From: Candidatus Peregrinibacteria bacterium CG10_big_fil_rev_8_21_14_0_10_55_24 | GTDB lineage: Bacteria > Patescibacteriota > Gracilibacteria > Peribacterales > Peribacteraceae | DNA: 64,000 bases | Assembly (NCBI GenBank): GCA_002772745.1 | Contig: PFDV01000008.1 | Location: 21,828-85,827, forward strand | Reading direction: 5' to 3' | Part shown: one piece after another, positions 1 to 64,000 of the stretch | Layout of the letters: each line of letters begins with the position of its first letter | Numbering within the stretch: the stretch's first letter is position 1 | Notes under the pieces: model-generated | What the model was told of the DNA's origin: nothing | Databases searched by the model: none | The model's input: the letters and a program-made list of their open reading frames with translations, nothing else | Program-made: the position numbers and the translations under genes

Positions 1-1906
1 ATTTCTCGCTCTGGGGTTGCCCGGTATCAGTCACGCCATCTCCGCACCAAGCTTCCTTGCAATTCGCGCGACAGGCGTTAGGGGCGGTATCGGAGTTTTC
101 CGTTCCATCATCGCACTCTTCATAGAGGTTCTGCGATCCATCCTGCCCACCCTGCACAGTGCCGTCCCCGCATCCGAGGCACACGCAATCCGCGGTACAT
201 GCAGTCCAGAACGCTGACGAATATATCTCACGGCATTCCTCAGCGCTCCAAGGAAAAATTCCCAAGTTGCTGGAGCCGCCGATATCGCACTGCTCCTCAT
301 CCTCCGTAATATAGTTCCCGCATATGTGCGTACAGAGACATCCCTCGCACTGTGCCGTACTCGTATCCAAATCGGGGTATGCCGCGGCGCAATCCTGGGC
401 CGTTTCGCACTCCTCTCCATTGAAAGTATCCACGCGCGAGTCTCCGCAATAGAAACACTTGCATTCGTCGCAGTACGACGCGCCGAGATCCTCGGAGAGC
501 GACGGATGCGCTTGCGCACACACGGCATCGCCATCGTAGCTAGGATTGCCTGTGATGGAATACTCGCACTCTTCGCCGGAATCGAGGCTGTTGTTGCCGC
601 AGCGACTGCAGGTGCAGTTGAGTTCCTCATAGAGTCCTATCTCACCCATAATACAGTATGCGTCCTCTCCAACACTCACTTCGCAATAGGCATCACCATG
701 CCCTTCGGAACTGCCATCACACTCCTCTTGTGCTGCATCGAATTCCCCATCACCACACTCTGCACCACAATTACACGTCTCAAGATTGCAAAGGCCCTCC
801 TCACAATCTGCATTTGAGGCGCACTTATCACTATCTGCCGCACAGAGCTTACATGAGCAATCGTTCTGACAGACATACACTTTGCCTGATGGAGGCGTCC
901 CACAACCGCCCACATCGGTGCCTTCACATGCTTCCGCAGAATGCCGCGCCCCATCGCCACACCACCCGCAGGTACACTCACCCTCCGTATCCGGCTCGCG
1001 GCAGAAGAATCCCGTCTGTTCCCCGTGGTGGTACGCACACTGGCTCAAGTTCCCCGGCTCACACTCCTCCACCCCCCACTGTACGGTACCGTCACCGCAC
1101 TCATTGTTGCAGTACGCGTTGCACGCTGCCTGCTCGTCGGTATCGAACTCCACCGGTTCATACCCGGGGAAACTGGAACAGCCTTGCCCCTGCTGGAGCA
1201 CTTTGAGTGAGCAACTGGGCGAAGGATCGCGACTGCAGCAGTACCGCTGTCGGTTGGTGGTGGGACATCCTGCAGGAGGACTCGCATTACACGCCTCCAA
1301 AGAATCGTAGACCGTGGTATAGGGACCAGAACACGATGTGACATCGGCGGATGCCTCGCTGCACCCGAAGTGCTCCTCGCCAGATAGTTGTGCACAGCAA
1401 TACTTGGTAGGCGCACTGCAACCGAGTGAACAAAGATTGGCGTTGTTGTATGTGACGCCCGTTGTATTCGGTTTACTCGCGCATGTCTCGCCATTATCGA
1501 CATCGAGAATAGCGGTGAAGCATGTGCCCGCATCAGGCCCAGTTGCACGGCAGCATGTCCTTTCCGCCTTTCCAACCGGGCAGGAACTGTTGCATGCATT
1601 AACCGAATCGTACGGACCCGAGAGTGCACCTGCGTCACACACGGGCGGATCTCCCTCCACTTCTTCGCAGGCAACACGCGCGAAAATCGTACTACCGTTG
1701 AGCTGGCAACAGAATCCATACCCGTAGAGAACCGGCGGGCTGGAACTGTCCACCGCAGCAAGAATGCTCGCGGGGACATCGTCGACCGGCACCTGTTCCA
1801 TGCGCTGCAATTCCACGGCAACGATGAGCGTGAGCACCACGAGCACCGGCAAGAGTGAGAGTCGAAAGCGGATATGCGATGCTGAAGGTCGTTGCGTGGA
1901 CAGCAC
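1..1906 (-). CDS. Secreted cysteine-rich repeat protein (CGDG...EECD(D)G repeats, Myxococcus-type cysteine-rich repeat / DUF4215-like). The C-terminus runs off the left window edge.
   Basis: Hand translation of the third minus-strand frame is open for 635 codons, from GTG at 1906 to position 2, with no stop. That is why it is absent from the ORF track. The N-terminus VLSTQRPSASHIRFRLSLLPVLVVLTLIVAV looks like a signal anchor. The protein is very Cys-rich, with recurring motifs ECGDGTVQWGVEECE, WCGDGARHSAEACEG, ECGDGEFDAAQEECDG, RCGNNSLDSGEECE, YCGDSRVDTFNGEECE, GCGDGTVQ...YEECDDG and WCGDGVTD. Track ORFs 31..630, 676..1038 and 1045..2019 are Arg/Ser-rich off-frame shadows. Confidence 0.8.
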   Translation of the reverse strand, partial: MLSTQRPSASHIRFRLSLLPVLVVLTLIVAVELQRMEQVPVDDVPASILAAVDSSSPPVLYGYGFCCQLNGSTIFARVACEEVEGDPPVCDAGALSGPYDSVNACNSSCPVGKAERTCCRATGPDAGTCFTAILDVDNGETCASKPNTTGVTYNNANLCSLGCSAPTKYCCAQLSGEEHFGCSEASADVTSCSGPYTTVYDSLEACNASPPAGCPTTNRQRYCCSRDPSPSCSLKVLQQGQGCSSFPGYEPVEFDTDEQAACNAYCNNECGDGTVQWGVEECEPGNLSQCAYHHGEQTGFFCREPDTEGECTCGWCGDGARHSAEACEGTDVGGCGTPPSGKVYVCQNDCSCKLCAADSDKCASNADCEEGLCNLETCNCGAECGDGEFDAAQEECDGSSEGHGDAYCEVSVGEDAYCIMGEIGLYEELNCTCSRCGNNSLDSGEECEYSITGNPSYDGDAVCAQAHPSLSEDLGASYCDECKCFYCGDSRVDTFNGEECETAQDCAAAYPDLDTSTAQCEGCLCTHICGNYITEDEEQCDIGGSSNLGIFPWSAEECREIYSSAFWTACTADCVCLGCGDGTVQGGQDGSQNLYEECDDGTENSDTAPNACRANCKEAWCGDGVTDTGQPQSEK

Positions 1907-2015
1907 GATGAGAGGGAAACCTTGGTATTACTGCTCATTGTGAAACTTCTTCCGCCGCTTGCAAGTGACGTGGCTTGGCAAACAACAAAATATGGCGAAG
2001 AGCAGGAGAAAACCT

Positions 2016-2573
2016 TCATTCCTCATCGGGCCTGCTGCGTGTCGTCATGATGCGGCCATACCATTCCGGATGGACGTTCACGCCTACGTCTTTTTGAAGA
2101 AGAACACCTGCGGGCACCTCGTCAGGTCTGGTCATCCCCACCAGGGTGGTCGGTACTGTGACGTCAAATACCATGTGTTTGCCTTCGAGCCGCACGGTAC
2201 TGCCTTGCATACCTTCGAGTGTGATAGGTGTCTCAGGTCCGATGTGGAGCTCCATATGCCCCTTGGGTCCGAACTTGTACGCACGAATGGTGGTGTACTC
2301 TTCGCCGGGAGTCATGCGCTCCTTGGGTTTGGCCATCATGAGCGTCAGCTGGTTCCCGGTACGCTTGAGGTCAATTGCGCCTTCCCCGACCGCTTGAACG
2401 GTGAAGGATTGGAGGGGGACCTCTCCCTCTGCAGGGAACACGACTTTGTAGTACTTACCGGATTCAAAACGCAGTTGCTTACTCACTCCGTTCGCAATCT
2501 CAAGGATGCTCTGGGGAGCTCCTTGAGGAGACTCCCGTGACCCTATGGGAGATTCGGGTCCACGCTTTGTCAT
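2016..2573 (-). CDS. Hypothetical protein (185 aa), directly upstream of the Cys-rich protein on the same strand
   Basis: Track ORF with balanced composition. I recognise no motif and see no signal peptide. Confidence 0.5.
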   Translation of the reverse strand: MTKRGPESPIGSRESPQGAPQSILEIANGVSKQLRFESGKYYKVVFPAEGEVPLQSFTVQAVGEGAIDLKRTGNQLTLMMAKPKERMTPGEEYTTIRAYKFGPKGHMELHIGPETPITLEGMQGSTVRLEGKHMVFDVTVPTTLVGMTRPDEVPAGVLLQKDVGVNVHPEWYGRIMTTRSRPDEE

Positions 2574-2677
2574 TGCATGTGCAGCCTAGCACGATAGAGG
2601 AGCGACAACCATCTCCCCATTTTGCACCCGACTCCGTCCGGCTCCGCTCTCGCTGCGCCGGAACTACGCCGGACGAG

Positions 2678-2740
2678 CCTCCCGCACTTTCTGCACCTCC
2701 CGCACCTTCCGCACCTTCCTGACTTTCCGTACCTTCCTCT
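2678..2740 (+). repeat. 9-bp-period pyrimidine array, 7 units
   Basis: Units: cctcccgca ctttctgca cctcccgca ccttccgca ccttcctga ctttccgta ccttcctct. A weaker periodicity extends over about 2610..2765. It lies directly upstream of the TACACT box and the M23 start. Confidence 0.85.
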
Positions 2741-2768
2741 CCCCCACCCTCCGCCCTACACTCCCCTC

Positions 2769-3308
2769 ATGATCTTCTCTCCACTCCCCGGAACGCCGCT
2801 CATCACCCAAGGCTTTGGGCAGAACCCCGATGTCTACAGCACATATGGATATCAAGGACACAACGGCATCGACTTCGGTGTGCCGGAAGGCACGATTATC
2901 TACGCGCCTCACGATGGCACCGCCGAGGTGCGCAACGACGGAGCAAGCGGGTACGGGTTGCACCTTGTGATCAGCGATGAGAAGAGGAAGAGCGTACTCG
3001 CACACCTCTCCAATGTTGACGTTACAAATGGACAGTTCGTGTACCAGGGCAACCCCGTGGGGAAGAGCGGCGCGACAGGACAGTGCACAGGACCGCACCT
3101 GCACTGGACGTACAAGATTTGTAAGAGCGGTGTCGTGCAGAATAAGAGCAACGGGTACGACGGTGCCGTGGATGTCACCGAGTTCACGCGACTCTGGTTG
3201 GATCAGGACTTGCACTTCAATGCTGAGTACACCGACGACGCCAAAGAGTACCTCGCAATGGACTTCACAGAGAATCAGTACCTCAAGAACACGACGAGGC
3301 AAGCGTAG
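2769..3308 (+). CDS. M23 family metallopeptidase (LytM/lysostaphin-like)
   Basis: Motifs GHNGIDFGVPEGTIIYAPHDG, GYGLHLVISD and GATGQCTGPHLHW. The start is moved to ATG 2769 because the 49 upstream codons of track ORF 2622..3308 only read through the 9-bp repeat array (HLPHLPHLPDFPYLP). Confidence 0.8.
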   Translation: MIFSPLPGTPLITQGFGQNPDVYSTYGYQGHNGIDFGVPEGTIIYAPHDGTAEVRNDGASGYGLHLVISDEKRKSVLAHLSNVDVTNGQFVYQGNPVGKSGATGQCTGPHLHWTYKICKSGVVQNKSNGYDGAVDVTEFTRLWLDQDLHFNAEYTDDAKEYLAMDFTENQYLKNTTRQA

Positions 3309-3310
3309 GA

Positions 3311-3742
3311 CTACTCCTGAGTGGATGTACCACCGCCGGACTGCAGAATGCAGGAAATGCGCAGGTGCGTGACACCGAGCAATTGATCTACGGCATCATC
3401 GCCCGCGGATGCCTCCGGAAATCCCTCGCACAGTCCAAGAGCAATGAACGCTGCACGTGCACGTTGTAAGAACAGCGAAACGAAACTACTGCCAGAGAGA
3501 CATTCGCGGCCGATAGCCTGAGTGCATCGCTGAGCCGTGGCCTGCGCAAGTACCGTACCGTTGCTACACAGCAACTCGACTTCCTCCGCATTGTCGACAT
3601 CCGCCTGCGGCACGTGGTAGGGGCGGATTAGGAAAAATTCGCCGCCTTCTCCGCCAGCAACAACAGCACATTCTTCCGATGGTGTGAGCGTGAAACGTTT
3701 CGCCATAGAAGCTAATTCTATGCATATTTTATTATTTGTCAA
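3311..3742 (-). CDS. Hypothetical protein (143 aa, or about 131 aa from the internal Met)
   Basis: Track ORF. It has a 4-nt ATGA-type overlap with the rlmH stop. No motif recognised. Confidence 0.45.
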   Translation of the reverse strand: MTNNKICIELASMAKRFTLTPSEECAVVAGGEGGEFFLIRPYHVPQADVDNAEEVELLCSNGTVLAQATAQRCTQAIGRECLSGSSFVSLFLQRARAAFIALGLCEGFPEASAGDDAVDQLLGVTHLRISCILQSGGGTSTQE

Positions 3743-4194
3743 TGGTGATACCCCGTGCCCCGCAGGAGTGTTTCACTGCGAAATAGCTGCTCCAGGAGCA
3801 ACAACCTACAAAGCTCATGGGGCAGTGTCATCGCACTGAGCGCGATGAGCCGGTCGGCACGTTCGCGCACGGCATCGCTGAGTCCGTACGCCCCGCCAAT
3901 GACGAGTGTGAGGGAAACTCCCCGATCGCGCAGTGCGCCCAATGCTTTCGCGAGTGCCTGGGATGAGAGCCCCTTCCCACGCTCATCGAGCACCCACACA
4001 ACGCCGCGTTCTTTCCGGAGAACCTCAAAGAGACGCTTCGATTCATCCTCCACTTGCTTGTGAGGATCCTTACTGCGACTCGCAGGGATTTCGCGTACGA
4101 CAACGTGCGGCAGTCGCGCCAGGTACACCGAGCAACCCTCAGTAAGCCACGAGGATTTGAGCGCGCCGACGCAGAGCACCGTTATCCTCTGCAT
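3739..4194 (-). CDS. rlmH: 23S rRNA (pseudouridine1915-N3)-methyltransferase RlmH (SPOUT)
   Basis: 151 aa. Has VIGGAYGLSD...LSAMTLPHELCRLLLLEQLFR...GYHH, the typical RlmH C-terminus. Confidence 0.9.
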   Translation of the reverse strand: MQRITVLCVGALKSSWLTEGCSVYLARLPHVVVREIPASRSKDPHKQVEDESKRLFEVLRKERGVVWVLDERGKGLSSQALAKALGALRDRGVSLTLVIGGAYGLSDAVRERADRLIALSAMTLPHELCRLLLLEQLFRSETLLRGTGYHH

Positions 4195-4205
4195 GAGAAC
4201 ATGCT

Positions 4206-4235
4206 ACCCGAACCCGAACCCCAACCCGAACCCTA
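4206..4235 (+). repeat. 6-bp tandem array (ACCCGA)n, 5 units
   Basis: Units: acccga acccga acccca acccga acccta. Located between the rlmD 3' end and the rlmH start. Confidence 0.85.
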
Positions 4236-4265
4236 TTTGTCACGGCATTGCAAAGTGAAGCCGGA

Positions 4266-5717
4266 CTACTTCCTCTGCAGTACCGCCACGGTTTCGATGT
4301 AACTCGTGTGCGGGAACATGTCGACCGGCTGCACGGACCGGAGCTCATATCCCCCCTTGAGGAATTCACCGAGATCTCGTGCGAACGTGGCCACGTTACA
4401 TGAGACGTAGATGAGTTTCTTCGGAGCATGGAGCAATACTGCTTCGCGCGCTTTGGGGTGCAATCCTGCGCGCGGCGGATCGACAATGATGGTAGTGAAC
4501 GCGTACTTGCCACCGGGCTTGAGTTGATCGTGGAGCACCTGCTCGGCACGTCCCTTGTAGAAACTGATGTTGCCGATACGGTTTTTCCCCGCGCTTTTCA
4601 GCGCGTCTTCTATCGCCGTAGGATGACTCTCGATGCCTACGACTTTTTCGCAGAACCGAGCGACGTACTGTCCGATGGTTCCCATGCCGCAGTACGCGTC
4701 GAGCACGGTATCTCTCGCACCGATATCCGCGCCTTCGACAACGGCCTGGTAGAGCTTTTCCGCTCCCAGTGTATTGGTTTGGAAGAAGGAAAACGGCGAA
4801 ATCTCAAACAGAAGATCAAAGAGTCGTTCGCTGATAAAAGGCTGGCCGATGAGTGGGTAGACCTTGGGGTTTTCCGGCTTGTCGTTCATGCCAAGATTCT
4901 CGATGACAAGGAGCGACGTAAGCTGCGATCGGCCGCCAAAACGCATGAAGTGTTGGAAGAGCGGTTCGAGTTCTTTCTTCCGTGCCTTCACTGTGAAAGC
5001 GATCATATGCTCGCCGGTTTGCACCCCGCGACGCAGGAGAAGCGTACGCAGTATGCCCTTGTGCGTTTTGGGGTTGTACACGGGAATTTGTGTCTCAGCG
5101 AGGAATCGTCGGACATCGGAAAGGAGCAAACCTAACTGCTCATCGTAGAGGTGGCACTCGCCAATGGGAAGCACCGTGGACCAGTTGCCCGGTTGGTGGA
5201 ATCCAATCGTCGGGTTCTCATCAAAGTACATGCGACGTCCATCGCGCTCCTCGCTACCCATGCGCTCGTACCCAAAACTCAGCTCCAACTTATTGCGATA
5301 GTGGAAAATTTGCGGACTGGGGATGATTTTGAGCACGCGGCCGGGCAGCTGTTTTCTGAGAGCAGGTTCCACGGGAACCAGGTGCTCCAGGGTCTCGCGG
5401 ACAATCTCCTCTTTGTAGCGGATCTGCTTATCGTAGGAGAGATTCTGCCACACACACCCCCCACAATCATGACAATGACTGCAACGCGAAGGAATCTCGT
5501 CCTTGGAACGACGCAGAACCTTTGTGAGTTTTGCCTCGTAGTAACCGTCCCTGCGCTTGGTGACCACAATGAGCGCCTGTTGGCCAGGAATCGTGCCCGG
5601 AACGAAGATTTTTGCACCTTCGACCGTAGCAAGCCCTGCGCCGCCATATGCAAGTTTTTCGATGATGACGGTGAGCTCTTGACCCGGGTGGATCTCAGCC
5701 CTCTCAATACTTGACAT
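4266..5717 (-). CDS. rlmD: 23S rRNA (uracil-5)-methyltransferase, RumA/RlmD (TrmA) family
   Basis: N-terminal TRAM-like domain, Fe-S cysteine cluster CSHCHDCGGCVWQNL, SAM-methyltransferase motifs VLDAYCGMGTIG and IIVDPPRAGL, and the catalytic-region motif YVSCN. Confidence 0.8.
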   Translation of the reverse strand: MSSIERAEIHPGQELTVIIEKLAYGGAGLATVEGAKIFVPGTIPGQQALIVVTKRRDGYYEAKLTKVLRRSKDEIPSRCSHCHDCGGCVWQNLSYDKQIRYKEEIVRETLEHLVPVEPALRKQLPGRVLKIIPSPQIFHYRNKLELSFGYERMGSEERDGRRMYFDENPTIGFHQPGNWSTVLPIGECHLYDEQLGLLLSDVRRFLAETQIPVYNPKTHKGILRTLLLRRGVQTGEHMIAFTVKARKKELEPLFQHFMRFGGRSQLTSLLVIENLGMNDKPENPKVYPLIGQPFISERLFDLLFEISPFSFFQTNTLGAEKLYQAVVEGADIGARDTVLDAYCGMGTIGQYVARFCEKVVGIESHPTAIEDALKSAGKNRIGNISFYKGRAEQVLHDQLKPGGKYAFTTIIVDPPRAGLHPKAREAVLLHAPKKLIYVSCNVATFARDLGEFLKGGYELRSVQPVDMFPHTSYIETVAVLQRK

Positions 5718-5739
5718 TAGGTAATAAATACGTTATAAA
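5711..5739 (+). promoter_or_regulatory. Sigma-70-like promoter TTGACA-17-TATAAA upstream of ATG 5758
   Basis: Consensus -35 at 5711..5716, a 17-nt spacer, and the -10 at 5734..5739. Confidence 0.5.
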
Positions 5740-5757
5740 TTGCAACTTTCTAGCACT

Positions 5758-6654
5758 ATGCGGACGCGTTCCCTCTTCATCACCTCCGGCGTCATTCTCC
5801 TGACCTGCAACCTCAGTGTCGCTGTCCTTGAGTACAGTGTAGCAGAACCGCGCGCTTCCGCAACAACACCAACAACAATCCGGGCATCCGTTTCCGCTCC
5901 CCAGAACCCCCGCAAGCGACCTCAAACCGTGCCTGTGGTACACGGATCGTCAAAGCCAGCGCAAACAATCGCACCGGTGCTCATCGCAACAAAAGAGAGA
6001 GAGCCACAGGCAAAACCAACACTCCTGGAAGCAGTCGATCACACAGATATTCGCGCGCACCACCAAGAGATCGCCAACGAGGTGCTACGCGCGCTCCCCA
6101 CACAGTGCCTGTCCGCACTCAAGCGCCTCTATGTGCGCTACGACAATCCGGATCAGCGTGGACTTGCGGGGAAAAACTCAATCATTCTGGATGGCAGCGT
6201 CCCGGACAGTGAATTCCGTGCGCTCCTCATCCACGAATTCGGGCACATCACAGATCTTGGATGTTTGACTGGTGCCAACGCCAGCGCGCCGAGCGGGTTC
6301 CGGGATGGAACGGAAACGATTTACGCAAACGACCCAAGCGTAGGCTTCTACCAAATCTCCTGGACCTCAAGCAGGACGAAAGTTTCCGGCACGCAGGATG
6401 AAGACTTCGTATCCGGGTACGCCAGCTGGGACCCGTTTGAGGACTTTGCAGAAACGTTCGCGTACTACGTGCTCCAGCGCGATGCATTCGCGATGCGCGC
6501 AGAGGAGAACACAGCGCTCGCGGAGAAATTCGCTTGGATGGAAACACATATCTTCCAACAGGACACCGCAGTGGCAACTGGAACACACCGCTGGACAGGC
6601 ACCGTCCCCTGGGATGTGACGAAACTCGGGTACGCGTGGCTCGCCTCTCGCTGA
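5758..6654 (+). CDS. Putative membrane-anchored or secreted zinc metallopeptidase-like protein (HExxH)
   Basis: N-terminal hydrophobic segment LFITSGVILLTCNL and an LIHEFGHITD (HExxH) motif. The start is taken at ATG 5758, just downstream of a TTGACA-17-TATAAA promoter-like site. Confidence 0.55.
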   Translation: MRTRSLFITSGVILLTCNLSVAVLEYSVAEPRASATTPTTIRASVSAPQNPRKRPQTVPVVHGSSKPAQTIAPVLIATKEREPQAKPTLLEAVDHTDIRAHHQEIANEVLRALPTQCLSALKRLYVRYDNPDQRGLAGKNSIILDGSVPDSEFRALLIHEFGHITDLGCLTGANASAPSGFRDGTETIYANDPSVGFYQISWTSSRTKVSGTQDEDFVSGYASWDPFEDFAETFAYYVLQRDAFAMRAEENTALAEKFAWMETHIFQQDTAVATGTHRWTGTVPWDVTKLGYAWLASR

Positions 6655-6660
6655 AATAAG

Positions 6661-6699
6661 CCGCAGATGGGGCCTCCCAAACCTTCTGCAGTTCTTGTA
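6661..6699 (+). repeat. Miniature purine/pyrimidine 9-mer pair (hairpin-capable)
   Basis: Reads cgcagatgg gg cctcccaaa ccttctgca. The two pyrimidine units are identical to units at 24823, 63199 and 36882, 63154. Confidence 0.6.
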
Positions 6700-7510
6700 C
6701 GCTATTCCCATGCGTTCGCGCGTGCTCCTCTGGATTTGGCTCGCCTGTGATATGGCGCTCTTCGTGGGAAGTTACGCACTGGCGTACTTCCTGCGGGTTG
6801 GATGGATCTTTTCCACCGACTTCCCCTTTGATCGATTCCTGACAACCGCCCTGCTCGTTGCACCGTTCTGGCTGGTCGTCCTCGCAACGACGAGGACGTT
6901 CCACCTCACGCGCAATCAGCGCACGCTGCGCAACGCGGCGTACATTGTCTATGCAGCACTCGTGGGCGTTGCGCTCTTCGTCCTGACGTACTACTTCCGC
7001 TACACCACGTTCTTCAGCCGGCTCCTCCTCTTGGAAGCCCTCATGCTTTCCACGGTGATCACTCTGGCTTGGCATGTGGTGTTCCAAACACTGCAGCGTC
7101 GTATTCTCCTCTGGGATCCCCCGCGCTTCCCCACACTGATCATCGGCGTCACGCGCGAATCCAAGCGGCTCATCACCATGCTCCAACAACGTCACAACCC
7201 CCTGCACCCCGTGGCCATCCTCGACGGACGAGGTGCAAACGAGAAAGAGATTTCCGGCGTGCCGGTGCTGGGAAAACTCAATAAGTTGGAAGAAACACTG
7301 GAGAACTATCGCATCACGCACCTCATTCAATGCAGTGACCTCGAGCAATCCATGAACTTGCTTTCCGCCTGTCGCCAGCGGCAGATCACCTACCTGCTCC
7401 TCCCCTCCCTGCTGGGCATTGTAGAACGCGACGAGCGCGTGGAATCGCTCGAGGGACTCCCCGTGACCATGGTGAGTCCCCAGCGTCACTGGTGGAACTG
7501 GTTCTTTTAA
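6695..7510 (+). CDS. N-terminal (transmembrane plus CoA-binding-like) part of a WcaJ/WbaP-type polyprenyl glycosylphosphotransferase. The catalytic Bac_transf domain is missing.
   Basis: Four or five predicted transmembrane helices, then TLIIGVTRESKRLITMLQQ...PVAILD...GVPVLGKLNKLEETL, the typical central domain. The ORF stops (…PQRHWWNWFF*) where the sugar-transferase domain normally begins. Confidence 0.5.
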   Translation: MYAIPMRSRVLLWIWLACDMALFVGSYALAYFLRVGWIFSTDFPFDRFLTTALLVAPFWLVVLATTRTFHLTRNQRTLRNAAYIVYAALVGVALFVLTYYFRYTTFFSRLLLLEALMLSTVITLAWHVVFQTLQRRILLWDPPRFPTLIIGVTRESKRLITMLQQRHNPLHPVAILDGRGANEKEISGVPVLGKLNKLEETLENYRITHLIQCSDLEQSMNLLSACRQRQITYLLLPSLLGIVERDERVESLEGLPVTMVSPQRHWWNWFF

Positions 7511-7632
7511 AAGAGAGGGGAGAAGCATGAGTGAAAAAGAGGAGCAAGAGGAACAACCATCCTGCTCTCCGGCTTCTTTGCCCCCTTTCTTCCTCTGCTT
7601 CCTTTTCCTCTTTTTTCTCTCCCATACGCTCA
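7503..7632 (+). repeat. Purine-rich arm followed by a pyrimidine-rich arm, both with about 9-bp periodicity (imperfect long inverted repeat)
   Basis: Purine arm: aaaagagaggggagaagcatgagtgaaaaagaggagcaagaggaac. Pyrimidine arm: tcctgctct ccggcttct ttgccccct ttcttcctc tgcttcctt ttcctcttt tttctctcc. Confidence 0.7.
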
Positions 7633-7653
7633 GAACCACGTACACTATCCCCG

Positions 7654-8604
7654 ATGCGCGCCTTCATCCTCGCCGGTGGCTTCGCCACGCGTCTCTGGCC
7701 ACTCACGGAACGCAGGGCTAAGCCGCTGCTCCCCCTCGCCGGCAAGCCGATTCTCTCCTCTATTGTGGAGCAAATTCCCGCGGATATTCCCGTGACCATT
7801 TCCACGAATGCCGTGCTGGAGGAGGGATTCCGTTCCTGGGAGAAAACATGTGAACGCCCCCTCGAGATCCTGATTGAGGACACCCGCAACGATGATCAGA
7901 AACTCGGCGCACTGGGTGCCGTGCGCCAGTGGATACGGGAACACCACGTTGATGAGGACATCTTGCTCCTCACGGGAGATAACTACTTCGGCTTTGATCT
8001 CAGTGCGTTCCTGCGCTGCGCACAGGGACCGGCACTCCTTGCCGCACACGATGTAGGAGATCGTGAACGCGCACGCGCATTCGGAACGGTCATCCTGGGC
8101 CCGGACCACCGAACCATTGAGGCATTTGAGGAGAAACCGCTTTCGCCGCGAACGTCGCTGGTGAGTACGGGGTGCTCACTGCTCCCCAAATCCGCTCTTC
8201 CCACCCTCATGGAATTTGCTAAACATCATCCCGATAATGTAGGAGGGATTTTCGAAGAACTTCTGCGACGGGGAGACCCCGTTGAGTGTTTTACCTTTAC
8301 CGAACACTGGTTCGACATCGGCTCATTTGAAGCCTACCTGGAAGCAACGCAGGCACTGGTGGGCGATCACATGCTCTCCGAGAGTACGGCGATACTGAAG
8401 AATGTGGAGACGCGGGGGAGCGTCGTTATTGGTAAAAACTCCCACGTTGAGGAGAGCTCCCTTAAGAACGTGGTACTGTTCGAGGGATGCACGGTGCGCG
8501 ATTGCGTGCTGGAGAACTGCATCCTCGACCGTCACTGCCACCTGGAGGGCATAGACCTGACGGGCAAGATGTTGAGAGAAAACTCCCGGCTGGTGAGACA
8601 CTGA
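7654..8604 (+). CDS. Sugar-1-phosphate nucleotidyltransferase with C-terminal left-handed beta-helix
   Basis: MRAFILAGGFATRLWPLTERRAKPLLPLAGKPIL is the canonical NTP_transferase N-terminus, and the C-terminus has hexapeptide-like repeats. The 41 upstream codons of the track ORF read through a low-complexity repeat. Confidence 0.8.
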   Translation: MRAFILAGGFATRLWPLTERRAKPLLPLAGKPILSSIVEQIPADIPVTISTNAVLEEGFRSWEKTCERPLEILIEDTRNDDQKLGALGAVRQWIREHHVDEDILLLTGDNYFGFDLSAFLRCAQGPALLAAHDVGDRERARAFGTVILGPDHRTIEAFEEKPLSPRTSLVSTGCSLLPKSALPTLMEFAKHHPDNVGGIFEELLRRGDPVECFTFTEHWFDIGSFEAYLEATQALVGDHMLSESTAILKNVETRGSVVIGKNSHVEESSLKNVVLFEGCTVRDCVLENCILDRHCHLEGIDLTGKMLRENSRLVRH

Positions 8605-8606
8605 AC

Positions 8607-8641
8607 ATGCGAAATGGAGCATGGAAAATGGATAATGGCAA
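8607..8641 (+). repeat. 7-bp tandem array (ATGGAnn), 4-5 units
   Basis: Units: atggagc atggaaa atggata atggcaa. It starts 3 nt after the nucleotidyltransferase stop codon. Confidence 0.75.
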
Positions 8642-8784
8642 CGAACAACTCTTTGCGGGCAAGGTGCGACGATCATGGCTCACACTGCACCCCGTGTTTC
8701 ACGCAGAATACTTTGCAGAAACACAGGTGTTCCATTGCGTCCGATACCCCCCTTCCCTACACTCAGCCCGATTTGCGTAGAACT

Positions 8785-9447
8785 ATGAGAAAACGTATTC
8801 TCGCGCTCTCCGGCCTCCTGTTCCTCACCGCCTGTATTGGATCGCAGACGCTTGCCATGACTGCTCACTTCCGCACCGAGGATTCCGGCCGTAAGGCACA
8901 GGTGATCGCCGCACTGGAACGTGTGCTGGAACGTCGTGTATACGCCATTGAGGGCACGATCCCGGACACGATCATACGCGGAGAGGGAGAGAGCGCTCGC
9001 GTCACCGTACCCGTTGATGAGAAGGAGAGTAAGGAAATTCTTGCAGCACAGCTTACGGCTCCCCTGGGTTTCCGCCTCATGATCGAAACCGCCGAAGGGG
9101 AAGAACCCGACCTCACGAGCGAAGAGTTCGGATCGTTCTCGGATACCGGTATCACGGAAACAGTGATCGACTGGGTATATGCAGGGGAACAAGAGAGCAA
9201 AGGGACCATTTCGATCACCTTCACACCGGAGGGTGTCACGCTCCTTAAGCCCTTATTCGAGAAAAACGCAGGAAAGCGCCTGGGGCTTTTTGTGCACGGC
9301 GGCCTGGTATCGACATACGTCATCCGGGAAGGAGAGGATGATAAGGACAACATCGTCATCACAGGAATCCCTTCGAGCGATCTTGCACAAATCTTTGCCG
9401 ACGACGTGAATGTCGGCACCTACGTGACATTCACTTCGATCCCCTAA
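8785..9447 (+). CDS. Lipoprotein with a SecD-head-like C-terminal segment
   Basis: MRKRILALSGLLFLTAC is a lipobox. The C-terminal LGLFVHGGLVSTYVIREG...ITGIPSSDLAQIFADDVN resembles the SecD P1 segment. The start is chosen at ATG 8785. Confidence 0.6.
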   Translation: MRKRILALSGLLFLTACIGSQTLAMTAHFRTEDSGRKAQVIAALERVLERRVYAIEGTIPDTIIRGEGESARVTVPVDEKESKEILAAQLTAPLGFRLMIETAEGEEPDLTSEEFGSFSDTGITETVIDWVYAGEQESKGTISITFTPEGVTLLKPLFEKNAGKRLGLFVHGGLVSTYVIREGEDDKDNIVITGIPSSDLAQIFADDVNVGTYVTFTSIP

Positions 9448-9451
9448 TCTC

Positions 9452-11875
9452 ATGCATGCACGTCGTCCCTATGCCTGGCCCATCCTCACTGTTGTCGTTG
9501 CGGCAATCGTGATCATCGTGGCACTCCCCCAACACATGAGACAGTGGGCTCCCGGGATTCTGGGGGGAGCTCAGCTCCACTACGGGCTGGATCTGGTGGG
9601 AGGAACGCAGTTGGATTTCCGCATTTCCGAGCAGGAGATGCGCGATCAGGCGCAGAGATTGAAGGAAGAACTGGCCGCGTTGGAAAACCAGAACGGTTCT
9701 GTTGAGGATATGAACTTACTGCAAGCACAACTCATCGCCATTGAGGATCAGCAACGCGGCATCGTCGAAGCGATTCGCACAGTCCTGGAGCGGAGGATCA
9801 ACTCGTTGGGTGTGAGCGAAGCAGTGATCACTCCCTCGTACGTCGGAGAGGAGAAACATCTGCTGGTGGAATGCCCCGGTATCGTGGAGACCCAGGACTG
9901 CATCAATATCGTGGGGAAAACCATCCAGCTTGAATTCAAGGAAGAATTCACCGAACCTACGGAGGAATTTGAGCAGAGCGTGCATGACCGCGTGCGCTCC
10001 ATCCAGCGTCGCATGACACAGAGTGGAGACACCTTGGCTGTCATTGGCGAGGACATGAGTGACGATCTGGGCGTGTACTACATCGATGCACACCCCTTCT
10101 TTAAAGATCAGCTCCCGGAAGGCCTGGACACCCTCTGGAATCTTACTCCCAAGACCGGAGTGCGTGAGGTGGAAGGAACCCTGCAAATCCCCTCTCGCGG
10201 TGATGACGGCCAGGTCTACGCTCAGGACATTCCCGGCATTTACCTCGCGGAAATCACGCAGACGCGTACCGAAACAGGACGAATACTGGAGGATCAGGCA
10301 ATGGCCCTGGAGTACTTGGCTTCCTCCGATCGCACACTCTCGTTAAAAACGCAGGAGAATACACAGCTCACCGACGCACAGGATGAACTGACACAAGCAC
10401 TGCGAGAGATGGCTCCCAATGACGTACGTACGGTCACCACCCCCCAAGGAACAATGGTGGTCATCCTGCGTTCCCGCACGCTGGGCACCGAACAGGTGGA
10501 GGCCAGCCATATCCTGATTTCCTACAAGGGAGCGCTCTCCTCCGATGAGAGCGTGACAAGAACAAAGGAGGAAGCACTTTCTCTCGCTCAGGAGCTTAAA
10601 GAACGCATTGATGGAGGAGAAGATTACGTCAATCTTGCACGTGCCTATTCCGACGGTCCTTCGGGTGAGGAGGGCGGCACGCTGGGCACCTTCGGTCGCG
10701 GGACGATGGTTCCCGCATTCGAAGACGTCGCCTTTGCGCTCCCCTCTGGCTCGGTAAGCGACCCCGTGGAAACCCAATTCGGGTACCACATTATCCGCGT
10801 GGAACAGGGTGTCCAGCGCTCTCCCGACACCGTCTCGTACGATACGTTAACCGTGTCGGGAGACGACGCCATTTCCCGCGCTGCCACCATCGCAGAACAG
10901 GTGAAAAGCGGCTCCGTGGAACGCCAGGAAGAGTTCACAACCATCCGCGCCATCTTCTTTTCGCTGCTCCCCACAGGCTGGAAGGATACGACACTCGACG
11001 GGAAACATTTCCGTTCGGCTACCGTCACCTTAGACCCCACGACCAATCTTCCGCTCGTGCAGATTACCTTCGATGCAGAGGGGGCCCGCCTCTTCCAGGA
11101 ACTCACGAAAATGAACGTAGGAAAGCGCATCGCCATCTTCGTTGGAGGAGAGCTGGTTTCCGCTCCAACCGTGCAGACAGAAATTGCCGGCGGCATTGCG
11201 GTCATCACGGGGAGCCAGAACTTCGAGGAAGCCAAGACACTCGCCACGGACTTGAATACGGGAGCGATTCCGGCGCCCATCTACCTAGCAGGACAACACA
11301 CGGTGGAAGCAACTCTGGGGGCACAGGCTCTCGAAAATTCTCTGAAGGCCGCACTGATCGGCATCGTTGTCCTCATGCTCTATATGGTGCTCATCTACCG
11401 GCTCTTGGGTGTCTTTGCCAACCTCGCACTCCTCGTGTACGCGGCGCTCTTCTTCGCCGTTCTCAAGCTCCCGCTTTTCCTCTTTTCCAGCCAGTACATT
11501 GTTCTCACGCTCGCCGGTATGGCGGGTATCATCCTCTCCATCGGCATGGCCGTGGACGCCAACGTGCTCATCTTCGAGCGCATCAAGGAGGAACTGCGCA
11601 AAGGCAAACTCTTCAAGACCGCCGTGGAAACCGGCTTCTTACGTGCTTGGCCCAGTATCCGCGACGGCAACGTGTCGACGGTGATCACCTGCGTCATCCT
11701 CTTCGCTGTTGGCACATCTGTTGTGCGCGGCTTTGCCGTGACCCTCGGCATGGGTGTGGTCATCTCGATGTTCTCGGCGATTGTTGTGACCCACTGGTTT
11801 CTGCGCCGCATCGCCAAAACTCCACTCGCAGAAAAGACTTCTCTCTTCGGAGTCCGCAGAATGAACACGCCATGA
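9452..11875 (+). CDS. secD: Protein translocase subunit SecD with an inserted PpiC/parvulin-type PPIase domain
   Basis: TM1; LHYGLDLVGGTQLDF; the parvulin block ASHILISYKG...GTLGTFGRGTMVPAFEDVAFAL...GYHIIRVEQ; then IAIFVGGELVSAPTVQTEIAGG...GAIPAPI and the six-helix C-terminal SecD membrane domain (GMAVDANVLIFERIKEE). Confidence 0.8.
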   Translation: MHARRPYAWPILTVVVAAIVIIVALPQHMRQWAPGILGGAQLHYGLDLVGGTQLDFRISEQEMRDQAQRLKEELAALENQNGSVEDMNLLQAQLIAIEDQQRGIVEAIRTVLERRINSLGVSEAVITPSYVGEEKHLLVECPGIVETQDCINIVGKTIQLEFKEEFTEPTEEFEQSVHDRVRSIQRRMTQSGDTLAVIGEDMSDDLGVYYIDAHPFFKDQLPEGLDTLWNLTPKTGVREVEGTLQIPSRGDDGQVYAQDIPGIYLAEITQTRTETGRILEDQAMALEYLASSDRTLSLKTQENTQLTDAQDELTQALREMAPNDVRTVTTPQGTMVVILRSRTLGTEQVEASHILISYKGALSSDESVTRTKEEALSLAQELKERIDGGEDYVNLARAYSDGPSGEEGGTLGTFGRGTMVPAFEDVAFALPSGSVSDPVETQFGYHIIRVEQGVQRSPDTVSYDTLTVSGDDAISRAATIAEQVKSGSVERQEEFTTIRAIFFSLLPTGWKDTTLDGKHFRSATVTLDPTTNLPLVQITFDAEGARLFQELTKMNVGKRIAIFVGGELVSAPTVQTEIAGGIAVITGSQNFEEAKTLATDLNTGAIPAPIYLAGQHTVEATLGAQALENSLKAALIGIVVLMLYMVLIYRLLGVFANLALLVYAALFFAVLKLPLFLFSSQYIVLTLAGMAGIILSIGMAVDANVLIFERIKEELRKGKLFKTAVETGFLRAWPSIRDGNVSTVITCVILFAVGTSVVRGFAVTLGMGVVISMFSAIVVTHWFLRRIAKTPLAEKTSLFGVRRMNTP

Positions 11876-12216
11876 GCGATTGTCTCTCCATTGAAGATCT
11901 GGAGTTCACGACGTGCATCGGCGTGACCGATGAGGAACGCAAGGTTCCGCAGCAGCTCCTCTTGAGCATACAGTGGGAAACCGACGCCCGGAGCACCGCC
12001 AAGGAGGATAAACCCGTGGAACACCAGGACTACGAGCGTATCGCCGTGGCTCTGCGTGCACTGGCCCGAACCCCCCGGCACACCATTGAGCGCTTGGCTC
12101 AGGACGTTGCCAACCTCCTTCTCACTGATTTTAAGGTACCGTCGGTATCGGTATCCGTAAAAAAGAAAGCTCTCCCTGATGCGAAATCCGTCGTGCTCAC
12201 CCTTACCCGCCCATAG
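11872..12216 (+). CDS. folB: Dihydroneopterin aldolase
   Basis: 114 aa. Has LSIEDLEFTTCIGVTDEERKVPQQLLLSI, the typical FolB N-terminus. ATGA overlap with the secD stop. Confidence 0.75.
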   Translation: MSDCLSIEDLEFTTCIGVTDEERKVPQQLLLSIQWETDARSTAKEDKPVEHQDYERIAVALRALARTPRHTIERLAQDVANLLLTDFKVPSVSVSVKKKALPDAKSVVLTLTRP

Positions 12217-12710
12217 CGCGCGTCTTCGTTGGTATCGGCTCAAACATAGCGGCAGAGGAGCATCTCTTGGCAACGGCAGGATTGCTGCTGAAAACGTGGC
12301 CCGGAACGCGGTTCTCCTCGGTATACCGCAGCACTGCACGCGAGTATGAGGAGCAGGAAGATTTCCTCAATGCCGTTGCGCTCATAGAAACAATGCAGAA
12401 CCCGGAGGAAGTTCTGCGAATACTCGTGGAAATAGAGCGGGCTCTCGGAAAAAATCTCCCCTTCCGTTTTGGCCCCCGTACGATCGACCTGGATCTCTTA
12501 CTCTACGACAATCGTGTGCTCGAGAGCAGCACACTGATACTTCCCCATCCGCGCATGCACGAACGGCGCTTCGTCTTGGAACCGCTCTGCGAGCTCATAG
12601 ACCCGGAGGAGCAACATCCCCGGCTCGCTGTGTCGTGGAGAGAGCTCCTGGATGAGACCGCGGAGCAACGCTGCGAATGTATCACGCTTCGGCTGGAGAA
12701 ATCCTCGTAA
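12213..12710 (+). CDS. folK: 2-amino-4-hydroxy-6-hydroxymethyldihydropteridine diphosphokinase (HPPK). Start codon uncertain.
   Basis: Motifs RFGPRTIDLDLLLYD and LPHPRMHERRFVLEPL. The conserved beta-1 strand (RVFVGIGSNI) lies upstream of the first canonical start (TTG 12267). The frame is open from 12180, with only ATA 12213 or ATC 12186 available as starts. Confidence 0.75.
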   Translation: MARVFVGIGSNIAAEEHLLATAGLLLKTWPGTRFSSVYRSTAREYEEQEDFLNAVALIETMQNPEEVLRILVEIERALGKNLPFRFGPRTIDLDLLLYDNRVLESSTLILPHPRMHERRFVLEPLCELIDPEEQHPRLAVSWRELLDETAEQRCECITLRLEKSS

Positions 12711-12752
12711 ACCACTGGAGCGCAGAGCTGGCCACCGATAGAGTCGCGCCAT

Positions 12753-13298
12753 ATGGAGGAGCAGTTCCGCACCATCCTCACGACCATCGGGGAAGATCCT
12801 GAACGTCCGGGTTTGCGGCGCACACCCAAGCGCTGCAGCGACGCAATGCGCTTTCTGACCTCAGGGTACAACCAGAACCTGGAAGAGATTGTGAACGGAG
12901 CCCTGTTCGAAGCGGAGATGGACGAAATGATCATTATGAAAGACATTGAGTGTTATTCTCTCTGCGAGCACCATCTGCTCCCCTTCGTGGGCAAGGTGCA
13001 TGTGGGGTACATCCCGCAAAAGCACGTGATAGGGCTCAGCAAGATCCCACGCATCGTGGATGTTTTCGCACGCAGACTCCAGATTCAGGAGCAACTGGGT
13101 CAACAGATCTGCGACGCACTTCAGGAAATCCTCAAACCAAAGGGGGTGGGCGTCGTCATCGAGGCGAGCCACTTCTGCATGATGATGCGCGGCGTGGAAA
13201 AGCAGCATTCCATCGCCGTCACCAGCCACATGCGCGGGCTCTTCAAGCGTGACGCACGCACGCGTCAGGAGTTCCTGACGCTCATCGGCAAACGCTAG
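12753..13298 (+). CDS. folE: GTP cyclohydrolase I
   Basis: Motifs [36 protein letters not shown] and RLQIQEQL. Confidence 0.9.
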
Positions 13299-13969
13299 TT
13301 TTGTTCCGCGAAGTTTTCACGATGCCTGCGGATGATCTCCGCCTGTAGGCTCTGCATATCCCCTGTTCTGAGCGCGTCCTCAATGAGGGCATCACCGTCA
13401 CCGCCGATGGCGTCGGCGAGCGCATTCCCTTGGTCTACGAACCCCTTGTACTCGGCGGTAAGATCGCCGGACTGATTAGCTTGGGTGCTGGGCTGCCACT
13501 CGGCAAGAGCGTGAACAGTGACTGTTTCCAGTCGATTGCGGTTCGCATAGCGGATACGGTCGAGGTTGTAGTGCCCCGCCTGCTTCCACTTGTGGATGTG
13601 CTCGTGCTCACGAACACGCTGCCAGTACCCGCGATTCTCCGGGGCAAAATCTGCTGCCTGTGTGCTCAAAACCACACGCCGGCTCTCCATGTGTGTGAGG
13701 CCGGCCGCATCCTGCTCCTCGGTATGCCCTACGAAATTCTCAGAGCCGATGAGTGATGTAAGGCGCCGCTGATACCCCTGCGCTTGCGCCATGGTTTCTC
13801 CGATGAGTGTGTGGATATCATCGCCACACTGTTCGCACTGAGCTTCAACATGTTCCCGAGCGTGTTCACGAACATGCTCAGCGAAGGCGTGCACACTGAG
13901 CTCGCCGGAGAGTTCCTCCTGCTCTTCCTCCACGCTGCGCTCGACGATGTTCTCTGCGATGGAAACCAT
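13295..13969 (-). CDS. Hypothetical protein with a HEHIH (HExxH-like) motif
   Basis: Track ORF of 224 aa, acidic, with [11 protein letters not shown]. Convergent 4-nt overlap with folE. Confidence 0.5.
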
Positions 13970-14081
13970 GGTGTGGATAGTGTCATGGAAGAGCTGCCAA
14001 TGAGATAGTCCGAAGACGGAGAAAATGCCGGAGATTTAGAAAAATGGCTGTATGAAGCAAAAAAAATACGTCTATCGATCC

Positions 14082-14573
14082 CTACTTCTTCTCGTAGAGA
14101 AGAAAGGTAAAAGGCACGGCATGTTCCTCATCCGCCTCGTGCCGCTGACGACTGACCTCGCGCCACTCTGTGCCGGAGAATGCAGGGAAGAACGCGTCGC
14201 CGTTGGGAACATCCATGTGCACACGCGTAAGATCGATGTGCGTGGCGAACGGCAACGCCTGCGCGTAGATCTCTCCTCCGCCGATAACACACGCTTCTTC
14301 CACACCATCCCGTTCGAGCAGAGCAATAGCTTCCTCAATGGAATGCACCACCTCGCAACCGTCGATCTCCATATCCTGGCGCGTTACGACGATGTTGCGC
14401 CGCCCGGGGAGCACGCGCCCGATGGATTCGTGCGTCTTCCTCCCCATGATGATGGGCTTACCTGTGGTCACCACATGGAAGTGACGGAAATCTTCCGGGA
14501 GCTTCCACGGAATCGCGCCCTTTCGCCCAATAACACTGTTCTCAGAGGCCGCTGCAATAAGCGTGATGTTCAT
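14082..14573 (-). CDS. folA: Dihydrofolate reductase
   Basis: MNITLIAAASENSVIGRKGAIPWKLPEDFRHFHVVTTGKPIIMGRKTHESIG is the canonical DHFR N-terminus. Confidence 0.9.
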   Translation of the reverse strand: MNITLIAAASENSVIGRKGAIPWKLPEDFRHFHVVTTGKPIIMGRKTHESIGRVLPGRRNIVVTRQDMEIDGCEVVHSIEEAIALLERDGVEEACVIGGGEIYAQALPFATHIDLTRVHMDVPNGDAFFPAFSGTEWREVSRQRHEADEEHAVPFTFLLYEKK

Positions 14574-14582
14574 GAGGATATT

Positions 14583-15482
14583 CTACACAGCAATCGGTGC
14601 CTTGATCGCCGGATGCGGATTGTAATTCAAAATCTCAATATCCTCGAAGGTAAAATTGAAAATGTTCTTTACCGCCGGATTCAACTTGATCTGCGCAAAC
14701 TCTCGCGGCTCGCGCTCAAGCTGCTCGAGCGCCTGCTCCATGTGATTGAGATAGAGATGCGTGTCTCCAATCGTGTGGATGAACTCACCGACTTGGAGCC
14801 CCGTCACCTGCGCGATCATGTGTGTGAGCAGACTGTAGGAAGCAATGTTAAAGGGGACGCCGAGGAAGAAATCCGCCGAACGCTGGTAGAGCTGGCAACT
14901 TAAACGTCCATTGAGGACGTAGAACTGGAACATCGTATGACAGAGCGGCGGAGCGGAGCGCTTGCCGGAGATTAAACCCTGGATATCCGCCACATTCCAG
15001 CCGCTCACGATCAGCCTCCGCGAGTCGGGATTGCGCTTGATCTCCTCCACAACATTGTGAATCTGGTTAATCTCCCGACCATCGGAGCCTTGCCATCGGA
15101 TCCACTGCTTGCCGTACACGGGACCCAGATCCCCCCACTCCTGCGCAAAGACATTGTCGGTACGGATCTTCTCCACGAATTCCTCCAACGTTTCGCCCCG
15201 AAAGGCACTACTCGCCTTGTATCCCTCGTAGGGCCACTCGTTCCAGATCTTGACCCCTCGATCCACCAGATACTTGATGTTCGTATCACCTTGGAGGAAC
15301 CACAGGAGCTCATGAATGATCCCCTTGGTAAAGACCTTCTTCGTCGTGAGGAGCGGGAACCCCTTGGTGAGATCGTAGCGCGTCTGCGTTCCGAAGATCG
15401 AGAGCGTTCCCGTGCCCGTACGATCATCTTTGCGTTGACCTTCGTTGACGAGCCGACGGAGGAGCGTGAGGTACTGCTGCAT
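14583..15482 (-). CDS. thyA: Thymidylate synthase (ThyA type)
   Basis: Motifs [35 protein letters not shown] and DTHLYLNH. Confidence 0.95.
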
Positions 15483-15522
15483 GGGTGCATCATGCTACAA
15501 GCTCCAGGTCCTCAACGACAAG

Positions 15523-17334
15523 TCACTGCGATCCGAATGTGAATGCGTAGCCTGCAAGCCCCTTCCCAGTAATGCGCAGGACTATCTCGTGCTCCCCGTA
15601 CTCTCCTCTGTAGAGCTGATAGAGATCGTGGTGATCCACGGTGATGCTCTCCATTTCCTCTCCGTCCACAATGACACGTATGCTCGCAGAAGTGCCTTCC
15701 TCTTCTGTGCCAAGAACGAGGTTGGCTTCGGAACCTAGGAAGTGCAGGCGAATCTCCCCTTGATTAGAGCGCAAAACCTGTTGCTCTTCATCAATGAGTT
15801 GCCAATCGCCAACGAGCGCGTAGCGGTGGAGCGAGAGGGATGCGGGTGCCGTGTAAGAGATGATTCCTCGCATGGGCACAGTTGATCCGTTGGCAAGCGC
15901 TGGCCAACTGCGCACGCCCATGTATGTCTCCGGCGTTTGGTCGCGGCGAAGATCGGAAACAACCTCGGGAACATCATGCATTTCTTCCAAAACCCCGATC
16001 TCCATAAGGAGCGTTTGCACTGCCTCATCGGTCTCGTCGTACGCTCCTTCGCCGAAATGCGTGTAGCGGATGTTCCCTTCGGCATCAATTAAGTACTTCG
16101 CAGGCCAGTAGCGATTGGCAAAAGCTTTCCATGTCTCATAGTCGTTATCTTGAGCAACAGGATATGTGAGCCCGTGCTTCTCGATAGCCTTGGCGACGTT
16201 CTGTGGATCCTTCTCAAAGACAAACTCAGGCGTATGCACCCCAATAAGTACGAACGGCTTGCTTTGATACTTCTCCCATAGTGCCTGAATGTGCGGCAGT
16301 GTACGGATACAGTTGATGCAACTGTAGGTCCAGAAATCGACGAGAATGACCTTTCCTCGGAGACTTTCAAGTGCCAAGGGTTTGCTGTTGTGCCACGGAT
16401 CAAGTCCGCGAAACTCCGGTGCGCGACTGAGGACAGGGAGTGTATCAAATAACATGGATGGAGAGGGAGAAGAGGTTACGCCGAAGGCTTGCTCAAGATC
16501 TTTAGCAAAGAAACGCTCCTCAAGCTGAGTTCCAATCGAACCGAAGGGTGTCTTCTCCGCAAACCACGTCTGGAGATCTGTAAACCAGCCAAAGGCGAGG
16601 AGAAGCGCGGTTGCAATGAGGAGAACGCCAGCTCCACGTTCTAGAGTACCACTCCACCGATTGAGCGTATGCACGCGACTGACGATCGCCTGCCCGCCGT
16701 ACCCAACAAGAAGAAGTGGAAGAGCCGTCCCTGTACCGTACGCCGTGAGGAGACCCAGGGCCTGGAGCCCCGGTTGCTCACGCACCAACGTGAATGCAAA
16801 CGCGAGTGCCGGACCGGCACATGGTACCCAGACAAGCCCCAGTGTAAGACCGATGAGGAATGCAGTCAGAGGGTTGCCTTCACCGAATTCCTGGCGTGCC
16901 CCACCCTGAACGCGGGCACCGAATTGCTGGAGAGCAGCGGCGATTCTCCCTCCGACAAGCACGGCGATCACACCGGCTATAGCACCCAAACTAACACCCC
17001 AAACACCCCAACGCAGGAAGAGGAACGATCCTACAAGAGCCCCCGCCATACGCACCACTCTGTTCTCTGAGAGGAATCCGACACCGAAGAGAAAGAGAAC
17101 GTAATACGTTCCTGTACGCAGGATCTGGTCCAAGCTCACAAAATTCTCCAGGAATACAAGGAGCAGGAACGTGAGTCCGACAAAACTCACGAGCATACCC
17201 AGCACCGTGAGGAGTGGACGCCATGGACTGCGCCCGGTAACGCTCACTCCCACGACAATGGGGACGAGCGGCAGAATGCAGGGGAGCAGAATGGTGAAGA
17301 CTCCTGCAGCGAAGAGAATGACGTATAAACTCAT
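15523..17334 (-). CDS. DipZ-like fusion: CcdA/DsbD-type membrane domain, thioredoxin-like (TlpA/AhpC-TSA) domain and a C-terminal beta domain
   Basis: The N-terminal polytopic region has LPCILP and WVPCAGP cysteine motifs. The thioredoxin-fold motif is VILVDFWTYSCINCIRTLPHI. Confidence 0.8.
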   Translation of the reverse strand: MSLYVILFAAGVFTILLPCILPLVPIVVGVSVTGRSPWRPLLTVLGMLVSFVGLTFLLLVFLENFVSLDQILRTGTYYVLFLFGVGFLSENRVVRMAGALVGSFLFLRWGVWGVSLGAIAGVIAVLVGGRIAAALQQFGARVQGGARQEFGEGNPLTAFLIGLTLGLVWVPCAGPALAFAFTLVREQPGLQALGLLTAYGTGTALPLLLVGYGGQAIVSRVHTLNRWSGTLERGAGVLLIATALLLAFGWFTDLQTWFAEKTPFGSIGTQLEERFFAKDLEQAFGVTSSPSPSMLFDTLPVLSRAPEFRGLDPWHNSKPLALESLRGKVILVDFWTYSCINCIRTLPHIQALWEKYQSKPFVLIGVHTPEFVFEKDPQNVAKAIEKHGLTYPVAQDNDYETWKAFANRYWPAKYLIDAEGNIRYTHFGEGAYDETDEAVQTLLMEIGVLEEMHDVPEVVSDLRRDQTPETYMGVRSWPALANGSTVPMRGIISYTAPASLSLHRYALVGDWQLIDEEQQVLRSNQGEIRLHFLGSEANLVLGTEEEGTSASIRVIVDGEEMESITVDHHDLYQLYRGEYGEHEIVLRITGKGLAGYAFTFGSQ

Positions 17335-17370
17335 ACTGCGCGAACACGGAGGGGTGGAGAGTACAGTGTA

Positions 17371-18102
17371 TCAGCGATGCTGCTTTGCAGTCACTGTTTT
17401 CCGCTTCCCCTGAGGGATTCTTGCTCTATCCGGCTCTCCGTGAATACGCGATGAAGGACACCGATCCTTGAATGCGCACTGCTCACACTTCCTGCTCCGA
17501 GCGGTGCAGACAGCGCGCCCATGACTGATGAAGAGCGTATTGAGCCTTCCCCACTGCTCCCGCGGGGTCTGGCATTCAAGATCGGCGGCGATCTTGTCCG
17601 GAGTTTTCGCCTGGGTGAGCCCAAGGCGCCGGGAAAGACGCATGACATGCGTATCGACGGCGATACCTTCGTTCTTTCCAAACGCCGCAAAGAGGATGAT
17701 GGCTGCGGTCTTGCGGCCTATCCCTGGGAGTGCAATGAGTTCCTCCATCGTACGCGGCACCTTGCCCCCGTGGCGTGTGATAAGAAGGGAGCAGAGCGCC
17801 TCGATGCGCTTTGCTTTTAGGCGAAACGTGCCGCAGGAGTGAATGAGACGCTCAAGTTCGCTCTGTGCCAAGCGCACGTAGTCCTGCGCAGTGCGACAGC
17901 GGCGAAAGAGCTCTCGTGTGACGATATTCGTCCGCACATCGGTGCACTGCGCGCTCAGGAGTGTTGCGATGGTAAGATCAAGCGGCGTTTTCCACCGCAG
18001 GAATGACCGGGGAGGATCGTAGAGCCCCTCCAGGGTGCGCAGGAGATGAGAAATGCTCATGTGCTTCGTCCGTTTTTCCATGGGATGAGCAGTATGACGC
18101 AT
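17371..18102 (-). CDS. nth: Endonuclease III
   Basis: HhH-GPD motif LIALPGIGRKTAAIIL, LLSAQCTD, and the 4Fe-4S loop CTARSRKCEQCAFKDRC. The true start may be an internal Met at 18081 or 18060. Confidence 0.9.
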   Translation of the reverse strand: MRHTAHPMEKRTKHMSISHLLRTLEGLYDPPRSFLRWKTPLDLTIATLLSAQCTDVRTNIVTRELFRRCRTAQDYVRLAQSELERLIHSCGTFRLKAKRIEALCSLLITRHGGKVPRTMEELIALPGIGRKTAAIILFAAFGKNEGIAVDTHVMRLSRRLGLTQAKTPDKIAADLECQTPREQWGRLNTLFISHGRAVCTARSRKCEQCAFKDRCPSSRIHGEPDRARIPQGKRKTVTAKQHR

Positions 18103-18162
18103 GGGGGGACGTCAAGGAAACTGCTCTGGATCGACTGGGGTGATCGGGTATAGTCCAACCCC

Positions 18163-18744
18163 GTGTCCTCACTCCCACCCTTCACCGTTTTTGATGTCGA
18201 GACGACAGGTCTTGATCCGCGCCGCGGCCACAAAATCATCGAAATTGCCGGAGTACGTATAGAGGGCGGCAAGATTCTCGAACCGCACTTTGCATCGTTG
18301 GTAAATCCCGAACGGCCTATCCCCCCGGAAGCTGCGCAAATCAACAAGATCCGTTCCGAAGATGTGCGCGAAGCACCGACCATTGACCACGTACTGCCGG
18401 ATTTCCTTTCCTTTGCGACCGGATCAATTCTTGTTGCGCACAACGCGGAATTTGACATGGGCTTCCTGCGTATAGAGAAGGAGTTGTGCTGGGGATACGT
18501 GGACCTGCCCGAATGTCTGTGCACCATGCGCTTAAGTCAGTCGATCTTTCCCCGCGAATTCCGCCACAGCTTGGATGTTGTGGGGTTGCGGGTAGGCCTG
18601 ACGCTCCCCGCAGATCGCCATCGTGCGCTTCCTGATGTCTTGCTCACTGCACAGGCACTGCTGAAGATGATCGAAAAAGGCAACATTGCATCTCTTGAGG
18701 ATCTGCGTTGCAAAGCCTCTCTGCTGCAACCTGCTACACGCTAG
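18163..18744 (+). CDS. DnaQ/DEDDh-family 3'-5' exonuclease (DNA polymerase III epsilon-like)
   Basis: Exo motifs FTVFDVETTGLDP, LVAHNAEFDMGFL and HRALPDVLLTA. GTG start. Confidence 0.75.
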   Translation: MSSLPPFTVFDVETTGLDPRRGHKIIEIAGVRIEGGKILEPHFASLVNPERPIPPEAAQINKIRSEDVREAPTIDHVLPDFLSFATGSILVAHNAEFDMGFLRIEKELCWGYVDLPECLCTMRLSQSIFPREFRHSLDVVGLRVGLTLPADRHRALPDVLLTAQALLKMIEKGNIASLEDLRCKASLLQPATR

Positions 18745-18797
18745 AAGAGGAGCAAAAACGATTCCGTACGGAGCGCTTCCTGCGTACAATCCTGCCG

Positions 18798-19283
18798 ATG
18801 GCCGTTCTCCCCATCGTCACCGGTGACACCACCCCTGTGCTGCGCACGGTGAGTAAGAATGTCCCTCAGGTCACCAAGACAATTCTGGCCTTGATCAAGG
18901 ACATGGAGGAAACACTAAAAGATGAAGGAGGTTTGGGCCTCGCAGCCCCACAAGTCGGAGAGTCACTCCAGATCTGCCTGGCACAGATCGGAGGTAAAGT
19001 GCAGGTGCTGGTGAATCCTGAGATCACTTGGCGCAGCAAAGAGGCTGACACCGAAGAAGAAGGTTGCTTGAGCCTCCCGAACATCGTTGTTGCCGTCATG
19101 CGCCCCAGGGAAATCGTCGTGCGTTACCGCAACCGCAAGGGAATGGAGGAAGAACGCAGGCTGAAGGACATGGATGCGCGTGTGGTGCAGCACGAGATGG
19201 ACCACTTAAACGGAGTGCTCATCGTGGATTACTTGTCCAGTCCAGCGACCAACGAACACCGCGCCCCTGTCACGATTGTATGA
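18798..19283 (+). CDS. def: Peptide deformylase
   Basis: Motifs GLGLAAPQVG, EGCLSLP and QHEMDHLNG. The start is taken at ATG 18798, inside track ORF 18708..19283. Confidence 0.9.
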   Translation: MAVLPIVTGDTTPVLRTVSKNVPQVTKTILALIKDMEETLKDEGGLGLAAPQVGESLQICLAQIGGKVQVLVNPEITWRSKEADTEEEGCLSLPNIVVAVMRPREIVVRYRNRKGMEEERRLKDMDARVVQHEMDHLNGVLIVDYLSSPATNEHRAPVTIV

Positions 19284-19325
19284 AAGCATGACACGGGAAG
19301 GAACGGAGAAAGATATTGCACGATG

Positions 19326-20012
19326 CTACGTATGGAGAACAACCCCAAAGGCCTTGCGCAACTTTCCCACAGCCGCATGGAGACGCGATTTCACTGTGCC
19401 AACTGGGATAGCCAGTGCCTCGCCAATCTCACGGTAGGGCATCTCTCGCATATAACGAAGCTGGATGACAACACGAAAAATTGTATCGAGCTTGAGAACA
19501 GCGTCAACGAGCGCATCACAGTCCTGGCGCTGCGCCAATACACAGCTGGGAGATTGGTGATCTGCAACCGCAGGAACATTCTCCGCCAAGAGATGATACA
19601 ACCCTTCCCTCCTCTCTACGGGATAATACTCAAGCACATCTGCGATAGCATCCTCGTCTCCCCCCGTGGAGTGCAGATGGTCAATGCTCCATAGAGAATG
19701 CCTCTTCTGCTTCCGAACGAGATCAATAGCCTTGTTTGTAGCAATGCTATAGAGCCACGGACGCACTTTGCGACCAGGTGTAAAGGAACCGCACTTCAGA
19801 TGCAGCTGGAGGAACGTCTCCTGGAACGCATCCTCTGCCAACGTTTGATCCTTAAGATACTGGCGGAGGTAGTTGTACAATTCGCTCTTGTAGCGATGCA
19901 CAAGTTCCGTGAATACGCCCTCGTCTCCTGTGTTATGGTAGGCCAAGAGCAGATCCTCATCACTGGCATCCTGCGGATCTACGGAAGAGGGACGGCAAAC
20001 GGCAAGCTCCAT
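19326..20012 (-). CDS. ECF-type RNA polymerase sigma-70 family factor
   Basis: Region 2 (FTELVHRYKSELYNYLRQYL...DAFQETF, WLYSIATNKAIDLVR) and region 4 (EMPYREIGEALAIPVGTVKSRLHAA). Confidence 0.8.
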   Translation of the reverse strand: MELAVCRPSSVDPQDASDEDLLLAYHNTGDEGVFTELVHRYKSELYNYLRQYLKDQTLAEDAFQETFLQLHLKCGSFTPGRKVRPWLYSIATNKAIDLVRKQKRHSLWSIDHLHSTGGDEDAIADVLEYYPVERREGLYHLLAENVPAVADHQSPSCVLAQRQDCDALVDAVLKLDTIFRVVIQLRYMREMPYREIGEALAIPVGTVKSRLHAAVGKLRKAFGVVLHT

Positions 20013-20100
20013 GGAGAGAATCTACCCACTTTTCCCATTGAGTCAATCGCTCGCTTCCATTTGCAGATAGGCGTCATGCGCCGCTACGCTCTCCTCTGTT

Positions 20101-21567
20101 ATGCCCCAGCTTGAAGCCGTCATTGGATTGGAGGTGCATGCGCAGATGAATACGCGCTCCAAGATGTTCTGTCCGTGCGACAACGACGCATTTGGCAAAG
20201 CGCCAAATACCACCGTCTGCCCCGTCTGCATGGGGCATCCCGGAACGCTCCCGGCACCCAACGCCGAGGCAATACAGAAAGCGCTCGTGGCCTCGCTGGC
20301 GCTTAATTGCACGATCCAGCGCGAGAACCATTTTGACCGCAAGCACTACTTCTATCCCGATCTCCCCGCGGGATTCCAGATCAGCCAGTACGATTTCCCA
20401 CTGGCCAAAGCGGGAATGGTGCACTTTTCGGTCGTGGATGCGAGCGGCAAGGCGATAGGCGGCGAACGGGAATGCCGTATCACGCGCCTCCACATGGAGA
20501 ACGATGCGGGAAAGTTGACACACCATGGCAACAAAACACTCTGCGACTTCAATCGTGCTGGAACACCACTCATGGAGATCGTGACGGAACCCGACCTGCG
20601 CTCGGCGCAGGAAGCCGTGGCATTCGCGCAGGAGCTCAGACGCATTCTGATTGCCGTGGGCGCGAGCGAAGCCGATATGTTCAAGGGCATGATGCGGTTC
20701 GACGCCTCTATTTCCTTACGCGAAAAGGGGACGCAGAAACTCAACCCCAGGAGCGAGATCAAGAATCTCAACTCCTTCAAAGCTCTCGAGAAAGCCCTGA
20801 CGTACGAGACGAAGCGCCTTACAAAGCTCTGGGAGGAATCCTCAGGACCGCTCCCGAACGACATCACTGTGGGCTGGATGGATGAGGAGGAGAAGACACG
20901 ACTCCTAAGGGATAAGGAAACCGCCATGGATTACCGCTACTTCCCGGAGCCGGATATTCCGCCGCTCGTCTTTAGTGAGAAGGAAATTGCGAAGACCCGC
21001 AGTGCATTGCCCACGCTCCCGCAGGAACTGCGCAAGCAGTATGCCGGATTGGGCCTTACCGACGCACAGGTGCTGCAGCTCACCGATGTACCGCAGCTCA
21101 GAGCGCTCTTCGATGTCGTGCGGGAGAAGACCGGAGATTCAAAGCGTGCAGTCGCGCTTGTCCTCACGCAGCTCCTGGGATTCCTCAACGCCCATGGAAA
21201 AGCATTAGGCGATGCCCCCGCACCCGAGGCGTTACTTGAACTCGTCACGAAGATTGATGAGGGAACAATCTCGGCAAACGCAGGAAAAGACGTTCTGGAA
21301 AAAATGGTCGCAAGCGGCAAGAACCCCTCAGCAATCATTGAGGAGGAGGGCATGCAGCAGATCTCTGATGACACGGCAATCGAGGAGCTTGTCGCAAAGG
21401 CGATTGAAGCAAATCCCCAGGCAGTGGAATCGTATACGAGTGGAAAGGGAGCCGCACTTGGCGCCATCGTCGGCTGGGTGATGAAGGAGACAAAAGGACA
21501 GGCAGACCCCAAAAAGGTGAATGACCTACTGCTCAAAAAACTCTCTCAAGCATCTTCCGAGTCCTGA
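20101..21567 (+). CDS. gatB: Asp/Glu-tRNA(Asn/Gln) amidotransferase subunit B
   Basis: IGLEVHAQMNTRSKMFCPC, FDRKHYFYPDLP, NRAGTPLMEIVTEPD and a C-terminal GatB_Yqey domain. Confidence 0.95.
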   Translation: MPQLEAVIGLEVHAQMNTRSKMFCPCDNDAFGKAPNTTVCPVCMGHPGTLPAPNAEAIQKALVASLALNCTIQRENHFDRKHYFYPDLPAGFQISQYDFPLAKAGMVHFSVVDASGKAIGGERECRITRLHMENDAGKLTHHGNKTLCDFNRAGTPLMEIVTEPDLRSAQEAVAFAQELRRILIAVGASEADMFKGMMRFDASISLREKGTQKLNPRSEIKNLNSFKALEKALTYETKRLTKLWEESSGPLPNDITVGWMDEEEKTRLLRDKETAMDYRYFPEPDIPPLVFSEKEIAKTRSALPTLPQELRKQYAGLGLTDAQVLQLTDVPQLRALFDVVREKTGDSKRAVALVLTQLLGFLNAHGKALGDAPAPEALLELVTKIDEGTISANAGKDVLEKMVASGKNPSAIIEEEGMQQISDDTAIEELVAKAIEANPQAVESYTSGKGAALGAIVGWVMKETKGQADPKKVNDLLLKKLSQASSES

Positions 21568-21570
21568 ACC

Positions 21571-22128
21571 TTACACCCTCCCCATGTACGTCCCCGTCTC
21601 GGTGTTCACTTTAATCGTGTCCCCTTCGCCGATGAAGAGCGGAACGGAGACCGTGAGGCCGGATTCCAGCAGAGCCGGCTTGGTACCGCCTGTGGCCGTG
21701 TCACCCTTCACACCGGGAATAGTTTCGGTGACCTTGAGATCAACCGTGGCAGGAAGCTGAACACCGATGGGTTGTTCCTCGAATACGAGAGCATCCACCT
21801 CACCACCTTCGACAAGGTACTGGAGTGCATCGCCGATAGTCTCCGTGGAGAGCGGGAATTGATCGTAGGTTTTAAGATCCATGAACGTGTGCTCCTCACC
21901 GCTGCGGTAGAGATACTGGCAACGACGGTAGCCGATATCGGCCGGCTCAATGAGCTCGCTTCCCTGAAAGTTCTTCGCAACCACCGCACCGGTCTTCAGG
22001 TTTTTGAGCTTACACTGCATGTTGGCCTTGGACTGGCTCTTGCGACCGAATTGCGACGCAACAATGAGATATGGGATCCCATCGATCTGAATGGCCCTGC
22101 CGGGCTTGAGCTCTGTGAGGACGTACAT
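21571..22128 (-). CDS. efp: Translation elongation factor P
   Basis: 185 aa. Motifs LKPGRAIQIDGIPYLIV, KVTETIPGVKGDTATGGTKPA and GEGDTIKVNTETGTY. Confidence 0.95.
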   Translation of the reverse strand: MYVLTELKPGRAIQIDGIPYLIVASQFGRKSQSKANMQCKLKNLKTGAVVAKNFQGSELIEPADIGYRRCQYLYRSGEEHTFMDLKTYDQFPLSTETIGDALQYLVEGGEVDALVFEEQPIGVQLPATVDLKVTETIPGVKGDTATGGTKPALLESGLTVSVPLFIGEGDTIKVNTETGTYMGRV

Positions 22129-22180
22129 GATGACAGAGTGTGCTGATGGTGTTGCGCACGGTCAAGAGAGGAAGTGTAAA

Positions 22181-22215
22181 AACCCAACCCGAACCCTAAT
22201 CCTAACCCGAATGCC
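22181..22215 (+). repeat. 6-bp-period CCCGAA/CCCTAA-type array
   Basis: Reads aacccaacccgaaccctaatcctaacccgaatgcc. Located between the efp start and the 3' end of the anti-sigma gene. Confidence 0.8.
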
Positions 22216-24138
22216 CTACTCCGCCGACTTCTGCCACTGCAGACGAATAATCTCCTTGCGCACCCTCAGTGGCAACTCTTCTGGGCCATCGGGAAGCGCA
22301 TAGTAGAGCCGACGCAGGATACTCCCCTGATCGGGGTGCCCCGCGAGCGCATTGAGCTCGACGACGAGTTGATTCACTCGCGAACGCTGCATGTGATACA
22401 CGAAGATACGATCGCGAATCCCTTGGACGATTGCCGCAAGCTGATCCTCGGTGAGTGTGGGGAGAGTGGAATCCTCCGCAGGCGGCAGGTACGGTTGCAC
22501 TTGCGCGACGAGATCCGGCGACACACCGTCGCCGGCTTCTCCAGCCTGCACAACGGCAAATGCGAACTCGGAGAGGAGGACTTTGGCTTCGCGACGAACC
22601 TCGGGGCGCAGGGCACCCTCGTCATCAAGTATGCTCAGTTGAGCCTGAAGATCGGACCAGATGGTCCCAATACTCTGCGCATCATGCTCATCCACTGCAT
22701 CGAGAAGCGCCGCGATGGTATCGATGAGAATCACTCCACGCACATCCACGGTATCCACAGAACCGTCCGGAACGGAGGCGCTGGCCTCCAGTACCGCCTG
22801 TTTGATGATATAGGACGTGTCATTCGGCAGGATGGCGACGACTCGGGAAGTTTCCTCGGCAATGGCCTGCGAGAGCAACGCTTGCACAAGGGTATCACCC
22901 GAACCGGTGGCGAGTGCCAGGAGTGAATCACGGTACGCAACGAGGGAAACTTTGCCCGCCTCAACTTCGCCTTCTGCCAGCAACACTGCCGCCTCATCCA
23001 GACGCACGGACACCTGTTCCACACGCTTCTGCGTGCGCGCCTCATCACCGAAGGTAAGGAGCACGTCAACAGTTTCGGCAATACGCTTTACTGGATAGAG
23101 CGGTGAAGTCGGCAGAATGCCGGCGCGCGCGGCGCGGCGCTCCTGTTGGAGCTGCGCAATGGATTGGCGGTGCACGGCATCGCGGCGGAGGTTCTGGTCC
23201 ACCCAAGGACGCTCGTACCCTTCCTCCGGTAACTTCTTCACAACGATGATTCCGTCTTCGTTGAGATCCGTCCACTCGCCGGCTACCAAGTACGTTTGCT
23301 CTTTGGAGGTGGCAACCTCAGCACGGCGATCCCACACATTCACGGTAACCGTCTCGCCTTCGGCGATGGACACACTCCCCTCGTGGACCACAACCGTTCC
23401 GTATTCTGTCTGTACCGAGATGCCCCGGAGTTGCGAGGGGGTGAGCCCCTGCACCCAGATGCGGCCGGTGAAGAGCGTAACGGTTGCAGCAACATCCTGA
23501 GCAGATTCATGTGTACGATCACTCGTATCGTTGAGACGCAGAGACGTGAACGCATCCATGCGAATCACGCCGTCATCACGCAGGAGGATGCTCGCCTCCC
23601 CGTCATGGGTCCGCAAAACCATACCGGATTCCAACACAATCTCTTCTTCTACGGGCTGCCACAAACCACCGATAGAGATGGTGACCTCACCGCGCGTGGG
23701 CAGCAGCGTCGTTGCACTCTCGGCCACCGTGCGCGGTGCCAGGAAGAGTTGCGGTCCCGCCTTGGCACAGAGCGCGACGAGGACAAACGCAGCGACCCAC
23801 TTAAAGGCAATTTGCCGCACCGCGACCGCCTGCACGGGGACGAGTCGAGGCCACAATCGCTGTTTGAGATGCTCCGTCAATCCCCGCGACGGCGTGAGGA
23901 GTTCGCACAGACGTGTAAAGAGTGCAAGCTCATGCTCCACGCCGATGCGCGCAAGGATACGATCCCAGATCTTCCGCCCCTGCACTGCAGTGGGAGCGAG
24001 TTTTTCTCGAACACGCAGGAGTGCCGCCGAGGATTCGATCCTGCGCTCCAAACGGCTACGGACACGTGAGTGTGCTTCCGCGGAAGGCGTCAGATCTTGC
24101 TGGAGCCGGCAGAGGAGTTCTTCGGGGGTCACTGGCAT
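22216..24138 (-). CDS. Putative anti-sigma or membrane regulatory protein (N-terminal cytoplasmic segment, one transmembrane helix, FecR-like and DUF5667-like extracytoplasmic regions)
   Basis: 640 aa. Transmembrane helix IAFKWVAAFVLVALCA. The segment LYPVKRIAETVDVLLTF...RLDEAAVLL is typical of DUF5667. It lies immediately downstream of ECF sigma 24167..24736. Confidence 0.6.
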   Translation of the reverse strand: MPVTPEELLCRLQQDLTPSAEAHSRVRSRLERRIESSAALLRVREKLAPTAVQGRKIWDRILARIGVEHELALFTRLCELLTPSRGLTEHLKQRLWPRLVPVQAVAVRQIAFKWVAAFVLVALCAKAGPQLFLAPRTVAESATTLLPTRGEVTISIGGLWQPVEEEIVLESGMVLRTHDGEASILLRDDGVIRMDAFTSLRLNDTSDRTHESAQDVAATVTLFTGRIWVQGLTPSQLRGISVQTEYGTVVVHEGSVSIAEGETVTVNVWDRRAEVATSKEQTYLVAGEWTDLNEDGIIVVKKLPEEGYERPWVDQNLRRDAVHRQSIAQLQQERRAARAGILPTSPLYPVKRIAETVDVLLTFGDEARTQKRVEQVSVRLDEAAVLLAEGEVEAGKVSLVAYRDSLLALATGSGDTLVQALLSQAIAEETSRVVAILPNDTSYIIKQAVLEASASVPDGSVDTVDVRGVILIDTIAALLDAVDEHDAQSIGTIWSDLQAQLSILDDEGALRPEVRREAKVLLSEFAFAVVQAGEAGDGVSPDLVAQVQPYLPPAEDSTLPTLTEDQLAAIVQGIRDRIFVYHMQRSRVNQLVVELNALAGHPDQGSILRRLYYALPDGPEELPLRVRKEIIRLQWQKSAE

Positions 24139-24166
24139 GCCTTATAACGAATAAAAGTGGCTTCCG

Positions 24167-24736
24167 TTACATGTTTTCTGCGAATTCCGGTGGGAGGGCG
24201 TCGCGGAACCGCTTGAGGGCACGAAATTTGAGGACACGAATGGAGCCTTCGGAGGTTTTGAGGACTTTGGCAACCTCTGCCGTGGAAAGGCCGGAGAGGT
24301 ACGAGAGTTCCAAAACTTCACGATAGCGCCGAGGGAGCACGGCAAGAGTTTTTCTTACAACCGCCAGGAGGTGTGCGCGTTTGACGCGCGTATCCGCTTG
24401 GTTGAACTCATCGGTATCGCACAATTCTTCGGGGACTTCTTCCCATGTACGCGTGGTCCGGTACGCATCAATCACCTCATGACGCGCAATGCGGAAGAGC
24501 CACGCCCCAAAGGGGACATTTGCACGGGGCTTGTATGTGTAAAGCTTTTCCCAGGCTTTCACGAAGATTTCTTCCGTCAGATCTTCTGCAGCCGCACTTG
24601 GCGCACGTAACGCCGCGTACCGATAGACGGACGGGAAGAAGTGATCGTAGATGCGGCCAAAGGCGGCGGTGTCTCCCTCCTGTGCCTGTGCGACGAGGCG
24701 GGAGATCGCCGCGGGATCGAGCTCCGGCGACGGCAT
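24167..24736 (-). CDS. ECF-type RNA polymerase sigma factor
   Basis: FGRIYDHFFPSVYRYA, EIFVKAWEKL, WLFRIARHEVIDAYR and region 4 LSYLSGLSTAEVAKVLKTSEGSIRVLKFRALK. Confidence 0.85.
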   Translation of the reverse strand: MPSPELDPAAISRLVAQAQEGDTAAFGRIYDHFFPSVYRYAALRAPSAAAEDLTEEIFVKAWEKLYTYKPRANVPFGAWLFRIARHEVIDAYRTTRTWEEVPEELCDTDEFNQADTRVKRAHLLAVVRKTLAVLPRRYREVLELSYLSGLSTAEVAKVLKTSEGSIRVLKFRALKRFRDALPPEFAENM

Positions 24737-24765
24737 GAGGTGGGCAGTATAGCAGAACGGGGCAC

Positions 24766-24903
24766 GGAAAAGAGGTTTTGGTCGGTTAAGAAGGTTTCGT
24801 CAGGTCAGGGAGTTGCCGTAAGCCTCCCAAATCTCCTGTACCTCCCTTACCTGCCAAACCTCTTGTTTCTCCCACACCTTCAGCACTTCCCGCACTTTCA
24901 CAC
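24766..24903 (+). repeat. Inverted pair of 9-bp-period arrays (purine-type arm 24766..24819, pyrimidine-type arm 24823..24903)
   Basis: Right arm: cctcccaaa tctcctgta cctccctta cctgccaaa cctcttgtt tctcccaca ccttcagca cttcccgca ctttcacac. Left arm: ggaaaagag gttttggtc ggttaagaa ggtttcgtc aggtcaggg agttgccgt. Confidence 0.8.
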
Positions 24904-24909
24904 CCCTCC

Positions 24910-26733
24910 TCACTCCCACTCGATCGTCGCCGGAGGCTTACTCGTGAGATCGAGGAAGACCATGTCGATACCAGAGAGCGTCATGATGCGCTCTATCATG
25001 GCACGCAACGCCGACTCCGGAAGGTGAGCGGCATCGGCCGTCATGGCATCGGTAGATTCGATGGGGCGCAGGACAATCGATTGTCCGCCCGTACGCGTGC
25101 CAAACGGGAGGAGTACCACGGGGAACTGCCAAATGGCCTCATAGAGCCCGGCTTTGCGTACCTCTTCCATCACCATGGCATCGGCCTCCCGCAGGAGGTT
25201 CGCGCGCTCGCGGCTAAGGAACCCCGGGGTGAAGACAAAGGGAACGGGCTCCGCATGCGACATACTGAGGAGCACGCGATTGATCTGCGGCGTGGTGTTG
25301 GGGATCTCCGTCGCCAAACGTTCCACCTCGGGAGGAACGGAAAAGGGATCTTCACAGAAGAGCGCGAGCGCATGGCGATAGGTACGCCCGTCGCCCTGTA
25401 CACCAACGGACTTCACTGGCAACACCTGGCTTCTGATTCCTGGCTTCTGATTTTCGACCGAAGGTACATCAACAACGTCGGGCTTCTCTGCACAGAGGAT
25501 GCGCACGCCCAAGCCCGGACCCGGAAAGGGATGGCGCCATACCAAATCATGTGGCAATCCCAGTTCCTCGCCGAGCTTGCGCACCTCATCCTTGTAAAGA
25601 TCCTTGAGCGGCTCCACCACGAGACCTTTGTCGATCATCTCCTGAATCATTTGCACTCGGTTATGGTGCGTCTTGATCTGATCGGCATGCTTGGTGCCTC
25701 CCGTTTCGATGGTATCGGGATAAATCGTCCCCTGCCCCAGCATCCACCCTTGCTCCGCGGTGAGTCCCATTTCAGCGCTGACGCGCTGCTGCACGGCAAC
25801 GAATGTATCACCGATGACTTTGCGCTTCGCTTCGGGCTCGTAGACGCCGGTGAGGTTGGCGAAGAATTCTTCGGAGGCATCTTCGACACGCAAGTTGGGA
25901 AGCTTGAGCTTGCCCAGTGCTTCCTCGATTTGCCGCACTTCATCCTTGCGCATGAGTCCGGTATCGACGAGCAACCCCTGCACGCGATCAGTACCGAGGA
26001 TGGAATCGAGGAGGGTGAAGGCAACCGTGGAATCCACTCCACCAGAGACGAGCATGAAGACTTTATGATCCTCGACTTCGCTGCGGATGACGTCGCCGAT
26101 GTGCGCGGCGTAACTCTTCACCGACCAGGGTGCGGGGTTACAGAGCTCCACGAAACTCCGGAGGATGTCGTTTCCATGCTGCGTGTGCGTGACTTCGGGG
26201 TGGAACTGCAGCGCGAAGAGCTTGCGCTTTGGATCTTCGAACGCGGCATTCGCACAGGCATCGGAGGTGGCAGTACGCACAAATCCGGCAGGAAGCTCTG
26301 TGGCCTCGTCTCCATGCGACATCCAGACGACGAACTCTTCCGGGCACGCATGGAAAAGCATTGATCGTTGACACGAGCCCGAACCCTCAACCCGAATCCG
26401 CGTCCGCCCGTACTCCTTCACTTTCCCCTGCATCACCGTTCCATCCAGTGCCTGCGTCATCCAGTGGAGTCCGTAACAGAGCCCCAAGATAGGAATTTTC
26501 AAATCGAAGATTTTGGGGTCAGCCTGAGGGCTCCCCGACTCGTACACGCTTTGGGGACCTCCGGAGAGAATGATTCCGGCTGCACCCTGGAGCGCCGAAG
26601 CCGGAGTTTCGGGCGGGAGGATCTGCGCATATGCGCCAAAGCGCCGAACACGACTTGCGATAAGGTGCGCGTACTGACCCCCGAAGTCGAGGATAACGAT
26701 GCTCTGGGGGTGCTCCATACGCATAGAGTACAT
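24910..26733 (-). CDS. guaA: GMP synthase (glutamine-hydrolysing), long form with an extended C-terminal dimerisation region
   Basis: GATase (ILDFGGQYAHLIA, LGLCYGLHWM, VWMSHGD, LQFHPE), the ATP-PPase P-loop VSGGVDSTV, and the C-terminus KPPATIEWE. Candidate starts are 26733, 26724 and 26718. The upstream part of track ORF 24910..27042 is not GuaA-like. Confidence 0.9.
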   Translation of the reverse strand: MYSMRMEHPQSIVILDFGGQYAHLIASRVRRFGAYAQILPPETPASALQGAAGIILSGGPQSVYESGSPQADPKIFDLKIPILGLCYGLHWMTQALDGTVMQGKVKEYGRTRIRVEGSGSCQRSMLFHACPEEFVVWMSHGDEATELPAGFVRTATSDACANAAFEDPKRKLFALQFHPEVTHTQHGNDILRSFVELCNPAPWSVKSYAAHIGDVIRSEVEDHKVFMLVSGGVDSTVAFTLLDSILGTDRVQGLLVDTGLMRKDEVRQIEEALGKLKLPNLRVEDASEEFFANLTGVYEPEAKRKVIGDTFVAVQQRVSAEMGLTAEQGWMLGQGTIYPDTIETGGTKHADQIKTHHNRVQMIQEMIDKGLVVEPLKDLYKDEVRKLGEELGLPHDLVWRHPFPGPGLGVRILCAEKPDVVDVPSVENQKPGIRSQVLPVKSVGVQGDGRTYRHALALFCEDPFSVPPEVERLATEIPNTTPQINRVLLSMSHAEPVPFVFTPGFLSRERANLLREADAMVMEEVRKAGLYEAIWQFPVVLLPFGTRTGGQSIVLRPIESTDAMTADAAHLPESALRAMIERIMTLSGIDMVFLDLTSKPPATIEWE

Positions 26734-26783
26734 GGATCGGCAAGTTGTTGACAAAAAATAATGATGATACAAAAATACATTTA

Positions 26784-27734
26784 ATGGGACAACAGAGCAC
26801 CCTCCACATGGTGTTTGCTCAGGCAGTACGTGAATGCGGACAGGTTGTTCCCCGTATGGATTCTGCTGCGCGTGATCGCCCGTCACAGGAGCGACAGCAC
26901 TTCTTCTCTCTGGCAATAAACGGGTTTCGCTACGGATTGGAAGCCCTGCTGGCAGGAACTCGGCAAGAGGACGATGGCCACGGGCGCCGTGATGTTGTGA
27001 TGAATCCGCAGGAAATGCAGCGCAGACACGAACTTGCGGCACAGTTCACTTCGGCAATCGTGCATCAGTTGCCGGAGGACATCATTGAAGGCAACGATGA
27101 AACCGCGCTCTTCATTGCAAAACATATCGGCTTCGCACGCGCGCGAATGCAGATCCTCACAGAGCGCAGCGAAATGCTGCAGGGGGAAGACCGGGAACTT
27201 GATCCTTTGACACTTAAGGCACTGTTCGCAAAAGCACGCATGCAGACGGAGGGGGTGCTCGCACACAAAATACAGGAACTGAACCTGGACCTGCGATCCG
27301 CTATCCGCGAATGCCGCTCCTTCGCAGAAGGAATGATCTTGGGACATCGCCCGCTCCTGGTCGTCGCACAGCGCCTCCCCGCTGAGGAACGCATGATCCT
27401 TGGCAAAAGGGCGGCAGAGCGCACCGATACGCGCGTCCCGGAAATGATGGGTGCATGGCATGCACTCTTCAGCAATACCTTCGAAACCAGCGAGGATGAC
27501 CGGAGGAGAATCAATAACCTCTGCGAGAGGACGGCACATCACTGGTCCGAGATGCGCGCGGGAGAACTCATCATGAATACGATTCCTGAGTTGCGCAGAC
27601 AACGATCAGAAAGACGCAGGAGCCAACCGGTCATCATCCTCGACGACACGCCAGAGGAAGATGCAGATCCTCCGCAACAGTCATCGGCGGACACGCCGCA
27701 GGATTTCCTGAGACAATTGGAAGAACAGGAGTGA
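26784..27734 (+). CDS. Hypothetical protein (about 316 aa), helical, with an acidic C-terminus
   Basis: Track ORF 26745..27734, with the start moved to ATG 26784. No recognisable motif. Confidence 0.5.
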   Translation: MGQQSTLHMVFAQAVRECGQVVPRMDSAARDRPSQERQHFFSLAINGFRYGLEALLAGTRQEDDGHGRRDVVMNPQEMQRRHELAAQFTSAIVHQLPEDIIEGNDETALFIAKHIGFARARMQILTERSEMLQGEDRELDPLTLKALFAKARMQTEGVLAHKIQELNLDLRSAIRECRSFAEGMILGHRPLLVVAQRLPAEERMILGKRAAERTDTRVPEMMGAWHALFSNTFETSEDDRRRINNLCERTAHHWSEMRAGELIMNTIPELRRQRSERRRSQPVIILDDTPEEDADPPQQSSADTPQDFLRQLEEQE

Positions 27735-27738
27735 CACC

Positions 27739-29148
27739 CTACGCGTTCTTCTGAGGAGGACAACACACAGCGGCGAGCAGCCACACGCTGTACGCCACGG
27801 CGCTTTCCTCCCATGCGTGGAGGAAGAGCGCAGCAACCGCGAGACCGAGGAACATGAGGAAGAGTTCCCCACCATCTTCATAGGAACGCAGGCAACGCAG
27901 GAGCAAGAAGACAATGGCGAGAAAGAGGAGAAACCCCGCAACTCCGAGCTCCACCCCCACCTGCAAATACCAGTTCTCCGGCAGGAGCGGGCAGGAGCAC
28001 GCTCGATCCGTGGGCTGCACCTGCTGCGATCCGACGAACACGCAGAGATTCGGACGGTCCGCCGCCCACAGCGCATCCGCACCCTCCTCCAGAAACACGC
28101 ACGCATCGCTTACGCGATTACTGGCGGGACCGGCGCTCCCCAACCCCAAACCCAGAGGATGCTGAGCCATGACCTTGAACGCAGCGAGCGGCCGTGTGAG
28201 GTGACCGCGCGTGGAGGTGGCACGGGTAATGAGACTGGGGGCAAGGAACGCAAGGAGGAGTGCGGCAACCACCGCAAGACCAGCAATGCGCGTAAGTGCC
28301 CGACGGAATGCCTCGCGCGGGAGCAGGTCATAGAGAGCAACAATGGTGATAACACCTGCGGCGATCCATGCACTGCGAGAGAATGAGAAGAGGAGTGCCA
28401 GCGCGAGGAGAACGAGGAGGCAGCCCTGCATCCAGCAACGCTTCCTGCGTCTGAGAATTCCACCATTGAGTGGCGACGAACAGAACGTTGTGAGAAGGCC
28501 GGTAACCCCCGCAGCCCACGGAATGAGCAGCCACAATCCCAGTTGATTGGGGCCACTCAGTGTTGACTGGATACGCTTGAGTGGGAGACCTTCGATGCGC
28601 TGGAATGCTGCGAGGGAACCGTCGGGGAGGTAGAGGGAGTGGAGGTCGGAGTACCCGAGGAAAGAGAAGAACCCCTGTGGGAGGAAGAGCGTGAGCACAC
28701 CGTATCCGGCTACGACGCCACCCACGACGAAGAGCGCCGCAAGCGCGCGAGGAAGAAACTTCTCTGACCAAGGAACGCGCCGCAGGAGGAAGAACACCCC
28801 CAGGGGTACGAGGTCGTACTTGATACCAAGAGCAAGCATCCGCAATTCCGTATGCAGGAGGAGACTCACCGCAAGCGCGAGAGCGGCAAACGCGATGAGC
28901 AGCCCATCGAGAAGGTCGAAACGCCACCGATCGGAACTCTTAAGCCATTCGATGAACGCAATGAGGAGTGCCAATGCGAGGAGCGTCTCCTTCCACAAGG
29001 CTAACATTGCAAGCGGTGCATTGCCCGGTCCCTCAAGCACCCGTGTCCCCACCGTCACGAAGAGCGCATGGAAGGGAAGGAGAACGAGGAGAACGAGCGT
29101 GAGTGTTTCGCGGGTGCGCTGAAGCATGGACGCCATTCTATCAGCCAT
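27739..29148 (-). CDS. O-antigen ligase / Wzy_C-like polytopic membrane protein
   Basis: 469 aa with more than 10 hydrophobic helices. The FSFSRSAWIAAG...loop is typical of the O-antigen ligase family. Confidence 0.7.
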   Translation of the reverse strand: MADRMASMLQRTRETLTLVLLVLLPFHALFVTVGTRVLEGPGNAPLAMLALWKETLLALALLIAFIEWLKSSDRWRFDLLDGLLIAFAALALAVSLLLHTELRMLALGIKYDLVPLGVFFLLRRVPWSEKFLPRALAALFVVGGVVAGYGVLTLFLPQGFFSFLGYSDLHSLYLPDGSLAAFQRIEGLPLKRIQSTLSGPNQLGLWLLIPWAAGVTGLLTTFCSSPLNGGILRRRKRCWMQGCLLVLLALALLFSFSRSAWIAAGVITIVALYDLLPREAFRRALTRIAGLAVVAALLLAFLAPSLITRATSTRGHLTRPLAAFKVMAQHPLGLGLGSAGPASNRVSDACVFLEEGADALWAADRPNLCVFVGSQQVQPTDRACSCPLLPENWYLQVGVELGVAGFLLFLAIVFLLLRCLRSYEDGGELFLMFLGLAVAALFLHAWEESAVAYSVWLLAAVCCPPQKNA

Positions 29149-30517
29149 GGAATGTACGAGATAGACGAGGGAACATCTGCAACCGTTGTTCCTCCGTCCG
29201 GAAGACGCCCCCCTCTTTGAGCACCCCTTCCACTGCGTCGATGCACTTGGTACTCACGTTTTCCCCGTAGAGTTTGGGTGCCTTGCGCATCTCCTGGTTG
29301 TCCCACGCAAACTCGATGATCTTCTTGATTGAATCACTCTCCGTTGGACCGGCGAGAATATTTCCGCCTCCGATAATCGATTCCGAACGATCAGACCCGA
29401 ATCTCAAAGTCACACAGGGCACACCCAACACGTTCATCTCCTCCTGCATGGAACCGGAATCCGTCGCGCAGACCGCGGCCTTGGACATCGCTGCAATAAC
29501 GTCGGTGTACTCGGGCCACACCTCGGAGAGCACGAAGTTCTCGTGTGTCTGTGCAAGCTTCTCCACTTCCTCCGTGAGCCCGAAGCGCTCGAAGGCCTTC
29601 TTCGTCTGGATCATCGAAATGAGGAGCACCATCCTCCCCTCCTCGATGAGTGCCTTCATCGCACCGTAGATGGCGCGGAAGCGATCTCCAGCAATGCAAT
29701 TCTCCCGTCGGTGAATGCAGAAGCGCACGAAATTTCCGTCCGCAAGCTGTGGGTAGCGCTCAAATATGCCTGAAGATGCTGCACGCGCGAGTGCATCCTG
29801 CGTGGCATCGACCACGGAGTTCCCCACGACGAAGATCCGGTCATCCGGAAATCCTTCGCTTAACATGAACTCACGGTCAAGCTCCACCGGCGCAAGGTGA
29901 ATGCCGGTCGCACACTCGGCGCACCGCGTGTTGAACTGCTCCGGATAAGGTTCCATCGATCCACGCTTCCAATTCTTACGCTCCATGAGAAATTTTCGCC
30001 AATCAGCAATATCCACTTCCTCCCAATCGATGGTGCCAGATTGAGAAAGTACTTTCGGAAGCTCTCCAAAGTCTGGTGTCAGCGTCCGGATGCCCGCCTC
30101 CACGTGAACGGAGGAGAACGCGTGGCAGAAGCCGGCGTTACTCGCCGCCATGGCAGTGGTTGTGTCACCGTGCACATACGGGATGACGATCTTTCCGCGC
30201 TCTTTAAGCTCACCGATCACATACCCGAGCCGTCCGATGATCTGGCTCACGACCTCATGCATCGCGCCGCGCACATTGAGGTTAAAATCCGGCTCCACGC
30301 CAAACTCCTTGAGCATCCCTCCGCTCAGATTCTCATCGTAGTGCTGCCCTGTGTGCCCGAGCACCACCAAATGACCGCGCTTCTTGAGTTCCATGTAGAG
30401 CGGCACCTGCTTGATGATATCGGGCTTCGTCGCAATGAGAATCAGATGAACGTGCCGATCAGACTGATCCGCAAGATCATCATAGAACCGAGGAGAGCGG
30501 TACGTTATCTCCTGCAT
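29141..30517 (-). CDS. wecB: UDP-N-acetylglucosamine 2-epimerase (non-hydrolysing type), long variant
   Basis: IATKPDIIKQVPL, VLGHTGQHYD, HVEAGIRT, VGNSVVDA and DSGSMQEEMNVLGVPCVTLR. The start is chosen at ATG 30517. Confidence 0.85.
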   Translation of the reverse strand: MQEITYRSPRFYDDLADQSDRHVHLILIATKPDIIKQVPLYMELKKRGHLVVLGHTGQHYDENLSGGMLKEFGVEPDFNLNVRGAMHEVVSQIIGRLGYVIGELKERGKIVIPYVHGDTTTAMAASNAGFCHAFSSVHVEAGIRTLTPDFGELPKVLSQSGTIDWEEVDIADWRKFLMERKNWKRGSMEPYPEQFNTRCAECATGIHLAPVELDREFMLSEGFPDDRIFVVGNSVVDATQDALARAASSGIFERYPQLADGNFVRFCIHRRENCIAGDRFRAIYGAMKALIEEGRMVLLISMIQTKKAFERFGLTEEVEKLAQTHENFVLSEVWPEYTDVIAAMSKAAVCATDSGSMQEEMNVLGVPCVTLRFGSDRSESIIGGGNILAGPTESDSIKKIIEFAWDNQEMRKAPKLYGENVSTKCIDAVEGVLKEGGVFRTEEQRLQMFPRLSRTFHG

Positions 30518-30811
30518 CCGCACTACGGTAGCGCAATGCATCAATATCGCGCCATGAGAAAGCGGGGAAAGTCCTCCCATAAGGGCGTGTATATACAATG
30601 TCTATACAGTCGTTCTCCCGGCCGCCTCGCCCAGAGCACTCAACGAAACTTTCGCACCAGCGAGAGAACCACAGGGGAACCTTCTCAGGACATGTCAAGA
30701 ATACGTTCCATCGCTGCCGGAACTGAAACAATGGGACGGGCAGGGAAGCCCAGCAGGATGCGAAGTGCTTGAGAACATTGAAGTTGGATTTGCGCAAGAT
30801 ACGATGAGCAC

Positions 30812-31138
30812 ATGACAGAACATCTCGACCAACCACAATCGGACGAGGCAATCGTCCAACTCCACGCAGACCCGCATGAAAGCCACATGGACGTGGCGAA
30901 CCGAGCGATGGCGCAACTCGAGCTATGGGGAAAATACTTCATCGGCCACCCCGATGACGAAGGGAGATTCTTCGTCACTATCCCACACGTAAGCGCTCAA
31001 GTGCGTGAGCAAATTCAGGCCCTGGCTCTTACGGTCGTCGACAAACATGACGATCGCTACACGAAGCACAGGCCTCTGCCAACGAGCGCTCTCCCAGCAT
31101 TCAATAGAGGATTTGTTCCAGCGTCGGCAGAGGTATAA
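30812..31138 (+). CDS. Hypothetical protein (108 aa)
   Basis: Track ORF only. Confidence 0.4.
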   Translation: MTEHLDQPQSDEAIVQLHADPHESHMDVANRAMAQLELWGKYFIGHPDDEGRFFVTIPHVSAQVREQIQALALTVVDKHDDRYTKHRPLPTSALPAFNRGFVPASAEV

Positions 31139-31148
31139 CTCCTGCGTG

Positions 31149-32675
31149 TTACTGCATCTCTTTGGGGATAGGCAGTTCCATGATCGTGAGACACAGACGA
31201 GCAATGTCCTTGATGCCCGTGAATTTCGCAAGGGAATGATTGTTGGGATACTTCGGGGAATGCACGAATGTCTGCACGGGATTTGTCGTATGACTGGGAG
31301 AAACACTGCCATCCGGAAGGAGCATGTCCTCAATGTGGCCGTGGTCCGCCGTGACAATCCACTCATACCCGTACTCTTCCAATATCGGAAGGAGCCTTTG
31401 GAGATTGCGATCAACGGTTTCGCAGGCGATGACGGCCGCCGGAATGTTTGCGCCGTGACCCACGAGATCGGGGTTGGCGTAGTTCGCGACAATGAGACCG
31501 TACTTCTCTGTCTCCACCTGCTCAAGGAGCCTGTCCGTGAGCTCGTCGGCACTCATTTCTGGCACCGTTGCAAAGTTGGGAACCTTGGGCGATTCCACGA
31601 GAATACGGTCCTCGCCGGGGAATGGCTCATGCTTCTGTGCGTTGAAGAAAAACGTGACGTGCGCCATCTTATCGGTCTCCGCGATGCGCAGTTGTTTGAG
31701 CCCTGCATTGGAAACGACTTCACCCAAGGTGTTATGCACCTCCGGCGGGGGGAAGGCCACCGGCAAATGATCGGAGTAGGGCCCCACGCAAACGACGTCT
31801 TTGATCCGCTCCTGCCGCGGGAACTCCGCGAAATCTTTATCCTCAAGCGCCAGCACAATCTGGATCATCCGATCTGAACGGAAGTTGACGCAGACCACCA
31901 CTGCATCAGGCTCCATCTGCTCGAAATCCGCTGTCTTGAGTGGCCTGATGTAGTAATCGGTTTGCTCTTTCTCCGGTGCCTTTGCGTACCACTCCTGCAC
32001 ACCTGTACAGAGATCGCCGACCTCTTCACCTACCCCTTGCGCAAAGAGATCGTAAGCAATCTTGGTGCGATCTCTGTACTGCCGGTCGCGGTCCATGGCG
32101 TAGTAACGACCGACAAGCGATGCGACTTTTGTTGAAGGATGATCCTTGAGGAATGTGACGAACGTAGCATAATCCTGGCAGAACTGTTGCTTGGGGACAT
32201 CGCGGCCATCGCCAACCAGATGGAGGAGAATGTGCTCAACGTTGTGCTGCTCCGCCAATTCGATGAGCGCCTTCCAATGATCGATGTGTCCGTGTACGCC
32301 ACCGTAGGAAAAAACACCCATAAGGTGCAGCGGCACATTGCGCGCCGCGGCTCGCTGACAGGCATGGACAAGCACCGCATTGTGCAGGAGCGCACCGGAA
32401 CGGATGGCGATATTGATCTCCTCGAGGGGTTGCCACACGATCCGCCCCGCGCCGATCGTCAGGTGCCCCGGTTCGCTGGCACCCTGCTGCCCCTCAGGAA
32501 GACCTGCGGCATTGCCGGAAGCCTGCATGAGCACATGGGGAACCTCCTGCTCCAGACGCGTGATTGTTGGGAGCTTGGCTAGACTGCGCGCATTACCCGG
32601 GCCCGGAGGGGCAACGCCGAACCCGTCGATGATAATGAGTGCACAGCGCGGCATTGCGATTAACCTACCATGCAC
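31149..32675 (-). CDS. gpmI: 2,3-bisphosphoglycerate-independent phosphoglycerate mutase
   Basis: LIIIDGFGV, GNSEPGHL-like SEPGHLTIGAGR, HLMGVFSYGGVHGH, DGRD, ADHGH and NPDLVGHG. Confidence 0.9.
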   Translation of the reverse strand: MHGRLIAMPRCALIIIDGFGVAPPGPGNARSLAKLPTITRLEQEVPHVLMQASGNAAGLPEGQQGASEPGHLTIGAGRIVWQPLEEINIAIRSGALLHNAVLVHACQRAAARNVPLHLMGVFSYGGVHGHIDHWKALIELAEQHNVEHILLHLVGDGRDVPKQQFCQDYATFVTFLKDHPSTKVASLVGRYYAMDRDRQYRDRTKIAYDLFAQGVGEEVGDLCTGVQEWYAKAPEKEQTDYYIRPLKTADFEQMEPDAVVVCVNFRSDRMIQIVLALEDKDFAEFPRQERIKDVVCVGPYSDHLPVAFPPPEVHNTLGEVVSNAGLKQLRIAETDKMAHVTFFFNAQKHEPFPGEDRILVESPKVPNFATVPEMSADELTDRLLEQVETEKYGLIVANYANPDLVGHGANIPAAVIACETVDRNLQRLLPILEEYGYEWIVTADHGHIEDMLLPDGSVSPSHTTNPVQTFVHSPKYPNNHSLAKFTGIKDIARLCLTIMELPIPKEMQ

Positions 32676-32702
32676 GCCAAAGAAGTGCTACAATGAAAGG
32701 AA

Positions 32703-33020
32703 ATGGAGATCACAACTATCTCACGCAGACGCTACACACAAACCGTGCTCCTTGCGATTCTCGGAAGCATGCTCATTGTTTCCGTGCTCGCAACGCTCGG
32801 GCGCGCCAGCTACAACCTCACCGCAGCGGTCACCTCCAAGCCCGACCTCGCGGTCTATCTGCTGCTCCCGGAGGAGAAGATCGGACAACTCAAACTCTTG
32901 CGAGAAGAAAAGGACGAGCGTCACTACTACGCCGAAACGAAGGACGGCCCCAAGCTCGTCATCCTCAAGCGCGGAGAGAAACAGTGGTACGTGGCGGAAG
33001 TGGAGGAGCTGCGAGAGTAA
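32703..33020 (+). CDS. Hypothetical small membrane-anchored protein (105 aa)
   Basis: Track ORF with the N-terminal transmembrane segment VLLAILGSMLIVSVLATL. A TACAAT box lies 8 nt upstream. Confidence 0.45.
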   Translation: MEITTISRRRYTQTVLLAILGSMLIVSVLATLGRASYNLTAAVTSKPDLAVYLLLPEEKIGQLKLLREEKDERHYYAETKDGPKLVILKRGEKQWYVAEVEELRE

Positions 33021-33038
33021 TATCCCTGTGAATCCCCC

Positions 33039-33314
33039 ATGATTGCTCTCCCCCCTGAACAGCGCGACGAACTCTCCGATCTCGTCGCGGAAGCACGAGG
33101 GGAATTGTACAAAATGGATGTGGATTTCAACGAACGTTTTTCCCAAGCAGAACAAGAGTACCTGACCATCACAAACCCGGATATTTTCAGCCTGATGGAG
33201 CGAGAGACGCTCAATGCGGCACGCGAGCGTTTGCGTCGAAAACTCCTCGCACTGATCCGAGAGGCCCACCGAGGTGAAGAGGCGGAATATCCTTCCGAAC
33301 TGCAGAACAACTAG
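33039..33314 (+). CDS. Hypothetical protein (91 aa, helical)
   Basis: Track ORF only. Confidence 0.4.
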   Translation: MIALPPEQRDELSDLVAEARGELYKMDVDFNERFSQAEQEYLTITNPDIFSLMERETLNAARERLRRKLLALIREAHRGEEAEYPSELQNN

Positions 33315-34072
33315 CTTCTCTCGTGACGGAAGAGCACGAGGAAAGGGAACACAGCCACCGCATTCCAGATACGCCGGATGCGTTTGGGTTCTTTAAGAAG
33401 CCTCCAGAGCCATTCGAATCCGAGAGTACGCAGGAAGCGCGGTGCACGCCGCTGCACTCCGGTGAGGAAGTCGAACGTTCCACCCACGCCCATCGCAATG
33501 CACACGGAGGGAAGATCTTTGAGGTGACGATCGATCCAGAAGTCCTGCTCCGGTGCGCCGAACGCGACAAAGAGCACATGGGGTTTCGCATTGCGGATTT
33601 GTTCGAGGATAGCAGGCGCATCTTCTGTGCGGGGGCTCCCCGCACAAGTACCGACGACGATGAGATTGGTATTGCGCTTCTTGAGCTCCTGCGCCGCCCT
33701 CTCCGCAACACCGGGTGCACTGCCAAGAAGGAAGACTGGATGCTCGGGTCCTAGCCGGGCGCAGAATGCAGTGACGGTATCCACGCCCGTTACGCGCTCA
33801 GGCAGGTATTGCCCGGTGAGCCGCGCCATAAAGAGGAGCCCCACACTGTCGGGGATGTTGAGATTCGTGCGGGAGAGGAGTTCACGGAACACGGGATTGC
33901 GCGCCGCCTCCACCAGCATTTCGCTGTTGGGTGTCATCACATGGTGATGCCCACCGAGAGGCACCGCGCGGCGCAGGCCTCCCGTATGGAGCATGGCGAG
34001 CAAACATTCGATTGCTTCCTCTCGCCTAAGGGCATCAATGGGAACACCGAGCAGGGTCACACGTTGTGGCAT
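33311..34072 (-). CDS. WecG/TagA/CpsF family glycosyltransferase
   Basis: MPQRVTLLGVPIDAL..., NIPDSVGLLFMARL, FLLGSAPGVAERAA, LFVAFGAPEQDFWI and GVGGTFDFLTG. The start is at ATG 34072. The upstream part of track ORF 33311..34585 overlaps the DsbA-like gene. Confidence 0.8.
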   Translation of the reverse strand: MPQRVTLLGVPIDALRREEAIECLLAMLHTGGLRRAVPLGGHHHVMTPNSEMLVEAARNPVFRELLSRTNLNIPDSVGLLFMARLTGQYLPERVTGVDTVTAFCARLGPEHPVFLLGSAPGVAERAAQELKKRNTNLIVVGTCAGSPRTEDAPAILEQIRNAKPHVLFVAFGAPEQDFWIDRHLKDLPSVCIAMGVGGTFDFLTGVQRRAPRFLRTLGFEWLWRLLKEPKRIRRIWNAVAVFPFLVLFRHERS

Positions 34073-34127
34073 CGAGGCTATCGTAGCGCGGCTGTCACTC
34101 CTGTGCAGCATTCTGTATAGTGCGCGC

Positions 34128-34826
34128 ATGCAGAAATTTCTCATCCTGCTTGTAAGCTGCATACTCACCGCCTGTACGACGGTGAAGGAAACCCCTCCTA
34201 TGGCGACAGGGCAGGAATCCTCATCTGCAGCTTTGCAACCACGGATGGAGGAAACAGGGGAGGACGAAGTGGTTGCCCCCCCTGCCGCAACCGGGAGCAC
34301 GGTTGCAGAACGATTGCTTGCCACCGGCATTCTGGAAATCGGAGAAGCGAACGCCCCGCTCACCTTGCTGCTCTTCACCGAACACCACGCACGGTACTGC
34401 CGCGAGTTCCAGCGCGACATGATGCCACGTTTGGTGGAGGAATTCGTTGAACCAGGGGTCCTCCGGCTGCAGGTGGTGATCCTGCCGCTCAAGAAGTATC
34501 CCCAATCACAGACAGCGGCAGCAGCCCTTCTCTGTGCGGCAGAACAAGAACGCGGCTTCGACCTCCATGACATTTTGAGTGACAAGCTCGATCGCGAACG
34601 TTTAGAGCCCCGGCACTACGCAGAGGAGCTCAAGCTCGATATGGAACTCTTCGACGAGTGCCTTGCAGATGAGGGAACTGCACTCGTCCTGGAGCAGCAA
34701 CGCACGTGGTCACACTCACTGGCAGTTTCGCTTGTCCCCACGTTCTTCCTCAATGGAGAGAAACTCGTGGGGCTCCCCTACTACGCCGACCTCAAGGGGA
34801 TGATCGGGGAACAAGTAAGTGAATAA
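34128..34826 (+). CDS. DsbA/thioredoxin-fold lipoprotein with a degenerate active site (ARYC instead of CxxC)
   Basis: Lipobox MQKFLILLVSCILTAC. Thioredoxin_4-like layout (APLTLLLFTEHHARYCREF..., LVPTFFLNGEKLVG). Confidence 0.7.
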   Translation: MQKFLILLVSCILTACTTVKETPPMATGQESSSAALQPRMEETGEDEVVAPPAATGSTVAERLLATGILEIGEANAPLTLLLFTEHHARYCREFQRDMMPRLVEEFVEPGVLRLQVVILPLKKYPQSQTAAAALLCAAEQERGFDLHDILSDKLDRERLEPRHYAEELKLDMELFDECLADEGTALVLEQQRTWSHSLAVSLVPTFFLNGEKLVGLPYYADLKGMIGEQVSE

Positions 34827-34834
34827 GGCGGATC

Positions 34835-35110
34835 TCAAGGAGTCCGGTTGCACACGCGCACGAGTTTGAGGCGCGCAGTCTTGCCCGCGACGATTTCGAC
34901 GTTCGCACGGGGAACATGGAGCTCCTCCGCGAGAAAGTGAATGAGTTCCGCATTCGCCTTCCCCCTTTCCGCAGGAGCGGCAACGGCAATCTTCACGCTC
35001 TCATCGGCCATGATCTCCATGACGCGCGTCTTGGCCGCAGAGGGAACCGTGCGGACGGTGAATTGCACTCTACCATCCTCTGCCAACATATCACGGTACG
35101 GCTGGAGCAT
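34835..35110 (-). CDS. DUF167 (YggU) family protein
   Basis: 91 aa. FTVRTVPSAAKTRV...VKIAVAAPAERGKANAELIHFLAEEL is typical of DUF167. Confidence 0.75.
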   Translation of the reverse strand: MLQPYRDMLAEDGRVQFTVRTVPSAAKTRVMEIMADESVKIAVAAPAERGKANAELIHFLAEELHVPRANVEIVAGKTARLKLVRVCNRTP

Positions 35111-35115
35111 AGTGA

Positions 35116-35325
35116 TTAGCGCACGCGCGGTGAGAGAGGGTTATGCCCCTCTCGAGCTTGGAGCAACCGCTCACATGCTCTCCACACATGAATGCTCAAC
35201 ATGCTCCGAAGTTCCCGTGGCTGGTCCTGGAGAATCTGCGACATTTCTATGACGTCTGGCAGTTGTGCATGCTCGTCAACGAATGCCTGCGCAGCCTTCT
35301 GAGGATCGAAGAGAGAACAAACCAT
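35116..35325 (-). CDS. Possible small hypothetical protein (69 aa)
   Basis: Track ORF, 5 nt upstream of the DUF167 gene. A competing plus-strand ORF exists at 35143..35328. Confidence 0.3.
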   Translation of the reverse strand: MVCSLFDPQKAAQAFVDEHAQLPDVIEMSQILQDQPRELRSMLSIHVWRACERLLQAREGHNPLSPRVR

Positions 35326-35399
35326 TGATTACGTTATCGCAGAATTCCTGAGCGAAGTCAACGATGAACCGCGTGTGAAGACATCTGCCCCGAAGAATC

Positions 35400-35435
35400 G
35401 GGGCTCCTCTGCGGCGCAAGCCACGGAGGAGCCCC
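35400..35435 (-). terminator. Perfect 10-bp hairpin (GGGGCTCCTC / GAGGAGCCCC, 16-nt loop) downstream of small ORF 35446..35667
   Basis: Read directly from the sequence. The trailing U-tract is weak (GATTCTTC). Confidence 0.45.
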
Positions 35436-35445
35436 TTCGCCCTTG

Positions 35446-35667
35446 CTACGAGGATGGCGGCAACTGGCCTCTGGGCTTGGGATTGCTCCGGCCCTCGGAC
35501 CAGCCGACCCGGTAGCCCCTCAAGTAGGCCTCATTGCCGAAGAAAGGTTCCCCCTTCTCTGGCGGGGCCCACCGTCCGAGCCACCCATCCTGTTTCCCAG
35601 CATGGAAGCCCGACTCGTAGGAATCGGCGTCTTCCTGCCGGGGAGCATCACCCTGATCGCAGGACAT
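35446..35667 (-). CDS. Small hypothetical protein (73 aa) with an internal Y/W-G repeat
   Basis: ATG 35667 is preceded by a canonical AAGGAGG Shine-Dalgarno (reverse complement of 35674..35680) with a 6-nt spacer. It is followed by a perfect 10-bp hairpin (35400..35435). SYESGFHAGKQDGW resembles NEAYLRGYRVGW. Confidence 0.45.
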   Translation of the reverse strand: MSCDQGDAPRQEDADSYESGFHAGKQDGWLGRWAPPEKGEPFFGNEAYLRGYRVGWSEGRSNPKPRGQLPPSS

Positions 35668-35822
35668 CCTTGACCTCCTTTCAGAAGTTTGACGGACGAA
35701 TCTGCCGCGCTCCAAGCGAGACAGATGTCTTCCCACAGTGGCAAAGAGCGAAGGAGACAGTATAGGAAATCGAATAACTTTTCATTTATGCTTTTTCCGA
35801 TTTAAGCTTTTCTTGGTGTCCA

Positions 35823-36323
35823 CTAATTTATTTTGTTGAGAAGGTGACCAAACCATGCGACAAGTTCTGTAACCTTTCCCGCATGGAGCAATGGAAGCGG
35901 CGTTGGATGCTCAATCCGAAATATTTTTCCGTTTTCGAGCGTTACTCTGACGCTATTGTCGCCCATGACATCAATCTTTGAAACAGGAGAATCATACGTT
36001 TTCTTGCCGTAATTCCAAAGCGTCGGACCACCACATCCGTACTGGCTCAAATATGTCTTGCGACCATCGAATACGTACTCTCTTTGACCAAGCGTTGTAG
36101 CTCCGAGTTTTTTACCAACAACGATGTCATCATAGAAACACCCCGATAAAGTTCCTGAACCAATTCCATTTTGATTGCCGCACTCCTGAATAATTACCGA
36201 TACGGGAATACCATGTATTTTAAAAGCTTTCGATGGATACCTATCACAAGACTCAAGAACTTCATCTGGGTTTCCAACTTCTGGCGATTTGTACGGATTT
36301 ACTTCGGATATCTTCTCTGTCAT
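35823..36323 (-). CDS. Hypothetical protein (166 aa) encoded in an A+T-rich cassette
   Basis: It is the only long ORF in a compositionally distinct segment. It has its own GTGACA-17-TATTCT promoter-like site and an AAAGGAA ribosome-binding-like element. No family recognised. Confidence 0.6.
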   Translation of the reverse strand: MTEKISEVNPYKSPEVGNPDEVLESCDRYPSKAFKIHGIPVSVIIQECGNQNGIGSGTLSGCFYDDIVVGKKLGATTLGQREYVFDGRKTYLSQYGCGGPTLWNYGKKTYDSPVSKIDVMGDNSVRVTLENGKIFRIEHPTPLPLLHAGKVTELVAWFGHLLNKIN

Positions 36324-36328
36324 AAACT

Positions 36329-36343
36329 AAAGGAATTTCCTTT
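36329..36343. promoter_or_regulatory. Perfect palindrome AAAGGAA-T-TTCCTTT between the -10-like box and the start codon of the cassette gene (possible operator)
   Basis: Read directly from the sequence. It lies 5 nt upstream of ATG 36323 on the gene strand. Confidence 0.4.
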
Positions 36344-36344
36344 C

Positions 36345-36373
36345 AGAATAGCACAATTCACCATCTATGTCAC
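36345..36373 (-). promoter_or_regulatory. Sigma-70-like promoter GTGACA-17-TATTCT for the cassette gene
   Basis: Hexamers and the 17-nt spacing counted by hand on the minus strand. Confidence 0.45.
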
Positions 36374-36421
36374 TAGCCACCCACTACCAAGAAAAGCTTA
36401 AAGCGCCTAACACGCAGCGTA

Positions 36422-37132
36422 CTACAGCACATGTTCTCTCCTCCATCGCTCTATTTCGGCGTGATTGCCGTTGAGGAGCACATCAGGAACTGCGAATTCC
36501 TCAAATTTCTCCGGGCGCGTGTAGTGGGGGTATTCCCGCTTGCGCTTGAGACATGCAGAGAAGCTCTCCTCGTGAGCGGATTCATCCTTCCCCAGCACCC
36601 CAGGAATCTGCCGTGCCACGGCATCAATGAGCACCATGGCGGGGAGTTCCCCGCCCGTGAGTACGTAGTCGCCGATCGAAATCTCCTCATCGATCCACCC
36701 GCCGTCGATGACGCGCTGATCAATGCCTTCGTAGTGTCCGCAGAGCAGGAGCAGATGATCGTACGATCGAGCCATGCGCTCAACGCGCGTTTGCGTAAGA
36801 CGCTTACCACGCGGGGAGAGGAAAATCCTGTGCGGACGCTCCGCGCTTCCCGCACTTCCCTTACCTTCCTTACCTGCCGAACCTTCTGCACCTCCAGCAC
36901 CTTCCCCACTCACCTCCTCAATCGCCCGCACCACCACATCCGCTCTGAGAACCATACCCGCCCCGCCCCCGTACGGCCGGTCGTCGACTTGGCGGTAGCG
37001 ACCCAAACCCCACTGCCGCAAGTCGTGGCAATGGATGGAAATCCGCCCCTCCTCCTGCGCCCGCTTGAGAATGCTCTCGGTCAGGGGCCCTGTGAACATG
37101 CCTGGGAACAGCGTCAAGATGTCGATGCGCAT
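36422..37132 (-). CDS. trmD: tRNA (guanine37-N1)-methyltransferase, with an in-frame low-complexity insertion
   Basis: [69 protein letters not shown] and NHAEIERWR. The insertion is [24 protein letters not shown]. Confidence 0.95.
36837..36908 (+). repeat. 9-bp-period array inside the trmD coding sequence (8 units, in frame)
   Basis: Units: cgctccgcg cttcccgca cttccctta ccttcctta cctgccgaa ccttctgca cctccagca ccttcccca. Positions 36881..36905 are identical to 63153..63177 (25 nt). Confidence 0.9.
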
Positions 37133-37140
37133 GCGGAATC

Positions 37141-37148
37141 AGTATAGA
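37141..37148. promoter_or_regulatory. Overlapping divergent -10-like boxes: TATACT for trmD (minus) and TATAGA for the GT2 gene (plus)
   Basis: The sequence agtataga sits in the 26-nt trmD/GT2 intergenic spacer, 8 nt from ATG 37132 and 10 nt from ATG 37159. Confidence 0.4.
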
Positions 37149-37158
37149 GTAGGACCCC

Positions 37159-38127
37159 ATGGAGAAAGCCATGTTTTCCGTTCTCATTCCCACGTTCAAC
37201 CCACGCCCGGAGCACCTGCGCCAGGCGCTTGAACGCTTGCGCGCGCAAACGGAGACACGGTGGCAAGCGTTGGTCCATGACGATGCGTCGAATGTCGATG
37301 TCCGAGCAATGGTCGAACCGTACCTGAGCGATCCGCGAATGACGTTCCGACATTCCGAGAAACGCCTGGGGATCGGCGGAAACTGGAATGCGTGCGTAGC
37401 GCAGTCTCAAGAACCGATCGTTGCATTCCTATTCCAAGACGACTGGTGGGAACCGGAGTACCTGGAACGCGCACTCGCGGTCTTTCGGAAGCACGAGGAT
37501 ATCGGAATCGCCGCGCTCGCACACCACTACGCTATTGAGGATGACATCGTCACTGCGCAGGAATACCGGGAGCTTGAGGAGCTACGCAAACGCGAGCTCA
37601 CTCCAGGCAGGCAAGAAGGACGAGCGTTCCTCGAACAATGGGTGGAACGCGGGCTCAGGCCGAACATCATCGGTGAGCCGGATTTCGTCGTCATGCGCAG
37701 GAGTCTCATCGAAGAAACCGGCGCCTTTCACGAAGAGATGCCTCAGTCGCTGGACGCCGAGTACTGGGTACGCGCGCTCCGGCACACAAACTGGTACTTT
37801 GTCCCTGAGTTGTGCGGCACGTTCCGCGTGCATAGCGAAGGGGCGACTGCCCAAAATCGCGAACAGGGACAGGGGCTCTTCGACCGCTTCCGCATGCTCC
37901 AGCAATATATCGATGCGCTCCCCTCCGGGGAGCGCAAAAGAGCGGCGCTGCGCGCCCAGGTGAAACAGTTCCAAGAGATGGCTCAAAAATACCGTGGCAA
38001 ACGCGACCGCGGGGACACGATCACTCTGCGCGGTGCCGGCGCGCTCAAGCGGTTCTGTTTGCGCCACCCCCTTGTCGCCCTGCACACGCTGTGGCAGGTA
38101 CAGCGCAAGAACGCATCGAAAGCCTAA
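37159..38127 (+). CDS. Family 2 glycosyltransferase
   Basis: FSVLIPTFNPRPEHLRQALERLRAQT, VHDDASN and FLFQDDWW (the DxD region). Confidence 0.85.
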   Translation: MEKAMFSVLIPTFNPRPEHLRQALERLRAQTETRWQALVHDDASNVDVRAMVEPYLSDPRMTFRHSEKRLGIGGNWNACVAQSQEPIVAFLFQDDWWEPEYLERALAVFRKHEDIGIAALAHHYAIEDDIVTAQEYRELEELRKRELTPGRQEGRAFLEQWVERGLRPNIIGEPDFVVMRRSLIEETGAFHEEMPQSLDAEYWVRALRHTNWYFVPELCGTFRVHSEGATAQNREQGQGLFDRFRMLQQYIDALPSGERKRAALRAQVKQFQEMAQKYRGKRDRGDTITLRGAGALKRFCLRHPLVALHTLWQVQRKNASKA

Positions 38128-38795
38128 CGACGTCGTCCTCCCCGGACAATCCGACAGGAACCGTTGACGTGATCCCCGAAGCGCCGCTTCTCACCCTGCG
38201 AAAACCGCGCCCCCGCAGGAAATTCTTTCACGGGACCCTCGCCTAATGCATCACGCACACGGACGCGCAAATCCGCAAAAGTACTGCCAAAAGCCCAGGC
38301 GTCTCTGTCGCCCCCAAACCGCTCCTCACACTCAACGCGATCAAGATCTTCACGGACAAGACGAACCGAGGCACGAAAACCCGCGCGACGCTTTTTGGTT
38401 TGGCCATTCTGTTCTGCGTTATACAGAAGGAACAGAGCCCATTCCAACCGCTGGGCAATGCTCTCCACGGCATCGGCAGAACCTTCCTGATCGGAATCGA
38501 CCCCCGTATGATCGGGTTCCGAACGCAGGTACGCACCGGCACTCACCGAGCGGCTGAGGAGATTATCGTACGTTGCATCGTCTTCCCCCAGACAACGCAG
38601 CAAGCGATTATGGAACTCGCTTCGCAGGAGTTCTGCTCGGTAGAATGCTTGACTCTCATCGCTTTCCCTCCGTGTGAGCGCATTCGATTTGCCACGACGG
38701 CGATCCTCAATGCCACGCACATAGTACTCCAGGAGCCGCGCCAGAGATGGAGGCGGGAGCTTGTCATCGATGACGGGTGGAAACCTACGTTCCAT
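38124..38795 (-). CDS. Hypothetical protein (223 aa)
   Basis: This is the part of track ORF 38124..39161 downstream of Met 38795. The upstream part overlaps the RDD gene on the other strand and looks non-protein-like. Confidence 0.45.
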   Translation of the reverse strand: MERRFPPVIDDKLPPPSLARLLEYYVRGIEDRRRGKSNALTRRESDESQAFYRAELLRSEFHNRLLRCLGEDDATYDNLLSRSVSAGAYLRSEPDHTGVDSDQEGSADAVESIAQRLEWALFLLYNAEQNGQTKKRRAGFRASVRLVREDLDRVECEERFGGDRDAWAFGSTFADLRVRVRDALGEGPVKEFPAGARFSQGEKRRFGDHVNGSCRIVRGGRRR

Positions 38796-38841
38796 TGGGA
38801 CCTGTTGAGAATGGGAAAAACGAGAGCGCAATTCTAGAAAG

Positions 38842-39384
38842 ATGCGCTTCACAGTCAAGGAACTTGCGCCAGAAAACACTTCGTGGATTCGCGCACTTGA
38901 TGCGCTTGCACACAAAACCCACACTGGAACCATGTTCTCTAAGCACAAACTTGCAAGCAGGGATTTGCGCCTGTACGCCAAGCTCATCGACTGGGCACTG
39001 AATGGAGTGATTATGCTCATCATGATCATTGCGCTCTCTATCATGACCGTGGGATTCGCCATGGTGGATATCGCAGACATGCCCTGGCTTGTGCTCGTCG
39101 TCGCCATTGCGGTCATTGCGCTCTTCCTGCTCAACGCCGCGCAGTGGATCCTCATCGCCATGCGGGGTCAGACGATTGGGAAGATACTCATGCATATCCG
39201 CATCGTGGACGCACGAACGCATAAGATCCCCACAGTCGTACGCTCGCTGCTCCTGAGAACCTGGCTCAACTCGTGCTTAAACTCGAGCGGCGTTTATTTC
39301 TTGGTGGATGTGCTCCTCATCTTCCGAGAAGACCGCCGCTGTATCCACGACTTCATCGCAGGAACGATCGTACGGGATACATGA
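38842..39384 (+). CDS. RDD family membrane protein
   Basis: RLYAKLIDWALNGVIMLIMI..., MRGQTIGKILMHIRIVD and DRRCIHDFIAGTIV, the characteristic RDD topology and motifs. The start may be Met 38932. Confidence 0.7.
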   Translation: MRFTVKELAPENTSWIRALDALAHKTHTGTMFSKHKLASRDLRLYAKLIDWALNGVIMLIMIIALSIMTVGFAMVDIADMPWLVLVVAIAVIALFLLNAAQWILIAMRGQTIGKILMHIRIVDARTHKIPTVVRSLLLRTWLNSCLNSSGVYFLVDVLLIFREDRRCIHDFIAGTIVRDT

Positions 39385-39440
39385 GGGAATCGCAGAATCT
39401 GCTGATCTCTTGACAGCCCCGCTATGCTGAAGCACAGCGT

Positions 39441-39860
39441 ATGCGCAGACATCCAGACTCCATCAAGAATCCCGAAAGACTTGTATGGGTGGAGGGCGTT
39501 CCTGTCCGCCGCCCATCGCACATCACGGGCACCGGAACCATTGATGACCCCTTCATGCCCGCTAACGACGCAGATTCCCCGGGGCGCATTGCAGCCTTCA
39601 CTAGACTGGCTGCCTGTGTAGGGCAGAAACCCTACTGCTACCGCAGCGTAGACGGCTCGCTCGTCTTCTCCTTTCCGGGGACAGACCACGTCATTACGCT
39701 GCGAACACGAGAGCAAATCGATGCCTTCCGCAAAGAGATGGAACAGATCCTATGTCATGGACCCGCGACGATTCCCTTTATTGGAATACGGAGCACAGGG
39801 AAGCAACATCCCGAAGACCCACCTCCTCCACGAGAGTCGTCTGCGCGGCGCGGCGCGTAG
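39441..39860 (+). CDS. Hypothetical protein (139 aa)
   Basis: Track ORF. Its 3' end overlaps the korB 3' end by about 80 nt, so the real stop or the reality of the ORF is uncertain. Confidence 0.35.
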   Translation: MRRHPDSIKNPERLVWVEGVPVRRPSHITGTGTIDDPFMPANDADSPGRIAAFTRLAACVGQKPYCYRSVDGSLVFSFPGTDHVITLRTREQIDAFRKEMEQILCHGPATIPFIGIRSTGKQHPEDPPPPRESSARRGA

Positions 39861-40664
39861 CAAGCTGGTGCATGAAGGAAGGAACCGCGGATTGACAGTA
39901 GAGCACACCGGTCACGATACGCCCCGTGGTATCCACAGCCAGTGCGCGCGCCCGGGAGAGATCCGCAGCATCGTACTTCTCTCCTGCAATATCGAAGCAG
40001 CGCTCCATCAGATACTCGTGCGTTGCGAAGCGGTTGTACGTGGGACACGCCTGCAGCACATCCACGTAGGAGAATCCGCGATGTTCGATTGCGGCTTTGA
40101 AGATGGTCGTAAGTTGCGGAATGGCACCGCTGAATCCCCGCGCGACGAACGTGGGTTCCAGGCTGAAGACGAAATCCATGCTGTTGAGCGTACGTTCAGG
40201 AATACCTTCAGGCGAAGAGTTCATTGGTTGTCCCTGGGGAGTGAGAGCGCTCGCCTGCCCCGTGGTCAGTCCGTAGTTGGCGTTGTTATGGAGAATGAAC
40301 GTGATGTCATAGTTACTGCGGATGCCGTGTACCAAATGCCCGATGCCCTCGGAGAAGCTGGCACCATCTCCCCCCAGCGCAATGACTGTTAATTCCGGAT
40401 TGGCGATCTTGGCTCCGGCAGCCAGCGGGATAACCCTTCCATGGAGTCCGTGGAAGCGGTACCCGAGGATCTTGTCACTCATATTCCCGTGACACCCCAC
40501 ATCGAAGCAGAGAAGCACGTTCCACGGATCAATTCCAAGCTCAACAAGCGCGCGCTTGAGCGCGGACCAGATGCCGTAGTTGCCACATCCGTCACACCAG
40601 GTACACGGGTGATCACTCGTGTAGGCGCGCATAGCCGGGCCGGAGAGAGGAATGCGATCCACCA
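39778..40664 (-). CDS. korB: 2-oxoacid:ferredoxin oxidoreductase, beta (TPP-binding) subunit
   Basis: TWCDGCGNYGI, ALGGDGASFSEGIGHLVH, ILHNNANYGLTTGQ and VLQACPTYN. The start, ATG 40664, abuts the stop of the SLH gene. Confidence 0.9.
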
Positions 40665-41915
40665 TCAGGGAAGCCAAGGGGAAAGGTCGTACGTCTCCGT
40701 GCGAATGACGGGAAAAAGCGAAACCCCTTCTTGCAGTCGATGCACGGCAACGCTCAATTGGCCATCGGAAGACAGGTGCATATCCCCTGCAAAGAGGGCC
40801 GCACCGTAGCTGGGGGCAGAAGCGAATGTCTCTCCAGAAGCAGCGTACGCAACGGTGTGTATTTGCCGCGTACGCAGTTCCAAGAGTTCGATACGACTCC
40901 CGTCCGCGGAGAGGAAGACAAAGGCCTGGTAGCCGGGGAGGATCCATCCGGAATCCTGCGCGGTCTCCACATGGGCGACTTGTTGCAGTTGCCTCTCGGC
41001 CACATTGAACACCCAGAGTTCTGATCCTGTATCACCGCTACGGGACGCTTGCCGGAGGAATACATGACCATCCACGACAGGGGCTTTCTCTCCGTCATCA
41101 AATGTTTCGGGGACAAGGAGAGCCAACGCACCCTCGATGAATGGGGATACCTGCCGGTACGGATTGGCATCTGTGCTCAGGACGCATGTGCTGTCTGCAA
41201 TCCCTTCATCGTCAGCCGGCATAATGCCCAAGAGCGTTTGCATGCCGACTGCATCGGTCTGCAACCGCACGGAAGCAATCTCGCGATCGGCACAGTCGTC
41301 ACCGGAGAGAATAGAGGAGACTGCATCCTGGGATACGAGAGCTTGGTAGAGGTACGCGGCAATATCTTTACGGGGCACCGGAGCATCCAAACGCACACCC
41401 GAAGAAGACGTCAGGGCACCCGGAGGAAGAATGTTTCGTGCAATCGCGGCATCGAGGTACGGGGCGAACCATGCTTCCGGATCATAGAGTCCGGTATCTC
41501 CCAACTGCACAGCATCGTAGCCACGAGCCTTCACAAGCATCTTCAGTGCCTCGACAAGGTTGACAGGATCGCCGGGCCGGAACATTCCGTCGGCGTACCC
41601 CTGCACCCACCCTTGCTGAGCCGCAAAGCACACGGCGGGTGCGAACCACTCCGTATGCACATCGGGAAAACAATCATGGTATTCCTGCGGACTGAGTTGT
41701 CTTCCGCTGATACTCACAAAGAGTTTCATGAGCTCTGCGCGGTTAACTTTTGTATCGGGACGGAACGTGCCGTCGGGATATCCGCTCATCACCCCTTCTT
41801 CCTGCAAATACCCGATAGATCGTGCGTAGGCATGCCCTGGAGAAACATCCGGATACGCCGCAGATGCGGGAAGTGCCCAGAAGAGAAAACTGATGAGGAG
41901 GAACATGCGCACCAT
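40665..41915 (-). CDS. Secreted S-layer-homology (SLH) domain protein
   Basis: Signal peptide MVRMFLLISFLFWALPASA, then two or three SLH repeats (YPDVSPGHAYARSIGYLQEEGVMSGYPDGTFRPDTKVNRAE; FPDVHTEWFAPAVCFAAQQGWVQGYADGMFRP). Confidence 0.8.
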   Translation of the reverse strand: MVRMFLLISFLFWALPASAAYPDVSPGHAYARSIGYLQEEGVMSGYPDGTFRPDTKVNRAELMKLFVSISGRQLSPQEYHDCFPDVHTEWFAPAVCFAAQQGWVQGYADGMFRPGDPVNLVEALKMLVKARGYDAVQLGDTGLYDPEAWFAPYLDAAIARNILPPGALTSSSGVRLDAPVPRKDIAAYLYQALVSQDAVSSILSGDDCADREIASVRLQTDAVGMQTLLGIMPADDEGIADSTCVLSTDANPYRQVSPFIEGALALLVPETFDDGEKAPVVDGHVFLRQASRSGDTGSELWVFNVAERQLQQVAHVETAQDSGWILPGYQAFVFLSADGSRIELLELRTRQIHTVAYAASGETFASAPSYGAALFAGDMHLSSDGQLSVAVHRLQEGVSLFPVIRTETYDLSPWLP

Positions 41916-41918
41916 AAC

Positions 41919-43724
41919 TTAGGAGAGCAGAGAAGTAAGACGGACAACCAGGTCTGTGGAGGAAAACGCCCGACCATCATACGCAAGAATGCGATCGTTG
42001 ATCGTCGTTATACCATGCATGGCAAGAAGCATATGGAGTTGGCCTTGCTGATTCCCCTCAACGAGCACTCTGCGTTTTGCACGAGCAGCAAGCGCACGGA
42101 CCCGTTCTGTTTTGAGTGGCCAGAGATATGTGTAGTGAAGATATCCGATAACCGAGGAAACATGCGTCGCGGTCAACTCTTCCAGAGCATCAAGGGCTGC
42201 GCCCTTCGTACTCCCCCAACCCACGACAAGGAGATCTATTTGACTTCCTGCACTTTCCGCACCTTCCAACCCAATCTCCCCATCTCTCGCCACCCACAAC
42301 TCCGGACCAGGCAATGATTGCTGCAACACTTTCATCTTACGCATGCGTTTCTCCATCTGCGCCTTGGCATTCTGCGCCGATTCTTCGAAGGACCCATCGG
42401 GCGCGTGCTCGTAGCTCTGCGCGCAGTATGTCGCCGCCTTCGTCCCGGGGAGCCAGCGAGGCGAGACGCCGTTCTCCTCATCCGTCGCGTAGCGATCGGC
42501 AGAGGTGAGACTGGCGAGCTTGCGAGCATCCGTCACGAGCGCACCACGGCGCAGCTGAGTGCGATCCATGGGAAAGTGCTCCACGACCGAGATGGCCTCC
42601 GCGGTGTGTTTGTCCGTGAGAACAATCACGGGGAGCTGCCACTCTTCGGCCAAGTTGAATGCTTCCGGCATCAGGGAAAATGCGTCCACGGCATCGCTCA
42701 CGGAAAGCACGACGCGCGGAAACTCTCCGTGGCCACTCCCAACCGCAAGGAGTAAGTCCCCCTGTGCTGTCCACGTGGGGAGTCCCGTCCCAGGACCGGG
42801 ACGCTGCGCGAGCACAATGACAAGGGGTGTCTCAGAAATACCGCACATCGATACGGTTTCTGTCATCAGGTCGTAGCCACCGCCCGAGGTGGCCGTTGCC
42901 GCGCGCGTTCCGGCGTGCATCGCACCCACGGTCATCTGCACCGCAGTGATCTCGTCCTCGGCCTGCTTGATTACCATGCCGGATTGCTTCTGAATATCGG
43001 CAAGGAAGGAGAGGAGCGGCGATGCAGGGGTCATGGGATACCCCGCGAAGAATCTGCATCCCGCGTGCACCATCCCCAAACCCATAGCCTGACTCCCTGT
43101 GAGGAGCAGTTGATTTTTCCAACGATCATCGGGCTTTGGGAGTGAAAGCCGCAATGCTTCCGCCTGCTCCTGAGCAAACGCCCATCCCGCATCGATACAT
43201 GCAAGGTTCTGTGCAAGCAGATCCTTCTTGTGTCCAAAACGTTCCTGAACGAGCGCGAAGAGTTCCTCCTTGGCACGACCGAGAATGGCCCACACCACCG
43301 CCGTAATGAGCACATTCCCTAAGATCGGCTTGGCATGAAGCTTTGCGAGAATTTCCTCCGTCGGCAGGTAGAGGACGGAAATCTCCCGGTCTCTGAGGTA
43401 CTCTTGATCTTCTGGACGCTCAAAGGTCCATTGGAGCGTCTGGTGGAGCAGCACGCCCCCCGGCTTGAGATCATGGAGATTGAAAAGGATGCCATGGTGG
43501 TTAAAAGAAACAACAACATCTACGAGTGCAGAGGAACTGCGAACCAGACTGTCACTGACATCCAGTTGGTAACTGCTATGTCCGCCCTTGATCAACGATG
43601 CATACTCACGATTGCCGAACACGCAGTACCCCGCACGCTTGAGACCCTTTGCCACCATCTCCCCCACGGAGTTCACTCCCTGGCCTTGGGCGCCGACGAT
43701 CTTGAAAGCGATACGATTAGCCAT
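41919..43724 (-). CDS. korA: 2-oxoacid:ferredoxin oxidoreductase, alpha subunit (gamma-alpha fusion type)
   Basis: N-terminal POR gamma-like KIVGAQGQGVNSVGEM, then the alpha domains (FFAGYPMTPAS, ATSGGGYDLMTE, VVGWGSTKGA). Confidence 0.9.
   Translation of the reverse strand: MANRIAFKIVGAQGQGVNSVGEMVAKGLKRAGYCVFGNREYASLIKGGHSSYQLDVSDSLVRSSSALVDVVVSFNHHGILFNLHDLKPGGVLLHQTLQWTFERPEDQEYLRDREISVLYLPTEEILAKLHAKPILGNVLITAVVWAILGRAKEELFALVQERFGHKKDLLAQNLACIDAGWAFAQEQAEALRLSLPKPDDRWKNQLLLTGSQAMGLGMVHAGCRFFAGYPMTPASPLLSFLADIQKQSGMVIKQAEDEITAVQMTVGAMHAGTRAATATSGGGYDLMTETVSMCGISETPLVIVLAQRPGPGTGLPTWTAQGDLLLAVGSGHGEFPRVVLSVSDAVDAFSLMPEAFNLAEEWQLPVIVLTDKHTAEAISVVEHFPMDRTQLRRGALVTDARKLASLTSADRYATDEENGVSPRWLPGTKAATYCAQSYEHAPDGSFEESAQNAKAQMEKRMRKMKVLQQSLPGPELWVARDGEIGLEGAESAGSQIDLLVVGWGSTKGAALDALEELTATHVSSVIGYLHYTYLWPLKTERVRALAARAKRRVLVEGNQQGQLHMLLAMHGITTINDRILAYDGRAFSSTDLVVRLTSLLS
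42244..42270 (+). repeat. 9-bp-period array inside the korA coding sequence (3 units, in frame)
   Basis: Units: cttcctgca ctttccgca ccttccaac. They encode GLEGAESAG on the gene strand. Confidence 0.7.
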
Positions 43725-43742
43725 ACCAAGGAAAGAGAGTGA

Positions 43743-44204
43743 TCACGCAGCAAGGAGGAGGATAGCGAGTTTTTCCCCCCACTTGCGCACTTTCTCCTCT
43801 TGACCATACGGTTCGTTAACCATGAGGAGTGGCGAGCCAAGAGGTTTCCCCCCGTGGTGGAGCACGAACTGCATCAGGCGCTCCGTCGCACGACAGGAAT
43901 AGTAGTAACGATCGTCACCCAGTGCGATGAGTACACAAGGTTTCTCACGGAGTTCTATGTCCTTTGCACGATGGTTGAGCAATGCATCCATATGCACGTG
44001 AAGTTGCCCTTCACTCCCCCCTGTATTCCATGTGCCACTGGCAAGCAGGAGTGCATCCCCAACAAGCAGATCTTCGGGGGCACACGTCTCCGCACGGCGG
44101 AGGGTCACCGTGATCCCCTGCTTGGCAAGTACAGGAACAAGCGCCTGGAGCACGTACTCCGTATGACCGGTGGAGGTAGCGTAGATGGCGGTAAGTGAAA
44201 CCAT
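43743..44204 (-). CDS. Short-chain flavodoxin
   Basis: AIYATSTGHTEYV (FMN phosphate loop), LLLASGTWNTGG and LIALGDDRYY. Start at ATG 44204 (or 44216). Confidence 0.8.
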   Translation of the reverse strand: MVSLTAIYATSTGHTEYVLQALVPVLAKQGITVTLRRAETCAPEDLLVGDALLLASGTWNTGGSEGQLHVHMDALLNHRAKDIELREKPCVLIALGDDRYYYSCRATERLMQFVLHHGGKPLGSPLLMVNEPYGQEEKVRKWGEKLAILLLAA

Positions 44205-44271
44205 GGATACAGTCATTGTAGCGGCCAGACCATTTGCAGGGAAAAGAGGAAACCGATACCCTTTCCCCACC

Positions 44272-45237
44272 ATGCAACTCTCCAAACTCTTTCGCCGCAT
44301 TGTGGAACTGGGAATCGAAGCAGACCCCCGCCCAAAGAAGGAGATTGAGAACATTCTCAGAAAGCATGCCGAGCATAAGAAGAAACTTGAAGGCAATGAG
44401 AAGGAGCTCTTCGACGACGAGCGCCTGTGGAATCCGTACAGCGACTCGCGCATTTTGCACGGAAAAGGAACGGAAGAGGTGAAGTCCCTCATTGTGGGAA
44501 TCGACGTGGAAACCCCCGAGTTGATGCTGGTGGATCACCTCATGCGTGGAGGAATGAAGATTGACGCCGTGATGATGCACCATCCGGAAGGACGAGCGCT
44601 CGCCGACCTGGAGAAAGTTCTCCCCATGCAGATTGACATCCTCCATAGTGTGGGAGTTCCGGAAAATATCGCCGAAGGACAACTCAGGCCCCGCATGGAA
44701 CGCGTCTGGCGCGCCATTCATGCCGACAACCTGTTTCGCTCGCAACGCGCAGCCGAGCTCCTGAAGATCACGGCATTCAACTGCCACACGCCATCGGATA
44801 ACTTCGTCTGGAGGTTCATTGAGAAAACGATCTGCACAAAGCGATTCGACACCCTCGGTGAAATTCTCAAGGCACTCCTCGAGATCCCCGAATACAAGGA
44901 GTACGCACGACGCGGTAATCCTCCCATTATCGTCAACGGCGCCAAATACAGCCGACCGGGGAAAGTGGTTGCCACCGAATTCACGGGCGGCACCAACGGC
45001 CCGGAGGAGTTCATCGAATCGCAGGGACGCGCCGGCGTGGGAACCATCCTGACGATGCACGCAACGGAGAAAGCGCTGGAAAAAGCAAAGGAACACCACG
45101 TGAATGTCATCCAGTGCAGCCACATTGCCTCGGACTCCATCGGCTTAAACCTCCTCCTCGACCGGCTGGTTAAAGAAGAGAAAATGCTCACTGTGCAAGA
45201 ATTCTCCGGTTTCGTACGTGTGAAACGGTCGAAGTAG
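44272..45237 (+). CDS. NIF3/DUF34-family (GTP cyclohydrolase 1 type 2-like) metal-binding protein
   Basis: DAVMMHHPEG and HIASDSIGLN, the NIF3-type His/Asp motifs. The start is moved to ATG 44272 to avoid the divergent flavodoxin gene. Confidence 0.75.
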   Translation: MQLSKLFRRIVELGIEADPRPKKEIENILRKHAEHKKKLEGNEKELFDDERLWNPYSDSRILHGKGTEEVKSLIVGIDVETPELMLVDHLMRGGMKIDAVMMHHPEGRALADLEKVLPMQIDILHSVGVPENIAEGQLRPRMERVWRAIHADNLFRSQRAAELLKITAFNCHTPSDNFVWRFIEKTICTKRFDTLGEILKALLEIPEYKEYARRGNPPIIVNGAKYSRPGKVVATEFTGGTNGPEEFIESQGRAGVGTILTMHATEKALEKAKEHHVNVIQCSHIASDSIGLNLLLDRLVKEEKMLTVQEFSGFVRVKRSK

Positions 45238-45441
45238 CTCTTCCAATGCCGTTGGAAATCCTGTCAATGACAAGGAAGCCATGCAGACTCCGGAAAACTA
45301 CAGAGAGTTTGCTCAAGGAGCCTTGATTTTTGAGAAGTGCGCAGGTAGAGTCCGCGCGCTTTGACCCTCCTTACAATGAAACGCGCACAATCCTCTTCCA
45401 TAAGCCAAAAAATGACATCTGCAACACCATTTACAGCCATC

Positions 45442-45756
45442 ATGGATACAGAGGAACAAGAAGCGAAACGTGTCAAACAGGAACTCGACGCGATGCAACG
45501 CGAACGAGAGGAAGTGGAAAAGGCGATTGCAGAGAAGGAGATACAAGCGGAGGAGTCGCTCCGGAAGGAAGCGCGTGAGGACCTCCAGAAGTACAAGGAC
45601 TCCGAGCTTTCCTTCATTCTGAAAACTGCGGAAATCGAAGCGGAGCGAGAGTGCTCTCAACTTGCAGAGCGTTCGGCCAAACATACAGAAGAACAGGTGA
45701 AGGAATTGGTTACAGGAATGGTTCGTCCTGATGCTTCCCTCTTTCCTGACGTATAG
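45442..45756 (+). CDS. Coiled-coil protein, candidate V-ATPase peripheral-stalk subunit (G/H-like)
   Basis: About 104 aa, Glu/Lys-rich and helical (EEQEAKRVKQELDAMQREREEVEKAIAEKE). It lies immediately upstream of subunit I, as in other V/A-ATPase operons. Confidence 0.45.
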   Translation: MDTEEQEAKRVKQELDAMQREREEVEKAIAEKEIQAEESLRKEAREDLQKYKDSELSFILKTAEIEAERECSQLAERSAKHTEEQVKELVTGMVRPDASLFPDV

Positions 45757-45758
45757 GT

Positions 45759-47693
45759 ATGGCAGTCGTACCGATGCAAAAAGTGGCCGTCATCGCTCAC
45801 GCATCGGCGCGTGAGGATCTGATTGAGGCCCTGCATCGCGAGGGAGCCATGGAGCTCTCTGAGACAAAACATCCCGTGCCCGTCGACCACACAGAAGTTA
45901 ATTTTCGCTCTGCCGAGCTTACATTCGCCATCGATATTCTCAAGAATTTCGCATCGAAGGAAACGCAGAAAGCCGTGGAAAAGCCGACGACCTTCGACCA
46001 AGTCCTGTTCGCAACACAGCACACCGATACGCGCGGCATCATTGATGAACTCCACCGATTAGAGGAGGAGGACACCGAAGCGGAGCACCATCGCAGAGAA
46101 GCGCAAATTCTCGCTCAGAAACTGGAACCCTGGACAGCACTTTCGTGTCCGCTTTCCGTTCCTCGATCCACACAGTGGACCGTACGAATTTTCGGCACAT
46201 TGGCCGTAGAGCGCCTCCCTGCTCTGCGTTCACTGCTCTCCGCGGAGCTCCCCCGCACAGAGCTTGAAGAAATACAGCAATCTTCCAACCTGTTCTCCCT
46301 GGTCGCACACGTGTGGAAAGAGGATGTTGAACGCTTCATGCAGATTGCAACGACAGAAGGATGGACCGATGTGGAGCTGCCTTCCCTTGATGCCCCTCCC
46401 CGTGTCCTCCATGAACAAGCGCTGATGGGAGTAAAGGAAATGGAGAGCATCCGGCGACGCAACACCGAAGCACGCGCTCGTCTGTCGGTAGAACTCCCCA
46501 ATCTTGTGAAAGTGCGACAGTTCCTGCACTGGTTGGATGAGAAACAATCCGCCCGCGAAGCCATGTCCCCCACGATGGACACCGTTACACTGCTCGGTTG
46601 GATCCCACGCGATTCTCTGGTCCTTTTGGAGGATCGTTTACATCGTGTTTCTCCTGCCATTGCAGTGCTCAAGGTCAAACCCGACGAGGGAGAGGACGCT
46701 CCCGTGCTCCTCAAAAACCCACGGTTTGCGACCCCCTTTGAAAGCGTTACAAATCTCTACGGTCTTCCTCTCTACGGAGAGAGTGATCCCACACTGGCCC
46801 TTCTGCCATTTTTCGCTCTCTACTTTGCGCTCTGTCTGACAGATTCCGGCTATGGGGCCGTGCTTGCCATCGTCTTTGGAACGGTGTTGTGGAAGACCAA
46901 GAAGAGCATTGCCGAAGCGCGTCTTCTTTGGCTCCTCTTTCTTGTGGGTATACTCACGTTCTTCGTGAGTATTCCCTTCGGCGGATGGTTCGGTTTGGCG
47001 CCGGAGCAAGTTCCATCCTTCCTCACAAAAACCACTGCGGATGGCAGCCTCTTCTTCCGAGGACAGGTTTGGAACTTGAACACGCAGAGCGGTATTACGT
47101 TCCTGCAAAACCTTTCACTGATCCTCGGTATCACCCACCTGTTCTTCGGAATGTTCCTTGCCGGCTACCACAAATGGATCCACGGGAAAAAAGCTGAGGC
47201 CCTCTGGACAAACTTCACCCCGCACCTGCTCTTAGGGAGCGTGCTCTTTCTGGTTTTTGCCCCTGCCGAAATGAAGGATACAGCCCGCTACGTGCTCTAT
47301 GGAGCAGTCGCTCTCCTGGTTTGGGGTAAAGGATACGGAACGAAGTGGTTCCTTCGTCCGATCATAGGTGCGCTGGGCGTGATGAATCTCTCCATCGGAC
47401 TCCTGAGCAACAGCCTAAGCTACCTGCGCATCCTGGCACTGGGACTCGTCACTGGAGCAATCGCCATGGCCGTGAACCAGGTCGCCGTGGAGATGGGAAA
47501 ATTGTTCCCCGTATGGATCGGTGTTCCGGTGATCGTCGTAATCTTCCTCGGCGGACATCTGGTGAGTATCGCCCTCAATACACTGGGCAGCTTCATCCAC
47601 TCAGGCCGCCTGCAATTCATCGAATTCTTCAGTCAATTCTTTGAAGGTGGCGGTCGTCCGTTCTCCCCGTTCCGCCGTTCGGTACGTCTTTGA
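45759..47693 (+). CDS. ntpI: V-type ATPase subunit I (a-subunit, stator/proton channel)
   Basis: 644 aa. Soluble N-terminal half and a polytopic C-terminal half with SYLRILALGL (the essential Arg) and FIHSGRLQFIEFFSQFFEGGG. Confidence 0.85.
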   Translation: MAVVPMQKVAVIAHASAREDLIEALHREGAMELSETKHPVPVDHTEVNFRSAELTFAIDILKNFASKETQKAVEKPTTFDQVLFATQHTDTRGIIDELHRLEEEDTEAEHHRREAQILAQKLEPWTALSCPLSVPRSTQWTVRIFGTLAVERLPALRSLLSAELPRTELEEIQQSSNLFSLVAHVWKEDVERFMQIATTEGWTDVELPSLDAPPRVLHEQALMGVKEMESIRRRNTEARARLSVELPNLVKVRQFLHWLDEKQSAREAMSPTMDTVTLLGWIPRDSLVLLEDRLHRVSPAIAVLKVKPDEGEDAPVLLKNPRFATPFESVTNLYGLPLYGESDPTLALLPFFALYFALCLTDSGYGAVLAIVFGTVLWKTKKSIAEARLLWLLFLVGILTFFVSIPFGGWFGLAPEQVPSFLTKTTADGSLFFRGQVWNLNTQSGITFLQNLSLILGITHLFFGMFLAGYHKWIHGKKAEALWTNFTPHLLLGSVLFLVFAPAEMKDTARYVLYGAVALLVWGKGYGTKWFLRPIIGALGVMNLSIGLLSNSLSYLRILALGLVTGAIAMAVNQVAVEMGKLFPVWIGVPVIVVIFLGGHLVSIALNTLGSFIHSGRLQFIEFFSQFFEGGGRPFSPFRRSVRL

Positions 47694-47725
47694 CTCTGCG
47701 TTTATTTTCTTCCTTTCCTCATCCC

Positions 47726-48346
47726 ATGAAACGCTTTATTTCTCCCCGCCATGAGCTGCGTCGAATGGTTCCCGTCCTCATAGCAGCAGGCACCCTCGCT
47801 CCGCTCGTCGCGCTGGCGCAAGAACCGGCAGCTGCCGAGGTGGTCACGCATGCAGGAGCAATCCAGTGGGGCCTTGGCCTCGCATTCCTCGGTGCCGCCC
47901 TTGCGACATTCCTTGCCTGTCTTGGCTCCATTCTTGGCGTCGGTGCCATGGGTCAGGCCGGTGCCGGTCTCCTTACCGAAAAGCCGGATCTTGCCGGCAA
48001 GGTCATCACCCTCATGGTGCTTCCCGGCTCCCAGGGACTCTACGGCATGGTGATTTCCCTGCTCTTCATCTTCAATTACGGCCCGGTAATCTCGGGCGAA
48101 GTTTCCATCAGCGTGAGTCAGGGATTCATCCTCCTCATGGCCTGCTTGCCCGTTGCCATCACCTGTCTCACATCAGGACCCTACCAATCCAAAGTCTGTG
48201 CTGCGGGTCTCCATATGCTCGCTCGCGACGACAAGCTCGCCGGTCGCGTGATCACGATGGCCGCTCTCGTGGAAACATACGCACTGCTCGGATTCCTGAT
48301 CTCTTTCTTCATGATGAACAGTTTCCGGGCTGGCATCATCGGCTAA
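47726..48346 (+). CDS. ntpK: V-type ATPase subunit K (c-ring proteolipid, double hairpin)
   Basis: LPGSQGLYGMV and AALVETYALLGFLISF resemble Enterococcus hirae NtpK. The start is taken at ATG 47726 (track start 47690). Confidence 0.85.
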   Translation: MKRFISPRHELRRMVPVLIAAGTLAPLVALAQEPAAAEVVTHAGAIQWGLGLAFLGAALATFLACLGSILGVGAMGQAGAGLLTEKPDLAGKVITLMVLPGSQGLYGMVISLLFIFNYGPVISGEVSISVSQGFILLMACLPVAITCLTSGPYQSKVCAAGLHMLARDDKLAGRVITMAALVETYALLGFLISFFMMNSFRAGIIG

Positions 48347-48377
48347 TTGCTTTCCCCCTCTCGTTCCCTCCGTTCCC

Positions 48378-48938
48378 ATGGCTCTTGCAGACATTCTCGT
48401 CGCAATCTCATCACACGCAGACCAGCGTATCGCAGAGGCGCGGACCGTCCATCAGAAACACCTCACGCAGTTGCGCGAGGCGAGCGAGCGAGCGATTGCC
48501 GGGAAGAAGCAATCCATTGCCCAGCAGAAGGAGCAGCGCAAGAATCAGCTGAAAGCCAAAGCAGAGAATCATGCAGCGATGGTGAAGAGGAATGCGCTCC
48601 TTAGAAAGAAGCGCGAACTTTTGGATAGCACCTACGCCGCTGTCACCGAGAAGCTCTCCGCCCTTCCGCCAAACACCGTAGAGCCGCTTTTACGTGCTTG
48701 CCTGAAATCCATCAGAGGGAAGGGGATCATTCACCCTGCACGCAAGCACGCCGATCTGCTCAAGCGCTTGGCAGACTCCGCTCAGTTCTCCATGGGCGAA
48801 CCGATCGACGCAGCCGGAGGATTCTTATTTTCCTCCCTAAAACAGGAACAGGATTGCACGTTTGAGCATTTGATTTCCGAAGTTCTGCGTCCGCAGACGG
48901 AACTCGAGGTTTCCCGTTCGCTCTTCACCGCAGCGTAA
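48378..48938 (+). CDS. ntpE: V-type ATPase subunit E
   Basis: 186 aa. Long N-terminal helix, globular C-terminus (GGFLFSS...FEHLI), and operon position. Confidence 0.7.
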   Translation: MALADILVAISSHADQRIAEARTVHQKHLTQLREASERAIAGKKQSIAQQKEQRKNQLKAKAENHAAMVKRNALLRKKRELLDSTYAAVTEKLSALPPNTVEPLLRACLKSIRGKGIIHPARKHADLLKRLADSAQFSMGEPIDAAGGFLFSSLKQEQDCTFEHLISEVLRPQTELEVSRSLFTAA

Positions 48939-49949
48939 GTGCAAGAATTGCGTTCCCTCATCGGCCAGCATTTCGCCTTTGCGCACGGACGCATGGGCGT
49001 GCTGCGCCATATGCTCCTTACACAAGCGGATGTCGACCGCCTGCTGGGGGCACACTCCCTGAAAGAAACGGAGAATATCCTCACAGAACTCAAACTCACG
49101 GACATCATCGACCAAGGCATCAGTGATGGCCACAGTATGCTCGAGGCCATCGGCGCCTGGATGCGCAGGGAAGTGGAAGTCATGTCGCATCCCATCCACC
49201 GAGTGATATTCCACATCCTATGGCTCCAGGAAGATGCACCACTGCTCGCACTCTTACTCAAACAGCATCACAACCTTACGAGAGAACGCACGGAGGAGCC
49301 TACGATCGGCATCAGTGCCTATGATCCTGTTGCCCTGCAGACACTGGTCCACAAAGGCGTGAGTGGCACGCTCCCCTCACATCTCGTTGCGTTTGTGGAA
49401 CAGGTGAAAGCGTTCGACCAGCCATCCCCTCGCACGGTGGATACTGCCATTGCAAATTACATTGCCAATCTCCAGCTCCGCCTGGCCCGCGCAAGCGGCT
49501 CTTTTGCAATTCGACGCTTCGTGACGCACCAGATCGATCTTATGAATATCCGCACTGCCCTGCGCCTTAGGGATGAGGACCGCAAGGCGTCGCTCCCCTA
49601 CCTCCTTGCAGGGGGAACCGTCTCGCGTACAGGGCTTGCGGGTAACGAGAAGGAGATCGCAACGGCGATCGCGCGCTCGCCCATGGGGTTTTCTCTGCCT
49701 GCGGATTCTTCGGAAACTTTTGCAGACCCCATCGCCTTCGAGCAAGCCGCCGCCCACATCATGGCTGCCGATATCTCCGCCATGTGGAATGTGCCGCTCT
49801 CGATTGAACCTCTGTTTGCTTTTGCAGCAATGACACTTTCACATCTCCGACTCGTACGGACCATCCTCATCGCCAAGGCAAATGCCATCGGGCCGCAAGA
49901 GATCAAACGCATGCTCCCCCCCTTCATTTCCGCCACGCGCTTCCTCTAA
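48939..49949 (+). CDS. ntpC: V-type ATPase subunit C (eukaryotic d homologue)
   Basis: 336 aa, all-helical, with DLMNIRTALRL typical of the family. Operon position. GTG start directly after the subunit E stop. Confidence 0.75.
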   Translation: MQELRSLIGQHFAFAHGRMGVLRHMLLTQADVDRLLGAHSLKETENILTELKLTDIIDQGISDGHSMLEAIGAWMRREVEVMSHPIHRVIFHILWLQEDAPLLALLLKQHHNLTRERTEEPTIGISAYDPVALQTLVHKGVSGTLPSHLVAFVEQVKAFDQPSPRTVDTAIANYIANLQLRLARASGSFAIRRFVTHQIDLMNIRTALRLRDEDRKASLPYLLAGGTVSRTGLAGNEKEIATAIARSPMGFSLPADSSETFADPIAFEQAAAHIMAADISAMWNVPLSIEPLFAFAAMTLSHLRLVRTILIAKANAIGPQEIKRMLPPFISATRFL

Positions 49950-50299
49950 TGCAGTATCGCATCGCCATCATCGGTTCCCGTGATACCGTTGCGGGCTTCG
50001 CCCTCCTGGGAGTGGACGTCGTGCCGGTCATCGGCCCGCAGCAAGCTGTGGAGGAACTCTTTCGTCTGAAGAGGGAGCTGACAAAGGACGAAGTCGGTGT
50101 GGAGCGCAACACGTATGCCATTGTTTTTATCAGTGAAGACCTCGCGAGCGGGATTTCTCCGGAAGATGAGAAGAAGCTCGCTCGCGGGGCCTTGCCCGCT
50201 ATCATTCCCCTCCCTTCCCACCGCGGCTCCACGGGCTACGGTCTCTCCAGACTCAAACGTATCGTGGAACGCGCCGTTGGATCGGACATCCTGAAGTAA
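49949..50299 (+). CDS. V-type ATPase subunit F
   Basis: 116 aa. MQYRIAIIGSRDTVAGFALLGVDV is the typical subunit F N-terminus. Confidence 0.8.
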   Translation: MQYRIAIIGSRDTVAGFALLGVDVVPVIGPQQAVEELFRLKRELTKDEVGVERNTYAIVFISEDLASGISPEDEKKLARGALPAIIPLPSHRGSTGYGLSRLKRIVERAVGSDILK

Positions 50300-50335
50300 T
50301 TCCCCAACCCCAAGTACTCCATTCCCCAGTCCACC

Positions 50336-52156
50336 ATGTCCACTCATCCCACTATCGTCAAGGTCGCCGGCCCACTCGTCGTCGCCAAAGGCATGAAGGA
50401 TGCCAAGATGTACGAAGTCGTGCGCGTCTCGAAGGAAAACCTCATTGGCGAGGTGGTCGAGCTGCACGGCGACCGCGCTTCCATTCAGGTCTACGAGGAA
50501 ACAAGTGGCATTGGCCCGGGGGAACCGATCAAATGCACCGGCGAAACGCTCTCGGTGGAACTCGCACCCGGACTCCTCATGTCCTTCTACGACGGCATCC
50601 AGCGCCCCTTGGAACTGATTGAGCAGGAAGCGAAGAGTCCGTACATCACTCGCGGTATCAACGTGCCGGGTTTAGACCGAACGCGCCGATGGGAGTTTAA
50701 GGCAGTTGCGAAACCGGGGGACACGATGGAGGAAGGAGACATTCTAGGAACCGTGCAGGAAACGACGCTCATTGAGCACAAGATCATGGTGCCTCCGGGA
50801 GTGCGCGGAACGGTGAAGACTATCGTTTCCGGTTCTTTCGTCATTGAAGACATCATCGCCGTTCTGGATACCCCCCAGGGCAAGAAGGAGATCACCATGC
50901 TGCAACGCTGGCCGATCCGCATTCCGCGTCCCTGTAAGAAGAAACTCATCCCAACGGAACCGCTCGTTACGGGGACCCGTATCCTCGACACACTCTTCCC
51001 TGTCGCCCGTGGAGGAGCAGGAGCTATCCCCGGCCCCTTTGGAGCGGGGAAGACCGTGACGCAACAGAGCTTGGCAAAGTTCTGCGATGCGAAGGTGATT
51101 GTCTACATCGGTTGCGGCGAGCGCGGCAACGAGATGACCGACGTACTCAAGGAGTTCCCGGAACTTGAGGACCCGAACTCCGGCGAACCGCTCATGAAAC
51201 GCACAGTGCTCATTGCAAATACGAGCAACATGCCCGTTGCCGCCCGCGAAGCGAGCGTCTACACGGGAATCACTATCGCGGAGTACTACCGTGATATGGG
51301 GTACGACGTCGCCCTGATGGCCGACTCCACGTCACGCTGGGCGGAAGCCATGCGCGAAATGTCCGGCCGCCTGGAGGAGATGCCCGGCGAGGAAGGTTAT
51401 CCCGCGTACCTTGGATCTCGCACCGCCGGCTTCTATGAGCGTGCGGGCTCCGTTCAATGTCTGGGTGATGATCAACGCAAAGGCTCGCTCACGGTCATCG
51501 GTGCCGTGTCACCTCCGGGGGGAGACTTTTCGGAACCCGTGACGCAGAACACGCTGCGCGTCACCAAAGTGTTCTGGGCACTGGACGCAAAACTCGCCTA
51601 CAAGCGACACTTCCCTTCCATTAACTGGCTGCAGAGTTACTCGCTCTACGCAGACAACTTAGGAAGTTACTATTCGAAGGAAATTGCGAGTGACTTCTCC
51701 CAGAATCGCAACAGAGCCATGGGCATCCTGCAGGAGGAAAGTAAGCTGGAGGAAATCGTGCGTCTGGTAGGAACGGATGCGCTCTCTCCCAAGGAGCAAC
51801 TCACATTGGAAACCGCAAAGATGATCCGCGAGGATTTCCTCTTCCAGAACGCCTTTGACCGCGTAGATGCCTACACGTCGCTGCGGAAGCAATACCGCAT
51901 TTTAAGAGCAATCCTCACCTTCATGGATGCGGCAAAACCTGTCATTGAGCAGGAGGATTTTGAATTCTCCAAACTGCAACAGATGCCGGTAAAAGAGGAG
52001 ATCAGTAAGGCACACTTCATTGCCGAAAAGGAAGTCGAGGAGAAGTTCGATGCCCTAGAGGAGAAAATCCGCAAGCAAGCCGCCACGTTGCGCATCCAGA
52101 AAATGGGAACAATGCGGTCCTCCGATGATCGCGAATTCTCTTCCGTTTCCGCCTGA
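50336..52156 (+). CDS. ntpA: V-type ATPase catalytic subunit A
   Basis: Walker [10 protein letters not shown], the non-homologous insert region, [16 protein letters not shown] and [10 protein letters not shown]. Confidence 0.95.
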
Positions 52157-52180
52157 CCCTAGCCCTTAACCCTTTCACTC

Positions 52181-53611
52181 ATGTCCACTGCTTACAAGAC
52201 TGTCACCGATATCGCCGGGCCGCTCCTCATGGTTGATGGAGTGGAAGGCGTAACGTACGACGAGCTCTGCGAGGTAGAACTCGTAAGCGGCCGCAAGATC
52301 CTCGGGAAGGTGCTTGAATCCCGCGAGGGCGTTGCCGTAGTGCAACTCTTTGAATCCGCACAGGGTGCGGCAACGGAGGGCACCAAGGTTCGATTTTTGG
52401 CGCGCGCGTTCCAAATCGGCGTTTCCGAGGACATCCTTGGTCGTGTGTTCTCCGGATCGGGCCGCCCCATCGATGGAGGCCCGGACATCGTCCCCGAGAA
52501 AAGGCTCGACATTAACGGAGTTCCCATCAATCCATTCACACGCGAGTACCCGGATGACTTCATCCAAACGGGCATCTCTACCATCGATGTTCTCAATACG
52601 CTCGTACGCGGACAGAAACTGCCTATCTTCTCCGGAGCGGGCCTCCCCCATAACCAGCTCGCTGCCATGATCGCACGCCAGGCCCGCGTGCTCAATCGCG
52701 AGGAAGTGGAGAGTGGCAAGGCGGCGGAAGGGAACGAAGGCGCAAAGGAGAGCGGAGAGAAATTCGCAGTGGTCTTCGCAGCTATGGGTGTGACCTTCGA
52801 GGAAGCGCAGTACTTTCAACAAGAATTCGAGCGTACCGGCGCTCTCGCACGTGCCGTTCTCTTTGTAAACACGGCCGATAATCCGGTCGTCGAACGCATT
52901 GCCACCCCGCGTTTGGCGCTCACGACTGCGGAATACCTGGCTTTCGAGAAAGGCTACCACGTGACCGTGATTCTTACGGATATGACCAACTACTGCGAGG
53001 CGTTGCGAGAAGTTTCCGCCGCCCGCAAAGAGGTCCCCGGCCGTCGCGGCTATCCCGGCTACCTCTACACCGACCTTGCAACGATCTACGAACGTGCGGG
53101 ACGTATCCGCGGAAAGGAGGGATCCATCACGCAGATCCCGATCCTTACGATGCCAGAGGACGATGTGACGCATCCCATTCCGGACCTGACAGGCTACATC
53201 ACCGAAGGGCAGATCCGTTTGGACCGCGGCCTACACCAGAAGGGCATCTTCCCGCCGGTTATTCCGATGGGATCGCTCTCTCGCCTCAAGGGAAAAGCCC
53301 AAGGAGAGGGCAAAACGCGAGCGGACCACAGCGGATTGGATGCTCAGCTTACTGCCGCCTACGCACGTGGATCCGAGGTGCGCGAACTTGCGGTGATTCT
53401 CGGTGAGTCATCGCTCAATGAGGTAGATAAGACGTACCTGAAATTCGCTGATCGCTTCGAGAAGGAATTCATCACACAGGGCGAGCAGGAGAATCGTTCC
53501 ATTTTCCTGTCACTTGCGATTGGATGGGATCTCCTTACAGAACTCCCGAAGGAGGAGCTCAAACGGGTGAAACCTCAGCACATCGAACAGTACCTCAAGA
53601 AGCAATCCTAA
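52181..53611 (+). CDS. ntpB: V-type ATPase subunit B, with an in-frame low-complexity insertion
   Basis: [40 protein letters not shown] and [17 protein letters not shown]. The insertion [21 protein letters not shown] lies before FAVVFAAMG. Confidence 0.95.
52700..52762 (+). repeat. 9-bp-period purine-strand array inside the V-ATPase B coding sequence (7 units, codon-aligned)
   Basis: Units: gaggaagtg gagagtggc aaggcggcg gaagggaac gaaggcgca aaggagagc ggagagaaa, which translate to [21 protein letters not shown]. Confidence 0.75.
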
Positions 53612-53616
53612 CACTT

Positions 53617-54381
53617 GTGACTATCCCCAATCTCTTCTCCCTCATCGGCACCTCCTGGGACTTCTTCCGTAAGCAACCCGTTCTCAACGGCGTGCTTCTT
53701 TGGTTCATCGCCCTACCGATGATGGCCATGACACTCATCGACATGGCCACAGAGGCATTTCCGGTATTTCAGGATATTACAAACCGTGGCGTTATCTTAG
53801 GAGAAACGGATTTTCGCCCACTCCTCGCCTATATCGTCATCGAGATTCTCCTGTCGCTTGTCATGCTCTGGGGAATCGCCTGCATACTCTTGGTGGGAAA
53901 GCGGCTCACGGTGAACAGGGCGGGCCGAACGCGTTCCTCGCTCAAGACAGTACGCAAGGAAGCTGTCGCATTCATTCTCCCTCTCCTCCTCACATCAATC
54001 CTACGGAGCTGTTTCACATTTTTGTGGGCGTTGCTCTTCATCGTACCGGGCGTGATCTACTACATCCGAACGATGTTCTACCACGTCGCTCTCGTCTGCG
54101 AAGGTCATCCGTACCGCTCCGCCCTGCAGAGGAGTTCCCAGATTGTGCGTGGGGCCACCTGGAAGGCTTTGGGTGCGATGCTTGGATTGAGCGTGGTGTT
54201 GTTCTTTCCTGTGATCATGATTGCGAGCATTCTCGACACGATCGCCCAGCGTTTGGATCCACGGCTACTTGTCGCTACTGCGGTGATTGATAGCGGACTT
54301 TTTGCCATCGTCCTCGTGCTCTTCACTATTTCGATGATTCTGCTCTATAACGAGCTGAAGAAAACTTCCCCCTCTGCGTAA
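53617..54381 (+). CDS. Polytopic membrane protein (DUF975/YciC-like topology) embedded in the V-ATPase operon
   Basis: GTG 53617 lies 6 nt after the subunit B stop. About 6 hydrophobic helices. It ends 5 nt before subunit D. Confidence 0.55.
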   Translation: MTIPNLFSLIGTSWDFFRKQPVLNGVLLWFIALPMMAMTLIDMATEAFPVFQDITNRGVILGETDFRPLLAYIVIEILLSLVMLWGIACILLVGKRLTVNRAGRTRSSLKTVRKEAVAFILPLLLTSILRSCFTFLWALLFIVPGVIYYIRTMFYHVALVCEGHPYRSALQRSSQIVRGATWKALGAMLGLSVVLFFPVIMIASILDTIAQRLDPRLLVATAVIDSGLFAIVLVLFTISMILLYNELKKTSPSA

Positions 54382-54386
54382 ACCCC

Positions 54387-55016
54387 ATGGCTCTCCTTCG
54401 CGTCAGTCCCACCCGTATGGTCCTCATGGACCTCAAGCGCCGCACCAAGTCGGCGCAGCGAGGCCATAAGCTGCTCAAGGACAAACAGGACGGGCTCATG
54501 CAGCAATTCATGAGTATCATCCGTACGGCAAAGGATGTAAGAGAAAAAGTGGAAACGCAGGTAGGTGAAGCATTTCGCGCCTTCCTCATGGCTTCGGTCT
54601 GGCTGACAGACACGGAGCTTAAAAACGCGCTTGCCAGTCCCCAGGCAAAGATCCGCCTGCAGGTTCAGACAAAGAACGTGATGAGTGTTCGCATTCCACT
54701 GTTCACCATCGAAAAGGAGGGCAACCCGCTGAGCTATGGTTTTTCGGGTACGAATGCTCTGCTCGACCACGCTATCCGGGCGTTTGACGAACTCTTCACC
54801 GTACTCATCGAACTCGCACAAATCGAGAAACAGGCGGAGAGCATGGCTATCGAGCTCGAGACGACCCGCAGACGCGTAAATGCGCTGGAACATAAGATGA
54901 TCCCCGACCTCAAGGAAACGGTGAAGTACATCACCATGAAACTCGGCGAAGCCGAACGCGCCGGCATCATCGCCACCATGCGGATCAAGGCAAGCCTGGA
55001 GAAGCAGGAAAAGTAG
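54387..55016 (+). CDS. ntpD: V-type ATPase subunit D (central stalk)
   Basis: VSPTRMVLMDLKRRTKSAQRGHKLLKDKQD and RRVNALEHKMIP are canonical subunit D motifs. Confidence 0.9.
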   Translation: MALLRVSPTRMVLMDLKRRTKSAQRGHKLLKDKQDGLMQQFMSIIRTAKDVREKVETQVGEAFRAFLMASVWLTDTELKNALASPQAKIRLQVQTKNVMSVRIPLFTIEKEGNPLSYGFSGTNALLDHAIRAFDELFTVLIELAQIEKQAESMAIELETTRRRVNALEHKMIPDLKETVKYITMKLGEAERAGIIATMRIKASLEKQEK

Positions 55017-55062
55017 TGTGGTGTGGATTTACGGAGACAACTTCGAGTAGCATGGAGTCGCT

Positions 55063-55512
55063 ATGGATAGCATCCTTACTGTGCTCTGGGGACTCAAAAC
55101 ACAAGCGATCTTCGACGTGTGGACCATTGAACATGTCCTGAGTGGCATCTCCGTCGGACGCGCAGTGAAGAAGCGCAACCACAATGTGCTCAAGAAGATT
55201 CTTTGCAAAGATCATGCGCTCCACTCATGGTACTTCGCCATGACAGGAGTGCTGTTTTTGGCGTACTGCTGGGAAACAATCGAACATTACCTAGAGACTG
55301 GCCTCGCTGGTTTTACCGTACAGTACTGGTTCCAGGGGGTGGAATTCTGGGCCAACAGGATTATTGCCGATCCTCTCATGCTCATCATCGGATATGCAAT
55401 CGCGAACCGGTGGCCGCGCACAGTGATCCCCGCTCGATTGGGATCGCTCACCTGGCTCTTGGTACATATATTCATCTTCCCCCACAGCATGTACCTGCAC
55501 ATGCTCTTCTAG
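55063..55512 (+). CDS. Small polytopic membrane protein (149 aa)
   Basis: Track ORF with four hydrophobic segments. It follows the V-ATPase operon. Confidence 0.5.
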   Translation: MDSILTVLWGLKTQAIFDVWTIEHVLSGISVGRAVKKRNHNVLKKILCKDHALHSWYFAMTGVLFLAYCWETIEHYLETGLAGFTVQYWFQGVEFWANRIIADPLMLIIGYAIANRWPRTVIPARLGSLTWLLVHIFIFPHSMYLHMLF

Positions 55513-55868
55513 GCACGATTGCCCGTTATGCCTGTCGTCTCCACAACTTTGTTGAAGACCGCAGGCTCGTGAATGGCAAGCTCGGAGAGCGTCTGGCGAT
55601 CGAGAGTGATGTTCTTTGCCTTCAGAGCGGCAACAAAACGACTGTAGGGAACTCCTCGTTCGCGCATCGCGGCATTCAGACGCGTAATCCACAGTGCTCT
55701 AAAGAGCCGCTTCTTGCGACGCCGATCGCGGTAGGCGTGCTGACCGGCCTTCATCACGGTCTCGTTCGCCTTGACGAAGGTTGTCCGGTTCATGCCGCTA
55801 AATCCCTTGGCAAGCTTGCGGATTTTTGAATGCCGGCGGTGACGGACTATGCCGCGCTTAACGCGCAT
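55509..55868 (-). CDS. rplT: 50S ribosomal protein L20
   Basis: MRVKRGIVRHRRHSKIRKLAKGF...AYRDRRRKKR...WITRLNAA. Confidence 0.95.
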   Translation of the reverse strand: MRVKRGIVRHRRHSKIRKLAKGFSGMNRTTFVKANETVMKAGQHAYRDRRRKKRLFRALWITRLNAAMRERGVPYSRFVAALKAKNITLDRQTLSELAIHEPAVFNKVVETTGITGNRA

Positions 55869-55883
55869 GAACGAGGGGGAAAA

Positions 55884-56078
55884 TCAAAGGTAAGGGAGAA
55901 GCGTTTCAATGGATCTGCGCTCGGTCGCCGAAGGGAGAAGCGTTCGATTGAGTTTCTTCTGGCGCTTGCTCTTCTGCAGGAGCAGATGATTGCGCCCGGC
56001 GCGCCGCACAGCCAGACGACCGGATCCGGTACGACGGACCCGCTTTTTGGCACCGCTGTGGGACTTGAGCTTCGGCAT
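55884..56078 (-). CDS. rpmI: 50S ribosomal protein L35
   Basis: [22 protein letters not shown]... Confidence 0.9.
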
Positions 56079-56139
56079 GATTAGCGCAAAGGAAAGCCTG
56101 CAAGAGGCAGACGCTGCAGTATAGCCAGTTTCCCCCGAG

Positions 56140-56169
56140 AGGCAAAAGAAAAAGGAGGAAATTCCTCCT
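56140..56169 (-). terminator. Intrinsic terminator or attenuator hairpin right after the infC stop, upstream of rpmI
   Basis: Minus strand reads AGGAGG-AATTT-CCTCCT followed by TTTTCTTTT. Confidence 0.5.
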
Positions 56170-56170
56170 C

Positions 56171-56761
56171 CTATTCCGACTTCTTTTCCGCTCCCCCTCG
56201 TTTGCCCCGGAGAATCACGATGAATTGGTTGCCCTGCGGTTTGATCTCACGCTCAACCTCGCAACAGTCTGCCAGCTCCTGCACAATACCATTGAGCTTT
56301 TGGCGTGCGTACCCCTTGTTCGTCATCTCTCTGCCGCGCAGGCGCACGACGAACTTGACCATATGCCGTTCAGCGAAAAACTCTCGCGCCCGATCCGTCA
56401 GGCGCTCGATATCATGCTTGTCTGTGCGGAATCCAAAGCGCAATGTCTTCACTTCTGTTTGCTTGGTATGGGCACGCTGCTTGCGCTCCTTCTTTTGAAT
56501 TTGGTAGAGGTACTGGCCGAATTCCCCGATCTTCACCACGGGAGGATTAGCCTTCGGAGACACTTCAATGAGATCGAGTTCTTCTTGCTGGGCGCGCACA
56601 AGTGCCTCCGCAAGAGAGAGTTGTTCCGCTTTACCGTCCTCAGAAACAAGCAGCACCTCTTGGGCGCGAATCTGCTCATTAATCCGTGGACGTCGTTCCT
56701 TCTTCTGGTAACCCAGATACGTGCGTCGTTTTTGCAGGGGAAAAGTGGGGGAAAGGGAAAT
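56171..56761 (-). CDS. infC: Translation initiation factor IF-3 (non-AUG start: ATT 56761 or CTG 56737)
   Basis: [18 protein letters not shown]...[25 protein letters not shown]...[11 protein letters not shown]...[10 protein letters not shown]. There is no in-frame ATG, GTG or TTG near the conserved N-terminus. The track's Met at 56911 would add about 50 implausible residues. Confidence 0.85.
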
Positions 56762-56861
56762 TGAGTAGATGGTAGAACGAGCCCCATACGCATGACAAGA
56801 GACAACCAAAAGTATCTGGAACAATTCCCCCATCCATGGACTCCTGATTGTTGACTGCTGA

Positions 56862-57743
56862 TCACTCTGTGTATTCCCGTCCCCACAGGAACACGGTGAG
56901 CTCCGCTGCATACCATCCCGGTGCCTGCCCTTGGGTAAGTCGAACGTGTTCCACGGTCAAGAATTGCTGAGGCCAGATGTTGCGCTCCAGGAGCACTTGC
57001 CCCAGATCTCCCCCCAGTAAACGCCGTGCATCACGCAGGAGGGAAGACTGCAGAGTTGTTTGCAGTGCGCTCGAAAACGTCGGGCTCACAAAAGAGCGCC
57101 GCAGCTGCTCCTCTGTGGATCGCGGATCGAGCGCATAACGAAGGAGATCCTGCGAAAGAAATTGTTCCAGTGCAACAATACCTGCGGGGTTTTCCTCTTC
57201 GGAGCCCAGGAAGAGCAGGGCAATATCATCGCTGGTGAGTGCGTCTCCCACTGTGAGAAGACCGAGGAGATCCACCATGCGCAAAAGTGTCTCGAGTCCC
57301 TCAGTAGAAAGAGATGTTTTTAACGTGAGCGGGAATGCGGCGAGTCCGTCTTCGTGCGCTACGGGAGATGTCTCGACGGCGATATCTTCAAACGGCGTTG
57401 CATAACCATGTGCGAAGAGTGCGTCCCCCACAAGATCAAAGAATGCGACTGCCCGATCAACGGCAGGATCACTGGGGAAAACGAAGACCTCCAGTTTTTC
57501 ACCGAGGGACCCCACGCTGACCGCGGATTGCAGTTGAGAAAGATCTACCTGTTCCTTGAGAACTTTCGAGCGTGTTTCCAGTGTGGTGATCTGTGCGACG
57601 AGAGGAAGCGAAACGTCGCGAACCTCACGAACAACCCGTGCATGCTCAATGAGCAGCATTCCCGAGAGCACAAGACATACGCCACCGCAGAGGAAACTCG
57701 CTATGAGCATAATCGGCCGTTGGAGGAGAACACGCAGAGTCAT
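56862..57743 (-). CDS. Membrane-anchored hypothetical protein (PilO-like architecture: transmembrane helix, coiled coil, C-terminal domain)
   Basis: 293 aa. Transmembrane helix IMLIASFLCGGVCLVLSGMLL followed by a coiled coil. ATGA overlap with the upstream PilN-like ORF. Confidence 0.4.
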   Translation of the reverse strand: MTLRVLLQRPIMLIASFLCGGVCLVLSGMLLIEHARVVREVRDVSLPLVAQITTLETRSKVLKEQVDLSQLQSAVSVGSLGEKLEVFVFPSDPAVDRAVAFFDLVGDALFAHGYATPFEDIAVETSPVAHEDGLAAFPLTLKTSLSTEGLETLLRMVDLLGLLTVGDALTSDDIALLFLGSEEENPAGIVALEQFLSQDLLRYALDPRSTEEQLRRSFVSPTFSSALQTTLQSSLLRDARRLLGGDLGQVLLERNIWPQQFLTVEHVRLTQGQAPGWYAAELTVFLWGREYTE

Positions 57744-58342
57744 TGTGCAAGAAAATCAAAATGGAATGGCGAGACGGTTTCCCCGTTTCCTGTGGATTCC
57801 CGGGTAAAACGAGGCATGGAAAGCTCCGAAACATGCGGCGAACGCTTGAGAGTGTCTACGAATTGCGCAAGCACCGTCATGCTCCGTGCTCCCACGCCCT
57901 CAACAGTGCCATCCAGAATCATGCGGCCATCATCGGCCGTATAGGAAACACGTGTAAGGCGAATGGCATCGGGCTGGTCGGGAACTGTCCCATTCGCCGC
58001 ATCCAGAACAAGCGTGCGCAGCGCCAAGAACGTCGGACGAGCGAACTTTCTGGCTTTGGCCCGGGCATACATGCCATCATGAAGCGGGGTCACCAGTGCG
58101 GCACGTTGCTGTTCCATGGCAACAACATTCGCCTGAAGATTCTTGAGTGATGCTCGAAGCTCCAAAGCACTGCGCTCCTCTCCAAGAATGGTTACCTGCG
58201 TCAGTTGTGGCAGGAGAAGCGCAGCAGAGAGACCTAGTAAACTCAGCAGTACTGCACTGAAGAGGAGAAATGGCAGCGCAACACGTTGGAACACTGCACT
58301 GAGACGCGGGGATGCCGGAAATTGGAGAGCCGAATATGTCAT
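57740..58342 (-). CDS. Membrane-anchored PilN-like protein
   Basis: 200 aa. Transmembrane helix LPFLLFSAVLLSLLGLSAALLL, a coiled coil, then RLTRVSYTADDGRMILDGTVEG...MTVLAQFVDTLK...FHFDF, which resembles the PilN fold pattern. Confidence 0.4.
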   Translation of the reverse strand: MTYSALQFPASPRLSAVFQRVALPFLLFSAVLLSLLGLSAALLLPQLTQVTILGEERSALELRASLKNLQANVVAMEQQRAALVTPLHDGMYARAKARKFARPTFLALRTLVLDAANGTVPDQPDAIRLTRVSYTADDGRMILDGTVEGVGARSMTVLAQFVDTLKRSPHVSELSMPRFTRESTGNGETVSPFHFDFLAQ

Positions 58343-58473
58343 TGCGTTTTCCTCATATTATAGCGGAATTCTTCGCAGTGAACCACGCAGGAGTATTTGT
58401 CTTTTTTTAAAGAAGTGTTGTATTCATCAATACGTTCCTGTTCTCATCCGGGAGCGAAAGAGCTACCCTCTCC

Positions 58474-59584
58474 ATGCATCCTCCTCCCTTCTCCGTGGAA
58501 GAACTCCTGCAAAAACTTCGGGAATTGAGTTCCGCCGTCAACACGGGGAAGGACTCTCTTTGAGGCACGTGGAGTCCCAAAGCGCATTGCGGAGCTTGAA
58601 AAGCGATCTCAAGCCCCCGATATCTGGAACGATCAACGAGCAGCGAATGCTCTTTTTGCAGAACTCAGAGGATTCAAGAAGCAATGGGAACCTGTGGAGA
58701 GCCTCACAGAGGAAGTACAAAGCCTGTTAGAGCTAACAGAGCAGGCCAAACCGGAAGACGAACCGAGTTTGGCGGAGGAAGCACAGAAACTTGCAGAGCA
58801 GTGGGAGAAACTGGAGACGCAGCTCTACCTCGCAGGGGAATTCGATATGCAACATTGCTACCTGACGATCAGCGCAGGTGCTGGCGGCACAGAAGCACAG
58901 GACTGGTCGCAAATGCTCCTGAGGATGTACACGCGCTACTGCGAGCGCCAGGGATGGAAAACTGACATTCTGGAGAAGACCGACGGTCAGGAGGCCGGCA
59001 TCAAATCCGTGACGCTCTACATCGCAGGATCACCGGCATACGGATACCTCAAGTGCGAGCGTGGAACGCACCGCCTAGTACGCCTTTCGCCCTTCAATGC
59101 GAAGAACCTGAGACAGACGAGCTTCGCGCTCGTGGAGGTACTGCCGGAGATTCCGCAGACGGCAGAGGTGGAGGTTGACGACAAAGACTTGCGCATAGAT
59201 ACCTACCGTTCCAGCGGCGCGGGAGGGCAGCACGTGAACAAGACCGACAGCGCCGTGCGCATCACCCATCTGCCCTCGGGAATAGTCGTGGCCTGTCAGA
59301 ATGAGCGCAGCCAACAGCAGAACCGCGCTCAGGCCATGAACATGCTGCGTGCGAAATTGCTGGAGCGCGAACGCGAGGAGGAGGCCAAAAAAAAGAGCTC
59401 ACTGAAAGGAGCCACAAAGAGCGCGGATTTCGGACAGCAGATCAGGAGCTATGTTCTCCACCCGTATCAGATGGTAAAGGACTTGCGGACCGACGTGGAG
59501 ACGAGCGATACGACAGGCGTACTGGATGGGGATTTGCAGGAGTTCATCGATGCGCAGCTGAAAAGCCTCGCAAAGGGCAACTAG
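58474..59584 (+). CDS. prfB: Peptide chain release factor 2, requiring the programmed +1 frameshift at CTT TGA G (join 58474..58560, 58562..59584)
   Basis: Frame 0 reads MHPPPFSVEELLQKLRELSSAVNTGKDSL then TGA (58561..58563). The +1 frame continues EARGVPKRIAELEKRSQAPDIWNDQ...SPF...GAGGQHVNKTDSAVRITHLPSG. An SD-like GGGG lies upstream of the slippery CTT. Confidence 0.9.
58544..58563 (+). promoter_or_regulatory. prfB programmed +1 frameshift site (SD-like GGGG, slippery CTT, in-frame TGA)
   Basis: Reads ACG GGG AAG GAC TCT CTT TGA G. Compare E. coli AGG GGG TAT CTT TGA C. Confidence 0.85.
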
Positions 59585-59604
59585 TAGTGGCAAACTAGAC
59601 CCCT

Positions 59605-61254
59605 TTGCCTATGCGCTACTCGCCAGAAACTACCGAGAACGGACATACATGGGCCTGGGACGAGACGTTGAATGAACAGGAGAACGCCCAAGAGTTCATA
59701 CGATACCGCAAGGAGGAACTCTTAACATCCCCACGAGGTCCAAAGTATAGGAAGTTCTTCCGTAACATGGCCATATTGAACCGGGTCATGACTATGGGAA
59801 TGCCAGATGGAGAAACTCGGAGAGCATTCCTAGGGCTCTTCTACGCCATCATGCGAGAGGAAGACGACATTGGCGATGGCGATAGACCACTGCCAGAAGG
59901 CGCCACGTCTGCTGCAGAGTTCCTGAAGAACGATATTGTTTTTGTGCACACATCCTGGCACGAGGAAACTCAACAAGAACCCAAAACACATACGCAACGC
60001 CTCCTTGCTCACTGTCTCGCATTGGCTGAGGAGTTTGGGGAAGATTTTCGCGGGGAGGCAATCTCCATCATCTCTTCTATCCTCTTCGATGCAGAACGAC
60101 GTCGGCAGCGAATGCTCTATCCTCAGAGAGAACTGGATGAGAACTACGATATGTTGGATGTCGTCGGCACAGTGCGCGGATGTTTAAAGGTCGCCAAGGA
60201 ACCTCTAAGTAACGAACCACACCTACGAAACCTCGCACAAGCCGTACGCATCCAGTACACCCTCCGCGATTTTGTCGCGGATATTGAGGCAAACCTGGTA
60301 AATATTTCACAAGAAGATGCTCAGCGCTTCGGCATCGTGCCCGCTGATCTGGACGAAGGATTGGCGCATCCAGGTATCCGGGCATGGTACGAGGAACAAC
60401 TCGCATGCGGCCTCAATCTCCTTGATCGCCACAGAACAAACGTTCACTCGCTTGGGCTCAAGACCACTACACAAATCACTCTGTGGATCGGGTATGAGCG
60501 AGAAGCGCGGGAGTTTTTCCTGAAGGAATTAAACCGGATCAATGGCATGCATGTTTCTGCCTTGAACCGCACTGCAATCCGCACTCCCGTTGCCATGATT
60601 CAAACAATGACACAGGCACGGATCTACGCAATGCAGCATGGGAAAGCACTCGGTCTACAACCAGAAGAGCGGAGAACGTTTGCCGGTAAGGTTACGAATC
60701 TCGCACTCTGTTACAGAGGCCTGGTGCCAAAACAGTCCTTCCAAACAACGCACAGAGCTACGCAGGCAGCACTCGCTTCAGCAGCGTATGACGTGGCAAC
60801 GGACTGGAAAGGATTTGCCCCGACGTCGATAGAAGAACTCCTGCGCATCGTCAACACTGCACCACCTGAAGCACAGAAGATTGTCGTGGATCTCCTAGAG
60901 AAGGACCACCAGAACACCCTGGCACATGACGGATTGGAACGCGGAACAATGGCGCTGGAGTACATCGCAATGGTCATGGGTATCCGCGAAGATCTTACAA
61001 AGACAAACATCCCACTCAATGCGCTTGGGGAACTCCTGCAAATCGCCGACGATGTCATGGACCTTGAAGAAGACACTGATGCTCACCAAACAAACTGCCT
61101 GCTCACACCAAGGAGAACCTCGCATCTCCAACGTTTTGTTGATGCGAACCTACACCAGCTTTTCTCGCCGAAGACCGTCCTGGGACAAGTGCTAGTACAA
61201 ACACGACTCAAGGCACTCGTCCTGTTACGCAAGGATGCTCTAGAACAACACTGA
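59605..61254 (+). CDS. Two-part class-1 isoprenoid-synthase-fold protein (squalene/phytoene-synthase-like N-terminal half; DDxxD-like motif in the C-terminal half)
   Basis: FYAIMREEDDIGDGD resembles the SQS/PSY motif YAFCRxxDDIVD. VRIQYTLRDFVADIEANLVNISQEDAQRFGI resembles the second SQS/PSY motif. The C-terminal LLQIADDVMDLEEDTD resembles the polyprenyl synthase FQIxDDxLD. Confidence 0.4.
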   Translation: MPMRYSPETTENGHTWAWDETLNEQENAQEFIRYRKEELLTSPRGPKYRKFFRNMAILNRVMTMGMPDGETRRAFLGLFYAIMREEDDIGDGDRPLPEGATSAAEFLKNDIVFVHTSWHEETQQEPKTHTQRLLAHCLALAEEFGEDFRGEAISIISSILFDAERRRQRMLYPQRELDENYDMLDVVGTVRGCLKVAKEPLSNEPHLRNLAQAVRIQYTLRDFVADIEANLVNISQEDAQRFGIVPADLDEGLAHPGIRAWYEEQLACGLNLLDRHRTNVHSLGLKTTTQITLWIGYEREAREFFLKELNRINGMHVSALNRTAIRTPVAMIQTMTQARIYAMQHGKALGLQPEERRTFAGKVTNLALCYRGLVPKQSFQTTHRATQAALASAAYDVATDWKGFAPTSIEELLRIVNTAPPEAQKIVVDLLEKDHQNTLAHDGLERGTMALEYIAMVMGIREDLTKTNIPLNALGELLQIADDVMDLEEDTDAHQTNCLLTPRRTSHLQRFVDANLHQLFSPKTVLGQVLVQTRLKALVLLRKDALEQH

Positions 61255-61264
61255 CAACGAAAAA

Positions 61265-61290
61265 AGGTGCCACCGGGCACCTCTTTCGGT
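61265..61290. terminator. Bidirectional intrinsic terminator between the convergent genes 59605..61254 and 61309..61479
   Basis: Stem AGGTGCC (61265..61271) pairs with GGCACCT (61276..61282), loop ACCG. An A-run lies upstream and CTTT...TT downstream. Confidence 0.6.
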
Positions 61291-61308
61291 TCGAGAGTAA
61301 TCCTTAAA

Positions 61309-61479
61309 CTAAAGGTCCTCGGGGCGAACGGTTTTGCGGCCATTGGCCTGAGCACGCTTCACGGCCTTCGTGAGGGCCTCCTCAAGCATCTTGCTCGCAG
61401 CATCGGACAGATCGCCAGAGGACATCATGTTCTTGGCCTTGATGAGGTCCTTGACCTTGGATGCAACAACGTAACTCAT
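61309..61479 (-). CDS. Small histone-fold-like protein (DUF1931-like), 56 aa
   Basis: MSYVVASKVKDLIKAKNMMSSGDLSDAASKMLEEALTKAVKRAQANGRKTVRPEDL. The ...RAxANGRKTV..EDL C-terminus is as I recall it for DUF1931. The upstream part of the track ORF is unlikely to be coding. Confidence 0.5.
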   Translation of the reverse strand: MSYVVASKVKDLIKAKNMMSSGDLSDAASKMLEEALTKAVKRAQANGRKTVRPEDL

Positions 61480-61704
61480 GGGGGTACGGGGGAATGAAGT
61501 AAAGTGCAGGGCGGATTCTACGCAGAGTAATTGCCCCCCTGCAAGCCCCTGAGAGAAAAATCTCAAGAGGAAGGAATCAGGATCGTCAATTGACAATTGA
61601 TAGGATAGAAGCAAAAAGACAGAAGACAGAGGAGAGACATACCTGGGAAAGGATCAGTACAAAATCTCTGTGGCAAGCAGAGCTCAGCCGTTACAATCTC
61701 CCGT

Positions 61705-61793
61705 GGAGGGATGGCTGAGTGGTCGAAAGCGCACGACTCGAAATCGTGTAGACCCTCTGGGTCTCGAGGGTTCGAATCCCTCTCCCTCCGCCA
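61705..61793 (+). tRNA. tRNA-Ser (anticodon CGA), class II with a long variable arm, CCA encoded
   Basis: Folded by hand. Acceptor GGAGGGA/TCCCTCC; anticodon stem CACGA/TCGTG with loop CTCGAAA; variable arm GACCC-TCT-GGGTC; T arm GAGGG-TTCGAAT-CCCTC; discriminator G plus CCA. Confidence 0.9.
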
Positions 61794-61898
61794 CAGTTGA
61801 ATTCGAGCTGAATCCAAGCCTCGCGTAGCGAGGCGAAGGATGAAGCCGAAGATCCTGTGTCCCCAGAACTCTCCAAAGGAGAGTGGAGGGGACAACAC

Positions 61899-62357
61899 AT
61901 GCATCCGCTACGTACAATCCTTCATACTATCCCTATGGACTTCCCCATTGAACTCCCACAGGAAGAGCTAACCCTGGCACGGGAGCTCTCTATTCGCCCT
62001 GAGGACATCGAGGAGCACTTCACCAGAGGGGGCGGCCCCGGCGGGCAGAAGATCAACAAGACGGCGAGCTGTGTGGAACTGACGCATCTTCCTACGAAAA
62101 TTGTTGTGCGTGTGCAGAAGCACCGCGAACAGAGCAGGAACAGGATCAGCGCCTACAAACTCCTCATCAGGAAGATTGAGGAGCGCATAAAAGGCGAGGA
62201 ATCTAAACACGCTCAAGAGCAGTTTAAGATCCGTAAACAGAAAGCCCGTCGGTCACGCAGGGGCAAGGAGAAAATGCTCAAGGAAAAACACAAGAGGAGC
62301 ACAATCAAAGACCAACGGGTGAAAAAACTCCATGAGTGGATGGAGGAAGAGCACTGA
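61899..62357 (+). CDS. arfB: ArfB/ICT1-like GGQ-domain peptidyl-tRNA hydrolase (alternative ribosome rescue factor)
   Basis: GGGPGGQKINKTASCVELTHLPTKIVVRVQKHREQSRNR (RF-1 domain) followed by a Lys/Arg-rich C-terminal tail. Confidence 0.7.
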   Translation: MHPLRTILHTIPMDFPIELPQEELTLARELSIRPEDIEEHFTRGGGPGGQKINKTASCVELTHLPTKIVVRVQKHREQSRNRISAYKLLIRKIEERIKGEESKHAQEQFKIRKQKARRSRRGKEKMLKEKHKRSTIKDQRVKKLHEWMEEEH

Positions 62358-62512
62358 AAAATTCTACAAAATTATTGCCCCTGGCGTGAAAGTGCATACA
62401 ATGCGCACCTTTAACCAATTCCTCACGCACAATAGGTATTCTCTATGACGGCGCATGTATCAACAGTGGTTGCAGCAAATTCAACGAACCGGTAGAGGAA
62501 TTCGCGCAGGGA

Positions 62513-62806
62513 GTGGAATCCGGCATGCTCATCGGCGCAGCGTGCAGCGAGTGTGGAAGCAGACTGCGGCGGCTCCTGAGTGCTCCTCGTGCACGAACTG
62601 CCAGAAAGAGTGCAAATAATGCGGCCCAATGCCCATGCTCACAAACCGTATCATCGAAAATCATCCGTGAAGCTGATGCCATCGCCCAGTCCATTGCAGA
62701 GAAAAACGGCGTCAAGCTCGTTTCCGCGTTCGGCTCCGCAGACAGCAGCAGCGGAAAAATACACAACATTGTTGTCTTCACAGAACCCGACCACACCAGA
62801 AACTAG
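62513..62806 (+). CDS. Hypothetical protein, possible zinc ribbon. The true start is probably upstream at a non-canonical codon.
   Basis: The track ORF starts at GTG 62513, but the frame is open from 62390 and encodes GACINSGCSKF...AACSECGSRL (a CxxxxC...CxxC pair) spanning that GTG. Confidence 0.4.
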   Translation: MESGMLIGAACSECGSRLRRLLSAPRARTARKSANNAAQCPCSQTVSSKIIREADAIAQSIAEKNGVKLVSAFGSADSSSGKIHNIVVFTEPDHTRN

Positions 62807-62826
62807 GAGGAATCTTCGATCGACAC

Positions 62827-63036
62827 CTACACCCTCTTCCCCTCCTGCAGACGCTTGGAGAGCGTGCGCAGGTACGCCGCAGAAACTTTCATTGTTTTAA
62901 AGGTGCCCGTGGCAGGATCCCAGACACGCTTCTTCTGCAGATTAGGACGAAACGTGCGGCGTGTGTGCCTCAGTGAGTGGCTGCGGGTATTCCCCACGGC
63001 GGTCTTTCTGCCGGTCTTGACGCACTTGCGTGCCAT
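62827..63036 (-). CDS. rpmB: 50S ribosomal protein L28
   Basis: [38 protein letters not shown]. Confidence 0.9.
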
Positions 63037-63047
63037 AGAGCCTGCAG

Positions 63048-63076
63048 AGAGTACTCACTGACGGAAAAATCGTCAA
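63048..63076 (-). promoter_or_regulatory. Sigma-70-like promoter TTGACG-17-TACTCT upstream of rpmB
   Basis: Minus strand: TTGACG (63076..63071), a 17-nt spacer, TACTCT (63053..63048), then 11 nt to ATG 63036. Confidence 0.5.
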
Positions 63077-63084
63077 CGATTTCG

Positions 63085-63234
63085 CGGGAGAAGTGCGGGC
63101 AGTGCAGAAGCTGCGGGATGTACGAAACGCAAAAGCAATCGAGCCGCTGTTCACCTTCTGCACCTCCAGCACCTTCCGCACCTGCCAAACCTTCCTAACC
63201 TCCCAAACCTTCCACACCTCCTGCACCTGCGCTA
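63085..63234 (+). repeat. Inverted pair of 9-bp-period arrays in the rpmB/M50 divergent intergenic region (purine-type arm 63085..63129, pyrimidine-type arm 63154..63234)
   Basis: Right arm: ccttctgca cctccagca ccttccgca cctgccaaa ccttcctaa cctcccaaa ccttccaca cctcctgca cctgcgcta. Left arm: cgggagaag tgcgggcag tgcagaagc tgcgggatg tacgaaacg. Confidence 0.9.
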
Positions 63235-63250
63235 CACTCGCACCTCACCC

Positions 63251-63931
63251 ATGGCACTCTTCTCCAACATCGGCGAGTTCGCCCCCTTCGTCATCGCCAT
63301 TTTGATCGCGCTTTCCGTCCATGAATTCGCACACGGCCTCGTGGCACGACGCCTGGGTGACCCCACCGCCGAGACAGAGGGAAGACTCACCCTCAATCCC
63401 CTGGCACATCTCGATCCTTTGGGGACACTCATGTTCCTCTTTGTAGGATTCGGTTGGGGGAAACCTGTTCCCGTGAATCCCCTTTACTTCCGCCACCCCA
63501 AGCGCGACACCGCACTGGTGTCACTCGCGGGACCAGTGAGCAATCTGCTCCTCGCTTGGATCGGCTTTAGCGGACTCGTGCTGCTTGGCACCTCACAGCT
63601 GAACCCTTCGCTCCTGGGCATCATCAGAACGGGGTCCACGGGAGGCATTGTCCTGGTCATCGAACAGATCCTGCGCGACACGATCTTCATCAACCTGGCG
63701 CTGATGGCGTTCAACCTGCTTCCCATCGCCCCGCTGGATGGATCGAAAGTTCTCCATATGTTCATCCCGCTACGTTATGAGGATGCGTACGTGGAATTCA
63801 TGCGGCGCGGACCGTTTATTCTCCTGCTGCTCCTCATCGCAGACCAGCTTCTCAATATCCCCATCCTCTTCGGATGGATCATGGGCATTGTGGGACCGGT
63901 GGTTGCCCTGATGAATGCTGTAGGGGGGTGA
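63251..63931 (+). CDS. Site-2 protease family (peptidase M50) membrane metalloprotease
   Basis: LSVHEFAHGLVARRLGD (HExxH), NLLPIAPLDGSKV, and multiple transmembrane helices. Confidence 0.85.
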   Translation: MALFSNIGEFAPFVIAILIALSVHEFAHGLVARRLGDPTAETEGRLTLNPLAHLDPLGTLMFLFVGFGWGKPVPVNPLYFRHPKRDTALVSLAGPVSNLLLAWIGFSGLVLLGTSQLNPSLLGIIRTGSTGGIVLVIEQILRDTIFINLALMAFNLLPIAPLDGSKVLHMFIPLRYEDAYVEFMRRGPFILLLLLIADQLLNIPILFGWIMGIVGPVVALMNAVGG

Positions 63932-63999
63932 GTATGAAGTATGAAGTATGAAGTATCTAGTATAAGGAAGCTGGATACTGAATACTCAATACTCGATAC
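63929..63999 (+). repeat. Inverted pair of 7-bp tandem arrays (AGTATnn direct, then ATACTnn), truncated by the window edge
   Basis: Reads gtatgaa gtatgaa gtatgaa gtatc...tagtataagg aagctg gatactg aatactc aatactc gatact. The second block is the reverse complement of AGTAT-type units. Confidence 0.8.
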
Positions 64000-64000
64000 T

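Follow-up and report, generated by a model that had tools for sequence, protein, structure and literature searches.

The DNA analysed here (the window) is a stretch of 64,000 nucleotides from an uncultured, groundwater-type Candidatus Peribacteria bacterium, a member of the candidate phyla radiation (CPR). The Pfam families of its called genes (window positions ~5,500-64,000, ~58 kb) cover housekeeping and envelope functions and include folate synthesis, SecDF, a V-type ATPase, pyruvate:ferredoxin oxidoreductase, glycosyltransferases and translation factors. Envelope-glycan genes (GT2, WecG, Wzy_C and an epimerase) surround the locus described below. Between trmD and the DUF167 gene the window contains three small genes, ORF166, p73 and p69, the first of which is enclosed by an inverted repeat. 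The following features can be distinguished:

34835-35110: DUF167 gene, the next gene after p69
35116-35325: p69, the next gene after p73
35446-35667, minus strand: p73, a small, older, lineage-specific gene whose G+C is host-like and which has GGAGG as ribosome-binding site; downstream border of the slot
35743-35800: A+T-rich tail outside the left arm, still within the low-G+C block
35801-35817: left arm of the inverted repeat, TTTAAGCTTTTCTTGGT, starting 5 nt past the ORF166 stop codon
35820-35824: CCACT, as read from the sequence, 2 nt inside the left arm and overlapping the ORF166 stop codon
35823-36323, minus strand: ORF166, 166 aa and 18.3 kDa, from ATG to TAG
36329-36343: 7-1-7 palindrome AAAGGAA-A-TTCCTTT, located between -10 box and start codon and overlapping the expected start of transcription; possible operator
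36373-36345, minus strand: sigma-70-type promoter match GTGACA-17-TATTCT with a TG extended -10, 9/12 consensus matches, inward of the right arm; putative promoter
36381-36385: CCACT immediately at the inner end of the right arm, direct-repeat partner of 35820-35824
36386-36402: right arm of the inverted repeat, ACCAAGAAAAGCTTAAA on the plus strand, the exact reverse complement of the left arm
36422-37132, minus strand: trmD (PF01746, E 1.7e-51), bordering the slot upstream; same strand as ORF166

Read along the minus strand, the stop codon of trmD is followed by 19 nt, the right arm, 12 nt, the promoter match, 1 nt, the palindrome, 5 nt and the ATG of ORF166; past its TAG come 5 nt, the left arm, 133 nt and the ATG of p73. 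The 568 bp between the two arms are packed tightly with promoter, reading frame and stop codon, leaving 5 nt to the stop codon and 12 nt to the -35 box. The perfect 17-bp repeats described in an earlier note on this DNA are indeed present and grow to 20 nt if one mismatch is permitted (35798-35817 and 36386-36405). Within a distance of 5 kb this pair is the longest inverted repeat in the window, which contains the two arms and no third copy. Local hairpins of note and local terminator hairpins are missing at the arms, and a perfect stem of at least 12 bp with a short loop was found nowhere else in the window. Among 60 block-shuffled 64-kb windows with the local composition kept, one contained a perfect inverted repeat of at least 17 nt within 2 kb, and none of 100 shuffles of the trmD-DUF167 interval did so, the longest repeat being 12 nt. 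The occurrence of such a repeat by chance is unlikely, at ~2 % window-wide and far less at its particular place, but not astronomically improbable.

The exact 17-mer is found once each in seven viral contigs and in at least 120 metagenome stretches. Among the matches listed, none of these at least 127 stretches possesses a second arm at up to two mismatches or any similarity to the window, and a partner with three mismatches within 1 kb exists in three of them, all unrelated sequences. The loci listed lie mostly in A+T-rich DNA with a median G+C of 38 %, and the viral and metagenome matches are, as far as these comparisons indicate, chance occurrences of an A+T-rich 17-mer.

The cassette from arm to arm (602 bp) has a G+C content of 41.7 % vs 56.1 % for the window (z = -5.4) and represents the lowest-G+C 600-bp stretch of all 64 kb; ordinary intergenic DNA of the window has a mean of 52 %. 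A likelihood fit with two change points delimits a low-G+C block at 35743-36402 (41 % vs 59 %, log-likelihood ratio 32.9). The A+T-rich segment unlike its flanks, which had been claimed earlier from short samples, therefore differs significantly in composition when the whole window is taken as reference. The right edge of the block is exactly the outer end of the right arm, 19 nt from the trmD stop codon. The left edge lies ~58 bp beyond the left arm (support 35664-35774), and because of this the repeat is not clearly terminal on the left; the A+T-rich tail at 35743-35800 could have arrived with the acquired DNA, or it could be A+T-rich target or intergenic DNA located upstream of p73. With 29 % G+C the arms themselves resemble the insert and not the host, whose own nearby hairpin at 35400-35435 is G+C-rich.

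The reading frame of ORF166 is real, a stop-free frame of 166 codons being reached in 0.15 % of segment shuffles. Its codon positions have G+C values of 0.51 (GC1), 0.39 (GC2) and 0.38 (GC3), the last vs 0.57-0.76 in ten neighbouring genes. The promoter match proposed earlier was found again at 36373-36345 of the minus strand and gains a TG extension of the -10 box. In most host genes the ATG is preceded at 8-10 nt by a -10-like hexamer and lacks a Shine-Dalgarno (SD) sequence, a leaderless style represented by trmD (TATACT, 8 nt, ATG); the -10 box of ORF166 is located 21 nt upstream of its ATG and differs from this layout. The contrast drawn earlier with leaderless neighbours holds for most of them but not for all, since p73 has a canonical GGAGG 6 nt upstream of its ATG and the neighbourhood is thus not uniformly leaderless. 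The palindrome that had been called operator-like is present as well, but it is one of eight 7-1-7 palindromes in the window and not remarkable by itself; its position is the sole basis for regarding it as a possible operator. Similarly, the SD-like motif exists as AAGGA, but it forms the 5' arm of this palindrome and lies 13 nt from the ATG of ORF166, further than the 6 nt at p73. On the coding strand no terminator-like site was found in 35000-37300.

The ORF166 protein has a pI of 6.9, four cysteines and no hydrophobic or membrane segment, and is predicted to be soluble. The earlier description as a protein of no known family stands, as Pfam, PHROGs, PADLOC and NCBIfam contain no match below E = 0.1. 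For the immunity, anti-defence or toxin-related role that was suggested at the same time there is no evidence either way, PADLOC and PHROGs giving no match. Nothing significant was found among PDB sequences (best E = 0.016, an unrelated fusion protein), and a word-indexed search of 5.8 billion proteins returned ORF166 itself only. When 1.84 billion cluster representatives were scanned exhaustively with HMMER, one protein was returned besides ORF166 itself (P0002, E = 1e-4), which is an FG-GAP repeat protein of six-fold repetition. Residues 20-56 of ORF166 (37 residues) resemble one repeat unit of P0002, both cysteines included. Profile comparison and structure prediction, proposed earlier for this protein, gave an hhalign probability of 50 % for the P0002 repeat profile against this FG-GAP-like stretch and an AlphaFold2 single-sequence model with a mean pLDDT of 36, which with low confidence suggests mostly beta strands. 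An assignment of ORF166 to the FG-GAP repeat proteins is not supported, as there is no Pfam match at E ≤ 0.1 and the DGDG loop of the calcium-binding DxDxDG motif is missing. Searches of phages and plasmids (tblastn) and of IMG/VR (protein scan) gave no significant homologue, with a single phage match at E = 0.2. By sequence comparison ORF166 is an orphan with no known relatives apart from the weak FG-GAP-like repeat match.

The flanks of the slot with ORF166 are conserved. A TrmD scan of species-representative genomes revealed ~66 Candidatus Peribacteria/Peregrinibacteria genomes with 61-72 % identity; TrmD relatives between 73 % and 100 % identity are missing in the large protein database, the nearest sampled one having at most 73 %. 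The flanks are syntenic in ~65 Peribacteria genomes, with GT2 divergent from trmD, followed by DUF167, a thioredoxin-like protein (Trx4), WecG and p105. None of the 66 related Peribacteria loci with conserved flanks contains ORF166, so that the trmD-DUF167 comparison suggested earlier shows an interval whose ORF166 part is not conserved. Among the 59 genomes with trmD and DUF167 both on the locus, the gap between them is ≤175 bp in 30, often 0-40 bp, and 275-1750 bp and filled with genes in the other 29. These fillers belong to small unrelated families, comprising an SLH-domain protein (eight genomes), an EamA-type membrane protein (three genomes) and several orphans, and they carry the G+C of their hosts. 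At the filled slots of 24 relatives no bracketing inverted repeat beyond chance was found, except for a 13-nt pair at one locus (L049). Since 29 of the 59 gaps hold lineage-specific, unrelated genes, the trmD-DUF167 junction is an accessory-gene slot in Peribacteria, and the relatives show that the ancestral state was in all likelihood trmD abutting DUF167. Among the three genes in the slot of the window, p73 and p69 resemble the host in G+C, and a few genomes contain faint relatives of them; they are thus older residents, ORF166 being the newcomer.

The locus therefore combines foreign composition and restriction to one species with a position in a variable slot. It might be argued that the repeat is a coincidence and that the low G+C belongs to a native gene, either a fast-evolving or a newly arisen orphan, without any insertion. 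One of the 60 shuffled windows did reach a perfect 17-nt repeat within 2 kb, and the slot holds other orphans in relatives. However, the repeat encloses precisely those 600 bp that deviate most in the window, shuffles of the interval never exceeded 12 nt, a GC3 of 0.38 vs 0.57-0.76 is hard to reach in place, and the orphans in the slots of relatives have host-like G+C; a coincidence of this kind is highly improbable. Horizontal acquisition, taken separately, is well supported by composition, codon usage and the restriction to one species at an ancestrally closed junction, and we consider it very likely. With its foreign G+C and GC3 and its absence from the 66 related loci, this agrees with that part of the earlier note which spoke of a horizontally acquired, self-regulated module. 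A donor or homologues of the islet were not found in the protein sets (5.8 and 1.84 billion), phages, plasmids or IMG/VR.

Population data come from contigs of the same species, 12 of which contain the exact ORF166 (10 places shown), with further ones reached via p73 and trmD. All of them carry the cassette at the same locus, in the same orientation and with zero base differences inside, the contigs overall being 99.7-100 % identical to the window. As the cassette shows no base difference in any sample, neither selection nor mobility can be read from its variation. An empty site or an inverted form was not found among the same-species contigs. Relatives are without the cassette, often with trmD abutting DUF167, but at a TrmD identity of ≤73 % they allow no precise alignment of an empty site. 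The earlier expectation of other cassette copies or of empty sites thus found no counterpart in the window, in the same-species contigs or among the 17-mer matches listed.

An inverted repeat of 17-20 bp around a short, promoter-containing segment, moreover in a neighbourhood of envelope-glycan genes (GT2, WecG, Wzy_C, epimerase), calls to mind phase variation, in which a site-specific recombinase would flip the 568 bp between the repeats and so reverse ORF166 together with its promoter. Known invertible switches such as fimS, hin and the Bacteroides invertons likewise have short inverted repeats around a promoter-containing segment of a few hundred bp. They differ from the cassette, which has one orientation in all 10 places with ORF166 and in the contigs found via p73 and trmD (all assembled contigs), no recombinase family among the genes called over ~58 kb, and a foreign composition that inversion would leave unexplained. 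We regard such a switch as extremely improbable.

As the earlier note had stated, an obvious target-site duplication is missing: past the arms, at either length (17 or 20 nt), no non-palindromic duplication was found. A palindromic one could be concealed in the repeat, namely as the TTAA at the outer tip of each arm, and a duplication of TA would likewise be invisible. An 11-nt direct repeat, TCCTTTCAGAA (35676-35686 and 36338-36348), was rejected as a duplication, as it lies off the compositional borders, 2.2 kb should contain ~0.6 repeats of this kind by chance, and the sequence corresponds to the ribosome-binding region of two genes. There is also the direct repeat CCACT just inside the arms, which is a candidate 5-bp target duplication provided that the insert entered a hairpin loop.

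This leads to the main rival of an origin of the repeats as transposon ends. The repeat would then be a host hairpin after trmD (17-bp stem, 7-nt loop GTCCACT) in whose loop foreign DNA was caught, perhaps by hairpin breakage or by a loop-targeting element, so that its arms were split and CCACT of the loop was duplicated. Insertion sequences such as IS1397 and ISKpn1 insert into loops of palindromic units (REP/BIME). In these cases, too, the arms of the target hairpin flank the insert as an inverted repeat, and relatives of the present host with a short gap have long, near-perfect hairpins right after trmD: that at L030 has a ~17-bp stem, a 7-nt loop and -30.8 kcal/mol, and those at L012 and L023 have -43.0 and -29.5 kcal/mol. 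The lack of a duplication outside the repeat and of any other copy of the repeat in the window or of a second arm among the 17-mer matches listed fits this route, and so does the CCACT pair at 35820-35824 and 36381-36385. However, the hairpins of the relatives are not homologous in sequence to the 17-bp repeat, the arms share the low G+C of the insert while the host hairpin at 35400-35435 is G+C-rich, and the window holds no other perfect stem of at least 12 bp with a short loop. In addition, the putative duplication overlaps the stop codon of ORF166, which requires the gene to end exactly at the junction, and the CCACT match has a chance probability of ~2 % and was spotted post hoc. In contrast to IS1397 and ISKpn1, the insert has no transposase and its repeat does not belong to a repeated palindrome family in the window. 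Capture in a hairpin loop thus appears unlikely, though it deserves more weight than the other alternatives discussed here.

The orientation of the cassette bears on the expression of its neighbours. In relatives trmD and DUF167 are contiguous, suggesting one operon. As the islet points in the same way as this operon and no terminator-like site was found, read-through into p73, p69 and DUF167 is possible; the direction of the insert and the missing terminator are what would be expected if expression of the downstream operon had to be kept. In such a read-through transcript from trmD the arms could pair over 17-20 bp and loop out ORF166, and a role of the repeat in RNA has to be weighed, either as a processing site (as for RNase III) separating the messages or as a means of stabilising the message. 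Both structures computed for the 758-nt read-through RNA, the minimum-energy fold and the centroid fold, contain the long-range stem, and the contiguity of trmD and DUF167 in relatives is compatible with a common transcript. But the pairing follows by construction from a perfect repeat, and the overall fold is not unusual (z = -1.6). A transcript from the cassette's own promoter, inward of the right arm, would lack the 5' arm, a 568-nt loop over a translated ORF is unfavourable, and homologues that could show covariation were not found. A function of the repeat in RNA is accordingly quite improbable, if slightly less so than an invertible switch.

The best explanation that we can offer is a recent, single-copy, horizontally acquired islet of ~0.6 kb at the trmD-DUF167 slot whose repeats resemble those of a mobile insertion cassette (MIC); taken as a whole, the statement has in our judgement not quite an even chance of being correct. 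Besides ORF166, the islet would have brought an extended -10 promoter for this gene and a palindrome that overlaps the expected start of transcription. The 17-bp repeats would represent the terminal repeats of a transposase-less, IS-derived cassette, which may have been inserted once by a transposase supplied in trans and now be stranded, while read-through would still allow transcription of p73, p69 and DUF167 downstream. Taken separately, a MIC-like origin of the repeats is tentative and slightly more doubtful than the statement as a whole. It is favoured by the tight packaging of promoter, gene and stop codon, by A+T-rich arms like the insert and by the right compositional boundary at the end of the arm, and it is weakened by the single copy, the missing partner IS, the lack of an evident duplication and the A+T-rich tail past the left arm.

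MICs are defined by two inverted repeats without a transposase nearby, a target duplication being usually seen (PMC3913671). The cassette is similar to MIC231 of Bacillus cereus and to the mic elements of qnrD and qnrS2: in each case a single passenger gene and its own promoter lie between short inverted repeats, a transposase is missing both within the element and in its vicinity, and the size is within ~0.6-1.5 kb. It differs from them in that no clear target duplication, cognate IS or second copy was found (in the window and among the 17-mer matches listed), in its orphan passenger and in its CPR host, which has no mobile-element genes among the called genes of the 64-kb window. Furthermore, the repeat of the qnrD mic has six mismatches in 24 bp, whereas the repeat described here is perfect. 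The cassette therefore only looks like the MIC family and is not filed as a member, because a search for multiple copies and a partner IS in the window and among the 17-mer matches listed revealed neither. In line with the earlier note, which saw no transposase or integrase in the segment, such families are missing among the called genes (window ~5,500-64,000), and the same holds for recombinases. Its proposal of a mobile, MITE-like cassette is not demonstrated, given the single copy in the window, the lack of a second arm among the 17-mer matches listed, the missing transposase and the identity of all contigs; mobility through the repeats is plausible, but nothing shows that the cassette can still move.

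Compared with genomic islands, the segment is similar to small islets at variable slots, which have an atypical composition, occur in one lineage only and occupy junctions with differing genes across relatives. Typical islands differ from it in being much larger, located beside a tRNA gene and equipped with an integrase, and in having direct att-type repeats instead of a perfect inverted repeat. An integron gene cassette was also considered and rejected, as the segment has its own promoter match, its repeats stand on both sides of the gene instead of behind it, and an integrase is missing. As a small horizontally acquired islet it is a further instance of a well-documented, ordinary feature and not very surprising.

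CPR bacteria have tiny, streamlined genomes. An un-ameliorated, cleanly delimited single-gene insertion in a conserved operon indicates that such genomes still take up foreign genes, and the main value of the islet is that of a marker of gene flow into a streamlined genome. It also flags the trmD-DUF167 junction as a recurrent slot for accessory genes. If the repeats are transposon ends, they would represent a gene-delivery vehicle in a lineage without a documented one; a published analysis of complete Peribacteria genomes makes no mention of transposases or mobile elements (PMC4736985). If they are the arms of a split hairpin, the locus would illustrate gene capture at palindromes.

A further conceivable role concerns the protein itself. 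ORF166 and the 17-bp repeats could together constitute a minimal autonomous mobile element, in which ORF166 would be a previously unseen DNA-binding recombinase or transposase that acts on the repeats and may also act on the palindrome as its own operator. We consider this very far-fetched; if true, the element would be among the smallest self-mobilising units known and specific to CPR bacteria. The ORF166 protein, soluble by prediction and resembling one unit of P0002 in residues 20-56, is a candidate for structural study.

Across the related Peribacteria (loci L011-L076 and L089), the junction between trmD and the DUF167 gene, which in the window accommodates the cassette and the small genes p73 and p69, is closed in 30 of 59 genomes. 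The remaining junctions hold differing, lineage-specific genes:

SLH-domain protein, 8 genomes
EamA-like membrane protein, 3 genomes
orphans, several

The trmD-DUF167 junction is a recurrent slot for accessory genes in a conserved, envelope-related gene neighbourhood. In several relatives with a short spacer, this contains long and near-perfect hairpins with values of -29 to -65 kcal/mol:

L030, 5020-5088, spacer hairpin
L012, 1693-1821, spacer hairpin, made of short tandem motifs
L023, 6670-6743, spacer hairpin
L022, 1934-2108, spacer hairpin, made of short tandem motifs

The tandem motifs in L012 and L022 are GAATACT and GGGGTAGG. Since none of these four hairpins has a clear U-tract, they may be some palindromic element, or else a terminator of non-canonical type. 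In the window itself a G+C-rich hairpin (35400-35435; arms of 16 nt, 88% complementary, 4-nt loop) lies directly past the p73 stop codon and before p69, and may be a host-style structure at which a transcript ends.

L006, a same-species contig from sample ERZ27293412, matches the window base for base over 35451-37204, and its final 105 bases, corresponding to 37205-37309 in the 5' part of the divergent glycosyltransferase gene GT2, show 23 differences (about 22% divergence), so that a sharp breakpoint is located at 37204/37205. L006 represents a co-existing strain with another glycosyltransferase allele and unchanged trmD and cassette. At its other end L006 stops at window position 35451, and the short contigs L007, L008 and L009, which are independent and come from different samples, each stop at 35460 or 35461. 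This clustering of contig ends suggests a strain-variable point or a branch of the assembly graph within or just past p73.

The start codons of the divergent trmD and GT2 genes are just 26 bp apart (37133-37158). Each gene possesses a -10-like hexamer 8-10 nt upstream of its ATG, and a Shine-Dalgarno sequence is absent ahead of both. Taken together, this arrangement implies that the two messages would be leaderless and that each putative promoter overlaps the opposite gene.

The core of the operator-like palindrome of the cassette, AGGAAATTCCT (36329-36343), has exactly one further exact copy in the window, which is located at 56154-56168 directly past the infC (IF3) gene and reads GGAGGAAATTCCTCC. 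With one mismatch allowed, 7 sites were found versus 2 expected, the five one-mismatch sites being counted by sequence alone. A second motif, TGAAAGGA, stands immediately 5' of the start codon in each of three small genes that neighbour one another:

32694-32701, TGAAAGGA at p105
35676-35683, TGAAAGGA at p73
36338-36345, TGAAAGGA at ORF166, the cassette gene

At p105 and ORF166 it is preceded by TGCTAnnnT. The window contains 4 copies of TGAAAGGA versus 2.1 expected; it may be a common ribosome-binding or promoter-proximal motif, or a product of chance.

Only one other block of the window is low in G+C (45161-45780, minimum 49%); situated upstream of the operon for the V-type ATPase, it spans an unannotated gene of 87 aa. 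A 20-nt inverted repeat of 90% (45680-45699/47136-47155) straddles the beginning of the gene for ATPase subunit I. Within the small genome of this CPR bacterium the V/A-type ATPase operon (45774-55016) is complete, with subunits I, c, AC39, F, A, B and D, and is adjoined by genes for pyruvate:ferredoxin oxidoreductase.

Follow-up and report, generated by a model that had tools for sequence, protein, structure and literature searches.

A class-wide hot spot for tandem arrays in the TrmD loop of Peribacteria and its 9-bp array in one trmD gene

The trmD gene in the window (the whole 64-kb stretch of DNA that was analysed, from an uncultured member of Candidatus Peribacteria) carries, in frame, a tandem array of 9-bp units that belongs to a family of arrays found at both coding and non-coding sites of the same window. 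The protein loop that receives this array is a class-wide hot spot for tandem arrays in Peribacteria rather than the site of a one-off insertion, and each Peribacteria genome favours its own array units. We consider it rather probable that these arrays are near-neutral long simple-sequence repeats (LSSRs) that spread by slippage and by recombination between arrays into permissive loops, and that the peptide within TrmD is a tolerated disordered loop.

The 9-bp array in trmD

The trmD gene (36422..37132, minus strand) is an intact open reading frame (ORF) of 236 aa. Its product matches Pfam PF01746 (tRNA_m1G_MT) over residues 23-234 with an E-value of 1.7e-51 and a score of 175 bits (cut-off 27.3). 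It also matches 27 distinct solved TrmD sequences, the best at 2.5e-58, and the solved TrmDs align over query residues 1-235. Structure prediction with AlphaFold2 from 74 homologues gave a model of mean pLDDT 76.7, and the top Foldseek matches to this model are all TrmD (E down to 1.5e-21, TM about 0.65). Judged by these similarities, the ORF is a member of the TrmD family of tRNA (guanine37-N1)-methyltransferases (SPOUT class, PF01746). TrmD is an antibiotic target. Its essentiality is taken here from the literature on other bacteria (PMC6795141). The start codons of trmD and of a divergent family-2 glycosyltransferase gene lie 26 nt apart (37133-37158), with AGTATA in the spacer, and this short distance suggests that the leaders of both genes are very short or absent. 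Immediately downstream of trmD sits a 166-aa ORF of unknown function (35823..36323, minus strand), which is bracketed by a 20-nt inverted repeat of 95% complementarity (35798-35817 and 36386-36405).

An earlier note on this DNA had reported eight array units inserted in frame into trmD at 36837-36908. The array, its frame and its number of units all stand, and the coordinates were 2 nt off: about eight in-frame units, GGAAGGTGC-like on the coding strand, occupy 36839..36910 (minus strand) and correspond to residues 75-98. TRF reports a period of 9 across 36841-36904. Lag-9 identity of the array is 0.70-0.75, and no 45-nt window with a lag-9 identity of 0.75 was found in 708 kb of shuffled Peribacteria DNA. 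A PWM of the unit (NNACCTYCC on the plus strand) gives one run in trmD, at 36834-36914, scoring 34.4 bits against a shuffle maximum of 14.5. In register on the plus strand, the units read GCGCTTCCC GCACTTCCC TTACCTTCC TTACCTGCC GAACCTTCT GCACCTCCA GCACCTTCC CCACTCACC. Translation yields chiefly Glu-Gly-Ala or Gly-Ser-Ala per unit, and the loop peptide, with four Glu and two Lys, is mildly acidic. As a head-to-tail direct repeat of about eight units with a period of 9, the array fits the definition of an LSSR, for which the unit is 5-11 nt.

The comparison with solved TrmD proteins agrees with the earlier note both in its placement of the insert, between the VVRAIEE helix and a strand, and in its statement that other TrmDs have only a short loop at this position. 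In HMMER alignments, most PDB TrmDs align in two stretches that skip query residues 75-97, and S. aureus TrmD has just three residues between the loop flanks. PDB chains that align in a single stretch (e.g. 1P9P and 1UAJ) place 209 residues over query residues 2-233, which is 23 fewer. Among genomes retrieved with the same query, the loop measures 3-8 aa outside Peribacteria vs 4-40 aa within the class. The AlphaFold2 model has a helix at residues 64-80, pLDDT below 50 for residues 81-96 and a strand at 101-111; the array peptide is thus predicted to be a disordered loop of the N-terminal SPOUT domain between this helix and this strand.

Several familiar types of repeat were considered for the trmD array and rejected. 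The peptide is not a collagen-like (Gly-X-Y)n sequence, with Gly at positions 2, 4, 6, 7, 10, 13, 16, 18 and 21 of 24 rather than at every third. A phase-variable contingency locus does not fit a 9-bp unit, which is frame-neutral, or an array that is identical in all eight contigs in which it was found. The variable region of a diversity-generating retroelement was set aside because the trmD array has one exact block in common with the array that separates rpmB from an M50 peptidase gene, beyond which the two sequences diverge completely, with no A-specific mismatch pattern.

That the array might be an assembly artefact or a chimera is in practice refuted. Two independent MEGAHIT assemblies (contigs L081 and L082) do end at 36938, 28 nt upstream of the array, as an artefact might lead one to expect. 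This contig end is the source of a 171-aa TrmD fragment in protein databases; the 90%-identity cluster of the window TrmD contains the full protein, this fragment and nothing else. Against an artefact, trmD or its array-bearing part is present in eight contigs from at least seven assemblies, made in different projects with different assemblers, and all of them equal the window in trmD, the only contig that differs from the window doing so solely in the adjacent glycosyltransferase gene. Because identical DNA was assembled independently in these eight contigs, mis-assembly is excluded. The trmD reading frame is also intact, and relatives have arrays in the same loop of the gene. The variation in unit number between strains that the earlier note had raised did not appear: no unit-number variant of the window array was found in the eight contigs (at least seven assemblies) or in a collection of 15 billion proteins, and slippage of the array in the window organism is therefore unobserved.

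The TrmD loop across Peribacteria

Comparison with relatives shows that the insertion is not an event peculiar to the window genome. Across 120 Peribacteria TrmD homologues, the loop varies from 1 to 67 aa (median 18) and is essentially the sole region of variable length. Tandem arrays of at least three copies, called by TRF in 67 species-representative loci (L001-L066 and L079), are present in the TrmD loop of 24 species, the unit being 9 bp long in eight of them and 7 bp long in 16. Because the loop makes up 0.36% of the DNA examined, only about 0.9 loop arrays would be expected. The same concentration is evident for the 9-bp class by itself, as five of the eight strongest 9-periodic arrays in 721 kb lie inside the TrmD loop.

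The heptamer arrays bear on a further claim, namely that a period of 9 bp, being equal to three codons, explains why the insertion is tolerated. This explanation is insufficient. Since two-thirds of the loop arrays (16/24) have 7-bp units that are read in all three frames, with a protein period of 7 aa, the source of the tolerance is the loop and not the three-codon period. The (GGAAAAT)n array in the loop of L024 is translated as MESGKWKMENGK, and the (TTATCAG)n array in that of L035 as LSVISYQ. In the heptamer array of the L036 loop, the one would-be TGA codon is altered.

Loop sequence and length change readily among close homologues. Pairs of TrmD proteins with 94-96% identity outside the loop can have unrelated loops, and length differences between close homologues are enriched in multiples of 3 aa. 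The loops of P0006 and P0263, which belong to one 90%-identity cluster of a relative, differ by exactly one 3-aa unit. Charge is not consistent either, since the window loop is mildly acidic and many relatives have loops rich in Lys and Arg. One subclade has a conserved, non-repetitive loop of 22 aa, TEAGRxSIxGMRKxKDVFGAKY. On a single-gene neighbour-joining (NJ) tree, array-bearing lineages are scattered among short-loop lineages, and the nearest species representative to the window on that tree, L019, has a loop of only four residues, QEGA.

In the relatives, the same trmD loop holds differing arrays, whose units recur in other arrays of their own genome much more frequently than in other genomes. 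Matches to the window 9-mer PWM among relatives are essentially limited to the trmD-loop arrays of L033 and L041. GGAAGGT-type nonamer arrays thus occupy the trmD loop in at least two distant lineages. An array of this type in the loop may therefore be old, and any transfer between trmD and intergenic arrays may have run in either direction.

TrmD is not the only protein with such a site. The pyruvate (2-oxoacid):ferredoxin oxidoreductase (POR) alpha gene of the window (41919..43724, minus strand) contains three in-frame units of the window family (A4, 42241..42267, minus strand), which encode GLEGAESAGS in a loop between LPGPELW and DLLVVGWGS. Eleven relatives have heptamer or hexamer arrays at this site (L009, L016, L018, L023, L025, L027, L034, L036, L043, L054 and L058), which is one of four recurrent array sites in POR alpha. 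UDP-GlcNAc 2-epimerase has one recurrent site, after GIRTLTP, and another protein has one before LIGPNC; from this motif alone, we take the latter to be succinyl-CoA-ligase-like. These coding hot spots were defined with crude ORF calls, and the peptides that flank them are conserved. An array also often follows directly after the trmD stop codon (L023, L036, L043 and L061). At 7655-7711 of L036, a 9-bp array reads AGGTTGCGA on the plus strand and PSQPSQPPQPSQPPQ on the opposite strand, directly after the lipobox cysteine of what is presumably the counterpart of a thioredoxin-like protein in the window. Because this array is translated from the opposite strand, arrays serve as linkers in both orientations.

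Array families and unit sharing

Scanning the window with the unit PWM returned five strong arrays, A1 to A5, each with its C-rich strand on the plus strand. GC skew is negative over nearly the whole window, which makes the G-rich strand of the chromosome and that of the arrays one and the same. A3 is the trmD array and A4 the one in POR alpha. The other three are intergenic: A1 (2675..2746, plus strand) lies upstream of an M23 peptidase gene and stops 23 nt before its ATG (2769); A2 (24820..24909, plus strand) directly adjoins the stop codon of guaA (24910-24912) and is located 87 nt upstream from the start (24736) of an ECF sigma factor gene; A5 (63151..63231, plus strand), with 9-10 units, lies between rpmB (62827..63036, minus strand; Ribosomal_L28) and the M50 peptidase gene (63251..63931, plus strand) and stops 20 nt short of the M50 ATG. 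A1 and A5 both occupy divergent intergenic regions and are both followed by the octamer CTACACTC, with the ATG of the plus-strand gene 20-23 nt on, and no obvious Shine-Dalgarno-like sequence precedes the M23 or M50 start codon. Two of the three intergenic window arrays, a small sample, therefore end 20-23 nt before a start codon.

The trmD array is a member of this family and shares with A5 a multi-unit block that goes beyond their common consensus. The 25/25 identity to the rpmB/M50 array reported in the earlier note is exact and spans 36881..36905 in trmD and 63153-63177 in A5, and this is the only other copy of the 25-mer in the window. When arrays were simulated from the family's own unit PWM, an exact match of at least 25 nt arose in 0.44% of trials (P of about 0.004), and the median longest match was 14 nt. 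A2, A3 and A5 also have in common ACCTGCC followed by RAACCT. Recombination or template switching that copied sequence from one array to another could account for the block shared by A3 and A5. These results, together with the sharing of units within genomes described below, uphold the claim that the trmD array is kin to the non-coding arrays rather than an independently evolved linker. A scan of metagenomes with an 18-mer from the block, GCACCTCCAGCACCTTCC, gave more than 118 unrelated high-GC matches, and none from the window organism was among the matches listed.

No flanks shared by the five window arrays were found when the arrays were aligned together with their surroundings. A mobile element with defined ends, or an insert like a Rickettsia palindromic element (RPE), was rejected for the family, whose members are direct repeats with no conserved flanks and with folding z-scores of -1.0 to -1.5. 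Scans of the window arrays for promoter-like or terminator-like sites found none, and a search of the window against Rfam gave one tRNA as the sole match, with none at the arrays. At 63088-63123 (minus strand), 27 nt from A5, there is a further, weak member of the family in inverted orientation, and inverted array pairs also occur in the relatives L018 and L046. A hairpin between A5 and this inverted partner was considered and rejected, its fold being no better than those of shuffles.

Other repeats are present in the window. Two roughly inverted heptamer arrays, (AGTATGA)n at 63931-63963 and (ATACTCA)n at 63975-64000, run from the M50 stop codon to the window end, and an (AAATGGA)n array at 8612-8638, of a unit class that is common in relatives, lies over the start of an ORF at 8614..9447. 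Hexamer repeats of the AACCCN type (ACCCGA x 4.7) at 4205-4235 and 22180-22198 are 95% identical and may be another small repeat family. The guaA ORF (24910..27042, minus strand; 710 aa) has its GATase domain from residue 116 and GMP_synt_C in two stretches, which suggests that the true start lies further downstream and that the protein contains inserts.

Sharing of units within a genome extends well beyond the window family. The 721 kb of the 67 loci (L001-L066 and L079) contain approximately 240 tandem arrays of at least three copies, or about one per 3 kb, most of them heptamers of around 4-5 copies; Peribacteria arrays have 7- or 9-bp units in 3-8 copies. In statistics drawn from 12-kb loci, the unit is identical in 6.9% of pairs of heptamer arrays from the same locus vs 0.77% of pairs from different genomes, a value that none of 2000 permutations reached. 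For trmD-loop arrays in the same 12-kb loci, units match 9.0% of the arrays of their own locus vs 0.65% of those in other genomes (odds ratio 15, p=1.4e-5). Units such as AAAATTG, AAAAGTG and AAGAATG are each common to the trmD loop and to other loci of the same genome in other species.

Explanations and known systems

According to the explanation that we favour, arrays would lengthen and shorten by slipped-strand mispairing, and multi-unit blocks would pass from one array to another by recombination or template switching, with the 25-nt block as the trace of one such exchange. Exchange between arrays would also homogenise the units within a genome. Selection would act as a filter, such that arrays survive solely where they are harmless, which would mean intergenic stretches and a small number of surface loops in conserved proteins. 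The trmD array would then occupy the only loop of TrmD whose structure is permissive, where a disordered peptide rich in Gly, Ala, Ser, Glu and Lys is tolerated, and a specific function of this peptide is improbable. How the arrays spread, and that the insert is neutral, is what we infer from several observations: the hot spot itself (24/67 species vs about 0.9 arrays expected) in the only length-variable region of the protein, the predicted disorder, heptamers read in three frames, units that are shared within genomes, the 25-nt block, indels of 3 aa, a second hot spot in POR alpha, the inconsistent charge of the loops and the scattered distribution of array-bearing lineages. Three observations pull the other way. 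No unit-number variant of the trmD array was found in the window organism. The positions of arrays persist across the class while their units turn over, and selection that keeps an array in place would account for this equally well. In addition, the recurrence of GGAAGGT-type nonamers in the trmD loop of distant lineages goes against free turnover and hints at constraint or shared ancestry.

Persistence of position despite turnover of units is also what the main alternative would predict, in which the arrays would be DNA or RNA cis-elements read by a hypothetical trans-acting factor that co-evolves with the unit, with the copies in trmD and POR alpha kept by selection and the peptide a tolerated by-product. 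Such a role would suit the genome-specific families of units, the Shine-Dalgarno-like GGAGGT on the G-rich strand of the arrays and the ends of A1 and A5, which lie 20-23 nt before starts that lack an obvious Shine-Dalgarno sequence and are followed by CTACACTC. The placement of these two arrays resembles that of TAACTGA repeats, for which a regulatory role has been proposed (PMC4679880). We nonetheless regard this explanation as unlikely, given that 43 of the 67 species have no detectable loop array, that loops which are degenerate or no longer than 4-10 aa are common, and that the window arrays have no promoter-like or terminator-like site, no significant fold and no Rfam match. A broader version, quite unlikely in our estimation, would have unit-specific arrays at conserved intergenic and essential-gene positions (trmD, POR alpha and UDP-GlcNAc 2-epimerase) either read by a factor or renewed by a dedicated repeat-copying mechanism. 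If this were true, the trmD insert would be primarily a regulatory or maintenance element and its peptide secondary.

Two further explanations place the cause in the protein or in base composition. The loop peptide could have a selected role, for example as a flexible arm for tRNA binding or for interaction with a partner, with the repeat as raw material. The strongly basic loops of many relatives, rich in Lys, Arg and Gly, could favour RNA binding, and one subclade keeps its conserved 22-aa loop. However, the window loop is mildly acidic, loops of 1-67 aa have no class-wide conserved motif, proteins with 94-96% core identity differ completely in this segment and the model predicts disorder. 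Because neither charge nor length nor sequence is conserved, a role at the protein level is improbable. Convergence, in which independent slippage under a shared compositional bias generates look-alike arrays without common descent, is still harder to credit and we consider it very improbable. A simple purine-rich core is present in all of the arrays, most Peribacteria loops start with x-E-G (GAAGG), which may be a local seed for GGAAGGT units, and the 18-mer of the shared block is found by chance in many unrelated metagenome contigs. These points are outweighed by the rarity of a shared 25-mer in simulations matched to the PWM (0.44%), by the succession of ACCTGCC and RAACCT in three arrays and by arbitrary heptamers (AAAATTG, AAAAGTG and AAGAATG) that recur in the trmD loop and elsewhere in the same genome.

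In Peribacteria, a class of the Candidate Phyla Radiation, repeats that are usually intergenic have been written repeatedly into the same loops of essential enzymes, including 7-base units read in three frames. The arrays provide a natural map of where TrmD tolerates insertions and account for a large part of the differences in length among Peribacteria proteins. Cases like the 171-aa TrmD fragment, which stops at a contig end, are to be expected in annotation and alignment. These very small genomes are also a tractable system for studying how dispersed micro-arrays evolve in concert. In the literature on Peribacteria repeats, TrmD insertions and low-complexity inserts of the Candidate Phyla Radiation, we found no description of TrmD arrays or of class-wide coding hot spots.

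Comparable systems are known from other organisms. RPEs, which were reportedly found in frame in protein genes by Ogata et al. in 2000, are palindromic mobile elements of 100-150 bp with defined ends. Like the Peribacteria arrays, they are dispersed repeats of a non-coding type that also enter essential genes without breaking the reading frame, at exposed surface positions where the protein can still function; the arrays, in contrast, repeat directly in tandem and have neither common flanks nor a significant hairpin. Housekeeping proteins of Plasmodium falciparum contain low-complexity inserts that are AT-driven and mostly Asn-rich. They too evolve quickly, derive from slippage and form disordered insertions within loops of conserved enzymes, but they are eukaryotic and have no tie to a dispersed array family.

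Closer parallels exist among prokaryotic repeats. LSSRs (Mrazek and co-workers 2007, as cited in PMC4679880 and PMC4692102) have units of 5-11 nt in prokaryotic genomes with heptamers the commonest, slippage is their proposed origin, and in coding DNA units of a multiple of 3 are expected. The Peribacteria arrays are alike in being head-to-tail, in having few copies of 7- or 9-nt units and in their abundance in some genomes, and differ in recurring class-wide in the same loops of housekeeping proteins, with heptamers in frame too, and in having genome-specific units common to coding and non-coding sites. The GGGNATC heptamer repeats of Xanthomonas and Nostoc are G-rich (PMC4692102) and, like the arrays described here, are short tandem repeats that occur genome-wide with a strand bias and near gene ends (PMC4692102), whereas the window units have only GG runs and are translated. 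In Peribacter riflensis, the main differences between strains are indels of some tens of bp, located in twelve proteins (PMC4736985), which is compatible with the array picture.

Of the systems described so far, the TAACTGA direct repeats of marine Beggiatoaceae and cyanobacteria come closest; they are mostly intergenic and often just upstream of starts (MacGregor 2015, PMC4679880). Occasionally these repeats lie inside ORFs, in reverse orientation, and are translated as LSVISYQ (PMC4679880), which is exactly what the (TTATCAG)n array encodes in the trmD loop of L035. The unit in the window is different, a GGAAGGTGC-like 9-mer, and reverse TAACTGA occurs in the trmD loop of L035 only. Most copies inside Beggiatoaceae ORFs are found at protein termini or belong to hypothetical proteins (PMC4679880), whereas the arrays in Peribacteria trmD lie within the catalytic domain of an essential enzyme.

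Follow-up and report, generated by a model that had tools for sequence, protein, structure and literature searches.

Degenerate 9-bp tandem arrays in spacers and protein loops of a Peribacteraceae genome

The divergent spacer between rpmB and the gene of an M50 protease carries head-to-tail 9-mers on both of its sides. From position 63154 the plus strand reads CCTTCTGCA CCTCCAGCA CCTTCCGCA CCTGCCAAA (units 1-4), CCTTCCTAA CCTCCCAAA CCTTCCACA CCTCCTGCA (units 5-8) and then CCTGCGCTA, whose final two bases are the start of a -10 box and are followed by CACT. On the other side three weak inverted units run toward rpmB. The spacer lies in the window, the whole stretch of 64,000 nucleotides that was analysed, which comes from an uncultured groundwater bacterium of the Peribacteraceae (Candidate Phyla Radiation) and spans 162701-226700 of the 322-kb metagenomic contig ena:ERZ27293400:k141_919521; arrays of the same kind recur along the window. 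The loci and their parts are listed here, with matrix scores in bits.

2678-2740, plus strand: seven-unit array upstream of the M23 peptidase gene, in a divergent spacer (36.0; Tandem Repeats Finder; Pfam)
6673-6699, plus strand: mini-array CCTCCCAAA CCTTCTGCA GTTCTTGTA, between two plus-strand genes (21.4)
24823-24903, plus strand: array of 8-9 units between guaA and an ECF-type sigma factor gene, upstream of the latter (30.6; Tandem Repeats Finder; Pfam)
36846-36908, plus strand: seven-unit array within trmD (36422-37132, minus strand) (32.6)
42235-42270, plus strand: three-unit array within the 2-oxoacid:ferredoxin oxidoreductase alpha (POR-alpha) gene (41919-43724, minus strand) (25.8)
63048-63076, minus strand: promoter-like pair of rpmB as read from the sequence, TTGACG (63076-63071), 17 nt and TACTCT (63053-63048); ATG at 63036
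63094-63120, minus strand: left arm of the type locus, three weak inverted units toward rpmB (18.3, barely above the threshold of 16.0)
63154-63234, plus strand: right arm, the type array (35.6; Tandem Repeats Finder, period 9/18; identical in seven assemblies)
63233-63238, plus strand: -10-like box TACACT of the M50 protease gene, in array register, a sequence reading; ATG at 63251

The 9-mer family and its promoter register

The 9-mers follow the consensus CCTYCNNNA, so that head to tail a core ACCTYC alternates with three variable bases. In the 31 units of four long arrays, columns 1, 2, 3, 5 and 9 are almost fixed (C, C, T, C, A); column 4 takes C, T or G, and columns 6-8 are variable. A position-weight matrix was built from these four arrays and scored over three consecutive units. 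Its threshold of 16.0 bits is the 95th percentile in 100 simulations of the window under a first-order Markov model (null maximum 23.1). Above it stand six plus-strand loci (21.4-36.0 bits) and 63094-63120 on the minus strand (18.3). The four seed arrays match their own matrix by construction; independent support comes from Tandem Repeats Finder, which reports tandem repeats with periods 9 and 18 at 2678-2737 and 63152-63228, and from the degenerate 23-mer CYTYCHGCACYTYCHGCACYTYC. This 23-mer occurs seven times in the window versus none in 100 dinucleotide-preserving shuffles, a control that the original prediction had named among those that could undo it; a broader genome collection holds more than 117 single matches, in unrelated taxa (Streptomyces, Pseudomonas and others), among the matches listed. 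We find that the arrays are a genuine dispersed and non-random family, far beyond chance.

Eight loci had been assigned to the family, and six of them stand. The matrix scores of 7503-7632 (8.2) and 52700-52762 (-1.4) fall below the threshold, as does that of the left arm at 24766-24822 (8.2), and the flanks of the window, 8 kb on the left and 10 kb on the right, hold no more family arrays. Intergenic DNA makes up 9.2% of the window, yet four of the six loci are intergenic (P about 1e-3); the other two are coding, and two of the six lie in divergent spacers. An Rfam search of the window returned a tRNA-Ser at 61705-61790 as its sole match. Other short repeats share the window, namely 7-bp arrays at 8612-8638 and 63931-64000 and separate hexamer arrays (GGGTTC/GGGTTA), which do carry GGG tracts.

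The genome is predicted to use leaderless or near-leaderless promoters. The motif TA[CT][AG]CT ends 4-13 nt upstream of annotated starts in seven cases versus 0.38 expected (P = 1e-7), and TANNNT occupies that upstream position for at least 18 of 53 genes. Consistent with this, P. riflensis has been published as Shine-Dalgarno-scarce (PMC10783764). Scans of the two main spacers for sigma-70 and terminator consensus sequences gave zero matches, and the promoter-like pair of rpmB likewise fell short of the strict sigma-70 consensus; hence the -10 boxes are read by eye, backed by the enrichment test. In three promoter-proximal arrays the TA of this box falls at unit positions 8-9, in one common register, and the upstream edge of the promoter reads as a last unit (CCTGCGCTA, TCCGCCCTA and GTTCTTGTA, respectively). 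Upstream of the M23 peptidase gene degenerate units extend in register from 2678-2740 to TACACT (2757-2762), with the ATG at 2769; the mini-array, the first two units of which are identical to type-array units, reaches TACGCT (6698-6703) in register, with the ATG at 6710. Given that these arrays lie upstream of the -10 boxes of leaderless genes, they are probably outside the mRNA. The shared register fits seeding of the arrays from the sequence immediately upstream of the -10 box, and functional coupling fits it equally.

The original prediction held that the arrays form inverted pairs in divergent spacers and end at a -10 box. Its second half is borne out by the three arrays that meet a -10-like box; of inverted family pairs there is a single true case, 63094-63120 / 63154-63234. 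The region 24737-24909 is not a divergent spacer, since it separates two minus-strand genes, with the ECF-type sigma factor gene at 24167-24736 and the array at 24823-24903 extending to the guaA stop codon (24910-24912).

Seven contigs, assembled independently of one another (ENA, JGI, Logan), agree in the rpmB/M50 spacer at 100% identity, so the type spacer is not an assembly artefact, a possibility that had been raised and is hereby excluded for this spacer. Longer overlapping contigs are likewise 100% identical. The organism occurs in the samples ERZ27293400/412/414, JGI 3300004208/4210/25850 and SRR6240784/789. Unit-number polymorphism is not seen among them, but all seven assemblies represent one clone, and because all contigs are identical the population is uninformative on this point.

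Arrays in protein loops and in relatives

On the gene strand, which is the purine strand, the trmD array reads as codons NNN-GRA-GGT and encodes 21 residues. TrmD has 23 residues here versus three at the same place in the solved TrmD 3ky7, and across 30 Peribacteraceae relatives this loop is hypervariable, ranging from 0 to about 60 amino acids of low complexity (e.g., GEKGKRGNKRMKGKKGS). The DNA beneath it in the relatives is again a 9-bp array, or in some a 7-bp array; the 9-mer matrix also matches the TrmD-loop arrays of two of them (L133 and L145) and has no match in 436 kb from other phyla. The POR-alpha array is read in the same frame as that of trmD and encodes LEGAESAGS, in a loop that 8 of 12 Peribacteraceae orthologues lack or have in much shortened form (alignment to 6n2n_A). 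Both arrays are in-frame insertions in hypervariable loops, as had been proposed for the coding copies. The B subunit of the V-ATPase also has a low-complexity insertion, of 18 residues relative to the Enterococcus hirae enzyme, and its DNA (52700-52762) is the stretch that does not score as a family member. As the constant 9-mer columns in the coding copies include synonymous third codon positions, protein-level selection does not explain the column pattern, and we reject it as the source of the constant columns.

Homologues of TrmD, M50 and M23 bear source names such as Candidatus Peribacteraceae and Candidatus Peribacter riflensis, at 65-77% identity. A closer sister, L211, has an M50 protein 88% identical to that of the window and a type spacer of about 113 bp versus 214 bp. 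On its M50 side 24 bases, CGCTACACTCGCACCTCACCCATG, are identical, and so is the sequence from the -10 box through the ATG; on its rpmB side the start is kept, the stretch TCGTCAACGA around the -35 is identical, and the -10 is TACCCT versus TACTCT. What it has of the arrays is about one unit, CCTTCCGC, adjoining TACACT, and about two units toward rpmB. Unit number thus differs between species, 8.5 in the window versus about one in L211, and within the population the seven assemblies agree. The comparison of orthologous spacers that the original prediction had called for is informative between species, in both presence and unit number, and uninformative within the population. From these sequences the type arrays may either have grown from seeds in the lineage of the window or have collapsed in the sister. 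Among more distant relatives, L213 has an 8-bp array in the rpmB/M50 spacer, and L214 has there a C/T-rich tract of 65 nt oriented toward M50. A search with the M23 peptidase for another sister gave a best relative at 77%: the relatives L215 and L216, whose M23 is 77% and 76% identical, lack an array upstream of it and are nearly free of short arrays altogether, and in L215 the M23 gene has an array-free TACGCT and the TrmD loop is minimal.

Short arrays are a trait of the Peribacteraceae lineage, in which most genomes use 7-bp units. In one search the density of heptamer arrays was 15.6 per 100 kb in Peribacteraceae loci versus 2.8 for loci of other phyla. A rough gene call places 39 of 58 arrays within genes, and ten of ten array-bearing ORFs match Pfam families, namely an O-antigen-ligase-like protein, UDP-GlcNAc 2-epimerase, GMP synthase and an oxidoreductase. 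Three orthologous sites could be compared in four genus-level relatives (74-78% nucleotide identity), and at each the flanks are conserved and the arrays differ or are absent. L133 has (AAGACAT)n/(ATGTCTT)n as an intergenic inverted pair, which L137 and L148 build from other units and L149 lacks; the loop of a membrane protein holds 7-bp, 7-bp and 8-bp arrays with unrelated units; and in the epimerase loop of three species all units contain the flank-derived GTATTCG (CGAGTATT, GGTATTC and GAATCGG). Where a variant is confined to one species but found in all units of its array, this is a textbook sign of concerted evolution driven by slippage or unequal exchange. The flank-derived GTATTCG in the units of three species therefore indicates concerted evolution from a local seed. 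Orthologous sites show both turnover and concerted evolution.

Origin of the arrays

Exact identity over 25 nt joins 36881-36905 in trmD to 63153-63177 in the rpmB/M50 spacer, or over 24 nt once the arrays are trimmed to whole units. This match was claimed to exceed chance and it does: column shuffles never gave a block of this length (0 of 5000), and shuffles that permute the real units among arrays gave one in 0.3% of cases (P = 0.003), so that the unit repertoire is insufficient to account for it. Likewise, the claimed recurrence of identical units between loci is upheld, with 6 pairs versus 1.3 expected (P=0.008), and the rare units that recur include CCTGCCAAA and CCTCCCAAA. Given that the 24-nt block is rare even when real units are permuted, a multi-unit block appears to have been copied between loci rather than resampled from a repertoire, and the 25-nt block would require such an inter-locus copying step. 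The trmD-loop array is old, because it is present in relatives, and the rpmB/M50 array is young, because it is absent from the sister; hence the copying likely ran from the trmD loop, or from a third locus, to the spacer.

We favour, with a probability of about 0.6, the reading of the arrays as fast-evolving long simple-sequence repeats of the STRR/LSSR kind, and not as a new regulatory or mobile element. Each array would start from a short seed at its own site and would then be lengthened, shortened and homogenised by slippage during replication or by unequal exchange; arrays at different loci would occasionally be copied or converted into one another. In a compact genome they would persist only where the harm is small, that is, in spacers (roughly 9%) and in protein surface loops, where one strand and one frame would yield a harmless peptide rich in Gly/Glu/Ala/Ser/Lys. 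We infer both the mechanism, be it slippage or recombination, and the near-neutrality of the arrays.

A question follows, do the arrays serve the promoters that they adjoin? As cis-acting promoter architecture, they would provide ACCTYC every 9 bp as sites for RNA polymerase or for an architectural or regulatory protein at leaderless promoters, a reading that we consider unlikely. It draws on the three arrays that enter a TA[CT][AG]CT box in one register, with the end of the box 6-12 nt before the ATG (the shared register has a chance of about 1/81 given free phases), on the likeness of a fixed core and variable spacer to a site array, on the enrichment of arrays in intergenic DNA, and on the 65-nt C/T-rich tract toward M50 in L214. 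However, L211 has an identical M50 -10 box, discriminator and start with roughly one unit and not eight, and the M23 gene of L215, 77% identical, has TACGCT without an array. The family also lies in trmD, in the POR-alpha gene and at the 3' end of guaA, all without a promoter, and the same sites in relatives carry unrelated units. A role as UP elements, one of those first suggested, is weakened further: UP elements are A/T-rich tracts at about -40 to -60 on which promoter strength depends, whereas the arrays are C/T-rich and G+C-rich, and L211 keeps both predicted promoters without the arrays. Because the sister retains both promoters with about one unit per side, the arrays are probably not needed for them, and we regard the arrays as not required parts of promoters or terminators.

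Rickettsia palindromic elements are 100-150 bp long, have a conserved palindromic consensus, and insert in frame into conserved genes without destroying them. It is in our estimate distinctly improbable that the arrays derive from a small mobile element of this or the MITE type, with copies inserting anywhere and in frame too. Such an element would explain why a 25-nt block of nearly three units is common to trmD and the rpmB/M50 spacer (P = 0.003) and why rare units recur between loci, and the coding copies are indeed in-frame insertions into conserved genes (trmD and the POR-alpha gene). However, the arrays are defined by their units, vary in length from 3 to 9 units between unrelated flanks, and lack a full-length consensus with defined, constant ends as well as terminal inverted repeats and target duplications. 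Moreover, the spacer of L211 has seed units at both positions, the orthologous arrays of the relatives share flank-derived units as in concerted evolution, and the array in the trmD loop is old, being shared vertically with relatives. Of the comparison with Rickettsia palindromic elements in the original prediction, the in-frame and tolerated insertion survives; a common consensus with constant ends does not, and local seeds are found in its place.

Part of the pattern is left over by the simple-repeat reading. Differences between 9-mer units are not even and are concentrated in columns 4 and 6-8. In 59 indel-free heptamer arrays of the relatives 78 columns vary versus 99.6 expected, the variable columns are adjacent in 12 of 22 cases versus one third expected, and a separate detector found six columns with three different bases in units otherwise constant or nearly so. 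Simple decay of slipped repeats does not predict such concentration; duplication history, though, can imitate some of the effect. In addition, heptamer copy number is non-geometric, with 42, 20, 22 and 1 arrays at 2, 3, 4 and 5 copies and none longer; for the non-heptamer periods it decays monotonically. The fixed core, the -10 register and the heptamer ceiling are thus unexplained by simple repeats and leave room for a binding factor or a repeat-writing activity. A dedicated activity that writes the arrays, e.g., a repair or template-switching polymerase that recopies a 5-6-nt core plus 1-3 poorly templated bases, is a long shot in our view. If true, it would account for the layout of fixed core and variable columns in both 9-mers and heptamers, for the ceiling at about 5 heptamer copies (35 bp) and for the genome-specific unit families; arrays would then arise at breaks anywhere, with selection sparing those in spacers and protein loops.

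Least probable of all, and barely tenable, is the proposal that inverted arrays form hairpins or cruciforms, acting as terminators, RNA stabilisers or insulators between divergent promoters. It follows from the layout of a purine arm and a pyrimidine arm at 63085-63234, 24766-24903 and 7503-7632, from a nearby 7-bp inverted pair (63925-64000) that folds strongly (z = -6.4), and from an orthologous intergenic site of the relatives at which the arms of a heptamer pair co-vary. The 9-mers themselves behave otherwise: on both strands, RNA folds of the two inverted regions stay within the range of shuffled sequence (z -1.0 to -1.8), the solitary array at 2640-2760 does not fold (z = -0.1), and a single left arm reaches family significance. 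These regions are thus predicted to form no stable, G+C-rich stem-loop of the intrinsic terminator or REP-BIME kind, and the two main spacers yielded zero terminator-like sites in the consensus scans; ordinary hairpin-plus-T terminators exist elsewhere (61255-61308, and 15816-15871 of L217). Since the type spacer is divergent, no transcript is there to terminate. The terminator or insulator hairpin of the original prediction is hence disfavoured; its view that the arrays are not CRISPR, REP or BIME is right, and a CRISPR reading is rejected because CRISPR arrays alternate constant repeats of 25-40 bp with unique spacers of like length, whereas the 9-bp units are contiguous, with no spacers.

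Peribacteraceae genomes measure about 1.2 Mb (the P. riflensis contig has 1,248,112 bp) and have little spare DNA, yet arrays have kept renewing in them, tolerated beside promoters and in essential enzymes: TrmD, 2-oxoacid oxidoreductase, GMP synthase, UDP-GlcNAc epimerase and an O-antigen-ligase-like protein. With simple-sequence repeats as the favoured reading, the lineage offers a natural system for the origin and spread of bacterial simple-sequence repeats and for disordered 'expansion segments' in conserved proteins, with array-rich sister lineages, such as L139, L151 and L133, and array-poor ones, such as L215 and L216, on hand to compare. A practical consequence for CPR genomes is that such arrays can fragment assemblies and lead gene calling and promoter searches astray. 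The importance would be much greater if the fixed core and the copy ceiling were to reflect a dedicated enzyme or a binding protein of leaderless promoters.

Comparison with known repeat systems

No description of such repeats in Peribacteria or Patescibacteria was found in the literature searched, and the repeats reported in the Peribacteria genome paper are confined to a single long direct repeat and short ones at the origin. The original prediction went further and knew of no described class that fits. On this point it is contradicted, as long simple-sequence repeats (LSSR), STRR heptamers, GGGNATC arrays, TAACTGA arrays and Borg repeats have all been described (PMC4679880, PMC4692102, PMC9879509).

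The nearest are the LSSR. Mrazek, Guo & Shah 2007 described dispersed arrays of 5-11-nt units across prokaryotes, with heptamers dominant, and proposed polymerase slippage (as summarised in PMC4679880). The likeness is close: the 9-mer arrays are head-to-tail arrays of a unit within 1-11 nt, are dispersed, and are longer than composition predicts (by the 23-mer shuffles and the matrix scores of 21-36); such arrays are abundant in certain lineages only, heptamers are the commonest, as in the Peribacteraceae relatives, and the units tolerated in genes are multiples of three. The 9-mers here differ in being degenerate with a fixed core and in sharing multi-unit blocks between loci, the heptamers of the relatives are also found in frame within essential genes, and the host is a streamlined CPR bacterium.

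Cyanobacterial STRR heptamers and GGGNATC repeats likewise have one unit family per genome at many intergenic sites, near ORF ends (PMC4692102). GGGNATC repeats of Xanthomonas and Nostoc prefer four units, which matches the shoulder at four copies and the ceiling at five of the Peribacteraceae heptamers (PMC4692102). However, the unit of the present family is 9 nt and not a heptanucleotide, and two of its six loci are coding and two lie in divergent spacers, whereas STRR/GGGNATC repeats are depleted in coding DNA and in the spacers of divergent ORFs (PMC4692102). The purine strand of the family, TGCGGAAGG, has GG runs only; the 9-mer therefore lacks the four runs of at least three G that quadruplex-forming repeats use.

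TAACTGA repeats of marine Beggiatoaceae are an exact heptamer in two to six copies, for which a post-transcriptional role has been proposed (PMC4679880). They lie a few nucleotides upstream of start codons, in spacers without a canonical ribosome-binding site, and a minority overlap ORFs (PMC4679880). The arrays here, in contrast, stand upstream of leaderless -10 boxes and are probably not in mRNA.

Borg tandem repeats are perfect, locus-unique and A-rich, with genic units that are all multiples of three (PMC9879509). They resemble the present arrays in having both intergenic and in-frame copies, in encoding low-complexity, disorder-prone segments, in the partial repeats at their flanks that serve as seeds, and in fast turnover (PMC9879509). 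Here, in contrast, the units are degenerate, are shared between loci and lie in conserved housekeeping enzymes, and genes of the Peribacteraceae relatives tolerate units of 7 and 8 bp. To call the arrays an undescribed element class goes too far; what is new about them is the degenerate 9-mer with its fixed core, the sharing of blocks across loci, the lineage of the host and the spread into housekeeping enzymes.

Short arrays between and within genes

Besides the dispersed 9-mer family (CCTYCNNNA), the window holds the following short repeats:

4206-4233 and ~22166-22205, telomere-like hexamer arrays (CCCGAA/CCCTAA)n between minus-strand genes
8612-8638, (AAATGGA) in 3.9 copies, occupying the 30-bp gap ahead of the gene at 8635
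25425-25452, perfect 14-bp duplication, CCTGGCTTCTGATT twice, inside guaA

The transcribed strand of both hexamer arrays reads GGGTTC/GGGTTA and includes at least four GGG tracts. We find a comparable hexamer array 3' of trmD in P. riflensis (L149 10696-10739, AGGGTT) and in the Peribacteraceae locus L131, and hexamer-type arrays, CCCTAA and AACCTT, also occur in the more distant relative L214. The guaA product has 710 aa and exceeds its orthologue at locus L141 by about 100 residues.

Divided into 32 bins of 2 kb, the window (1-64000) shows negative GC skew in 25 of them and a cumulative value of -1.16. The C-rich strand is the plus strand in all but one of its seven 9-mer arrays and in the two hexamer arrays. 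The arrays themselves may be biased towards one replication strand, or this preference may merely follow from gene orientation.

Conserved Peribacteraceae genes (loci L131-L158) carry in-frame heptamer arrays of 21-35 bp, several of them within a single O-antigen-ligase-like gene. Copy number in these loci has a shoulder at 4 and a maximum of 5, and differences between units are restricted to one or two columns. Example regions are:

L151 9806-11500, in-frame heptamer array region
L139 17821-19251, in-frame heptamer array region
L133 16297-17850, in-frame heptamer array region

The original prediction had also counted a stretch of V-ATPase subunit B (52700-52762) among the in-gene 9-mer arrays. 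This stretch encodes an 18-residue insertion rich in Glu, Gly, Ala and Lys, with no counterpart in the Enterococcus hirae enzyme (7dqc_D); array scoring of its DNA is no longer positive, and the insertion may be a decayed array. A further gene of note is:

40665-41915, gene for an S-layer homology (SLH) domain protein, separating the genes for the alpha and beta subunits of 2-oxoacid:ferredoxin oxidoreductase

Hairpin and inverted pair

7503-7632, purine-rich arm followed by pyrimidine-rich arm, between two plus-strand genes
63931-64000, inverted 7-bp pair, (AGTATGA) in 3.7 copies and (ATACTCA) in 3.7+ copies, continuing past the window's right end as L001 10681-10764

The first of these is predicted to form an extended hairpin with imperfect pairing (-41.9 kcal/mol, z = -2.4), and the rpmB/M50 spacer of L214 holds a tract resembling it. 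Proposed earlier as a 9-mer array, it was rejected as a member of that family. A TACACT leaderless promoter lies immediately downstream.

The inverted pair is flanked by the M50 protease gene and a DUF5989 gene, and its modelled fold is a ladder-like series of 5-bp helices (z = -6.4). At the same site the sister-species locus L211 has three units only and no inverted arm, and L214 has (AGCTCAT) in three copies. The DUF5989 gene is tandemly duplicated together with its own promoter, with a 251-bp period.

Promoter style and release factor 2

Window-wide, promoters carry a TA[CT][AG]CT box 6-12 nt upstream of the start codon:

2757, 6698, 7642, 20085, 24746, 37141 and 63233, examples of the box

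The stretch from box to ATG is C-rich (e.g. cccctc, attccc, atccccg), and short operon-internal spacers of the V-ATPase cluster (47694-47764, 48347-48377, 50300-50335) are likewise C/T-rich up to the ATG.

Judged by its sequence, the release factor 2 gene (58474-59584) is a case of classical programmed +1 frameshifting. The first ORF, opening at ATG 58474, terminates at CTT TGA (58558-58563), and the +1 frame leads on into the annotated 296-aa PCRF/RF-1 product. Preceding CTT TGA is GGGGAAGGA, a Shine-Dalgarno-like stimulator, which is unexpected because this lineage is reported to be without the CCUCC anti-SD (PMC10783764).
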